Shown here: positions 1 through 64,000 of the stretch, one piece after another | Layout of the letters: every line of letters starts with the position of its first letter | How positions within the stretch are numbered: the first letter of the stretch is position 1 | Assembly: GCA_009103225.1 (NCBI GenBank) | Contig: RHPI01000772.1 | Coordinates: 379,810-443,809 of the forward strand | DNA from: Chlorokybus atmophyticus | Taxonomy: Eukaryota > Plantae > Mesostigma and Chlorokybus algae | Direction: 5' to 3' | DNA: 64,000 nucleotides | Translations under genes and position numbers: made by a program | Notes under the pieces: generated by a model | What the model was told of the DNA's origin: nothing | The model's input: the letters and a program-made list of their open reading frames with translations, nothing else | Databases searched by the model: none

Positions 1-403
1 GTGCACATTGTTTGTGCGTGCTGCACATACTATGGGTGTGCATGTGTATAATAGAATGCAAGGATTGCAGCATGTAGGCGAGTGTGACACACGCATGAGC
101 AGTCCACTCACCACACCTTGTGTATAAGAAATAGTATGCTACATATGTGCATGCATACTTCACATACCATCGCAGCATCCATGGTATCATGTAGTGCAAT
201 GCCCAGTACACCTGGTGGTCAGGTGCTGATCCGTGCAATGCATGGATGTTGCACAATGTGTTCATGCGTTACACATTGCTTGTGCGCGTTCTCGGTGGAG
301 ACAGGTGACACCGTAGGCCACGAAGCCAGGGTACTTCACGTACACGTGAACCTGCCTGATACATTTATTATACACTACGGCCATCAACATCTATGTACAC
401 ACC

Positions 404-735
404 AACCCCACCACCCAACCCCACCACCGACGCCTAACCGTCAACAGCGACACTGCACAATGCAGGGCTGACAGTGCTAGCAGTCGCCCTGCATACGTGT
501 GCCAGAGGGAGACAGGGCAGAGGGGCGGGGCAAAGGGGCCCTGCCACATCAGCAGCGCCGAGGGTTGCGAACCCCACCACCCAACCCCACCACCAACACC
601 TAACCGTCAGCAGCGACACTGCGCAACGCAGGGCTGACAGTGCTGGCAGTCGCCCTGCATGCGTGTGCCAGAGGGAGACAGGGCAGAGGGCCGGGGCAGA
701 GGGCCCCTGCCACATCAGCAGCGCCGAGGGTTGCG
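404..735. repeat. Tandem duplication, 166-bp unit x2, followed by a GA-rich low-complexity tract
   Basis: aaccccaccacccaaccccaccacc starts at 404 and 570; cagtcgccctgcat at 481 and 647 (same 166-bp offset). Confidence 0.9.
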
Positions 736-1423
736 AGTCTCAGCGACTGCAGCCGCAGAGAAGAGAAGGAGGAGCGGAGGGAGAGAGAGGCGGAGGAGGG
801 AGAGGAGCAGGAGGGGGAGGAAGAGAGGGAGACAGAGGGGAAGGAGGAAGGGAGAGGGAGGGGAAGGGAACTCATGGGCTGCCTGCTGACTGCATTGCCA
901 CTGCTGCACCGCTACATCTGCTGACTGACCGTTGTTAATGCTGCCCATACCCCGTGCAACACACGTGCATGCATGTGTGTTGCACGGGGTATGGGCAGCA
1001 GTGAAGGTAGATAAGTAGTGAACTTGGACATCCCGGTGGTGAATATACGAGTGCAATGGTGTAGTGTGCGGACTGCATGCATATTTGCTACATTCTCATG
1101 CATGCCACAATCCTTGCATACTATATTATACATCAGTCATGATTGCAGGCAGTTGTGATGCAAAGCGAGCCACCATATCATGCTCAGTGAAGCACTTTTT
1201 ATTGCACGATGCCAAAGACAATATGCGAGTGACCTCAGCCTGGCAAACGCTCCATGCATTGCCACACAAGTTGCTAGCACATGTTGAGGGGAGTATGTAC
1301 ACGACATGATGTTCAAGCCTGACATGGACCGTGCAGACCAGCATGCTGGTCTGCATGCTGGTCTGCATGGTCCAACATGTCATACGGTTGGCAGTGAGGA
1401 AAGCGCTGCAACCGGATGAAAGC

Positions 1424-3506
1424 CTATGTTCCCATGAACACCTCTTCCGGCACCATAAACGGAACCCCGATCCGCTGCAACGCCAAGATCATAAGCATCT
1501 TTGTCTGGGTATTGTCCAACAAGCTGTAATGAAAGTGCAACTGGAAAGCAGACTGTGACACTCACTTTGGCAAAGTCCTGATCTGAATCTCCATGGTCTT
1601 GCGGCCGGCCGGCGGCATCACCGACAAAAAACGAGCTGCCGCGAAGGTTGACTTGTTGTCAATAACAATTAAGCAAACTGCAAGTGCGCAAGCTATACAC
1701 CTCTTGAGGTCAGGAGCCACATCTCCATTCCCATGGCGAGCAAAGTACTCCCACATCCCCGTCTCTGGCTTTCTAAAGGGATCTCCACTGGCGCCGCATG
1801 CGACAAAAGCCTGCCCAAATATGTACCGCTTTCAGCTGAGCTCGTGCATAAGGATTGGAATATGCAGCAAACATCATGAATAAACACAGGTGCACTGAGC
1901 AGCAAGTCACAGCACCTGCATTGGGACATCTATGGAGTTCATAAAATTCTGCAAGCGCCCAACTTTGGAGTCGACTGCTTTCTGGCGACTGTTCTTCCAG
2001 CGATCAATGTTGGCTTCATTAGAGAAGATCACCTAAAGCATGGCCACGGGTTGTTGCATTGAGTTCTTTGGGTAGCAGCTGCATGCATGCACTGTCTGCG
2101 CGTGCATACCAACTTGTAGCCTTCTTCATGTAGTGAGCGCAGCTTATCGGGAACGCTTGGATACATCAACTTCCAGTGTTCTGCACCTGTGCTGTAAGCA
2201 AGCAGTCAGTGCCACTTAATGCGAATTGACATATGTTGTGACCATAAGCACTGCCCACGACTGCTGCTCAGCACACGTACAGTGTGTTGCAGCAACCAAG
2301 TTACAGCACAGGTTACATGCTGCAGCTCACCGCCTCACGGAAGTATTGACCAGGCAGCCATCAAAGTCAAAAGCAGCCACTTTGCTGGATGGCTTCGAGC
2401 CCTCGGCCTGTTGTGATTGTGGCGATCAGTGCAGGTACAGCGATGCCTCACTACCACACCAGTAAACTTGTAGTGGTTTCTGATGGTCGCGCAGACTCAC
2501 ACTGAAAATTATGATGGATGCGTACGACATCCACTTTGGAGGAAGCGTTGCACCCTGCCAACAATGGTACCATGTTACAACTCCTGCAGCCAGTGCATGG
2601 TTGTACAACAGCTAACCTCGTATGGCAGTTTGCCACAGAGTACCAATTGTTACCTTATATGTGTCTTGCAATGTGCTTGTGGGTAATGCGGCTGCCTTGG
2701 TGTCCTCAGACGCTATGGCCTGGCCAAGTCCAGTTGTACCTCAGTGAACAAATGTTTGCATAATTAAACACCACGCAGACGAAAACTAGTAACTTGCCAC
2801 AACAGCAGTTTCCGCAATGTCTGCGCTTGCTATTGCGTCCACTGACTCCTTCCGCTTTCGTTTTGGTGCTGCTGCCTTTGGTTTGGCAGCTTCTTCCTTA
2901 GCTGCTGTTATAAGCTCTTGCAAATTCGTCTGATCGGCAGCCTGTATGGAACCATGCCTCAAGGTCTAGCCTTCAGCCTCAGACACTGACACTGAAGGAG
3001 CTATCGGGCTTTCTCCCGAATTTACCTCAAGTTTGTCAAACCCTTCGACGTGGTCCCAGTTGTTGGTGAGTGCCTTGACATGTTTCACCGAACAAAAGCA
3101 ACGGGCGTGGTACCTGCATATAGCAAAATGTAAAGCTGCATGCGCAGATTACTGGTTCTTGACTAGACACATGTTTGGCAGTTTAGCATGCAAAGAGCCA
3201 ACGCCCACCAAGACATCAAGACACCATGGACTTACGGAGGAGATCCGCAGTATCCGCAGTAGACACACGCAACGCATGATGGCGACTTTCCATAGGACAA
3301 GACGGCAGCGTCTACAACGCTAGCAGGCTGTACGACTTAGCCTGGACAGCATGCAGCGCTTACCACCGGACCATGTCGTATCCTGCGCCTGACTCGAAGG
3401 AATGCCCAAGTCTGACTTCATCTTTGCCGATCTTCTCTCCGCAGTCTTTGCAGCCGCTCCGCCCGGTTTTGGCGTACTCCACCGTCAATTTGGCAGGTGC
3501 AGGCAT
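1424..3506 (-). CDS. ZDP: Polynucleotide 3'-phosphatase ZDP homologue (PARP-type zinc finger + HAD PNK3P domain), 11 exons, ~333 aa
   Basis: Spliced model on minus: 3506-3364, 3113-3026, 2941-2798, 2719-2654, 2554-2501, 2407-2331, 2191-2110, 2032-1916, 1810-1701, 1635-1566, 1474-1424; all phases are consistent (1002 nt). Zinc finger EYAKTGRSGCKDC...WYHARCF; phosphatase motifs KVAAFDFDGCLVNT, VIFSNEANIDRWKNSRQKAVDSKVGRL, RKPETGMW, FFVGDAAGR; ends VPEEVFMGT*. Exons 3-4 (linker) are the least certain. Confidence 0.9.
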
Positions 3507-4031
3507 GGTCGAGGAGGATGGCCACTGCCACAGACTTACAGGCCTGCCAGACCAGCACTTACTGCTGCTCCTGCTGCAATACCTCAAGCTACCACCAAAG
3601 CCTACTACTACCTGCAGGCATGCAATCCCTTAACAGCCAACAAGGCAGTGCAATTCCCATAGCACTCACTCACGTTAGCAGCAACAGGAAGGTCTGGCAT
3701 GCACAATTGGTGAAGCTTGACGGTTTGCACAGCTTCTGGGCATGCAGCCATACTATGCATGGCTGACTGCTGTATGGCAAGCCAAGTACCTTCCGAGCAG
3801 AATGCCAGACCGGCTCACGTCGAAACACCAGCTTGGAGGGTAGAATCGAACACGAAGCCGCCTTTGCCCAAAGCATGCACGGACCGAAGCACCGCTTTCA
3901 GCAGTAAAGCAGAATAACAATTGTTGTGCGCAATGCATTATGTTTCGTGCTTCAAGTTGATAATATATAATGCCCGGGATATCTGCCAGGTATTGATATC
4001 AGGGCTGGTCAAGTCTAACTGTAGGCGCCAA

Positions 4032-4153
4032 AAGTGACGCGCACAGCGGGTTTGCTTGCTGGAAGCGCGCCTGGGCATCGGCTTGGCCCTAGAAGTGACG
4101 CGCGCTGTGCGGGACAGGGGATTCGCGCGCCAGGGCAGAGTACCAAACCCTAG
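4032..4153. promoter_or_regulatory. Divergent promoter region between ZDP and VHA-c with two AAGTGACGCGC motifs and a telo-box
   Basis: aagtgacgcgc at 4032-4042 and 4093-4103 (TGACG core); aaaccctag at 4145-4153. Only ~790 bp separate the two start codons. Confidence 0.5.
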
Positions 4154-4299
4154 CCCAAGTCTGGGCTGAGGACAAGCAGAATGTTGGACGTTTGGGGTGT
4201 CAGGCAGGCGGGCGGCAACATCCGCGTCGTGTGCGGCTTGTAGGAGTGTCCATTGCTTTTGTTTCTGTTTGCCTGAGAGTTTCTTGTAGCTACTTCGCC

Positions 4300-5318
4300 A
4301 TGTCTGCCGATTATGGCGATGAGGTCGCTCCCTTCTTCGGCTTCATTGGGGCTGCGTCTGCCCTGGTGTTCTCATGTAAGATCTTGGATCAGTTGCTGCA
4401 CGGTTGTTGACGTTTCTCAAGATGTGCGCGTCGCGCAGTTCACGCCTTACATCAACTGCTTTTGCAGTGGTGCCTGTACGTCGCTCCAGCTCTTAACTTT
4501 TCCTTGTCTGGAGGGCTGCTTGAGTTTTGCCGGCATATCTTTTGTTTTGCGTTCAAGCTCAGTAATAACTTTGCTTGACAGGCATGGGCGCGGCTTATGG
4601 TACCGCCAAGTCCGGCGTTGGTGTGGCGTCCATGGGTGTTATGCGGCCAGAATTGGTGATGAAGTCCATCGTGCCAGTTGTTATGGCTGGTGTGCTGGGT
4701 ATCTACGGCCTTATCATTGCCGTCATCATCACCACAGGCAGTATCCTCTCTGCAGTTTTGCGTGCTGCTTGTTGGTTATTGCATTGCACGAAGGACTCAA
4801 TGAGCGCATGATGTGTAGACTCCAGTGTAACTGCAGTCCATATATCATGGGCTTGGTGCTGTTGCTATTGAGCCCATGATTGCATCACTGCAGTTCACGT
4901 TTCACATATGGTGCACCCCTTCCTGCAGTATTTCCTTGACCAATTGCCCGACAGTTTCTCCCGCAAAGACCCCGTATTATCTCTTTGATGGTTACGCGCA
5001 TCTTGCCTCCGGTCTTTCTTGCGGTTTGGCAGGACTTTCAGCTGGCATGGCTATTGGTATCGTCGGAGATGCTGGCGTGCGGTAAGTGTTCTGTTGCCTG
5101 CATCTTACTCTCACTGGTGCGGTATGCCTTGCTTGGTTAACATTACCATTGTCATCATGCTGCTTATGCGGTGTTCCCGTGTTGGCAGGGCCAATGCCCA
5201 GCAACCCAAGCTGTTCGTGGGCATGATTCTTATTCTTATTTTCGCTGAAGCTCTGGCGCTGTATGGGCTGATTGTTGGCATCATTCTGTCTTCACGCTCA
5301 GGCTCATCCCGGGGTTAA
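4300..5318 (+). CDS. VHA-c: V-type H+-ATPase 16-kDa proteolipid subunit c, 4 exons
   Basis: Exons 4300-4375, 4582-4740, 4955-5081, 5189-5318 with GT-AG introns. Translation includes [90 protein letters not shown] with the conserved Glu. Confidence 0.97.
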
Positions 5319-6515
5319 GCTTGGTGTACACCGCTGGCATTGTTGCTTTGACTGCATTATGCACTGAGAGCAACAGGGCAGCTGACTCTGCTAGGCTATC
5401 AGATGTGCTGCGCAGCTCCGTGTAGGTGCTGTATCATAGCATGTGTTGAAAGTTGGCGTAGCGCATGTTAGCATACAGTAACAGGCGCCAGCCCAATGAT
5501 CTTGCCATAAAGCTATCCAGTTGCATGCATTCACAAAGTTTATGAAGCTGCACTCGATCATGCAAGTTATGTTTGTATTTACCTTGCGTCGTCTGATAGT
5601 GGTTGCAGTAGGTGTTGGCACATTTTGCAGGATAAGCAGGAGGCTACTAAAAGCATGCATTTCAGCGCCGTGCATGACATGTAACACACCCCACGCACCT
5701 CAATGCTGCATGCCCAACCACCGGGCTGACTATATCGATACTCTACCTGCTCCTATCGCCCCCCCGTTAGTCATGCATGCATAGGCGAAACTGAGTGACT
5801 GTCTGACCCACACCCTCCACAACTCATACAACCTAAGCGACGTGGCATGGTAGTGTGGTGGGGGTGCAAATTAGTATCAGGCAAGCAAAGGCAGTTGCAA
5901 ATACGATAGCTGGTTGGCCCCAAGTAACTTGGGTAAGGATCACAAAAGGATGCAAGGGGAGCAATAGCGCCTCACCTACACAAAAGTGCCATAGTGAGAG
6001 ACCTGCCAAGGGCAACTGTTCATCATGGCTTGCACCTCCTTGTATACCGCCGACTCCGGACTTTTTTGGGCTGCTCACGCTTGCAACAGTTGGGCTACTT
6101 GCGAGGAATGGAAGAAGACTCACAATGGCTGATGCCCAGACACGAGTGACAGTTTCACAATGGGGGGGGGGGGGGTAAAGGAACACCCAACTATGCCAAC
6201 AATTAGTGGCAGAACCAAGCACATAGCAAGCACTTGACTAATCCAACCAGTGCATAGGTAATACGCTGTACTCAATCACGCACATAGGTAAAATAATGAA
6301 ATAGTTGCAAGCTAGCTCGATGGTTGTGTTTAGTGGTATGATTGATGAGTGTAGACAATGTGTTGCTGTTGAGTTGGCATGTAAACACGGCATGTGTGAC
6401 CTTGCATGCACGAAACCCCTATTCCACCTTTTACACACACACACACACGCGTGCTCAGTGCGGAGACACATGGTTGTGTACACAACCAAAAAAGACCAGG
6501 TACAGCAAGCAAGCG

Positions 6516-6801
6516 AAAAACATGACACGGAACTTTTACCTACTCTACACCTCAATAAGTGCCACATGTGCTATGCACGTTTGATGCAGCAGCAGGAGGC
6601 TGTAGCAGCAGCCAACGGCTTAACCAACTTGTGAAGCACATGCAGTAAACGAAGGTGAAAAACATGACCCGGAACTTTTACCTACTCTACACCTCAATAA
6701 GTGCCATATGTGCTATGCAAGTTTGATGCAGCAGCAAGAGGCAGTAGCAGCAGCCAACGGCTTAACCAACTTGTGGAAGCACATGCAGTAGACGAAGGTG
6801 A
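6516..6801. repeat. Tandem duplication, ~142-bp unit x2
   Basis: catgac(a/c)cggaacttttacctactctacacctcaataagtgcc at 6521 and 6663. Confidence 0.9.
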
Positions 6802-7753
6802 GTCCTTTAGAAGCGTAGCGGCAGTGGCGTGCAGCAAGGAAAGAGCAGTAAAATAAGTGCGATGATGTGCAATGATGTGCTGTATGTTCAGCCGCCCTTC
6901 CCACACGTCAACCCCACGTCACATCGACCCCCCACTGGTGTATGGCATACATGCATTAATGGCAGTGATGGTAGTCACCTCGAGCTCCTTATGTACAGCT
7001 GCCAACCTCTTCAGTTGTGCAGTATTTGAATGCTACGAAATGAGGGATTTTCAGGTCACGTCAGCAAGGCGCTGATGGTTGAGGATTTCGTATGGATTTA
7101 TGCAGAAATTGTAATATCGATAGCTGGCATTGGTATCAGGTTCAGTTGTCCTTGTATTTAAGACTTGTAAGCTATGTAGCATATACACAAATATTTAAAA
7201 TAGTGTATTCAACTTTGGTACAATACGTAATTGCCTTTGACATATACCACACGTGGTGAGTGGTGTGACTACGAACGCGGTTGGTTAAGGTGACAACCCT
7301 TGAGAACTCCATCGCGGTAAACACATGCAAGTGTTCAATTGGAAGGTTCGCTACTACCTTTGACAATAGACCACAACCGCCACGAACATAGCACTACCAC
7401 ATGTGGCTAGGACCAGGCAAACACGTAGGCATTGATGACCAACAGTAGCAGCAGCGACAATGGTTGCACAGATGTAAAGAGTAGTGCATACTTGGCCGGG
7501 TTGGCTCGATCCCTTTTAAGGCATTGAGCATGTGTCGGGCTTCGCGGGGTCGAGGGCTGGTGTGTCTCGAGCGGTTGAGCTGTAGCTGGTAGCAGCACAA
7601 TGCTCCGTGCAGATGATCAGCACATATACACATATGGTGGTATATATGCAGAAAGGCATGTGAGAAAGCAAACAAAGTACCCCCCTGTTGAGGATACTTA
7701 CAGTATGGAAATTGCATGATGATTCCGTGTGGTATGGCTGACACTGTCGCGGA

Positions 7754-10700
7754 TGTTGAGAGTCATTCCTACATACGATCAGCATTGACCCTCCACACAG
7801 GAGTAGAAGGTCATAAGGACGAGCACTAGGTCCGGACTTAGCAAGATGGTGTCGTCGGACCAGACTCCGGACTCCAGACTGGAGCCTTACTAATTGCTTC
7901 GTATCTCCGCGTATACTTACTCATATTAGGCGTGTAAGAGCTTGTTGAAAAGCTCTGGTTGCAAGGAAGATAACACAGCTTAGAGCGCGTCAAAAGGCTG
8001 AGTATAGCTTACGCAGTGCTTGCAAACGTAGACGTGTGTGTAACTGGCTGGTATAAGAACCAGCGGACAACTTGTAATAGATGAGTGTGATGTGACTTGT
8101 GTATGCTCTGGTGGCGGTAGCTCTGTCTCTGTGCATCCATGCTTGCCTCAGCTACACGTGCATGCTAGTCCTTCAACAGGTTATGGGCCCACACTACGCT
8201 TGAGGAGTGTGAGACTAGCTTGTGTGCATTAGTAGTTCTACACTACGGTAGCTTGTTGGTAGCAGAGCCTTGGGTGTCAACTGCAAGAAAGGCAGGCTCG
8301 ACAGAAATGGAGGCGACCTACGACAAGGGGCAGATTGCAAAACTGGACACCGACAACTACAACACACGGTGCGTGGAGATGAAGGCCTTGCTCATCCATA
8401 AGTAGGTGTGGAAGTACGTTGATCCGAAGGCACCACCACCACCACCAGGAGCGAACACTGTGTGGTCAGAGCATTCAGCGGAAGCACACTCTTTGCTTGT
8501 GTTGAATTGCAAACCGCATCACTTTCCCATGCTCACTGCATGTGAAGATGGTAGACAAGCTTGGGAAAAGCTATCAGCCGTTTTCAGAGCCAAGAACAAT
8601 GCCAGAAAGTTGCATCTACGCAAGCAGCTCAGCGCACTCAGGAAGGAGGCAGCAGAACCCATCACAAAATATGTTGCGCGCACGAGAGAGCTGTGGGCGG
8701 ACCTCATCAACGTCGGCCACAACATGGGGGAGACGGAGGTAGTGCTGGCCATTGTTGCAGGGCTACCAGCAGAGTACGAGGTCGTCGCAACCCTGCTGGA
8801 GACGTCATCATCGGAGTTGACGTTGGACGATGTGCTACCGAAGCTGCTCACCGTGGAGCAGAGGGTTGTGAAGAAGGACGAGCAAGCGGATGCCGTCGCC
8901 TTCTACACCGGCAAGCACGCAAAGAAGAGCAACCATGAAGAGAAGTACAAGGGCAACAAGCCAGGCAATCCTCGTCACAAAGACCTCACATGCCATTGGT
9001 GTGGTTGGAAGGGGCACATTGTGAAGGATTGCAGGAAGAAACAACAGGGGCAACCCAGAGCAAGCACCAGCAACAGCGGTAACGAGCACCAACACAAGAA
9101 GAAACATATTGCCTTCACTGCATCCAGTTCGAGGGCGAGCACAGCTTTCTGGGTGGTGGACTCTGGCTGCGATCGTCATCTCTCACCAAACAAGGAGGTG
9201 ATGGAGGGCTACAAGAAGCTGACGTTCATGATCAAGGTGGCGGGCTTCGATGGTGAAATACTGGTGGCTGAGGGAGTTGGCAATGTACGACTCCAGTGCA
9301 AGGTTGGTAACACACTACCTGAGGTGTTGTTACGCAACGTTCTGCATGTCCCAAAGGCTATTGCGAGTCTATTCTCTGTGAGGGTTGCGGAGCGCTTAGG
9401 CGCGGAGATCCTATTTCAACACAAGGAGAAACATATCGCCTTCACTGCATCCAGTTCGAGGGCGAGCACAGCTTTCTGGGTGGTGGACTCTGGCTGCGAT
9501 CGTCATCTCTCACCAAACAAGGAGGTGATGGAGGGCTACAAGAAGCTGACGTTCATGATCAAGGTGGCGGGCTTCGGTGGTGAAATACTGGAGGCTGAGG
9601 GAGTTGGCAATGTACGACTCCAGTGCAAGGTTGGTAACACACTACGTGAGGTGTTGTTACGCAACGTTCTGCATGTCCCAAAGGCTATTGCGAGTCTATT
9701 CTCTGTGAGGGTTGCGGAGCGCTTAGGCGCGGAGATCCTATTTTTGAAGGGTGGCTGCACAGTCATCCTTGATGGGGTCGTGCACATGGTTGGAATCACT
9801 GATCCGGGAGGGCTCTACCACGTGGAGCAGCACTATAGAAACATTGACATTCAAGCCATGGTGGTAAAAGACAAGGAGTCGCCAACATTGTGGCATCAAA
9901 GGTTCGGGCATCTCAGCTACGTCAACCTCACTCGCCTTGTCGAGAAGATGGTCAAGGGCATCCATCTCAGCACAGAAGAACTCAAGAATGCATCAGGTGC
10001 ACTTTGTGAACCATGCCTGGTTGCAAAGCAGCATGCTATGCCATTCCCATCATCCTCTTCAAGCAGTCAGCATCCTTGTGAGCTTGTGCACATGGATGTC
10101 TGTGGCCCTATGCGCATTGTGGCGAAGGGAAGGGTCAGGTACTTTGCTACATTCCTCGACGACTGCAGCAAGCTATCCGTCATCTTTCCGTTGACACTGA
10201 AGTCAGAAGTTGCTGGAGCTGTGCGCACAGTTGTGGCCTTGTTGGAGACCCAGTCTGGCAACAAGATGAAGGCAGTGAGGAGTGATCGAGGAGGGGAGTA
10301 CATCAACAAGGAGTTGAAGGAGTTCTTCGCCAGTAAGGGCATACGCCACGAGACAACGGCACCCTACACCCCGCAGCAGAATGGAGCAGCTGAACGCCTC
10401 AGCAGGACACTCTTGGAGCGTGTTCGAGCCATGCTCAACGACACAAAAATGGAAGACAGTTTGTGGAAGGAGGCGGTACTCACTGCCAACTACATCCGCA
10501 ACAGGTCTCCGGTGAGCTCAGAGCAGAAGACTCCGTGGGAGCACTTCTATGGAGCCACACCAGATGTGAGTGGTATGCGTGTGTTTGGATGCACGGCATA
10601 TGCACTAGTGCCTAAACAGCTCAGGCACAAGCTGGAGCCGGTCAGCAAGAAGGGCATCTTTGTTGTCTATGAACCGGGTTCCAAGGCTTACAGGATCTTG

Positions 10701-12985
10701 CTCGAGGACACTCAGAAGATCATTGCAAGCAGAGAGGTGGTTTTCCACGAGGGATTCTCACAACCAGAAGCAGGCTTCTTTCCTGAAGATGAAGCACAGC
10801 CGGAGCATCCTGAAACAGTGGAGGCTACAGGCAAGGCCATCATCAACGACAAGGGTGAGCAGGACTCAGCTGTAGCAGGCCAAGAGGAGCCGTACCAGCA
10901 GGAGCACGCAGCTCGGAGATACCCAGTGAGGGAGAGAAAGGCACCTGACTTCTTACACAAGGCACACGTCGCCAGTGTGCAGAATGAGGAGCCAAGCACC
11001 TACGAGGAGGCATTGTTAGCACCAGATGCGGAGCAATGGCAGCGTGCTATGGACGAGGAGATTGCGTCACTCCATGCCAACAACACTTGGTCACTGGAGC
11101 AGTTACCGCAAGGAGTAAAGACCATTCCAGTGAAATGGGTCTTTAAGGTGAAGCGTGATGGTCAGCGCAACATTAAGCGCTACAAGGCAAGACTGGTGGC
11201 AAAGGGCTTCTTGCAGCAGGAAGGTGTGGACTTCAACGAAGTGTTTGCACCTGCAAGTAAGCATACCACCTTCCGTGCACTGCTAGCTATGGTTGCTGCT
11301 GAAGACCTAGAGCTGCATCACCTGGATGTGAAGACTGCCTTCCTCAACGGAGAGCTGGAGAAGGAGATCTTCATCGAGCAACCACCTGGATATGAAGAAG
11401 GGGAGAGAGGTACAGCGTGCAAGCTGATCAAGGCACTGTACGGGCTGCGACAGGCACCGCGTATATGGCACATCAAGCTCACCAAGGAGCTGGAGGCACT
11501 TGGCTTCACCGCATCCTCTGCAGACCCCGGGCTCTTCATCCATACAGACAACAAGGTCTGGCTGCTCGTGTATGTTGTTGATATCATCATTACCGCCAGG
11601 TAGGTGCACCACCTGCAGGAGATGAAACTTGCTCTACAGCAAGCATTCTCAGTTCGTGATCTTGGAGAGGCCAAGTGGTTCCTTGGCATGGTGATTGAGC
11701 GCGACAGGGCTGCACGCACAATCAAGATCAGTCAGGAGCAGATGGTGAGAAGACTCGTCACCAAGTTTGGGCTCACTGAAGCGAAGACCAAGACCACACC
11801 GTTGGCACTTGGCACTGCCCTCATCAAGGCAAAGGATGAGGAGGTACTCGACAAGGCTCAGTATCCATATGGTGAGCTGGTAGGCAGCATGCTCTATCTG
11901 GCAGTGTGCACACGTCCCGATGTTGCACATGCTGTGGGAGTACTTGCTCGCTATATGTCTGCACCGAGCATGGAGCACTGGAGAGCAGCAAAAGGAGTAC
12001 TACGCTATGTTGCTGCGAGCGCAACAATTGGCATCAAGTTTGGGAGCGGGAGCACTGAGTTGGAGGGCTACTGCGACTCGGACTTTGCTGGTGACCTCAA
12101 CAGCAGGAGGTCCACTACAGGCTACGTCTTCAAGCTGAACGGAGGCGTGGTGAGCTGGAACAGCAGGCTGCAGCCAACAACAGCAGCATCTACATCAGAG
12201 GCTGAGTACATGGCAGCGGCAGCAGCAGTGAAGGAGGCACTCTGGCTTCGCAAGCTCATGGCAGACTTGGAGCACCCCATGGCGTGCATCGTCATCAACT
12301 GTGACAACCAAGGAGCCATCAAGTTGTTAAAGCACCCTATCGCCTCGGCAAGGACGAAGCACATTGATGTCATGCATCACTTTGTGCGTGACAGAGTCAC
12401 AAGGAAAGAGGTGGAGTTCCGGTACTGCAACACTGAGGGCATGCTGGCGGACTTCATGACAAAGCCATTGTCACCGCTCAAGTTCAAGACTTGTTGCGCA
12501 GGACTTGGCATCTGTGTTTGACTACAGGAGCAAGCGTTGGAGGTCAAGCTGCTCGCGTGGGAGTGTTGAGAGTCATTCCTACATACGATCAGCATCGACC
12601 CTCCACACAGGAGTAGAAGGTCGTAAGGATGAGCACTAGGTCCGGACTTAGCAAGATGGCGTCGGACCAGACTCCGGACTCCAGACTGGAGCCTTACTAA
12701 TTGCTTCGTATCTCCGCGTATACTTACTCATATTAGGCGTGTAAGAGCTTGTTGAAAAGCTCTGGTTGCAAGGAAGATAACACAGCTTAGAGCGCGTCAA
12801 AAGGCTGAGTATAGCTTACGCAGTGCTTGCAAACGTAGACGTGTGTGTAACTGGCTGGTATAAGAACCAGCGGACAACTTGTAATAGATGAATGTGATGT
12901 GACTTGTGTATGCTCTGGTGGCGGTAGCTCTGTCTCTGTGCATCCATGCTTGCCTCAGCTACACGTGCATGCTAGTCCTTCAACA
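7754..12985 (+). mobile_element. Ty1/copia LTR retrotransposon, full length but inactivated
   Basis: LTRs 7754-8178 and 12564-12985 (TGTTG...CAACA); PBS GGTTATGGGCCC directly after the 5' LTR (copia-type half-tRNAiMet primer site); PPT-like cgcgtgggag before the 3' LTR; gag-PR-IN-RT-RH domain order. Confidence 0.97.
8307..12521 (+). pseudogene. copia gag-pol polyprotein with two in-frame TAG stops and a mutated RT catalytic motif
   Basis: ATG at 8307; TAG at 8403-8405 and 11601-11603. CCHC knuckle CHWCGWKGHIVKDC, protease WVVDSG (twice), integrase HQRFGH...CEPC and D,D35E, RT YVVD instead of YVDD, RNase H YCDSDFAG. Confidence 0.93.
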
Positions 12986-14100
12986 AAGAGTGGATGCGAC
13001 TAGTGTGTATGCTCTATCACTATCCCACTCGTGACACCTCACACACTAGTGCGATAATGCGCTGTGTGCAAGCAAATGACAGCCCATGATGACGCTGCAA
13101 TCAGTCTGTCGGCAATAGTGCACGCAGCACTAATGCAGAACACTCATACGCAAGGGGGTGATACTGTGAGTCAACAAGCCATTACTATTGCGTAGTGCTA
13201 TGACACAGTTCCTTGCACTGAGATCAATGGGAATTTCTATTGTTAAGTGAGGTGAATGAATGCAACAACTATAACGATGCTACACCCAGAATGCAACTAG
13301 CACACTGCCCACGTACGTGCAACCAAGTCCACACCCATGACAGCAGTATCGTGTAGAGAGGGGTACTCGCTTCACAGTGGTGGAGTCGTGGCAAGCGGGA
13401 CAGCTTGTCGTGCACAGTTGGATTCCCTTCACAGCTTGCTGGTTGTGCGCAATAGGCAGAACACCAAGTCCACACCCAGCAAACTCACCCAAGTCAACCG
13501 CACACACACACCCCATGCACAACTTAACTCAAGATTTCTCACTCACAATATCACCAAGTATACAAGTACACGGTCTGTCTACTTATACAACCGTATGAAC
13601 ACATGTGAGCCATTAGTTTAGCAAGCCTAAATGGCTAGTCATGGTTATGTGATAGCTGTTCACTATTGAACTGTCTAGTCTAGTCGGGTAGAAAACGAGT
13701 CTGTCCACGGGCAACGAGATAGACTCATAACGGATCAGCTAGGTGCGAGGGACCTTCTGGTCGGATGTTCCAAGGCCTGGACTGGACCGCGAGGTTGGGT
13801 GATTGTGACTTCCAACGTATGGCTAGGAAGTTGTGAGCGTAGGGTTGAAACTCCAACGTATCAGCTACGCGGGGTACCTACAAGGACTGCCTTGGAACCG
13901 TCAAGTTGCCAGGACGGACTGATGCCAGTTGCGCGGGAGAGTCGGACTGGTTGAAGAGGACTGCTATGCCGGTAGCCCGGGAGGTGGGCTAGATGTAGGC
14001 ATACCCGAGGAGAAAAAACCCTCCTGGACGGTTAGCATGACACATGGTAGTAAAACTGATGCAATGTACCCTTGGATGCAGGGACCCCATAAGCGTATTA
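12986..14100 (-). mobile_element. 5' LTR plus leader of an LTR element of the same family as 27156-27739, truncated by the copia
   Basis: 13241 tgttaagtgaggtgaatga is the reverse complement of the 27.7-kb LTR end. The minus strand of 13240-12986 aligns with 27740+ (gaactgtgt..agcactac..tggcttgttga.tcacagt.tcacc). The TATA/R region tgtataagtag...tgtgagtgagaaa is shared. The distal LTR boundary near 14.1 kb is uncertain. Confidence 0.75.
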
Positions 14101-14501
14101 TGCTCTTAATAGCTTCTAATCTTCTCTTGAGTTTTGGCCATAGACTACCATATAGCTATTTTAAACCCCCCCCCCCCCCCCNCTTCTCTTTGAGGTGCGC
14201 ATCGACTGGTGCGCCCGCCAGACATTGGCTGCGCATCACCATTGCGCAGACTAGTAGGCTTCTTCGCCATCTACGGGCAGTAGCTGTGGGGTGGTGTTTG
14301 AATGGGCTCCCGTGCAAGCCACGACAACGGCGACGGAGGCTACTGCATCCTGGCATTAGTGACATCGACATGGTTGCGTGCGTGCATATGCAAATAAATT
14401 CGCTTATTATGCGACCATATTTACGGTACATATTGGAGTAGTTTTATACGTTGCAACCCAAATTACCTTTGATGTCTGTGCATAGAGCGTTCAGAAATCA
14501 G

Positions 14502-14596
<95 letters not shown>
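14502..14596. repeat. Poly-C homopolymer (95 C, ending in N)
   Basis: Direct reading; true length is uncertain because an N adjoins it. Confidence 0.85.
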
Positions 14597-15107
14597 NCTG
14601 CTTCAAGTGTTGCTGTAAGGGTTGCACACATGCTGTGCATCGCAACCATGTGTGTTGAAAAGTGTCTCAGCTCTGCTAGCAATGCTGCTGACGGGGCCAG
14701 CACAGCATAGCCGTTGCTCGCTGCCTTGCTCTTTATTGAAAATGGATGATGTCAGGAGACATGCTTGCCCACACCACCACACCCTCACTATTGGCTCCAA
14801 TATCCGGGCTACAAACCGTCAGCCCCTAATTCACACCACTTATGATCACCTACATACAAGCTCGTATTCTGCTTGTTATTGCACTTGCAACTGACAAATA
14901 ATTAATGAACCCGGCTATCGTGAGTGGATTCAGTAATTAACCTGTATTATTAAGCATTGTTGCCCCACTTGGCATGATTGTCGCTTTGTATTGCCCCTTG
15001 CTATATGTGTCGCGTGTTGCAATTTGCCTTGCTTGTCCTGCCTTGCACATAGCTGCATACGCACGTGCACACAACATTTGCAACCAGCACCACCAATGCA
15101 TTGATAT

Positions 15108-15949
15108 TGTCACATCCCACTCGACACAAAAGACTAGGTGCTTTTATGGTCGATTTATGGTAATTTAATGTACCTTCCCGTAATGGTAGTCGCGCCGAAC
15201 TGACCAGTTCAGTCGGCATGGCAGGGCGCAACCTACCTATTGCGGCGACGCGACCTGTGGGGCCGGTAGCGGTGCGCTATGCGCGCGTTGACCGGTATGG
15301 GCCTAAATTGGCCGGTCCTTGGGCGGTGGGGCCGGTGCTCGACTTTAATCAGACCCTAGGATGATTCCCCAGCTGATGCGAGCCAGCTGCCAAGGACGTC
15401 AGCGTTCTTAAGTGGGGGGGAATGTAACGGGAAGGTACATTAAATTACCACTCGACCACAAAAGACTTGGTGCTTATATGGTCGATTTGTGGTAATTTAA
15501 CGTACCTTCCCGTTACATTCCCCCCCACTTAAGAACACTGACGTCCTTGGCTCGCATCAGCTGGGGAATCATTCTAGGGTCTGATTAAAGTCGAGCACCG
15601 GCCCCACCGCCCAAGGACCGGCTAATTTAGGCCCATACCGGTCAACGCACCGCTGCCGGCCCACAGGTCGCGTCGCCGCGATAGGCAGGTCGCCCCCGGC
15701 CGCGCCGACTGAACTGGTCAGTTCGGCGCGACTGCTATTAGGCAAGTCGCGACCCATTGATGATGGCACTTATACAGTGACCATTCACGATGTTATTGTA
15801 TCGAGAAACAACGACCGCGGAATTCGTGTGCAAGGCAGGAATTGAACCCGGGTCGGAGCTCCGATACCAATGTCACAGCCCACTCGACCACAAAAGACTT
15901 GGTGCTTTGATGGTCGATTTGTGGTAAATTACTGTACCTTCCCGTTAGA
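15108..15949 (-). mobile_element. TRIM (miniature LTR element) composite with ~79-bp LTRs and an inverted partial duplicate
   Basis: LTR copies at 15108-~15183, 15451-15517 (partial) and 15871-15949. On minus: PBS TGGTATCGGAGC (15869-15858) and PPT taagtgggggggaa. Flanks gatat/gacat are a near-perfect 5-bp TSD. No ORF. Confidence 0.85.
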
Positions 15950-17506
15950 GACATTGCCTAAGTGTACCAATAGCTGCATTGATCGACTTCACCACTCCAC
16001 TTACAACAATATATGTGAATGCTTGCTAATGTAAAAATGCGCTGCATCCACCTGTATGGGCCCCTCTTTTATCAAATCATGAGACGTTAAGATGCAAGCA
16101 AAAGTGGTTGCGAGCAACTGAAAACAAATTCAGTTAAGATTCGAGATATGGTGTACAATCATATGATAACTATAAGGCTTCTTACTGCACGAACACTTAC
16201 AGCGCAAAATCGGCAAATGCAAGTACTTGGCTACATAAACGCCTATCAAACTCGTTTAAACAGTGTAACAGTATGCATCGCATAATGACATCACCTGATT
16301 TCATTTTACAGGATCCCGAGCCATACAAAGGAGTGTCATCCAAAATTTTATTGTGTCTATGCTTGCATATAAAACATCAGTGCATGAAATATGTATCATG
16401 GTATTACCTTTTCTGCACTTGCATTGATCAGCGGCGTGAGGGGAGTGTGCAAGCGCTTTGATTATGAATTTTGAGCTTCGATTTGCACTTATATTCAAAT
16501 TTTCAACATCACATACTATTACATATTTAATTGAATACACCACAACTGATTACAACTTAAAAAAAATCCTGCAAGATATTTGGTGCTATTTGGTGCAACA
16601 ATAGTCTGTTCCGCAACAGTATCTACGTAACGGAGAGGTTGAACAATGCAGTTGCAATCACATATGACATTATGTAGTTTATTAACATCGTGAAGCAATT
16701 TTTGGTGTTGAATTGCTTCATAGTGTTTTTCATGCACTTGTATGGCATGTTAGCGTTGTACTCCATCAACTTGTCATTATACATGTAGAATTAATCAATG
16801 TCATGTGTTGTTCATAATGAATAAACAGCAACACATGATATGAAAAAATCTGATATGCATATAAGTCTAAAGATTACAATCATTGAAGTGATCCTCTATA
16901 TGTTGTGCGTCCGCCAAAAATACAGGAATAACCTACAATCATGTTTAAAATCACTTCAATCATGGCGTTAAGTTGTTGATTTGTTATGATATTGATATTT
17001 GTTACGCCATTGATATTGACAATGAAACGCGATAAGTTGCTTTGAATGTATTAATGTAGCTTTTGGGCTAATGTGGCTGGGAGGTAGAACAAATCCTGAA
17101 ACAAATCATGATACTCTTGACCTTTAAGTTGTTGAGATTATGAATGGCTTTGGTCATGTCCAATACTTCGATACCACGGGTATTCACGGGAGTCAATGTT
17201 CACAAAAGTGAATAATGCTGGTCATTGTTGTTCAACAGGTTACTTACATGCGTGAGCCAGCAGTTGCTTACACGGAGGGACGCCAACGGCACTCAGCGGA
17301 TCGCTGTTTATCGCCCAACACAGATCCTGGAAATCCGCATCACCGCCTCGCTGCAAGATTTCGGGGCCACTGCCCCACTGGCCCATGTTCATGCACCCCG
17401 CAATTGAGATGAGCCACGGTTGAGTTGCAGTAAATCAGCGCAGCTGCGGCGGAGGCGGCGGCAAAGGAGGAGGAGCAGCAGAGGCAGGAGGACGCAAGAG
17501 GCAACC

Positions 17507-18662
17507 ATGTTGGTGTCGGAGAGGCAGAGGATGCAGGGCGGTGGGGTGGCCGTAGAGGCGTCGCCCAGCACTCGCGGGACAAGCGTCCGCCGCACAGGCT
17601 GGGGGCCCGACCTCAGCGGCATCCGCCTAGGCAACAACCCCACCGTCATCACCACCGCTGCCGGTAAGCGTGACCACGAGCACAATCATGACGACAACAT
17701 GCATGCCCAGAAGACTGTCTGCTTGAGCAATGCGATGTCACTGACTGTCGCACACTTGTCGTCATGACCAGGCTGGAACCTGGAAAGCACCTACGGGGAT
17801 GAGTGGAAAGCGTCAGGCTTTCAGCTCAACATTGGGTAAGTTAGAACAGGCGGCGTGCAGCATCGTAGTTGCGAGTGCAAGTGCGTTGGTGCGTGTAACC
17901 TTTGCGCATGTGTGTGTGATGCTGTGACAGTGACAGCTGTTTGTATGCCTTTGTTTCATTCATGTCACTGACGTATGTCATGTGCATGTAAACTTGTTCA
18001 GGTATGAGGCTACACCTCGTTATTTCAACGTGGGTGGCTCCCGCCTTCCTGTCAGTGTTGGTGCACGCATTAATTTGCTCGAGCCCGATATTGGTGCCCT
18101 AAAGGCATGGACGCCCGAGCTGTATGCACAGGTGCGATGCTCTTCTTAACCAACCTGCAATGCATGGGTGCACTGCAGGATGGTATGCAACCTCTCAATC
18201 TGGCACTTCGTGCCCTGGCTTGGCGTAATATGCAACCGCTTGTGCATATTCTGAATCACTGAATCAATAAATCCTCTACATGCTTTGCCCTATTTGACTT
18301 GGATACTGACATACGCGTGTACCTGTGTTTATGATAATCTATCAGACGGAGTACAAGCCCAACTGGAGGCACGCACAGGTATTACGTGAAGCAATAACTG
18401 CTATGCATGTAGAGTACTATTATGCACAAGCTGACAGTATATTTTGTATGCGCAGCCATTTGTGGGTGTCGGGGCGCGTGTTCGCATGCCATCCGATAAG
18501 GATTTCGCGGTGCAGCCACAACAGTACCTCACTGCGGGGGTGCAGTCTGAATATGCAAGGGGCTGGAAGGCCACGCTGCGCTATGCTGATGAGCTAGGCC
18601 GCTTTGACAACCTGCTCAAAACCAGCCCCACTGTTGAGATTGGCTGGGGGTACGATGTTTAA
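17507..18662 (+). CDS. Unknown 196-aa protein, predicted small outer-membrane-type beta-barrel, 5 exons
   Basis: Exons 17507-17663, 17772-17835, 18002-18131, 18346-18378, 18456-18662, all GT-AG with consistent phases and no internal stop. Eight alternating-pattern segments; C-terminus TVEIGWGYDV*. The gene model is well supported; the fold call is inference. Confidence 0.75.
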
Positions 18663-21325
18663 GGTTACAAACAGTGCAGCAAACAGGACGTGTGGGTAAG
18701 TTAGGTCAGTGTCATCTGGCTTCTGTCCCAACTGTATAGGTAACATAACTGCTTGTATATTTTGTATCGCACTACTTGCACATGTAAGTGGGTTACGGCT
18801 GGTTTGAATGTGCACGCTGCACATGGTGTAATGCACGATGTACACTTGACCACGAGTTGAATGTTGGCAGATATGTTTCTGGTATGGCTGTTGTGCACGT
18901 TGTTTGTACAACGCTGTCAGTGCACATTACGCACGTGAATGCGCAATGATATGCACGCATTCAACTACGAGGCAGTGAGTGTAGCAGAGCGTGCAGCAAG
19001 CTGAAGCCAGTGTTGAAATGTTCTGTCGATTCTGTAGGCAAGCTAGCCAATCTAAACATGTAAAACACTTCTTGCATGTAGACACCATAATAGAGACATC
19101 CACCCACCCGCAATGACAATGCATCAACATGACAACCCCGCAACAGCCCATCGCAATGGTAGAAACTCTACCTTGCCACAGACGAATGGTAACAAGCGAT
19201 TATGATACACTACGCATGTTTCTCTCCCAACTCTTGTAAACTTCTTGCCAATTGTGCATGTACTGTTTCAATCTTTCGAATGCACCATGCAGTTCTGCAT
19301 CAATAACCATTCCCAGTGTGACAAGTGGTGAAGAAACTTTAGAAAACCCTGAGTGCTTCATGCACAATAAGCGGAAATAAAAGGTTTTCCAAAAGTAGTC
19401 CGCATAGTGCAAATCTTAGCCATATGTGCTACCGAAGGAAACTGATTTGATTAAATAATAAGATGTGCCACACATGCAATAAGCCACATTTGGATACATT
19501 ACATGTAGAGTATATACAATTGCACATATTACTTTCACAAGAGTTGCTAAAAGCAAACTCCCAAAGCGGAAAGGGGCCATGCAAGTTGCACGCTCACAAC
19601 TATGCACAGCCAATAATAACTGCAATATTAGATGGGGGCCAAGTAGAGCTTTTACTCAACTATAACGACGGACATTGTGAACATTGCTTGTTAGTCGGCT
19701 TGCACCTAATCTGTGGCCCTTTCATTCTACCATTTACATCAGCATGAAAAGATAATACATCATTAGAACACTACTAGCGATGTATATACAAGCATTTGTG
19801 GGATGGTATGATGTAACAGCAAGTGACATTGCATTGCAGCAAAGTAACAGTGCATCATATGTTGATGCTGGCTGCTACGTGTCTACGATAAGTTCATAAC
19901 CACGCGGATACATTGTGGTGATAATTGGGGTAGCGTAGCGTAATGAAGTTATGGATGGTAGAACTTGGTGGTCAAGCATTATACGCTTGGCATAGGGTGT
20001 TTATCATGAATTCCTATACCCTAAGCATATTGTGGAGTTAAGTGATGTTATGCATGGTGACGCTTTAACATACATGTTGCAACATGCGTGGCGCACATAC
20101 TGTGCATGCTGCATTAACCTTTTGGAGTTGTATGGGTATAGATCGTGGCATGTCATGCACAAACATGCGCGGCGCATGTTTGTAACAAGCAGAGATGCAT
20201 AGCAAGCAGAGCAGGCACAACAAGCGGAGGAGATTAATATATATAACACCCAGGGCCACCTTCTTACTAGCATAAGTGATGCTTTGTGATGTGCAATGCA
20301 ATGTTGTAGGGCAGGCAGTTGGCAGCAGCAGGTAGCAATGGCTCAATCAACCAACCTGATGATACAAGGCAAGGAGTTTGGGATTGAGCGTGGATAGGAC
20401 AAGTAAAATTGGAGTGGTGTTGTGCTGTGCTATGACCTAATCCACTGCCCCCCGCCCCCGCCACGGCGTCAACATCTACAGCGCCGCCAGCAGCGACAGA
20501 ACTGCAATGGTCTTACCGCATATGACTTTAATCTTTGGGCCGGCAGTGTAACCAATACGTGTACATTAGTACAATACACTACTGATACCAGTGGCTCGCT
20601 AGCTTTGCTTGTTCGTAACCAGTGTTGTAACTTTTCATCATTCGTGTCCATCATCGTCGCAAAATGTTACCCCTGACGGCCGACTAAAAATATAGGACGA
20701 TCGTGGGTCTGACAATACTCAGTCAGATTGTCGTTGCTCAGTCTGTCGGCAATCTTGATACAGGGGCCTGAGCACAACGGCCGTTACCATCAGTCGACGA
20801 CCGTCTGCATAAAGGGACTAACTCTAACTAACAGGTATGTGTAAGGACAGTAGGTGTTGTAAGGATCAAGCGATAGGGACTTAACCTAACTGACAAGTAA
20901 TTAACCGGTAACTAATAGTTATGCACCGGCCACCGTACATTAACTGATTGGAACTGACAGGTATCTCATGGTACCCGCCGTTACTGAAGGGTACCTTCAA
21001 AGGTACTTGTTGGGTACCGTTCAGTCATGATTAGATACCTTACATGAGTGTCGTCATTGATGATGAAATAATTTGTTACATGTGTTGCAAGTCATACTAG
21101 GAGTATTCCACAACATGAACTATTATGAGCGGCTACTACTACCACTACTACCACCCTAATTCAAGGCCTTATACTAAGCCGCCGCTCCTGCGCTCCACCT
21201 CCGCCGCCGCTCCTGCAAGCACAAGTCAATCACACCAGCGCCATTAACAGCAACATACACACCAATGCTCACATTGTGACAACTTACATACACATGATGT
21301 TGCTTGCCATATACTGCCGCCGCCG

Positions 21326-21385
21326 CCTGGCCTGGCCTAGCCTAGCCTAGCCTAGCCTAGCCTAGCCTGGCCTGGCCTGGCCTAG
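21326..21385. repeat. (CCTAG/CCTGG)12 pentanucleotide microsatellite; a (GCC)n tract follows at ~21485-21512
   Basis: Direct reading. Confidence 0.9.
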
Positions 21386-21481
21386 CCGCTCTGAGATAAG
21401 AAGGGTGGTTAGGCTGCATGCGCTGTTGCGCATAATATAACGTTACAGCACCAAGCAAACTTGCTTACTGTTAGCCATTGC

Positions 21482-21512
<31 letters not shown>

Positions 21513-22374
21513 ATCACCGCGGTCGCCGCCACTGCACAACTCAACTGTATAACTTGTTTGAAGCCGTTGAGCGTTTAAACCTTGGGCAATTAAAGTGATT
21601 TAAACGCGTTGTTACAATGGCACCATCTAACCATGAAAATGCTACGATGGTGCTATTGTAATAATGGGATTTTCGTCACCATTTGTATAGTACGATAGTT
21701 GCATGTGCCATCGTTCCGCATTGCTTGCCGGCAATAAAGGACGAGCGGTCACAATAATTGTCATAGTCGGTAAGTCGCCGCCGCACCAACGGATGACTGG
21801 TGGTCTGCTCTCATTTGTCGACAAGCGGGCAGGTCACGGAATAGGGATTGACAGTGATTGGCTTGCCATGGTAGGCAAGCCGCCGCGCATACGGTAAGAT
21901 GGTTATGGTACGACAGGCAACCGACCGTTGCACAAAATGACCAAAAGGTGACTGTCTGCTATGCTAAATAGGTCGCTATCGAACAAAACAGACGACCGGC
22001 TGTTACTTGAAGATGCGGTGACGTCATGTTCAAATCATCGCAGGCAGGCTTTTGCGTGTAGCTATTGGCCGACCGCTGGCCGTTATTAAATGTTGCTGAG
22101 TAGCACCGGCCGTCCTGTAAGTCCCTTCATGGACCAGTCCGTTAAGTCAGGCAGAGTTAAGTTCCCGTCAGTCCCTCAGTCCCTGGATAGTCATCGTGTA
22201 AAATTTGCAACGATGTACACCGGAGATGTCCCTTTCCACTGTGTATCCTCAATAAGGGGGTACACATTTGCCTTCACCTTTGTGTTCAGAAATAAGCACA
22301 AAACTTCCACACCGTTTCTCAGCCAGACTTTAATATCAGAACAGCTCTATCATAGTAGCACTCGACCCCGCGCA

Positions 22375-22720
22375 GCCCAACAAGGCACCGCAAATGTGGC
22401 ACATCAAGCTCACTAAGGAGCTAGAAGCACTCGGCTTATTCGCATCCTCTGCAAATCCTGGGCTCTTCATCCATGCAAACAAGATCAATCTGCTCTTGTA
22501 TGTGGATGGCATCACCATCGCAAACCGGCATGTGCACCTTATGTAGGACACACAACTTGCAAGGCTTGGTCCGAGCAAGCTTTGAAAATGGTTGTTGTAG
22601 ATTCTACAACCATTTTCAGTCCATGATCCTGGAGCGGCCAAGTGATTCCTTGGCATGGTGATTGATTGCAATAGGGCGGCTCACACGACTAAGAGCGGTC
22701 AGGAGCAGACGGTTGGAAAC
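22375..22720 (+). mobile_element. Degenerate copia RT fragment, same family as 7754-12985
   Basis: ggcacatcaagctcactaaggagctagaagcactcggc... aligns with 11455-11750 of the full-length copia. Confidence 0.85.
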
Positions 22721-24400
22721 CTTATCATCAAGTTTTGGAAAAAGCCTACCTCGCGCATGATGTGATACACATCGTCTCGCAAGGCGTCCATGTCGTGTCG
22801 AGCCGCCCTTTCACTCCCAAGTGCGCACCGCAGTAGGTGCGTGCCATGCGGTGTGATCTTTACACCGCAGTGCGAACATTTGTTTTTATCGGGTGTGCGC
22901 AAAATTATGCGATACACATCTGCTGAAAATCGCAACAATGAGAACAACGGCAGCCCTGACAACCACGCACCAGCCTCAACACATGATGCTAAAAGTCATC
23001 GTGCTCTCTCATCAACAAAAGCCCCAAGCCCACTCTCATACAACTCCACTGTTGCGGTGTTTTTTGCGGCGCTGACAACGTTCATCTGTAGCTTGCATAT
23101 ACGTGCCTCCGAGCGCGGCATCGCCATAAACGGGGGGAATGCGGCGCGCCACTTGCGGCAGCAAGCAACAGATTGATCGTAACTCTTGCAGGCACCGAAG
23201 GGGGCCAGTCTCCACCTCGTCCAATGCCAATACGAACACCTCGTCCGGCGGTGAAATGAAATGGCGCCGCTGCGACGCTATTGCGGCCCAACCACTACCA
23301 GTCATAAATAGTGACAAACGCTGCTGGTGCGTGCGCTATACTCCGCAACCCAACTGCACCTACTGCCACGGGTACAGTTACCTGTGCTGTGATCTTTGTG
23401 ATTCGCGCGTCTGAGCCTGACCACATTGGTATGCAGCAGCTGTCGCAATGCATATTGTGTGCGCCCGTTCAAACCTTCTAGATCCCGGATCCCAGGTCAT
23501 TAACTTGGTTCAGGTTGAAGACACTTGGTTGAATTGCGTGTGGAATGCCGATGATAGCGGAACTATATGCGATAGGTACGCCGATTTGACAACCACACAC
23601 CGCGGTAGCAGTGGTGCGGCCACTTGTGCGTCTTCCAACACCCGCAGTTCCGGTAGAACTGCGGCACGCTCTGCCAACGTAAATGCACAGTGGTCCTGTA
23701 CAAAGCAGTCACTCCCCAACGGCACTCTAGCGCTATCACCCCGTCACCGCAACTTGCGCCGTTAATCGGCGCACGTTTTCCGCGAAGATCACCAACTGCA
23801 ATGCTGCTTCGTCCGCGCTGTAGATTACCAATTTTGGCATGGCCATCTTCAAGCCCACTGCCGCCATAGCCTTAGTGAGCGCACATGCTGTTTTTGACGC
23901 CTCTGCGGCTGGGCCCATTAACAATGTGTCGTGCGCGAACGCCGCCGCACGCACGTGATAAAAGCACGCTCGATAACGTGCGTGTGCACCAGTGCGTAAA
24001 AAAGTCCTGCCAGTGGGTCACCCTGCCGCAGCCGCTGTCTCGTGCCCGTTCCTGACGTGATAGGGACCACCTTATTCTCGCACCTGATATAAAGTATTAT
24101 CACAGCAGGGATGCAGTGCCATATGTATATACTACAAGCGGACGATTGGGATGCATGCAGCGCAAATGGTAAATTGCGCAAATCCCTGAAGATTGATGTG
24201 CAGTCCACAGCGTTTCCGTAAAAACTGACTTGGTGATGGAAGAGGCGTTTAGAGTGCCCTACCACTCTTGAGGGGCGGGGAGGCCCACTCCGTCGTAGAA
24301 GAGGAGCAACATTCCTCGGGAGGCAGTCACGCACCTGTTGAAATTGTGCTTGCGCCCGAGAGGGTGTCGTCACTTGTAGCACGCAGCAAGGGTGTCGACG
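22720..24400 (-). mobile_element. Decayed non-LTR retrotransposon of the RLE-type (CRE/R2-like) group
   Basis: Fragmented frames: GTRQ..QGDPLAGLFYALVH, FAHDTLLMGP...VGLK (RT core), DAQVAAPLL, and a C-terminal CCHC followed by RH (CSHCG...HLLRC...ERAARHD), which precedes restriction-like endonucleases in this group. The clade call is from motifs only. Confidence 0.65.
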
Positions 24401-24699
24401 CAATAGAAAGTTCTAGTTGAGGTGCTTCATGTGTCGTGGACAACTAAGAACCCGGCTGACGCCCAGGCGCGCCAGTTTTTGCGTGAGGCGCTAAAAAAGT
24501 GCAGCACCTTGCCATCAGCACCGCGGATGCGAGGGTGGAGGAAGAGGTGCTGTTTTTTAGCATTTCATCAGAAGAACAGGGGGTCGGGGGGAAGGAGGGG
24601 TGAATCTCCTGCTAGCCTGTGGAGAAGATACAACGCCGGTGCAGAGGGGGGGGGGATGGGGAGGCCGGGGGAGGCCATGAGGGCTGCTCCGTTGGGGAG

Positions 24700-26900
24700 C
24701 TAGTGAATGGTGCGAGCAGGGGCGTTTTCTTTAGGGTATATATACTCGCAGCCCCAGAGATTTAAGACGTGGTGTCCAAGATCCTTCCAAGTGGCCCACA
24801 TGGATCAATCAAGCAACGGGCCCATTTGGCCAGTAACGCAAATGTCTACCATTTATAATCGTGCACACCGAGGCCGCCATGCTGAGGCTGTCGACCTGTA
24901 TGCCAGTTCACCAATTCTCTAGATGCATGAGACGTTCGTTTCCACAAGGCGGACAATGGAGGTGATGACGCTCAGAGTAGAAGCTAAGGGGGCGAGTACT
25001 GCTGCTAGATGCCACATGCACGCAAGCACTCCGTCTGAGATGAGATGAGCGCTCGCCTCATAAGCTTGAGCGGCTGACGGGACTAGTGTTGCAGCCATCT
25101 CTGTATGGTGGAGGTGACTTGCTCAAAGAGTTGGCCTTGCTAGAGAGACAACCTTATGAGTACCCGCATGATCTTCACGGCCTCGTGTGGTGGAAGCCAT
25201 CGAAGGCTTCAATCCTAGAGGTTGTCAACGTGAGGTCTCAACGGAATGCCAACTGTTTTTTCAAGGTTAAGTTGGGAATCCGAAGTCAGGCAGTATATAG
25301 AGAAACATGAGTGAAGGCCCGCAAATGCTGCAATGAGCGTGATGTAGACTCTGGTCTCATTTGCGTAGCCGGTGTAGCGAACCTCCGTATCCTTAGCTGG
25401 GCCGTCGGGGGGGGGGGGGGGGGGNGGAAAGGAGTGAATGAGCGCGCCCAAGGCTTCAGTAGCAAGAATGAACAAGGACGGGGATAATGGGCAGCCTTGG
25501 CGGACACTGCGCAAAAGGCAGAAAGAGCGGGAGAGAACTTTTTTGGGGAACTCATGATGTTCACTCGGCTGTAACCCCACCATTGAGCATACGCACCCCA
25601 CTCCATCAATCTAGCGGGGAAGCCCAAGCAGAGAAGGAGGGCTTGTCGATGAAGTCGCAATCTGAACAATCCAAGGCTTTCTGAAAGTCAAGGAGTAAGA
25701 GAGCCCCAGATTGTTTCGAGGCTTCCAAGCCATCACATTAAGGGCCGCGAGTATGTTGCCTAAGATGTAATGATGGGGGGCAAAGCCCGCATGAGCGTGG
25801 TGGATGCAAGTGGGAAAGGGGCGAACTCGAGTGGCGAAGGCTTCAGCCAAAATTTTAAAGTGGACGGTGAGTAGAGGGATGGGGCGCCAGTTCTTGAGAT
25901 TGCCGCAATCAAACTTTTTATATATAAGTACTATCACTCCTGCTCGTTGCGTGTCCTCAAGAGTATGGAGATACAACACATGCTGGTGAAGTAACATGGC
26001 CCAAGCAGCGGCAAAAAGTGTTGCCAGAAGGCAGAGAGGCCATCCTCATCAGGCAATTTGTGAGGGGACATAGCAAAGACTGCTGCTTGAAGTTCCTTAG
26101 CCGAAAGGGTTTGCTCTAGTGCTTCCGCGTCTTGTGTAGAGACGTGGGGTGTGAGGGCTACTAGGCATTGCTCCGTGGCTTGGCGAATGGCTGCAGTGTT
26201 GCGAGCTTCGGGGGAAATGAGTCATGTGTAATATGTGGCTGCCTTTCGCCCATCTCTTTCGAGTCCGTTTTCGGAGGTGAGAGAGTGGTGTCACCTTGAG
26301 AGATGTAGTGCATGTGGTTGGGAGAGCACGGGGCCTGGCTGGACTTGAAGAAAACGAGGTCATACGCTCGCCTTCAAGACTCCATCTGATGGCGCGGCGA
26401 ACTGCAAAATGCTGCAAGGCGACACCGTGTTCCTGCTGCAGCCGAATGATTAACTTCGCATGCTCTTCAAGCAACGAAGAGTTCAAGGAGCGCGATGAGA
26501 GATGCTCCTCCACAGACTCCAAGATACGATATACCTGAGAGAGGCAAGCTTAAAGGTTTTAATGCGTGCTCGTTGTATGATGTGTGGGCGAGCAGCTGCA
26601 GCATTGCAGGAGAGCATGCTTTCAAGTCAGTCAATGTGAGAGGAGGGAGGTAGTGGGGTTGGTGAGGAGCTGACTTCCCACACATCCTCTACCTCCGCAA
26701 CAAATTGTAGATTATAAACAAGTAGGGGGTCAACCTTCCAAAGATTTCCCCCATGGCTTGAGGTATGGGCTGACAAGAGTTCAAAAAAGGTGGGCTTGTG
26801 GTTGGATGACCACTCAAAGGTAATGATAGGAGCCTCTTTCCACAAGGACAGCAGATCTCTAGAGACGTAGAATTCATCAAAGTGAGGCGAGCAAGACGGT
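24700..26900 (-). mobile_element. Decayed L1/Tx1-like LINE ORF2 remnant
   Basis: GVIVLIYKK...NWRPIPLL...KILAEAFATR and RSVRQGCPLSPSLFILATEAL RT motifs; many frameshifts; poly-G plus N at ~25408-25425. Confidence 0.85.
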
Positions 26901-27114
26901 GAGCATCTCTTGTTCGCCTGTTGTGTCGGGTTAGGCGTTTACGACATCACACACGAGGGCTGAACCTTCTCGAGGTTGTGGTTGTTGTTTGCAGATGGTG
27001 GACGCCAAAGCGATGTTGTTGGTGTACCCAAGGCCAAGGCTGTTGCGAGCAGCCGTGTTCAGCAAGCCACCTACGTAGGTACATTGCTCAGAGGGCCTTC
27101 ACACAATACCAAGG

Positions 27115-27146
<32 letters not shown>

Positions 27147-27155
27147 GTATTCCCC

Positions 27156-27739
27156 TGTTAAGTAAGAGCTATGAGTGCTACTATCATGAGTGATAGCAGA
27201 CGCTGTGTCATGCCTATTGTCCGCGCATACCAGCTTTCATCGAGCATGCCTACATCGAAACCATCGCCCGGCCTACTAGCATACCAACTTGCGCGCGTCG
27301 CTGACCAGTAGCTAGGTTATGCCTTTAGAGTAGCTCATGACCATAGCCTACATAGGCACCGCGCGTAGCTGTTTAGTTGTGAGTTTAATTATAAGTAGTG
27401 TTCTATATCGAGTGGGGCTTGCCTGTGGAAATAGCCTCGATATGACCGTTAGCTTATGTTCTGAACAATCATGATTTGACCTGTATAAGTAGTCATGGTG
27501 TTCACCGGATCAGCAAGTGACACTGTGAGTGAGAAAGCTAAGAGCTTCAAAAGCGACTTGAACTATGAACACACCGTCCCGATTATCAAAAAATCCCTCA
27601 CCGTATAAGAGCTTATGCCTGCTCGTGTGCATCGTGCCTGTTATTGCTGTGAGCTTGGTGTGCCTGGTTGCAGTGTGATTGTTGGCATCAATTAGGGCAT
27701 AATATCCACGTGTTGCTTGCTCATTCACCTCACTTAACA
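27156..27739 (+). mobile_element. 5' LTR (584 bp) of a Gag-encoding element, with non-tRNA PBS
   Basis: 8-bp terminal inverted repeat TGTTAAGT...ACTTAACA; TATAA at 27484; followed by GTGTAAC rather than a TGG-type PBS; leader then gag at 28167. A (TG)n tract at ~27119-27146 lies just upstream. Confidence 0.8.
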
Positions 27740-28166
27740 GTGTAACACATTCTGCTCATGCAAAGAACTGTGTAAACAGCACTACCTATATTAGTGGCTT
27801 GTTGAATCACAGTGTCACCCTCTGTGCTCAAGTGAGTGCGTCGCATTCTGCATCAGATAGTGCAATCTGTATCTGGGGACACATCCCCGTGCATTTGTTT
27901 TCATTGTCATCACATAGTGCACACACAAGCACTAGTGTGGTGAGTGGTAGCGGCATCAAGACAGGCAGTGGAGCACGAACACTCTACCCTGCATACACTT
28001 TCACCTGTGGACTAGCTGTACGAGCACGCCCACCCCGTTCTCTCCAACAGACGAGGGTGACCGCAGCTGGAGCTCAACCTTCAATCTCACTCACGAGCGG
28101 ACCAGTGACGGGAGCAACGATCGCAGCAGCAGAGGCTCTCGTTCTGTCTCTTGCGTCACTCCGTTC

Positions 28167-29610
28167 ATGTCTACTCCTCGGCATCGAGCTTCCCCACTCT
28201 CGTCCGACAGTGACGACTATGAGATGGGGTCTTCCAGCTCAACCACGTCCCTGCGCTTTTCCGGACGTGCTAGCACTATATCGCTGGACGAATTCATCAT
28301 AAAGTTCCATTCCAAGATGCGACAGCAGGCTCTGAAGAACAAAGACTACTCATATAAGTTTTCTTTGCACATTGCTGCTCAATATTTAGATCATGAAGCA
28401 CATGATGTCTAAAAGTCTGTTGCTGAATTGCATCGAGTTGATGGCTATGGCGAGATTGCCAACACCATAGCATCTACATCACTGCACAGTCCAGCAGCCG
28501 GCTTTTCACCTGCCACTCCCGCTACAGTCACTGGTTTGTTCATAGCGGCAGCCATCGACAGGGCAGAGGAGGAGGAACCTGAGATGGTGTTCGTCAACCT
28601 GACCCCTACAGTGATTGACATCAAGACGGCCGCACGATGGGCCCGGATCTTGGACCGTTCTGTTGCTATCCTTGAAGAACAACGAACTGCAGTCGTTGAG
28701 GTGGGCACACCCCTACCTTTGGCAACACCTGGCTCTCGCGGGAGGCAGTGCTTTCACCCTCGGGTTAGTCGCACTGCGCACACCAGCCATCACTGTAGGT
28801 GCTGCCATCTCTGACGCTCCATGTAAGGACCTATATGCTGCATTTCGTCGCACCTTCCCACCGCAGACCACCAGCAAGAAAGAGGAGCTGAAACGGTTCT
28901 GATGCAAGCTCAACGAGGACCATCTACGCCTGTACTCCAGACTGGAGGGGCTGTTGAAGGACACTGACTACAAGATCGTCAGTGACGAGGCTGCTGCAGT
29001 GGTATATGTCAATGAGTTGGATGCCACCCTGAGCGAGTCGACTCGTCTGACCTTGAGCTACAGCAGGCCCCTTGGCTACATGCTCAAGGAAGCTTTCGGG
29101 GCTGCACAAGCCACCCATAAGCGCTTGGTGTATGAGAAGGCAGTGTTGAACACCAACCGCAGTGCCTCACAGCCTGTAGCCAGCACAACTACCGAGCCTC
29201 CTCATCGCGAACGTGGCCGGGACACTGCACAGCACGCGACAAAGGGCAACAGTTAGCTCATACTGCTTTGCCTGCCCCTGTGCTGTGTCGCTGTGGACGG
29301 CATGGGCACTACCAAAAGGAGTGCACCGAAGAGAGCACTCAACCCTGGTCGGCGACTACTGTCACAAGACAGGCCACTTGAAGTCAGTCTGCTGGCTCAA
29401 ATTCTGAGAGTTGAGACCTGCCAACAGCTACGACGGCAACAACTCTAGTGGCTAAAACAACAACAACACTGGAGGCCACAACGGCAACAACTTTGGTGGC
29501 TACAACAGCAACCATACTGGAGGCCATAACAACACCAACAACTACGCCAATGCTCGCAAGGAAGAGCAAGGCTACAGAGGGAAGAATTGCCCTCCTCAGC
29601 GCAAGGGACT
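28167..29610 (+). pseudogene. Retrotransposon gag with stops
   Basis: FSGRASTISLDEFIIKF, LKDTDYKIVSDEAAAVVYVNEL, knuckle YCHKTGHLKSVC; homologous to the minus-strand gag at 31979-33601; stops at 28410, 28900, 29254. Confidence 0.75.
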
Positions 29611-31978
29611 GAAAGGATGTCCGCGCGCTGCTGCTGTTGTCGTTAAGGCTCCAGCCAACCCGCCAGCTAATGACCATATTCCTGCCCTCATGGCGCGTAT
29701 GGCACTCTTGGAGGAAAATAAGGAGCAATACAACCGCGCCTGCTACTCTGCCCGATGGGCATTGATAACTCGAAAGCGCACGACACCAGCACTACGTAAT
29801 GCGTTTAACCATCCCGACGAGCTTGAGGGGAAGCCGCAACATCGTCAGCAGCTACATCCTCTAAAGCCACCAATGGTGTTGCACCAGCAACAGCTACACC
29901 GGCTACGATGTCGACTCTGTCAACGTCAATGGCAACCACTCTAGTTGCACCAGAAGTTGGTGCATCAGTGGGCACCGTGACGCCAACACTGGTGAGCACG
30001 CTGGCGACAGCCACTGCTGTCACCGACCCGGCAGCAGTCAGTTGCACCGGTCTTGCTCGAGCTGCAGGACCACCTGTGTCAGCAAGCGTGGAGACCACTC
30101 TCGCGCTACTGAGCGGCACTTTCGCAACCATCGACAGTGCCATCGTTGAGCCCGCTGCCACCGCCGCGACGCGCGTAGCTACATTGCCCGTCCTCAACGT
30201 CACTCAAGCTGTTTCGCGAGGTCAGCAGGCTGAGCGCGCATGGGAGACCATCATGCGTGGAGTAGATCCCACTACCATTGCTTTTGGGCGCGGAGGAAAG
30301 CACACAACGCGCATTCAACGCGATGATCGCGTCTTTCAACTGCATGAATATCACACCCTGCCAGAACAGACTTAGCGGCAACTGGAGGATGAAATCCTCG
30401 CCGGCACGGTGCCTCCCATGCGAGACCACATCTTTGTGGTCAGAACACCTGTTGTACTGGAGTTGGCACTACAGCGCGTCTAGACTCTGCATCACAACAC
30501 GCAGACCACGCCACGCCAGTCCGCACCAGTCCGTCATGAACCTCTCGAGCCAAGCCCGCTGAGCACGTATTGGGACCGACAACCCAATGTACAGCAGCAC
30601 ATTGCTGATACAGCCGACATGCCTTTGGGTGACAACGAAGCACTGAGACCCCTCAGTACCGTTCGACTTCACGAGCGCTACACCGCTCTGAAACAAGTGT
30701 TCACCTGGCGGCAGAACCAAACGGCAGCGATCAATGCAAAAGCGCAAGCCCGTGCTGCTGCTCGCGCTTCCATTCTTTAACCAACAGTCGCTGGACCATC
30801 GTCCAGCACGACACCTCTCGTCGTTGAGCCCAACATTGACCAGGCGAGGGCGCTGGCCCAACAAACTAGGGGGGTGATCGCCCTGCTGTTACCCGCCTTG
30901 TTGGAAGACTTGTCGGACAATCAACGGGATCCAGGGAGAGGCTACCTCACACCACAAGGGTGTACACAACGGGATGGAGCACGCTCAGTCGGAGAACAGC
31001 AACTTCACACTGTCCTGTTGCGACAAGCAACCATGCTACATCGAGAAGAAGGCATCGGCCTGAGACGGATGATGGGAATGCGAGAAGGTTGCAATGCAGC
31101 TCGAGCAAGACTTGGTGACTTGGCTACTCACCAATCACCCTGCAGTCCCTCTATTCGCATTTGGCACTTGATTGTTTTGGTTGGACGCCTTCCTGCGCTC
31201 GCTACGGCAAGCCTATGACGAGGTTGCCTCGGCAGCCACTGACACCTTAGAGGAAGCGCAAGAGGCCATACTGAGGTTGCCAGGGGTGGAAGTAGCGCGA
31301 CAACACAGACGCATCGCAGATGCTTACGAGCAGCATGTCCAACAGCCAGAGATTTGACTCACTGTGCGGGCACGAGCAACAACGGTGCTAGAAGTGGGGG
31401 TGGTCAATGGCCGATGGGATGCCTACATGGCAGGGATCTCAAGGGTTCCCACCATCACTCACGACATAAGAGCGCGGCTCCTGCGCGCAGTGTATCTCCA
31501 GCCCATGCCTAAGAATCACCGCTGGAGTGACGTGGTCAACAATCCAACAGCCACATGGGAAGGTACACTGGTCAAGGAGGCAGCTTATATTGTACGCTGA
31601 ACTTATGTGGAAGAACAGGCTGCACGAGAGGCGGGCCCACAAACACCCGAACCTCCGGTATTTTCAATAGCCATTGGCTACGCCGCCAGGTAAAACCCCG
31701 GCCACACAGAGGCGCAATCCCTACGCCACAGCCAGGACAGCCATGGGCAGCACTCAGGCCGCAGCGGGTATACTGTCGTGCCTTGACTCCTCGTTGCTTG
31801 AACTCGTCGTACAACCTCCTTGCCATGCATATCAGCATGCTATTGTACACCATGAGACACTATTGTGCTGTCTGAAATCACCACTCATCTCACAAGGTAG
31901 ACACATACACGTGAAAGATGCGTGTCACTCCAACGGCGCCGTCAACTCCGAGTTTCCCTCATGGACTTGGGTTGGGGG

Positions 31979-33601
31979 CTATTGGTAAAGCATCTTAGAC
32001 TCCTCTAGAAGCTTTACACAAACTTGGAGCAGCTCCTCCACTCTCTTGTGCTCACCATCGCTACCGACGCCGACCTCACGTCGCGCCGTTGCCGTAGCAG
32101 TCGGCTGCACCTTCGCACCTTCCGGACGCGAACTCTCCTGCTCCAACGGGGTTGTTGGCAGCAACTCAAATGCCTTTGGCATGCGGGCAGGTGTGGCACG
32201 CATCCTATCATGATCCACACCCTCCTCGCGGACGAGTGCGGCCTCCTCCTCGACCATCCTAGTCGGGGGAGCTGGTGCAGCCCCGCTGCGCGCCGACGCT
32301 CTCGTTGTAGCCACCGCTGACACCTCCGTGCCTCCGTGGAGCGCACCAAACGCAAGGTAGCTTCCGGGGCTGCTAGGCACATCCCTCCCTCCGCTCTCGG
32401 GCCACTTCCCTCGCTCGAGCATGCTCTTCAACGATGCATACTTAGATTGCATAGCCGCTAGGGCTCTTCTCACCTCTAACATTGAAGGCTCTTCCTTCAC
32501 ACCCAAGTGAGCACCGGCTGCACCTCCTCGTGCTTGTGGACGCAGCTCTGGGTGCTTACTCCAGCACTTGGCCTCGACGTGCCCTCCCTTCTTGCAATGA
32601 GAACACACGTCCTTCTTGCCACCCTTCCAGCAATTCTTTGCGATGTGACCTTGTTCGCCGCACGACCAGCATTTGGCACCCGACACACCTTCCACACTCG
32701 CGTTGTTGGCGTGCTTGAGCTGCCCGGACTTGCCACCAGCTGCCTTGCTCGCTGCCACGGGCTTGGAAGAGCTCTTCTCCTCCGACGTTTCAAGCAACTT
32801 CAACCCACAACGCTGCCGATCGATGTTCTTGGGGTACTTATGCTGAATCTCGGCCGTCTCGGCCACCTTGAACACATCCGCAAGCGTGTACGTACCAAAC
32901 TCTGACTGAGTGGTCAACATGGTCTCCACCTTCAGCCTCAAGTCCCCCTCAAGCTGTTGAAGGTACACCATCGCCGCGGTCTGATCCGTCATCACCTTGT
33001 AGTCCGTGTCCGTCAAGAGCTTGAGCATACGCGTGTACATCATCCTCGCCGTCTCACCGGTGTGGCACTTGAAGTAGCTCAGCTCGCGAACCTTGGCAGG
33101 GGTTGATTGTGGGTAAGTCTTCCTCAGAAGCGCCTTGAACTCAGTCACTGGCTGCTCCTTCTTCCACTCCGCCTCAAAATTAGCCGGTGCACCCACACGC
33201 AACGCCCTCTCTCACATCTTCAGCTGCTCCTTGAACTCTCTCCACGTGCTCAAGGCTTCATCCTTAAGGTATAGAGGCAGCATCTTGAAGGCCTTGTGCT
33301 CGTCCCACCCCGACATGTCGCGGTACTCCCATTTAACCATCTCAGAGTCGAAGCGGTCGATGAAGTTGCATAGGTCCGCCGTGCCGGGCCTCCCACTGAA
33401 CTTTGGTGTGCTATCCATGGCTGAAGCTGAGTCGAACATCACCCCACCCTCGTCTTCGAAGTCGGACTCCTCGTCACTCGAAGACGCCACCTCTTTAGCA
33501 ACGCCCTCCACCACCGGAGTAATCGCCCTTCTCGGCGCTCTTCTCTTTGAAGCCGCCTTCGTGGGTCTCTCGTGCCAGTCCTCACCAGACCGTAGGGGCA
33601 T
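31979..33601 (-). pseudogene. Retrotransposon gag (two CCHC knuckles), one premature TGA, pol missing
   Basis: FSGRPGTADLCNFIDRF, LLTDTDYKVMTDQTAAMVYLQQL, CWSCGEQGHIAKNC and CSHCKKGGHVEAKC; TGA at 33212-33214 splits a single frame. Confidence 0.85.
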
Positions 33602-33659
33602 GAACACTCCTGGTCCTCACTTCAACTCGAGCAAACTCAGCTGATGGGTTGAATGCAAG

Positions 33660-34321
33660 TGAAAGATGCGTGTCTCCTTGCAAAAGGAAGGCAAGATCAC
33701 CCCAACTTGACTTGCAATCAGTCGCTTGCTCATGAAACTCAGTCCTCACCCATGCTAAGGCAGCTCATACGGTGCATCAAGATTGCAACAATGATACACA
33801 CTCCTTCATGCAAGGCAACCAAGCAAGGCACACGCAAGCATGCACACACGCATACACTCAGCCAAGAACCTCTTCCCGAAGGCTTTGCTTGCACTCCAGT
33901 GAGCCAACTTGCATTCAACCAACTATAACACAAGCTAGCTAAGGCTTATATACCACCGTTGAGTCCATGCCCAACCAACTCCTAACCAACTCTTCAACTT
34001 CTAAAGACTTACAGGCTGCACCAGCTACATAACAGTCATTATGAGGCCGATAAATGGTAGTAAATGGATAGCAATGGCTCCCCAAAGCTTATCCTCTTCA
34101 AGTACACTCCAAGACGGATCTTTTGAGTCCATCCCCACGCCAAACCACCACTCCAACTGTTAGTTACATCTGTTACAAGTCATGACTCCAAAACAGCTGC
34201 GCGGGATACCATACTAACTCGATTACGCCGAGAACTCTGTATCTGGCTATGGATACGCCTCGAGTACGCCTCCCACTCGTAAAGGACGACCCAAACTCGA
34301 GTCCCAAGTAAAAACCTAACA
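33660..34321 (-). mobile_element. 5' LTR (~660 bp) of the minus-strand gag element, with self-complementary PBS
   Basis: Ends ...CATCTTTCA at 33660 on minus; TATATAA at 33952-33946; PBS CTTGCATTCAACC (33659-33647) is complementary to 33920-33907. The start at TGTTAGG (34321) is tentative. Confidence 0.75.
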
Positions 34322-34409
34322 TAAAGAGCCTCTATAATGGCTCAGGGCTCCAAGGTCATAGGGCCCATGTATGCTGCCGGCCCCGAGGGCACCATGCACA
34401 TGACACTAT

Positions 34410-34902
34410 TTGCAAGAGCATAACCAATACCCAAAACAAGGACGGTTCGGGCCAGGCCGCAGACAAGGAGGTTCTCAAGACCCAGTTGGTCGAGGGGCGC
34501 TCGCCGCACTGCGCTCGACACCACCGGAGGAGACTGCAGCAGCAATCACCCCACGCACACGCTACCAACGATTCAAGCGGCTGCGCATCCACGCCAACGC
34601 AGCCATAATCGCTAACAAAGGCAAGCATACCACCTTTGATGGACGAGCACCCAAGCGCGTGATACTGGACTCTGGAGCCAAGCATGTCATTATCGGCCGT
34701 TACCTTGCACGCAACCTTGGCATCACCAGCGCTGAGCTGATGCCTTGCCCATACGTGCTCGACACAGCAACCGGCAGTCGTGACAAGGTGATTGGCATCA
34801 CCAAGCAGACCCTCTGCATTCGCTTGACAGGGTTGGACCCTTCCCAGAGCACCGAGGTTATACAGAAGTGTGTGGTCACCGACGCAGGATCCTTCGACCT
34901 GC
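34410..34902 (+). pseudogene. Retropepsin-type aspartic protease fragment cut by a copia LTR insertion
   Basis: RVILDSGAKHVIIG...FDLLL; the frame runs into TGTTG at 34903, just before the expected Gly of DLLLG. Confidence 0.8.
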
Positions 34903-37273
34903 TGTTGAGATGCAAGCTTCCTAGGCGTAGACACACAACACAACACCGTCTGTGCAAGCAGAAAAAAACCAGACTAGACCACGCCAGACCAGACCAGTCC
35001 AGACCACGCCCAGGCTAAGGCTTCCGCCGCCACCAGACTTAAGCACAAGCAAAGTGAACCGTGTTAAACGTGTGTGGGCGTCCCCTTATACCCAGTAATG
35101 GTCACACTACAAAGAACTCAATATACAAGCTCAAAATAGTATACAAGGCAGGTCTGGTCAACATAAGACCCGAAAACAGTCTTAAACAGTCAAAACTGTT
35201 TGAACTGACGGTTTCTAATGAAACAATAAGGACTGGAGGCTACTAAGTACGAAAGTCATGAGTACTTAGCTACACTAAGCTGAATGGAGTTTAAGGACGG
35301 CTAAACCTAGTCCTAAACTCGAACACCTAGCTAGACTAGGCTGACTGGAGTCTAAAGACGGCTAAACCTGGTCCTAAACTCCAACACTCCCATGGAGGCA
35401 GCTTAGTGGATTTCTAGACCCATGCAGCAGGTCTTAAACTTAGCAGGGGTAAAAGCCTTCGTCATAAGGTCTGCAAGCATGTTTTCGGTCTTGTAATAGA
35501 TGAACTCCACCTTTCCACGCGCCACGCGCTCCCGCACAAAGTGATGCATGACATCAATGTGCTTGGACCTGACTGAATCAATAGGGTGCTTTAGGAGCCG
35601 AATAGCCCCTTGGTTGTCGCAGTGCATGAGAATGGCAGTCTGGTCTAGAGTTAAGTCTGCAACCAGCTTGCACAACCAAAGCCCCTCTTTGACTGCCTGG
35701 GATGCAGCCATGTAATCCGCTTCTGCAGTAGACACTGCAACAATGGGCTGAAGCTTGCTGCTCCAGCTGATGACTCCACCATTCATCAAAAACGTGTAGC
35801 CCGTGGTAGACCTTCTGGAGTCTAAGTCTCCTGCGTAGTCTGCATCGCAGTAGCCCTCCAGACCTGTTAGTCCTCCTCTAAAAGTAATGCCGACACTTGA
35901 AGTCCCAGCCATAGCGCATGCACGCCTTTGCAGCCCTCCAGTGCTCCATGGTAGGCGCAGACATGTACATGGCTAAGACTCCCACGGCATGGGAAATGTC
36001 CGGCCAAGTACTGATTAATAAGTACAAAAGACTCCCAACCAAAGTGCTGTAGGGGTACTGAGTCTTGTCCAGCAGATATGCCTCACTTTCAGACTTAACA
36101 AGTCTAACTCCTACCGCCAAGGGTGTAGCCTTAACCTTGGCCTCTTGCAGCCCAAACTTGTCCACAAATCTGCAAACCATTTGCTCCTGGCTGACCTTGG
36201 CAGTCTTAGACCACCCATCTCTGTCAATGACAATGTCCAAAAAGTACTTGGCCTCTCGAAGGTCGCGGACATCAAAGGCCTTGCTCAAGCCAACCTTGAC
36301 TCCCTCCAAGTCCTTCAAGTCTTGAGCAGAAATGAGGATGTCATCGACATAAACCAAAAGCCAGACCTGTAGCTCTCCATGGATAAAGAGTCCTTGGTTT
36401 TATCTACTGGGTCTAAAACCCAGCAGCTCAAGCTCCTTGCTTAAGCGGATATGCCAAACCTTAGGCGCCTGCTCAAGACCATACAAGGCCTTCACAAGCT
36501 TGCATGCCACAGCTGGAGCTCCCTTGGGTTGTTGCACAAAGATGTCCTCTTCAAGCTCGCCGTAGAGGAACGCGGTCTTAACATCAAGATGGTGCAGCTC
36601 CAGGTCGTGAGCAACCACGGAAGGCCAGCATGGTGCGAAATGTTGTGTGCTTGCTAGCTGCAGCAAAGACCTCATTGAAGTCAATGCCCTCTTGCTGGAG
36701 AAAGCCCTTCGCGACAAGCCTCGCCTTGTAGCGCTCAATGTTGCCTTGCCCATCCTTATTGATAATGTAGACCCACTTGACCGGGATGGGTCTAATGTCA
36801 GCCGGGACAGTTTCAAGCATGGTCACAAGGTACGCGACTTTTAGACCAATAGTACGCGTTTGGACGCGTACAGAGACCCCGCGTACCTAATACGCAGTCT
36901 GTACGCAGTCTGTACGCCAGTGTAACTGGGTTACGCTTCAGTTACGCTGAGATACAGCTTAGCACTGTATCTCAACCGTAACTGGTCAGTCTAGTGTAAC
37001 TAGGCGGCGGTGCAGGCAACATAGTTGGCGGCAGCGGCGGCGTTAGCGGCGGCAGGCAGGTGGGAACGGCGCTCCTTTAGCTGCAAGCTTCATCTCTCAA
37101 GCTACTGTAGCTGCGCCTGATAGCCATTAGCTACAAGGTGTGTGCGTGGGTATGCACTGGTTGCCTGCATGCTTGGCTATGCGCCCATCATACATCATGC
37201 AGCCTGCAAGTCATACCATCAACGTGCTATATGTGATTTGCATGTGTTCATAATAGTGTTTGTTTATGTTAGA

Positions 37274-39792
37274 ATGACGCAAAGTGCGCTGTGGAAGCAC
37301 GTCGACATAATAGAGAGAAAGCCTCATGGCAACTTTCGTGTGAGGTGTGTTTATTGCGAGCACGAGTGGACAGGAAGTGTTTCACGTATTGGTGCCCATC
37401 TGAGTGGTGAACGTGGAGTCACCAAGTGCACAACCCCTCCCGAGGAGATCGTCTTGCAACTTACACAAGCCAAGAAAGACAAGGAGAAAGAGGGTGAGAA
37501 GAGGAGGAGGTTGGACTTGCTAGATCAACTCACATCCGCCATTGGGGATGCTGGTGCAGGTACTTGAATGCATGCGTGCATGCATTGAAGCTTGGCAAGC
37601 AGTGGTGCTGCTCATCACGCATCAAATCAATCACATTGTGCTATAGATTCAAGCGCCACCGTTCCTTCTAGTCAACAACAAACTCTTGATGCAACTTTCA
37701 AGCGTGGGGATAAAGCGCATGTGGATGAAGCCATTGCTCGGTTTTTCTTCAGCAATGGCATCCCCTTCAACGTGGCAAGGTCCCCTTACTTTATCGCAGC
37801 AATGAAAGCGGTTGGCAAGTTTGGCGCTTCATATACCCCTCCCTCATCCGAGGCGCTTCGCACAACCTTGTTGGAAAAGGAGTATGCTAGGGTGAATGGC
37901 GAACTTGCAGTCATCAAGGACTCAACACGAGAAACCTCATGCACAATTGCTAGCGATGGATGGTCGGACACGTCCAACCGTCCATTGTTGAATGTGCTCA
38001 TGGTGAGTCCTAAAGGAGAAGTTTTTCTTCAAGCAATCAACACGGAAGGGAAGGAGAAGACGGCGGAGTATGTATCCGAGCAGCTGATCTCCACCATTGA
38101 TGAAGTAAGTGGTGCACTCGTTCATTGCCATTATAGATTGTGTACACAACCATGCTAAGTAACACATGCAAGCACTGACTGGCAGCACTTTATGAGCACA
38201 TGCATCACACGCGCATGCTCATGCTCGCACCCGACACAAGTACGCATGCGTGTGACACATGCATGCACTGACTGGCAGCACTTTGTGAGCACATGCATTA
38301 CACGCGCATGCTCATGCTCGCACACAACACAAGTACTTATGCGTGTGACACATGCACGCACTGACTGGCAGCACTTTGTGAGCACATGCATCACACACGC
38401 ATGCTCATACACGCACACAACACAAGTACTTATGTGTGTAACTTGCAGGTGGGGTCCGCGAATGTGATACAAGTTGTCATGGACAATGCAAGCGTGTGCG
38501 TAGCTGCTGCACGTCTGATCACTAGCGAATACCCGCACATCACATGGACGCCGTGCACCGCGCATTGCTTGGACTTATTGCTTGAGGATATAGGCAAGTT
38601 GGAGTGGGTTAAAAGCGTGGTGGCTGATGGCAAACGCATAGTGAAGTTCATTACCAACCACCATCGTTCCTTGGCCATCTTCCGCTCCAAAGCCAAGCTA
38701 GAGCTGCTCAAGCCAGGTGAAATAGCATGCGTGCATGTGTGTAGTTAGAGATCAACTTAGTACAAGCGCAAGATTAATGGTAGACAGCAACCATGTGAAA
38801 TTGCAGCTGATTGCCCGCGCATGCATGCATGCTCATGTCATGCGCGTGCTTGTTTGCTCATAGCTACTTGTTGTGCAGGAGATACTCGCTTCGCAACGTC
38901 ATTCATAACTCTTGCAAGGCTAGTCGAGGTCAAAGACGCTCTCGACGAGGTGGTGGTGAGCAGGGACTGGAAGGCTTGGGCCGACAAGGGTGTGCATAAG
39001 CAAGAAGCTGCTGCAGTCAGAGCGTTGATCTTGGCACCAGATTTCTGGTCACAAGTGGCATTAGTGAATGCGGTGTCGGCCCCCATCGTGGATCTGCTGC
39101 GTTTGGTTGATGGGAACTTGCCCACCATAGGCAAAGTGTACGCCAAGATGTTTCGTGTTGGCGACCAGCTCAAGCATCTGAAGGGCATGACTGAACAACA
39201 ACGACTTGATGTGCGCGCCTGTTGGAGGGACAGGTGGATCATGCTGCATAGTGACATGCATGCAGCAGGCTATGTGCTGGATCCCGAATATTGGGGTCAT
39301 GAGCAGCACACCAATGAGGAAGTTATGGAAGGCTTTGCAACGATGGTGGAGAGGGTCCTGCAGTCCCATGACAAGGTTGACTTGGCGTTGCAACAGCTAC
39401 ACATGTACCGAAGTAAGATGGGGCTGTTCGGCAAAGAGGCAGTGCAACGAGCGGCTCTCACAATGCCCGCGCATGCTTGGTGGCACATGTATGGTGGTAG
39501 TGTACCCGAGTTGCAGCAGCTAGCGATGCGCGTGTTGGCTCAACCATCATCAGCTTGTAGCTGTGAGAGATCCTGGAGCACGTACGACTTCATCCACTCA
39601 AAGAGAAGGAATCGGCTGCAAGCACGCAGGGCAGAGAAGTTGGTGTTTGTCTTCACCAACTTGAGGCAGCTGAAGAAGATCCACAACCCACATTATGTGC
39701 AGGAGTTTGTTGAGTGGGAGGCAGACTCTGATGTGGACGTGTTGTCTAGTAATGATGATGAGGGGGGCGAGTCTGATGATTACTCGGTGTAA
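37274..39792 (+). CDS. hAT transposase (BED zinc finger, DUF659-type core, hAT dimerisation domain), 4 exons, ~641 aa, intact
   Basis: Exons 37274-37559, 37647-38104, 38449-38716, 38879-39792, phases consistent, no stops. WKHV..CVYC..W..RIGAHL; SDGWSD; DNAS; CTAHCLDL; TRFAT; SSACSCERSWSTY..KRRNRL. Confidence 0.92.
38173..38440. repeat. 93-bp minisatellite (~2.9 copies) in transposase intron 2
   Basis: cactgactggcagcacttt at 38173, 38266 and 38359. Confidence 0.9.
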
Positions 39793-41339
39793 CTAGGCAG
39801 ACACATGTGATGGGCTATGTCTGCACACATGCTTCGCTGTAACATAGTGTTCTCTGCTCATTGTTTACTGTTGTGCACATGTACGCAAGTAGCATGCTTG
39901 ATGCTCGTGAAGCAACACGACAAAACTGCCACTGTAGCGTACTGCCACGTACTGGCATAAATGGGTACATGTATGTACGCGTACACCACCGCTCACGTAC
40001 TAAACGCGTGCTGTGTACCATGTGACCATGGTTTCAAGCCTCTAGGTCTGGTTGGCTAGCAGAGAAGCAATCTCCTCATCCATTGCCTTCTTCCAAAGAT
40101 CTGCGTCAGCACCTGCAAGCGCCTCCTCATATGTGCTAGGCTCCTTTAAGCCCCCCAAGTGCCTCCGATGCAGCCATGGCTTGGTTGATCAATCTCTTCG
40201 GCTCCCGCCTCATGCCAAGGATACCTCCTCTCCTGCTCTTGAGACTGATGGTGCTGGTGTTGGTCTGCAATGGTGACAGGAGCTGAAGTGCTTTTGTTGC
40301 CTTGGCCTGAAGACCTTAAGACCTAGTCCGAAACACTGCCAGGAACCTGGTATAGACTCGGTTCTAAAGGCTCAGCGCCTTCTAGGGTGTTGTCAACACT
40401 TAAAACTCCAGCTCCTACTTCTCCCTCAGCAAAACTCACATTACGACTCACCACAACCTTCTTGGTCTCATCCAGCAAGACCCTCCACGCCTTTGAACCA
40501 ATCTCATACCCCACGAACACGCCGCGCCGGCTAACTTTGGTCAGCTTGTGTCGTTGCTGCTTAGGTACGTGGACAAAGGCAGTAGAAGCAAAGACCCTCA
40601 GCATGCTCACATCAGACCTTGCGCCCGTGAAGAGCTCCCACAGAGTCTTGGCTTCCGAACGCACGGGGGAACGGTTGCGCACAAAGTTTGCAGCCAGCAT
40701 GGGTTTGTGGGAGTGTTGCTCGTACCCACAAGTGCATTGCTAGCAGGGGGTTTGGGCCAGCCCCTTGCGGCTCTGCTTGCTGATGCTTACTTGTTGCTTG
40801 TTGGTTGCTAACGGCAAGCATAGCATTTGCTCCACATGATTGTAGCATGCGTGTGGAATCACTGCATATTTTTAAAGTATATTGCACAGTCCACCTTCGC
40901 TGTTGTCATATCCGTAGATAGACCAACCCGCCATGTGTCAGACGAAAATGTCAAGCGACTGATGTCCGCTTGCTCCCATGCCTTGCTGCACGCACAAAAT
41001 CCAGCCCGCATAGTGTAGCTACATTATGCAACACACAGTTAGCGGCTGGCTGTGTATTGCGTGTGATTATACTGGCTCATAGCCAAGTTGTTGCCGTCTT
41101 GCTTGTTTGCACGGGTTTGTGGCCTGTGTTCTACCCTATACATGTACCGTACTGCCACGAAGTACTCGTTGTGTTTTTGTTTGACCTTCTGTCATGTGGT
41201 AAAAAGGCATCAAGCATGGTGCTGTGGCTGTCAACGAATAAAACACACTCAAACACTTTGTATCAGTACGGACAGTGCCCAGGAGTCCAGGGAGGAAGGC
41301 ACGCGCGGTACTGGAGCACGGTCACATGTGGTATGCACA

Positions 41340-41830
41340 TGTACTTACATCCGTATATGTGTATATATGCATATATGTGTATATATGTATAGGCAAAGAC
41401 TGTATATACGTTGCATGATGTATATGTGTATTAATAATATACACATGTGAGTAAAGTCCATACATAATATAGACATGAAGAGGTTTATGCATAAATAGTA
41501 TACGTATGTATATTGTACATATGTTTATTATACATAAGTATATTGTATTTTTTAAAAACATGCATGTGTGTGAGATGATATGTTTAATGCTGATGTACAT
41601 ATGTATTATAAGCATGTATGTATTGTGTACATATATTATTGCAAGCAAGTATTTAAGTTGTAAGATTCTTTTACCACATATGTACTTGAAACTCAATACA
41701 TGCCATAATTTCATTTGCAATGGGTCACTTGCACAATAGCTAAATGTAAGCAGGTACGTATCTGTATGAACATACCATGATCATTATGGTCATCACATAC
41801 ACCCTGTATATTATGCAAAAATATAGGCAT
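41340..41830. repeat. AT-rich low-complexity (TA/TG/CA) tract
   Basis: Direct reading; ORFs called here are compositional artefacts. Confidence 0.7.
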
Positions 41831-42450
41831 TAGTGCGAAACATAATGAAGTTGCTTAACACCATGAAGTTGCACACCAGCTGCAAAGACCTCATCAAGAG
41901 CCATCGTTTGCGCCTACTTTCATCACAAACTGTGACCGTATGAGAGATTAACCTGGCGTTAACATTAACCTATTAACCACTAACCGGCCCCTGCAGGTGG
42001 TTAATGCCCAACACTGGTGGGTGGCGAAAGGAAGTTTGGGGCGCAGGGTGCGGTGGTGGCTGTCTGTGCATGCTGAGTTGGGGGGCGAGGGGCGCTGATG
42101 TGACACGTTGCCTGCCTGCCTGCTTGCAACGCCCGGAGCCTCTGCGGACGCCAGCAGAGTGTAGGTGCGTTGATAGAAGCAGAGTGAGTGCCGTGCTGCT
42201 GGCTGCTGCGCTGCTGTTGCTCTCTCTCTCTCGCTTTCTCTCTCTCTCTCTGTCTCTCTCTCTCTCTGCTGGTGCCTAGCTCCGCGCATGTTGACCCCCG
42301 CACTGCGTGCTTAGTTGTGATTGTGAGCTCTCTGCAGTTGCCCGTCTGTGTGCACGCCCGCACTCATTTCACCCCTCACTTCTTTCAGCAAGAAGCGTGT
42401 GTGGAGGACCTTGCGGCTCTGACGCGACAACAGGGAGTGCGCAGGCAAGC

Positions 42451-45400
42451 ATGGCGCTGATGCGCGTGGCGGCGGCGCTGCTGTTTTTGCTCGTCCAGCT
42501 CCTCACTGCTGGTGAGAAGAACTGCGAGGCATTGCGTGTGCCTCGTACTTCTGGTCTTGGCCAGTCCGGTTTGGTGGCAAAGTGAATGCATGCACAAGTG
42601 CAGTTTAAGAAATGGATGAAGCTTGATGGCGTGTCTGGCCAACACTCTGGCAGCATTGTGGCAAGGTTGTAGTACTTCTGTCCGAGTGCATTCATCGATG
42701 GCAGCAATTAACATGACACAGAGAGGCGACATGCATGAAACATGGACATGCACTTGAGCATGAACATTCAAACCCCCCCTCCTTTCCCTCCTCGTCACAG
42801 GAAAAGAAGGAGGCTTTCTCTCTTTGCATGTGTGCAGTGTGTTGGCTTTCTTCTTGTATTGCACCAGTTGCTAGCCACGCTTTCTGATGCTAACAACTTG
42901 AACTATGTGTTGTGCAGCTGCCACGGCTGTAATTTCTGGACGACTGTTCTGCGACATGTGCAACAGCGGCATCCTAGTCCCCATCTCGCGCGGCGAGGTA
43001 TGCTTCGGTGCTAAGGGCAGGCAAGTCCCCTCAGCAATGGGTGGCCAGGACCAACTGAGTCAAGGCTCTCTATGTCCACACGTTTGCAACATGTGTCTCC
43101 CTACATGTGCGAGGGAGAGAGCCCAATCACTTCTAGTTGATATATCATGCGTGTGCAGGTGGTGCTGAACTGCACGACGTATGTCCGTATCAAGGGCGAT
43201 AATGATTTTTCTTCTTATTCTGAACTCCATGCGGTGTTGTTGCAGTCCAGCCAATCGACGATTACAAATGCAGATGGCACATTTAGCTTCCCCAATGTCT
43301 ATATGATAGACCAATATGTCGAACGCGTGAAAAACACCTCCGTGCTGCCTTATTATGACGACTATGATGTCATTGTGGACTTTCCAGTGTACTGCGACGT
43401 GTATGTCCCTGCATCAGCGCCATGCACTGCTGCGGCCATAGCGTACCCTATCAGCAACAACGTTACCTGCACAAACCGGCAAGGACGCTACTCTTATGAC
43501 TCTGCCTCAGGCCTCGCCTCTGTGAACGATCCACAGGATGCCTCCACTTATGCCCTTGGCAACTTTTGCCTTGCGCCGGCGCAAACACCTGTACCGCCGA
43601 CGTGCCCATCCCTTCCGCTGCGCCCTCGCTGCGGCGGCTGTTCTACACCAAGTCCGTCCCCGCCGGCAAGCAAGCGTATGATGCCGCCCCGACGAGTTTG
43701 GAAGGAGGTTGGAGATTGCCTTTTGGAACGATGCAACTGGCCGTAGTGTGACGGTGCTTGAAGCCTGCACCTACCCTTACTCTCCCCACAGCGTGGAAGC
43801 TATCGGTAGTAGCTATGACGGTTACGCTGGCAACCTTCAAGTCGTAGGAGGTACGTGTATGAGAGACACAGATGTGCGCAAATGAAACAATGCCAGGATG
43901 CCTGCTTGAACCTTGAGCGTATGCAATGGCAGAGAACCTCAACTTCTTGGGGCGCAACTGCTCCACTCGCGCCGTGGGGGTGTTTAGCAAGCCTGCGGCA
44001 TGGCATCCTGACCGCTACCAGCGCAGCTCGCGCTTTGCTCAACCCGTTCTCATCAATTCCAACTACACTTACTACAATACGTTTGCTGTTAATGTGGATG
44101 GTGAGACAGCTTGCTCGGGAGAGTGCAAGGGAGCGCGATGCATTGTACAGGCATCTCATGGCTCTCTTGTGGTGATGCAGATAGCGGAAAGGAGTACGTG
44201 TACTTTGCGGGTTGATATCCGGCTGGAGATGGCATCTCGGATGTCACGCATTTTGCCGTACAGACTGCCACCTGGCCCGAGACGGTCGTCCTGGATGTGT
44301 ATGAAGATTACCAGTACACAGGCGAAAGAAGCCCAGGATATGGATGGGATGCGTTGCACAGCATTTTTGTCGATTCCTCAGGTGCGTGTGTGACAGCACA
44401 GATGCAAAAGTGTGTCATTCACCATGCTTGTGAGCAACTGCTGGTAGTATTGCTTTTGTGTAGCGGATCCTTAGAATGCAGAAGGGAGGGAAGCGGGCAT
44501 TGGGAGAGAGGAAATGTGGGCACCCACGGAGGGGCACGGGGTGGGGCTGCTAAGAAGAAGTCCCCACCCTCATCTCCAACCGTGATGGCTGCGTGCTTGC
44601 GCACATGCACACCCACACGCGCATACACCCTCAAGCTCACGCTTAGGCCTACACGCGCGCACTTGCAAGCGCGCACATGTGCACGGGCGCAAATGCGCAC
44701 ACAGTTACGCGTGCACGCACATTCACAAATACACACCCATGTGCACACGCACGCACACTCACATGTGCACACGCTCACCCCCTNNNNNNNNNNNNNNNNN
44801 NNNNNNNNNNNNNNNNNNNNNNNNNNNNNNNNNNNNNNNNNNNNNNNNNNNNNNNNNNNNNNNNNNNNNNNNNNNNNNNNNNNNNNNNNNNNNNNNNNNN
44901 NNNNNNNNNNNNNNNNNNNNNNNNNNNNNNNNNNNNNNNNNNNNNNNNNNNNNNNNNNNNNNNNNNNNNNNNNNNNNNNNNNNNNNNNNNNNNNNNNNNN
45001 NNNNNNNNNNNNNNNNNNNNNNNNNNNNNNNNNNNNNNNNNNNNNNNNNNNNNNNNNNNNNNNNNNNNNNNNNNNNNNNNNNNNNNNNNNNNNNNNNNNN
45101 NNNNNNNNNNNNNNNNNNNNNNNNNNNNNNNNNNNNNNNNNNNNNNNNNNNNNNNNNNNNNNNNNNNNNNNNNNNNNNNNNNNNNNNNNNNNNNNNNNNN
45201 NNNNNNNNNNNNNNNNNNNNNNNNNNNNNNNNNNNNNNNNNNNNNNNNNNNNNNNNNNNNNNNNNNNNNNNNNNNNNNNNNNNNNNNNNNNNNNNNNNNN
45301 NNNNNNNNNNNNNNNNNNNNNNNNNNNNNNNNNNNNNNNNNNNNNNNNNNNNNNNNNNNNNNNNNNNNNNNNNNNNNNNNNNNNNNNNNNNNNNNNNNNN

Positions 45401-45911
45401 NNNNNNNNNNNNNNNNNNNNNNNNNNNNNNNNNNNNNNNNNNNNNNNNNNNNNNNNNNNNNNNNNNNNNNNNNNNNNNNNNNNNNNNNNNNNNNNNNNNN
45501 NNNNNNNNNNNNNNNNNNNNNNNNNNNNNNNNNNNNNNNNNNNNNNNNNNNNNNNNNNNNNNNNNNNNNNNNNNNNNNNNNNNNNNNNNNNNNNNNGCCC
45601 CCCCCCCCCCTCCTGCGTTCCACCATGCGCTCTCACCCTCCCCTCTTACATCTACAAATGTTAACGCAGACTACCTTTTCTTCAGCGCAATGAACGTGTT
45701 GAACTTCGACAGCAGCGATGCAACCCGTGGGCCCATGGAATTGTTACAGCTGGTGGGCAAGGCGGAGCTTGACGCTTGTCTTGCAGTTTCTGGCAGCAGC
45801 GATGAAGACAAGCGCAAGCCGTGTGCTGCGACAGGGGTTGCCACTCGTGGCAACCGTCCCGTGCACATTGTGACTCCCCCCACGGGCGGCAGCATCGCCC
45901 TGTTCTATTAG
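42451..45911 (+). pseudogene. Secreted multi-exon protein, copy A (signal peptide, Ole e 1/prealbumin-like N-terminus), disrupted
   Basis: Exon 1 MALMRVAAALLFLLVQLLTA; exon 2 VISGRLFCDMCNSG; TITNADGTFSF; frameshifting ~124-bp insert at 43573-43700; TGA at 44213-44215 where copy B reads LYP; N gap 44784-45596; last exon ends GGSIALFY*. Confidence 0.65.
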
Positions 45912-48027
45912 CTGATGGTGAGCGCATGCTCCCTCGTGCACATTTGTCTGCGTGGTCTGACAAATGCAAGTGTTTGCAGGGGATGAGTGGACAACCATGC
46001 CTCCATCATGTCAACCGCTAAAGGCTGGCCTTAGCGTGTAGGCAACCGTGTATGCAACCAAGTCATACATGGTGTGTTGCATGCTAGTCGCCTCCTTGCC
46101 CTACAAGCGTTATGCCTCCAGAAACAAATGTTTCACAAAGTGCATGCAATCATGCATGCAAAAGCAAGCATGCGTGTGTCCGTGTGTGCGGGAGGGGGGA
46201 AAGGGGGGGAGGGGCATACCTGAGGTAAGCTAGGCCAGGTGCATTCGCGACGGCAAGGGCAAAGAGCACCGCCGAAGCAGCAGCAGGTGTGAGACCGTAA
46301 TCATGGCTGCACGCAGCCCCACTGCAGACTGCAGAGCAAGCAAGCATTAGCATGAAGGCGGGACAGCAAACACAAATGCACACAAGCGACACTGTATTAT
46401 ATACATGTGATCTCTTTCTATCGACAGCAAGCATACATACGCCTAATGGAGTGTCGTGGCATTAAAGTCCCCATCGGACATGACCACATGTCCACCACTT
46501 GTTTGTATATGCAATGCTTGTGTGGCAGCACATTATAATAGTGTCAGATGAGAGTGCCAGGGGTGGCTGATAGACTCTCAATTGTCTGCGCATACATGTG
46601 GCGTCATGGTGCCATTTCCTCACACTTTGCTTGGCCATGGGTCACATCTTAGAAGGACTGCAAACACCATGGGTTCACACAAATAGGGTGATTCCGCAGG
46701 CATCGTGTAATCTTGAGTGCTGTGCTGATGGCCGTTGCTCTACATCCGATCGCCTGCAGCTTGACAGTGCCATCAGCAGAGCTCACAATTTGCTTTGCGA
46801 CCTTGATCGACGATGTTGCTATGCTCGACGAGCATGGCAGAATCTTCACGGGCGGGCTGAGGATTGACAGCCCTAGTGGGCTGGTCATCGACCACATGGT
46901 GCTGGACCTGCTGCTCTGGCAAGGGCAAACCTGTGATGGCTGCGACGGCGGTACTGGGCAAAGCTCTTCTTATTGGCTGGTTGCAAACTAATTCCCACCT
47001 TAATACCAACTTCCTTGACGAAGACGACAGCCTTTTGTCTGTCCATTGGCATAGCCATATTCTGCCACTAAGGACATCGGCAAGCAAGTCGCCGCCACCA
47101 ACCATAGCGCAGCCGCTCCCTCCGTAAGTTGACAGCCGCATCATGGACAATGCGACTGTCAATTCTTGACTCTATGTACTCACTGGATTTGGCTATATCG
47201 AATTGTGGAATCCGCCGTTCAATTCTTTTTCGTTGCACATCTACGCATAGCCCAATTCTGCGCAAAAATTAGCTAGAAAGCATACAGCTAGGGTAATTCC
47301 GCAGGCATTGTGTAATCTTGGGTGCTGTGCGGATGGCACCGTTGCTCTGCATCCGGTCGGCAGATCAACAGTGCCATCAGCGCAGAGGTTACAATGTGCT
47401 ATGCCCATTATCTAATATGCTTGGATAGATGGTCAGGAGAGAGGATGGGCATGTCTTGAATCCCAGCCTCCGCGCAATCTTAAGTTGAGCTTCTCAACTA
47501 TGAGGTATATCATATATCTTAAACAACACTTGTTTGGTACATGGCAGCATGAGGGATGGGATGGTTGGCCCTGTTAATGCATCAACGTTTATGAATTGAT
47601 GCCCTCACGGGGTCGATCAGCCGGCCGGCAAGAAGTTGGCCCCAGGTGACATTATGCGACAGTATCCTCTCTCGAGTAACTACATCACGAGTAATCGCGA
47701 AAACAGCAAATCCACAGCTAAGAATACCATGTCCTCGTCCAGTCGGGTTTTTGGACGGTTACACCGGCGACCTTGATCTCCGCCAAGGTATTAACGTCAT
47801 GAAATGCAGCACGCGAAATCCACGACGACCGCAAGTTATCTCGCGCAACGTGGAGGCCGCGTTGCCGTGGCTGTGGCGGCGGCGCCTGGTGGCAATAGGC
47901 GCGGTGCCGCTGTCGCAGCACCATGTGTGCACGATCATTCTCTAATGCGGCCAGACAGCAATAACAAGGATGAAACTGGGACTCTCGAACGTTGGATGTG
48001 AGTAACATGTCGTGTAGGGTTTGCCTC

Positions 48028-48776
48028 TGTCACAGCCCACTCGACCACAAAAGACTTGGTGCTCTTATGGTTGATCCGTGGTTATATAATGTACCTTCCC
48101 GTTACATTCCCCCCCACTTAAGAACCGAATGTCACAGCCCACTCGACCACAAAAGACTTGATGCTTTTATGGTCAATTTGTGATTATATAATGTACCTTC
48201 CCGTTACATCCCCCCCCCCCCCCCCCCCNNNNNNNNNNNNNNNNNNNNNNNNNNNNNNNNNNNNNNNNNNNNNNNNNNNNNNNNNNNNNNNNNNNNNNNN
48301 NNNNNNNNNNNNNNNNNNNNCCCCCCCCCCCCCCCACCCACCACTTAAGAACGCTGACGTCCTCGGCAGCTGGCTTCCATCAGCTGGGGAAATATCCCAG
48401 GGGTTTGCTAGGGTCGGCCACTGGTCCCAACGGCAAGGACGGGTTAAATTAGGCCCATACCAGTCAACGCGCGCACACCGCGCAGCTGCGGGCCCCATAT
48501 GTCGCATCGCGACAGGCAGGTCGCGTCCTGCCGCGCCGACTGAACGCCGGCATGACTACCATTAGGCAAGTCGCAACCCATCGATGATGGCACTTACGAA
48601 GTGACCATTTACGATATTATTGGATCGAGAAATAACGACCACGAAATTCGTGTGCAAGGTAGGCATCGAGCCCGGGTCTCAAGCTCCATGACCAATGTCA
48701 CAGCCCACTCGACCACAAAAGACTTGTGGTGCTTTTATGGTCGATTTGTGGTTATATAATGTACCTTCCCGTTACA
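48028..48776 (-). mobile_element. TRIM tandem array (three 79-81-bp LTRs) with perfect 5-bp TSD
   Basis: LTRs 48028-48106, 48130-48208, 48696-48776 (TGTCACA...GTTACA on plus); TSD GCCTC at 48023-48027 and 48777-48781; PBS-like TGGTCATGGAGC on minus; PPT G-run expanded across the N gap 48229-48320. Confidence 0.92.
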
Positions 48777-51291
48777 GCCTCACAAATGTTTTCTTGCAAC
48801 CTACTGCATTCTTATGCTACATCAGGGCGTTCAGCTGAGCATTTACGTCTTGAAAAAAAGTTATGCTGGAGAACACATTGTGAGACAGACCTCAAAAGGC
48901 CATAAGTTGATCAAACTGTTTCGGCCGTTTAAAGCTGATGCGCTTGAAGCTCAGGTTGCACTGATGAGTATGGGGAAGCTTACGCCACAAATCACCTCCG
49001 CCTCCATCAAGTCAACACGCACTGTGTCACCTCCCAGGAATGGCTCGCTTTGATATCATCCGCCACCGACGCCCTCTTCGCAGCAAGAGCTATCACACGC
49101 AATTCTGAGAAATGCAGCAGCACTGATAACGACACGCTGATGGTGTTGTGCAAGAGGTGTTACAACGGCATGCAGTGCTATTGCCAAGACCCTCCTCTTC
49201 AGTTGGTCCCAATGAAGGTTACTTGTGGGACAGCTGTTGCACCCATGGATCACATTAGGCGAGAGTGAGTCACTCTCCCTCCAATAGGCCCTCTATGGAG
49301 CGCGGGTGTTACAAAATGAGGGGTTTCCACTATGTCACATCAGCAAAAGGCGCTGATGGTTGAGGAATTAATATAAATCTATGCTACAATTATAACAGCG
49401 GGTTTGGTTATGGGCAAGGAGGAGCTCAATTCTTTGTTGGGGTGGCCTGATCGTTGCCATAGGATTACAGCATAACCATACCGCGAGTGGGGAGTTTGCA
49501 AGCATGGAGTGCGGAAGCAGCTTCTGGATGTGCCCTTATTGAACTCTTAATTGTCGAGGTAAACGTCCATTGCAAATCATTCGGTGCATTTGGCATTGAA
49601 CATGTGCTCTGCCTCCTACAGGTTGCCGCGAGTCCAAATGGGTGGTGCTAAGCGGCGCTAGATTCCAAACAGGTGTACGCCTATTTAGGACTATCTCATT
49701 TTACGAGAATGCGCTTGGTATTGCAACGTCAGGCTTCTTCTTGGCTCTGAGCTATCAGCGGTGTGGGTGTCTGCTGGGTGTCAAAGAGGTTGTCCTCACC
49801 GTTAAGCTTTTGTTATGAGTTATTCTCAAGGCTGCATATAGTATGATAGAGGGGCCCCTAGTCATATCTACACTCATCATGACATTACCCAAGCACCAGC
49901 ACTTGCAGCAAATCCAACACATTTACCCTAATGCTATTGCTAAGGGGGCTGCAACTATGTGCAAAGCAGGCAGGTTCAGACTGTGGGCGACATCATCATG
50001 CTGCCAAGTTCCCATAAGGGGCCATTGGCTTGTTCCCCACAAGCAAGAGGGAACTTCATGGCATGCATGTTTTAAAGTACTAGGTGACTGTACAACACTG
50101 GTAGAAATGGGTTTTAGTAAGTAAGGCTAGATCTCCAACTTTGTAACGGAGCCGAACATTATTTGTGGATTTTGCAAATTTCACGGCGAATCCGTATACA
50201 CGTTATAGCTGTAGCCAGATTTTTATAAAGACCTATCACAAAAGGCAATCTGCTGGCGACAATCGTAAATACCGGATCCCTAATAATGTTGAGGATCGAT
50301 GTTACATAATTTAGGGTTCAGATCGTGAGAAAGACTTGTAAATCGTAATTACGGTTGTGACGAGTTCATTACCAATACGTATTTACTCCCTGACGCAATC
50401 AAGGACTCGACGATAATAGTAGAATGCATTTTTGCTGCATGTTAAAGCTGTAGACATCATCATTGAAATCGTGACCAGTTCCATCGGCGAGAATTTCTTG
50501 CTTAACAAGGTTGTAACGCTAGGATCGTTACTTTTCCATTGTTATAAACCCCAATTGTCTTACGGCCTCACCCCCGCGGCCTATTTAGGGCTTGCCCCGC
50601 GGCCTGCTAGTAGCAGGCCGCGGGGCAAGCAAGCAGGAGGTTGCTACCTGCACTTGCCTACAACTTCGCAAACAACCTTGCACCAGCAGGTTACGCAGAG
50701 AGCTTAAAGCAAACAGCTGCCGGTCATTTCGCGCTGTAATTGGTCAGAACGGCAGATCGAACAAAGTCTTCAACCCCAAGTGGTAAATTCCACCTTCACC
50801 TTTATTTCTTTAACACAAGCTACCGGTACCGGTAGCCGTGCCTCTATGTATATGTATATATATATATATATATGTATACGTTTTGATTCATATATTATGT
50901 ATATGTATATAACTAGCGTTGCGGATAATTCGGCGAGATCGGGGCGGCCGAGAGGCCGGCATTAGGGCACAAAGACACATCACACGCGCACCACAAGGGC
51001 CATCACATACGGCACCCGCGGCTACCTGCCTGCCGCGCATACCGCGCAGCCCGCCTGCCTCTCATTGGCTAGGCGGCGATTATTAGCTATCAGCCATTCG
51101 CTCTATAAACAGATCTCAATTTTTCAAAGCACATCCTTATGTCGTACATTTGCTTAAAGTATAAGCGAATGATTCAATGAATCCATTCACGTGGAGCACA
51201 ACATGCACGGCGCACATATGCGTCATGTGTGTGTTGTACAGTACAGTCAATGTTCCAATGTAATCAGGTACAACTGTGTACCTGTACTGTA

Positions 51292-51738
51292 TAGTCTACC
51301 CCCTTAAAAAGCATACTGTGAATCCTTCAAGATCGTATGCTCTTGGCGGGGTTATGCTCTTCAAGTCTAAGAGCATAATATGCTCTTAAACGTTAAGAGC
51401 ATATATATGCTATAAACGCAGATTCATTACGCCCAGTACGCCCATTACATCACGCGCATCACGTGACGTCTGTTACGTCATCACGCTCATTACGCTAGTT
51501 ACGCGTCTCACTTTACTCATCACGCCTTATGCCACACCCGTCACACGCTACTCCCTCGATGTTCAGAATATGCACATTAAAACTTACAAAAATTTCCTTT
51601 TAACAAAAATACGTTATTTACGGTTAGTCATAATCTCTTAAGCCAAGTAACGTTTGCGTATAAATCTTTGGTAATCTTAGATTGTATGCTGGAAGCAAGG
51701 TTATTCTTTTGAAGAAGTCTTTTAGCGGGGGTAGACTG
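51292..51738. mobile_element. Tc1/mariner-type MITE (447 bp)
   Basis: TIR (C/T)AGTCTACCCCC...GGGGGTAGACTG flanked by TA at 51290-51291 and 51739-51740; internal repeated tatgctctt/aagagcata motifs; no ORF. Confidence 0.75.
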
Positions 51739-54013
51739 TACCTTAGAGGGCCCGTACATTAACATTGGTACAACCTTAGTTAGGGCTTAAAGCCCTAGGT
51801 TTTACACTTGCATAACATAATTATGCAAGTGTATCACTTGCATAGTGCATATATGTAGTATGTTATATATGTATTATGTATACATATGCAAAATGCATGT
51901 ATGGTGTATAGTATAATGTACTAAAATATAGCGTACAACATATGCTTATGGCACATAAGCAATGGTATTGCATAAGATTTGACGTAGTCTATAAGAAGGC
52001 GGCGCCAAATGGTCACACGACATGACCATATGGCGCCCCCCCCCCAGCTTGCCATCACACCNGGCACCCGCGACCGGGAGACTGTCGGGCGGAACTGTGC
52101 GCGGCCCCGCCTGTCTCTGATTGGCTATTAGCCATCGACTGTTCGGTTTGTTCAACAGACCTTGACCGTTTGAAACACATCCCCACTGCTCATGTATATG
52201 CCCAAAAAATAAATAACAAATGAGCACAACAAGGTGCACATAGGGCGGCACATTATTTCACATGGTATGGGCATATAACACACTTATTAAGGTAGTACAT
52301 TACACAATAACGTTTTGACCGTGTCACGTGAAGCGGTTCTCAGTGTATAATGCAAAGGTTACGATTTGCAAAATTATGATAACCTTAAACACCTTAACGT
52401 TAAGATTCAACCAAATGGTAAATAGCGCCGTCGGACCATCGTTCAGATATATAAACTATACTGCAAATGGTGTATAGACTTGACAAAGGCCGTTGCCATA
52501 AAAAAGGCAAAAAAAATGCCAATCATTGCAAAGATGCTCATAAATGTCGAAGGCATCTCAGCGGCAACGCCATTCCTCATAACGAGTCCGAGTACGGGCT
52601 TTTGGGCGCTAACTTGGCAACAGTTCGCAGTTATACGCGCGCGTCTTGGGTGGTACGAGGTCGGAGTGGGCCCCATACCCCAAACATCTGCCGCCATCAG
52701 TACCCATCACTTTTAACTGTTTCACACCCTACCACTTCACACCAACAATTACCCGCTAACATAAAAGGAGCAGCATACATGGTCTTTAGTCGAATCAATA
52801 ATATCAATATGCATGCCAGTAGTTGCAACTACATATAATGAATCGTACAGTACACATGTATATAAATATTGTGTATTTACATGGTGCTGATGTATGCAGC
52901 TGTTGGTGCATGCATCGCGTGATACATAATCGCAAACATCTGGCAAGTGAGGCAGTCGCTACTTAAGGATAAACAATAATTATTTTGCAAACACCTCACT
53001 AATAGACCGGTGTTGTTATAGTCTAATTGGTCAATGTCTAGGTCATCGATAGTTGGCTTACAGTCCTGGCCGCTTTACCCGCGCGGGTTCAACTCCCAGT
53101 GGTGTAGCAATTGCTTATTGTTGATGCATACTTTCTTTTTGCTGCAAATTGCGGCCATGTCATTAACATCCATCTCCTTAATGCGTGACCAAAAAGTATT
53201 AAAATATGTGACCATTATTAAGTTTAAGAGTAGATGGACCGACTTAATGCACGCCATCTACTTCACCTAAATGCCTGCAGGATACTAAATTAAGTTGTAA
53301 CCAAGGCAGGAAAAGAGGCAAAAACCAGTACCTCGATTGCCAATAAATACGTAACATAGTTATGGCTAGATCTCTACTACCAAGTTGTGGTCAGAGCCAG
53401 ACTGATGGAGCCATTTCCACCGGTGCAAATAGAGGTGTGCTTGTATAGAACTCCCCATTGAAGCTGATGTATAATACCGCCAGGATCATCCATGATGGTG
53501 GACCTACCTGAAGGCTATGGCAGGGCTTTGGTTGAACTCAGCATGTTTGCAGTCCTTTGAGATGTGAACCATGGCCAAGCAAAGTGTGTAAAGAAATGAC
53601 ATCATGACGCCACATGCATGCGCAGACAATTGAGAGTCTATCAACCACCCCAGGCGCTCTCAACACTAATACAGCACTATTACAATGTGCTGCCACACAA
53701 GCATTGCATGTTGGCAAACGAGTGGTATACATGTGGTCATGCCCGATGGGGACTTTGATGTCACAACACTCCATCAGGCGTATGTATGCTTGATAGAAAG
53801 AGATCACATGCATACAATGCAGTGTCGCTTGTGTGGGTTTGCGTTTGCTGTCCCGCTTTTGTGCTAATGCTTGCTTGCTATGCAGTCTGCAGTGGGGCTG
53901 CTTGCAGCCATAATTGCGGTCTCCCACCTGCTGCTGCTTCGGCGGTGCTCTTTGCCCTTGCCGTCGCGAATGCACCTGGCCTAGCCTGCCTCAGGTGTGC
54001 CCCCCCCCCGCCC

Positions 54014-57000
54014 CCNNNNNNNNNNNNNNNNNNNNNNNNNNNNNNNNNNNNNNNNNNNNNNNNNNNNNNNNNNNNNNNNNNNNNNNNNNNNNNNNNNNNN
54101 NNNNNNNNNNNNNNNNNNNNNNNNNNNNNNNNNNNNNNNNNNNNNNNNNNNNNNNNNNNNNNNNNNNNNNNNNNNNNNNNNNNNNNNNNNNNNNNNNNNN
54201 NNNNNNNNNNNNNNNNNNNNNNNNNNNNNNNNNNNNNNNNNNNNNNNNNNNNNNNNNNNNNNNNNNNNNNNNNNNNNNNNNNNNNNNNNNNNNNNNNNNN
54301 NNNNNNNNNNNNNNNNNNNNNNNNNNNNNNNNNNNNNNNNNNNNNNNNNNNNNNNNNNNNNNNNNNNNNNNNNNNNNNNNNNNNNNNNNNNNNNNNNNNN
54401 NNNNNNNNNNNNNNNNNNNNNNNNNNNNNNNNNNNNNNNNNNNNNNNNNNNNNNNNNNNNNNNNNNNNNNNNNNNNNNNNNNNNNNNNNNNNNNNNNNNN
54501 NNNNNNNNNNNNNNNNNNNNNNNNNNNNNNNNNNNNNNNNNNNNNNNNNNNNNNNNNNNNNNNNNNNNNNNNNNNNNNNNNNNNNNNNNNNNNNNNNNNN
54601 NNNNNNNNNNNNNNNNNNNNNNNNNNNNNNNNNNNNNNNNNNNNNNNNNNNNNNNNNNNNNNNNNNNNNNNNNNNNNNNNNNNNNNNNNNNNNNNNNNNN
54701 NNNNNNNNNNNNNNNNNNNNNNNNNNNNNNNNNNNNNNNNNNNNNNNNNNNNNNNNNNNNNNNNNNNNNNNNNNNNNNNNNNNNNNNNNNNNNNNNNNNN
54801 NNNNNNNNNNNNNACACAAGGATTACTTGCTGGAGCGTCGTATGCTATGGCGTCCGCTTGCAACCCAAGTGGGCGATTGCTGAGGATGGGGACGGGGCCT
54901 TCTCCGGATATGTTGAACACTGACAGCAGTGGCCCGTCTCGCGCGTGATCCATGCCATAGTGTAACACAAACACCCTCGTGTGTACTGTCATCAACCATG
55001 TGGTAAGCAATGCTTTTGGATCATCGTTTGCGCCAGTGCGCGTACACGTGCGTGCGTTTGTATGTGCACCTTGGTCGAAAGACATAAATCTGACACAAAA
55101 GTCCCACAGCTGCTGGTTGGTGATCGAGCGATAATTGGGAGAGATGGCTCCGTAGCTGACGGAGCAGGTTGGGTGTATGCCATGCTGGTCTTGCCAAGCC
55201 CACCACACCCTGTGCGGCGTCACTGCGAGCCGCACAATACACAAGCACATGTAAGAGTCTCATCACATGTCTAAAGCTTAGAAGTCAACTGTTAGCAAGG
55301 AGAGCGCTTCACTACGCAGCCATCACGGCAGAGGATGGAGGGTGGGGAGTTCTTCTTAGCAGCCCCACCCCCCGTGGCCCTCCGTGGGTGCCCACATTCC
55401 CTCTCTCCCAATGCCCGCTTCCCTCCCTTCTGCATTCTAAGGATGTGCGACACAAAAGCAACACTACCAGCGGTTGCTTACAATTATGGTGAAAATAACA
55501 TGCTTTCTCACCCACTCGCCCACTTCGTTCAGAACTACACACTTCACACGTTTGGCATCCGTGCTGTCACACACGCACCTGAGGAGTCAACATGAATGCT
55601 GTACAACGCATCCCATGAATATCCCGGGCTTCTTTCGCCTAAATACAGGTAATCTTCATACACATCCAGGATGACCGCCTCGGGCCAGGTGGCAGTCTGT
55701 ACGGCAAAATGCGTGACATACGAGATGCCATCTCCAGCCGGATATAGAGCCGCAAAGTACACGTACTCTTTTCCGCTATCTGCATCACACCACAAGAAAG
55801 CCATGAGATGCCTGTACAATGCATTGTGCGCTTCCTCGCGCTCTCCAAAGCTGTCTCACCATCCACATCAACAGCAAACGTATCGTAGTAAGTGTAGTTG
55901 GAATGGAAATGAACGGGTTGAGCAAAGCGCGAGCTGCGTTGGTAGCGGTCGGGATGCCATGCCGCAGGCTTGCGAAACACCCCCACGGCGCGAGTGGAGC
56001 AGTTGCGCCCCAAGAAGTAAAGGTTCTCTGCCATTGCATACGCTCGGTGGTTCAAGCAGGCATCCTGGCATTGTTTTCATATGCGCACCTCTGTGCTCAC
56101 ACACACGTACCTCCTACGACGTGAAGGTTGCCAGGGTAAAAGTACGTGCTTGCAGTGCTTAGAGTAAAGTCGACCGCTTCCACGCTGTGGGGAGAGTAAG
56201 GGTAGGTGCAGGCTTCAAGCACTGTCACACTGCGGCCGGTTGCATCGTTCCAGAAGGCAATCTCCAACTTCTTTTCTCTAAGGCAGAAGTTGCTCAGGGC
56301 ATAAGTGGAGGCATCCTGTGGATCGTTCACAGAGGCGAGGCTTGGAGCAGCCTGATAAGGGTCCGGGGGTTGATTGCTTCCTTGCCGACTTGTGCAGTTG
56401 ACGTTATTGCTGATAGGGTAGGCGATGGCGCTGATGCAGGGACATACACGTCGCAGTGCACTGGGAGGGTCACACCGTAGTAGTCGTCATAATAAGGCAG
56501 CACGGAGGTGTTTTTCACGCGTTTAGTGTATTGGTCTGTCATATAGACATTGGGAAGGCTGAATGTGCCATCTGCACTTGTAATGGTCGACTGGACATAC
56601 ACATCGCAGTGCACTGGGAGGGTCACACCGTAGTAGTCGTCATAATAAGGCAGCACGGAGGTGTTTTTCACGCGTTCAACGTATTGGTCTGTCATATAGA
56701 CATTGGGAAGGCTGAATGTGCCATCTGCACTTGTAATGGTCGACTGGCTGAAGTGCAACAACACCGGATGGACCCCGTAGTAATCTTCATCCCCGTTAAA
56801 GACATGGACATACGTTGTGCAATTCAGCACCACCTGCATGACATATGAACTAGAAGTGATTGGGCTCGCTCTCTCGCACATGTGTAGAGAAAACATGTTG
56901 AAAACGTGTAGACATCTAAGGAGCCTCGACTCAGGTCCTGGCTTCCACCCACTGCTGAGGGGACCTGCCTGCCCTTAGCACCGGAGCGTACCTCGCTGCA

Positions 57001-57492
57001 CGTGACGGGGACTTGGATGCCGCTGTTGCATTTGTCGCAGAACAGTCGTCCAGGAATCACAGCCGTGGCAGCTGCACAACGCATGGGTGAAGTTGTTGTT
57101 AGCATCAGAAAGCATGCCTAACAACTGGTGCGATCAAGACAAGAAGAAAGCCAACACACTGTCATGCAAACAAAGGAAGCCTCCTCCTCCTTTTCCTCTG
57201 ACGTCAGAGGAAAAGGAGGGGGGCTCCGACTGTTCATGCTCATGTTTGTGTCCATGTTTCATGCATGTCGCCTCTCTTTGTCATGTTGACTGCTGCCAGA
57301 GTTGTTGGCCAAACACGCTATCCAGCTATATCCATTTCTTGCATTGCACTTGTGCATGCATTCCACTTTGCCACCAAACCGGACTGACCAAGCAGAAGTA
57401 CGAGGCACGCGCAATGCCTCGCACTTCTTCTCACCAGCAGCGAGGGGCTGGACGAGTAGAACCAGCAGCGCCGCCACACGCATCAGCGCCAT
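54014..57492 (-). pseudogene. Secreted multi-exon protein, copy B (inverted paralogue of 42451-45911), disrupted
   Basis: MALMRVAALLVLLVQPLAA signal peptide at 57492; the same exon series as copy A; 153-bp in-frame tandem duplication (56440-56746); 16-bp frameshifting deletion near 56425; the 3' part falls in the N gap 54016-54813. Confidence 0.65.
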
Positions 57493-57673
57493 GCTTGCCT
57501 GCGCACTCCCTGTTGTTGCGTTAGAGCCGCAAGGTCCTCCACACACGCTTCTTGCTGAAAGAAGTGAGGGGTGAAATGAGTCCGGGCGTGCACACACACG
57601 GGCAACTGCAGAGAGCTCACAATCACCACCAAGCACGAAGAGCGGGGGTCAACACGCGCGGAGCTAGGCACCA

Positions 57674-58693
<1,020 letters not shown>

Positions 58694-59827
58694 CAACAGC
58701 AGCGCGGCAGCACGGCACTCACTCTGTAACTGCCGACGCACCCGCGCTCTGCTAGCGACCCGCAGGCTCCGGGCGTTGCAAGCAGGCAGGCACCGTCGCA
58801 TCAGCGCCCCCCCAACTCAGCATGCGCAGCCGCCGCCGCACCAGCCACAGACCACCACCTCCGCATCCTGCGCCCCAACCTTCCAACTCCATTACCCACC
58901 CACCCACCGACCACCACACGCCGACACCGAGAGCAAGACAACAATGATGGCGGCCACGACATGCCCCACGGCACGCGATACTGGATACTGTTCAAGGTAC
59001 ACGTTCCAAAGGTACGTGTTGTACAACCTACCCCAACTGTTTACACACAGCTGTGTTGCATGATATACGCTGGAATACGTCGCCATAGCAAAAGTCTCTC
59101 AGGGGGATCGTTGTCCGCCCTATATACGCATCGCACACGCATGCCCGGTGGGGGCATTCCCCCACACGACGGAAGGGCCATCAGTGGCCCATCACACATC
59201 AGCTGGGGTAAAGCCTTCGTTTCCTTGGGTTGTCCGGGTCGCTGTCCGGCAAAGCCGGTCTACGCCGACGTGGGGTTTTGGATGTAGAGCGTCTACGCTG
59301 ACTGCTGTTGTTGACCGTGCAGAAGTCTGCGCGGACCGGTCTATTCTGTCGATGCTGATCCGCGTGACCACCCCAAACTACGAGCACTTTGGTCGGCGGT
59401 CGTAGCAGCGGTTGGCTGACCATCTCGCATTGAGGCAAACGGGTTGCATTTGCCGCCGTCAGTGTCGACATAGGCAGGCTGCCTATGTCATGGCATGCCA
59501 TAACCCTGTCTGGTAGTATACTAACCATTGTCTACGCTTAGTTTACTACCTGACAGCGTACGATGTCCTGCACCCGCTCGGGCCTCTCCAATTCATTCAC
59601 TCAGACGCCGTAGAGTGGAGTGCATTGCAACGGCTCAGATCGCGGTGCAGAGTGAATTTCGCGACTTCACTCTCTATCACTGGAGTGATCATTTGCGATC
59701 ACCATATTGAACACACCGTTGGCTTCTGTCGGCTGCTGTAGCCAGAACTATGGCTACGGGGTGCTAACGTTAGCGGCGCTGATAACTCAGAGCAGGCGGT
59801 TGCTTGTTTGAAATTTGTGGCCGTTGC

Positions 59828-60499
59828 TGTGACGGTGCTCGTGCCTTGTCACCTGTGAGTTGGTCCAATCCACAACCCTCTCACCAAGACACGGTATTCA
59901 CACCGGAACCTTGCCCCCTCTGCCAAGCACACACGCGCGCCCCGCCACTCGCGTACGCACGCGCATGCGCTCGAAGCTACACACCGACTTGTGTAGCGCC
60001 TTGGATCGTCACACAAGCAAGCACACACCGGTGGGCACACGCTAGCAACCCCTGCTAACCACCACCAAGCTTGCACACAAGAAACTAGGGAGCTAAAGGT
60101 TGTATTGCAAATTGTAGAATGTCACTTTTATACCTACCAGTCTGCACATGCTACTGTCTAGACGATTCTAGCGCTAGACGGACCTAGAAGCTAAGATACT
60201 CTTGCAGAATCTTGTAGTACACTTCTAGACCTTTCCAACGCACCAAAGGTCTCCTAATTTGCTGCTCATATGGTCAAGTTATACTACTTGGCGCCAGGCC
60301 CTTCCAGAAATCTGGTCGAGCCCTTCTCGACTGGCCCTCCGTTTTCTGGCACCTTCCGGACTGGTCTTGGGGCCCCGGTCGATATCCGCGGCAGACTCAT
60401 AACTCGCCGATATCCGCCACAAGTCATTAAAAACATGTACCTTACAAATAAGGCCTAAAACGGCCATGAAAATCACAGAATTTGGCCTTGACTGTTACA
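59828..60499 (-). mobile_element. 3' LTR of the chromovirus
   Basis: Starts TGTAAC at 60499 after PPT ggggggggaggag; TATAAAA at 60132-60126; the end at ...GTCACA (59828) is tentative (alternative ...GCTACA near 59737). Confidence 0.65.
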
Positions 60500-63400
60500 C
60501 TCCTCCCCCCCCAGGTGAGCTTCGTCCTCGAAGCTCGCGAGGTTGTCGTCGAGCAAGATAGGCACGCACAACGTCTTGAGCATTAGTCAAGTGTGCCTCT
60601 GGCTCCCAGGATGCTTCATGCAACGGATAGCCCTTCCATTTCACTAAGAACTTGCGTACGCCATGCACAAACTTCTCACCAAGGATGTCTTCTACCTCCC
60701 ACTCGGGTTCACCGTCCGTGCCAACTTCGGGGGGTGGCCTTTCTGGCGGTTGTCCTCGATATGCTTTCAGAAGGGAGACGTGAAAAACGGGGTGCACACG
60801 CATGGTGTCGGGTAGCTCCAACTTGTACGCCACGTCCGAGATAACTTTGCTGACCTTAAATGGTCCCAACCAGCGTTCATTCAGCTTGCGAACTCCCGTA
60901 CGCACCTGGACGTGCTTCGCGGAGAGTAACACAATGTCGCCTTCCTGAAACGTGAGGTGTCGGCGATGCGCGTCCGCGTACTGCTTCTGCCGATTTTGTG
61001 CCACCAATAACGCATCCCTAGCTGCCTTGTTAATGTCCGCGCACTTTGTAAGGAAATCATTAGCTGCCTCCACACGCACGTCATGTCGTCGCGGTGTCCA
61101 TGCCGTCAACGGTGTCAATGGATGTTGCCCGTAGTTCATAAGGAAGGGAGTGACACCTGTGCTTGCATTGTGGTGGCTGTTGATCGCAAACTCAACCAAC
61201 TCAAGCAGCTCCTCCCAATTGTCTTGTCGCGCGTTAACGTAGCAACGCAGCATGTCCTCGATCACACGGTTGGCCCGCTCCGTTTGCCCATCAGTTTGCG
61301 GGTGGAATGCCGTGCTAAACTTCAGTGTGGTACCCAGTGCACTATGCAGCGCCTCCCAAAACTTACTTGTAAAGCGCTGGTCGCGATCACTCACAATGCT
61401 TCGTGGTAATCCATGAGAACGAAATACATGCTTCACGAACAAGCGTGCTGCCTCCGGTGCCGTGCAAGACTCACTACACGGTGCCAAGCGTACCATTTTG
61501 CTGGTTTTATCGACGAACACAAGTATAGCGTCGTACCCTTCTTTTGTCTTTGGTAGCCCCGTGATAAAGTCCATGGTAACCTGTTCCCACTTGGACAATG
61601 GCACAGGGAGAGGTTGCAGCAACCCACCTGGCTTTTGGTTGCTTGCCTTCACCCTTTGGCATGCGTCGCACAACGCCACGTAGTCGCGCACATCGCGATG
61701 CATCTCTCGCCAGTAAAAACGCTGTTTTAAGCTTGCCAAAGTCCTTTCCAACCCTTGGTGACCAGCAATGGGCACGTCATGAGCTTCCTTCAGCAACTTC
61801 ACACGGATATGCGCGACGTTGGGGATGTACAAGCGCCCATGGTGCCACAGCAGCCCGTCGCGCATTGACCAGTGCCCACTTGTGTCCGTAGCTGTATTTT
61901 CCAGCTCTTGCAACACTTTCATACCCTCCGTGTCTTCACGAAGCACTTGCCGAATCTGGTCGGTCCACTCGGGCTGCACTTGAGCGAGTGCCTCAATTGC
62001 ATTAAGCCGGCTCAGCGCGTCAGCAACACCATTTGACGTACCGGGCTTGTACTTGATATCGAAGTCAAAAAGTTGAAAGAACTCAAGCCATCGAGCTTGT
62101 CTGCGACTCAGATGAGGTTGTGTTTGTAAGTACCTCAGTGGAGAGTGATCCGTCTCAAGCACGAACTTTTTGCCTTCCAAAAAACAACGCCATTGTCGTA
62201 GCGCCATGACTTGCGCTAAAAGTTCCTTCTCGTGCACGGGGTAATTCAGCTCCGCACCACTCATCTTCTTGCTGAAGAATGCTACTGGTTGAAGGCCGTT
62301 GCCATGGTCTTGCTGCAAAACAGCTCCTACGGCTGTGTCGGACGCGTCGCAAGCCAAAATAAATGTCTTTTCCATGTTGGGGTGAGCCAGGACTGGTGCC
62401 TCCGTCAGCGCCTTCTTCAACGCAGCAAATGCATGTTCCTCTGTTGCTGACCAGCTCCAATGCTTTCCCTTCTTGAGTAGGGTAGTCAAGGGAGCAGCTA
62501 TGCGCGAAAACCCCATGATAAACTTGCGATAATACCCCGCAAGGCCTAAAAAGGACATCACCTCCTTTACATTGGTCGGGGCAGCCCACTCGCGCACCAC
62601 CTGCACTTTGTTGGGGTCCGGCTTGATGCCTTCATGCGACACAATGTGGCCTAGGTACTCCACCTCTCGAAGCAAGAATTTGCACTTTTGTAGCTGGGCG
62701 TACAACTTGTGTTCGCGCAAACGCTGCAACACGCGCCGTAGAAGTGCCACGTGCTCCTCCTTTGTTGTCGCGTACACCAAAATGTCGTCGAGGTACACGA
62801 GGACTCCCTTACCAATCAAGTCAGCAAAAACGCTGTTCATAAGCGTTTGAAATGTTGCCGGTGCGTTCGTAAGTCCGAAGGACATGACCACCCACTCGTA
62901 GTGCCCATAACGTGTGTTAAAAGCTGTTTTCTCCACACCTCGGGCGCGATGCGGATTTGGTGATAACCTCCAGCAAGATCAAGTGTTGTGAAGTACTGCG
63001 CACCTTGCAATTGCTCCAGCAACTCGTCGATACGTGGGAGTGGAAAGCAATTCCTCTTCGTGATGTTGTTGAGAGCTCGGTAGTCGACGCACATGCGCAA
63101 GCTCCCGTTCTTCTTTCGTACAAACAAAATAGGTGCACCATAGGGGGACTTACTAGGCCTGATGTAGCCTCTTTGTAGCAAATCCGCCACCTGCCTCTCG
63201 GCCTCTTCCAGCTCCAAAGGTGACAACTTGTATACGGGTCGATACGGTGGCTTGTGCACGCCTTCAATCAGCTCCACACGGTGGTCGACGCTCCGTGGAG
63301 GTGGTAGACCAGATGGAAGTCCGTCCACCATGATATCTTGGTATTCTTTAACAAGTTTACACACCTCGGGGTCCATCGTAGCCGTCTTAACATCGTCATT

Positions 63401-63997
63401 CAGCTCTGGTGCTGACTTTGCAGTGTTTTCGCGCACCACACACAACCATGCAGCCTTTGCCTTCCGTGGAGACAATAACTTCCTCAATTGCACATAAGAG
63501 ATCTGGGCAATTGTCGTACCACCTAATTGTGCGTGCCGCGCCTCGATGACGTCCGATGCAGCTTGAATGGACTCTCCACCGTTTCGCTCGATGGTGAGCA
63601 CGCGCTTCCTCCAATTTATGGCTGGATTATGTTGCCATAGCCACGGTAGTCCCAAAATCCCATCAAACCCGTTCCGTAGGGTGATGCAGCAAAAGCGCAT
63701 GCTCTCCTTCATCTTCCCAATGCGAACGCACAACTCTTTGGTCATAAACGCAGCGCCATCACCTCCAGAGGGTGGCTCTCCATCAGGGAGCTTCACTTCA
63801 CCTCCTCGTAATGACGAAAGCCAACCGTAACGCCGCGCGATATCAATACTCATGAAGTTGCTGTTGGCACCGCTATCAATCATGAGCTTACACTCTCTCC
63901 ATCGTCCTTGGTCATCGCAAATGTGTGCTCGAAGCCCGAAGTACTTTGTTGTCTCCTCGTTTGCATAACTCACCACCATTGGCGCGTTCAAAGCCAT
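60495..63997 (-). mobile_element. Ty3/gypsy chromovirus pol (PR-RT-RH-IN-chromodomain), one 1-nt frameshift; continues beyond the window
   Basis: MIDSGA protease; LRMCVDYRALN, YLDDIL RT; CDASD RNase H; AHD..GH..C..C and D,D35E integrase; GPF/Y-like WLGPFKV; chromodomain WEVEDIL...FLVKWKGYPLHEASWEP. A single base is missing between 62938 and 62937 (PEDVEKTAF). Confidence 0.96.
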
Positions 63998-64000
63998 CTC

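Follow-up and report, generated by a model that had tools for sequence, protein, structure and literature searches.

The 64,000-nucleotide stretch of Chlorokybus atmophyticus DNA analysed here (the window) contains a genuine five-exon nuclear gene, probably restricted to its lineage, whose product most likely forms, over residues ~44-196, a closed eight-stranded transmembrane barrel, for which we infer a place in the outer membrane of an organelle. The computations support the interpretation reached earlier from the letters alone, that of an eight-stranded barrel which is possibly an undescribed organellar outer-membrane protein. No barrel of eight strands has been described for mitochondrial or chloroplast proteins, and the literature yielded no description either of the family to which this protein belongs or of any eukaryotic eight-strand membrane barrel. 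If the reading is correct, the protein would represent a new class outside the roughly eleven known families of organellar beta-barrel. Four barrel families are confirmed in mitochondria, where a eukaryote-wide survey concluded that few are left to find (PMC3045335), and plastids have about ten barrel categories, all of at least 12 strands (bioRxiv 10.64898/2026.07.15.738633). Chlorokybus belongs to the streptophyte class Chlorokybophyceae, and if a streptophyte nucleus does encode a barrel of OmpA/OmpX size, this short eukaryotic catalogue would gain a further size class. It would also provide a minimal natural substrate for studies of SAM/OEP80 recognition, of insertion and of sorting between mitochondrion and plastid, and its confinement to one early-diverging lineage could show how organellar barrels are gained.

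Gene structure, expression and strain variation

The sequence-only reading had described a five-exon ORF of 196 aa. When the model was rebuilt, the spliced CDS on the + strand came to 591 nt, encoding 196 aa followed by TAA, with GT..AG ends at all four introns (Table 1), and the eight strand-like segments quoted in that reading are all present in the translation, which ends EIGWGYDV. The transcript contigs agree with this structure, as does the JGI protein P0003 (EukProt jgi/Chlat1/6751/Chrsp50S06444, JGI Chlorokybus atmophyticus), to which the spliced model is identical letter for letter. The gene is already present as an unnamed JGI gene model, and the novelty lies in its interpretation.

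Table 1. Features of the gene, in window coordinates
Feature	Positions	Strand	Remarks
5' UTR, minimum extent	17429..17506	+	window-identical X3 contig, spliced to exon 2, has its start at 17429
Exon 1	17507..17663	+	codons 1-52 plus 1 nt; joint in contigs
N-terminal extension, codons 1-34	17507..17608	+	fast-evolving, Arg/Ser/Thr/Gly-rich; missing in paralogue P0001
Intron 1	17664..17771	+	108 nt, GT..AG; skipped in X2 contig and one X3 contig
Exon 2	17772..17835	+	strand 1 and beginning of strand 2
Intron 2	17836..18001	+	166 nt, GT..AG; joint in all four runs
Exon 3	18002..18131	+	strands 2-4
Intron 3	18132..18345	+	214 nt, GT..AG; joint in all four runs
Exon 4	18346..18378	+	11 codons; end of strand 4 and turn
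Intron 4	18379..18455	+	77 nt, GT..AG; joint in all four runs
Exon 5, coding part	18456..18662	+	strands 5-8; stop TAA at 18660-18662
EIGWGYDV, last eight codons	18636..18659	+	C-terminal strand, beta-signal-like motif
3' UTR	18663..18782	+	ends at observed poly(A) addition site (X3); contigs reach 18739-18782

Transcript support comes from four sequencing runs of one organism (X1-X4), whose type is unrecorded and which are assumed here to be RNA; their contigs were placed on positions 17300-19100. An X2 contig of 582 nt covers 17504-18650 with 0 mismatches and skips exactly the four predicted introns, and the contigs of X1, X3 and X4 have the same joints, with intron 1 placed 1-3 nt off and without GT..AG ends in the divergent contigs of X3 and X4. 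Bins within the introns have essentially zero depth, and the loose end of an X3 contig carries a poly(A) run behind position 18782. All four junctions are thereby borne out by transcript contigs, and the gene is genuine and expressed. Positions 17429-17506, as read from the sequence, contain no ATG, so that the ATG at 17507 is the first of the mRNA.

Contigs of X3 and X4 that are 90-99% identical to the window (over 17483-18782) were found alongside reference-identical contigs from the same study, and the likely source of these divergent versions is other strains of Chlorokybus or cryptic species, the run names being coded. The X3 version has a 2-nt insertion behind position 17497 in the 5' UTR and the stop codon TAG instead of TAA. 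In exon 5, all nine of the listed X3/X4 substitutions are synonymous, including TAA>TAG and AGG>CGG. The nonsynonymous substitutions in exon 1 number 10 of 13 in X3 and 4 of 6 in X4, almost all lying within the N-terminal extension, where replacements between strains are often to Ser or Thr. From this substitution pattern, together with the comparison of paralogues described below, it follows that residues 1-34 form a variable extension and that the barrel is strongly constrained; the barrel region is under purifying selection.

The DNA of the window is nuclear and eukaryotic, and copia-type retroelements are present near the gene. A Ty1/copia-type retroelement polyprotein occupies 8406-12521 (+) as two long ORFs of 1065 and 305 aa, the first of which contains an internally repeated segment. 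N bases at about 14150-14200 and about 25400-25440, visible as X beside proline runs in the ORF translations, are likely small assembly gaps. The 2-kb bins 44001-46000 and 54001-56000 have a GC fraction of 0.33, compared with about 0.5 in the rest of the window.

Predicted fold and strand faces

Structure was predicted by AlphaFold2 from an alignment of three sequences, namely P0003 and its two Chlorokybus paralogues P0001 and P0002; the runs for P0003 and P0001 share this alignment and are not independent. For P0003, eight strands were predicted (residues 46-58, 64-84, 87-101, 109-120, 127-138, 148-159, 165-174 and 187-195) with pLDDT 60 and pTM 0.53, the pLDDT being ~30 in the N-terminal extension, and for P0001 the same eight-strand topology was obtained with pLDDT 83 and pTM 0.76; only one of five models converged in each case. 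Nearly all of the best 50 Foldseek matches in the PDB were bacterial outer-membrane or designed transmembrane barrels in both runs, led by OmpA TM (E 7e-5 to 2e-4) and then OmpX, Ail, PagP, PagL, NspA and OmpW. In a VIA-align comparison with 48,161 chains, PagL reached Z 12.1, the alignment covering 133-134 of 146 residues, followed by designed transmembrane barrels (TMBs; Z 11.8-12.1), OprF-N (Z 11.2-11.6) and OmpA (Z 10.3-10.8), and in a shape search of the ESM Atlas the matches were bacterial clusters of OMP_b-brl, OmpA_membrane and PagL at TM 0.5-0.66, with 0.60-0.66 for OMP_b-brl/OmpA_membrane. Independently of AlphaFold2, language-model features placed both exon 5 and the whole protein beside PagL, YfaZ, OMP_b-brl, KdgM and OmpG, and the named matches were all outer-membrane families. 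The eight strands predicted for both proteins and the leading Foldseek matches bear out the eight-stranded barrel that had been proposed from the letters, and at the level of prediction the fold class is that of an eight-stranded OmpA/OmpX/PagL-type barrel.

The residue pattern of the strands is consistent with this assignment. Each predicted strand has one hydrophobic or aromatic face and one polar, Gly-rich face, with Trp or Tyr at the strand ends, and amphipathic periodicity of the beta type exceeds that of shuffled sequences (for P0003 and P0001, z 2.7 and p 0.004; for P0002, z 2.0); no such excess was seen for periodicity of the helical type. The polar face carries eight glycines together with the conserved arginines R96, R136, R138 and R170 and the conserved glutamates E76, E113 and E189. 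Judged from the residue pattern, and not from model coordinates, the Gly-rich charged face would be the lumen side. The protein would then be a minimal eight-strand barrel with a narrow, largely salt-bridged lumen, and because of this narrow interior a small gated path for ions or solutes, or a role in membrane anchoring, appears likelier than that of a general porin or an enzyme.

Among known systems, the bacterial eight-strand barrels (OmpA, the OprF N-domain, OmpX/Ail, NspA, OmpW, PagP and PagL; Pfam clan MBB) are the best structural matches, with Z 9-12. The predicted protein resembles them in its eight antiparallel strands over ~150 residues, in having both termini on one side, in the alternating faces and aromatic ends of its strands and in the polar, charged, Gly-rich interior that we infer here. 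It differs from them in that its gene is nuclear and has four introns, and the product has neither a signal peptide nor a terminal aromatic residue, has very short loops and gives no sequence-profile match. A His/Ser active site of the PagL type is absent, since not one His is shared by all three paralogues. Short loops are also predicted in common with designed eight-strand TMBs (PDB 6x9z and 6x1k; TM-score 0.65-0.66, target-normalised, Z 11.8-12.1); these proteins are artificial, and all that the likeness to them shows is that the model represents a transmembrane barrel in minimal, idealised form.

Relatives, origin and alternative readings

Relatives of the protein appear to be confined to Chlorokybus. 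When 1.84 billion representative proteins were searched by phmmer with the 68 aa encoded by exon 5, a search that relatives below about 30% identity would escape, only P0001 (166 aa) and P0002 (260 aa) were returned, and a word search from P0001 led to P0003 (196 aa). Word-index searches of 5.8 billion proteins, in whose profile version the best 8000 candidates were scored, likewise found only the three Chlorokybus paralogues, all from EukProt Chlorokybus atmophyticus, and pattern scans detected no relative in 185,579 bacterial and archaeal genomes or in JGI metagenomes. The description of the gene as an orphan is thus not quite accurate, since its own genome contains two paralogues. P0002 (Chrsp50S06448) lies on the same scaffold as Chrsp50S06444, five model numbers away and outside the window, and P0001 is Chrsp17S02591; an exact-protein look-up for the locus of P0001 gave no match, and tblastn of the paralogues against the window revealed no second copy. 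The paralogues are 48-62% identical to P0003, with 66 invariant columns that, except for Met1, all fall from residue 35 onward. P0001 starts with MDLSKVRVG directly before the barrel, and at the corresponding position P0002 carries an internal Met.

One possible origin, compatible with the reading as an organellar outer-membrane barrel, is horizontal acquisition, by the Chlorokybus lineage, of a gene for a bacterial eight-strand outer-membrane protein, followed by the disappearance of the signal peptide and the arrival of introns and extra copies. This scenario is tentative: in its favour, the fold class is otherwise known from bacteria only and the distribution is limited to one genus, but no bacterial or metagenomic relative was recovered by sequence, Pfam or NCBIfam, and the gene has four spliceosomal introns and no mark of a recent transfer. 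Weak internal similarity hints at another source of such a barrel. Residues 86-125 of P0003 resemble residues 126-163 (VSVGARINL..EPD and VGVGARVRM.PSD; PELY..TEYxxxW and PQQY..SEYxxxW), and residues 44-85 resemble residues 164-196 (GWNLESTYGDE and GWKATLRYADE). The hairpins thus paired are S3-S4 with S5-S6 and S1-S2 with S7-S8 (p ~0.03 each); over six comparisons the repeats gave z ~2-3, with marginal p values of 0.01-0.06 for single sequences and 0.03-0.04 for profiles. This weak similarity could reflect hairpin duplication or merely shared structural constraints. It is an evenly balanced proposition that the three-member Chlorokybus family constitutes a new class, the smallest, of eukaryote-encoded organellar barrel, having arisen by bacterial capture or by hairpin duplication.

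A soluble protein with an eight-stranded up-and-down barrel, of the lipocalin, avidin or BFA1-like kind and possibly ligand-binding, is an unlikely alternative to a membrane barrel, in which the N-terminal extension would serve as an organellar transit peptide. Soluble eight-strand up-and-down barrels, including designed soluble barrels, avidins, lipocalins, YceI-like proteins and chloroplast BFA1, were recovered by VIA-align at Z 7-10, slightly below the membrane barrels, and the 34 N-terminal residues, which are rich in Arg, Ser, Thr and Gly, poor in acidic residues and fast-evolving, would suit a transit peptide. Membrane barrels, however, take the leading places among the structural matches and make up almost the whole of the best 50 from Foldseek in both runs, and the language-model features name only outer-membrane families. 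The arrangement of residues also argues for a membrane barrel, in that the polar face, with its eight Gly and paired Arg and Glu, suits a narrow interior and the other face is uniformly hydrophobic. Furthermore, the paralogue P0001 lacks the N-terminal extension entirely.

That the protein belongs, in strongly diverged form, to one of the known organellar barrel families (OEP21, OEP24, OEP37, OEP40, VDAC/Tom40 or Omp85) is very improbable, and the earlier remark that it was not recognised as any of the characterised organellar barrels agrees with the searches of Pfam, NCBIfam and PDB sequences, in which no OEP or VDAC family was matched. In Pfam, no barrel family was hit at E<=10 by hmmscan with any of the three proteins (OMP_b-brl, OmpA_membrane, OmpW, PagL and YfaZ included), NCBIfam likewise yielded neither a barrel nor an OEP family, a profile built from the paralogues matched no PDB chain sequence at E<=10, and phmmer searches with single-exon translations against Pfam and PDB gave no match. 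No OEP or VDAC structure was present among the best 50 matches of four structure searches. OEP21, OEP24, OEP37 and OEP40 of plants and green algae, which are presumed to be inserted by OEP80, resemble the Chlorokybus protein in being small, nuclear-encoded and devoid of a presequence, and in having a polar, charged lumen (for the Chlorokybus protein, as suggested by its residue pattern). They differ from it in strand number, with 12-22 strands as opposed to the eight predicted here, and no sequence or structural match to them was found; OEP21 and OEP40 have 12 strands, OEP24 and the Omp85 proteins 16 and OEP37 22 (bioRxiv 10.64898/2026.07.15.738633). The mitochondrial barrels VDAC, Tom40, Sam50 and Mdm10 are similar in that the C-terminal strand fits PoxGxxHyxHy in two of the three paralogues, but they have 16 or 19 strands, and no match to Pfam Porin_3 or Omp85 was obtained. 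The candidate considered was OEP21, which is of similar length to P0003 and is the only solute barrel whose occurrence is reported throughout Chloroplastida (bioRxiv 10.1101/2025.06.18.660430; 10.64898/2026.07.15.738633). It had been suggested by an 'IGYEA'-like motif that we take to occur in OEP21. Identity with OEP21 was set aside, as no structure search supported it and neither did the PDB profile search, provided that the chains searched include the solved structure of pea OEP21.

A spurious or non-functional ORF, whether a mis-annotation or a transcribed pseudogene, would accord with the absence of a known domain and the very narrow distribution, but is effectively refuted by the spliced, polyadenylated transcripts, by the wholly synonymous listed exon-5 substitutions between strains and by three paralogues (48-62% identity) that keep open frames and 66 invariant positions.

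Terminal segments and proposed route to the membrane

The C-terminal strand had been said to end in a canonical mitochondrial beta-signal. Formally, EIGWGYDV of P0003 does fit PoxGxxHyxHy, as does EVGWGYDL, both with the hydrophobic residue after the Gly that the refined motif PoxGhyxHyxHy includes, but Glu occupies the Po position, and the C-terminus of P0002, EINYGYQV, has Asn in place of the Gly, so that the motif fits two of the three paralogues and the term canonical goes too far. Known mitochondrial barrels have no acidic residue at the first position of the beta-signal, and its Gly is apparently invariant among them; the motif itself is poor in information (Imai et al. 2011, PMC3045335). 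The three paralogues end in V, L and V, and a C-terminal aromatic residue is found in none of them.

No Sec signal peptide or hydrophobic N-terminal segment is visible in the three paralogues. Because of this, and because P0001 begins at the barrel, synthesis in the cytosol followed by post-translational insertion into an organelle appears the plausible route for an organellar outer-membrane barrel. The protein would be made without a Sec signal peptide and be inserted into the outer membrane of the mitochondrion or the plastid by an insertase of the Omp85 type, for which Sam50 (TOM-SAM) and OEP80/Toc75-V (TOC/OEP80) are candidates, with the C-terminal strand or hairpin probably being the element recognised. 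When yeast is made to express bacterial barrels, these are reported to arrive in the outer membrane of its mitochondria (PMC3045335), and another study reports that four beta-strands suffice for mitochondrial recognition and assembly of a barrel protein (PMC3093317). An organellar insertion route would be plausible even for an acquired bacterial gene.

In composition the N-terminal extension, with only two acidic residues among its 34, resembles a peptide that targets proteins to organelles, an uncommon feature in barrels of the outer membrane. In P0003 it could be a cleavable targeting peptide, and this would count against an outer-membrane location. Toc75 is the known exception, being an outer-membrane barrel with a targeting peptide.

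As for the choice of organelle, plant barrels whose penultimate strand ends with a hydrophilic residue are directed preferentially to mitochondria (reviewed in PMC8836251). The penultimate strand of the Chlorokybus protein ends in the invariant Asp173, and by analogy this may be taken as a weak hint pointing to mitochondria.
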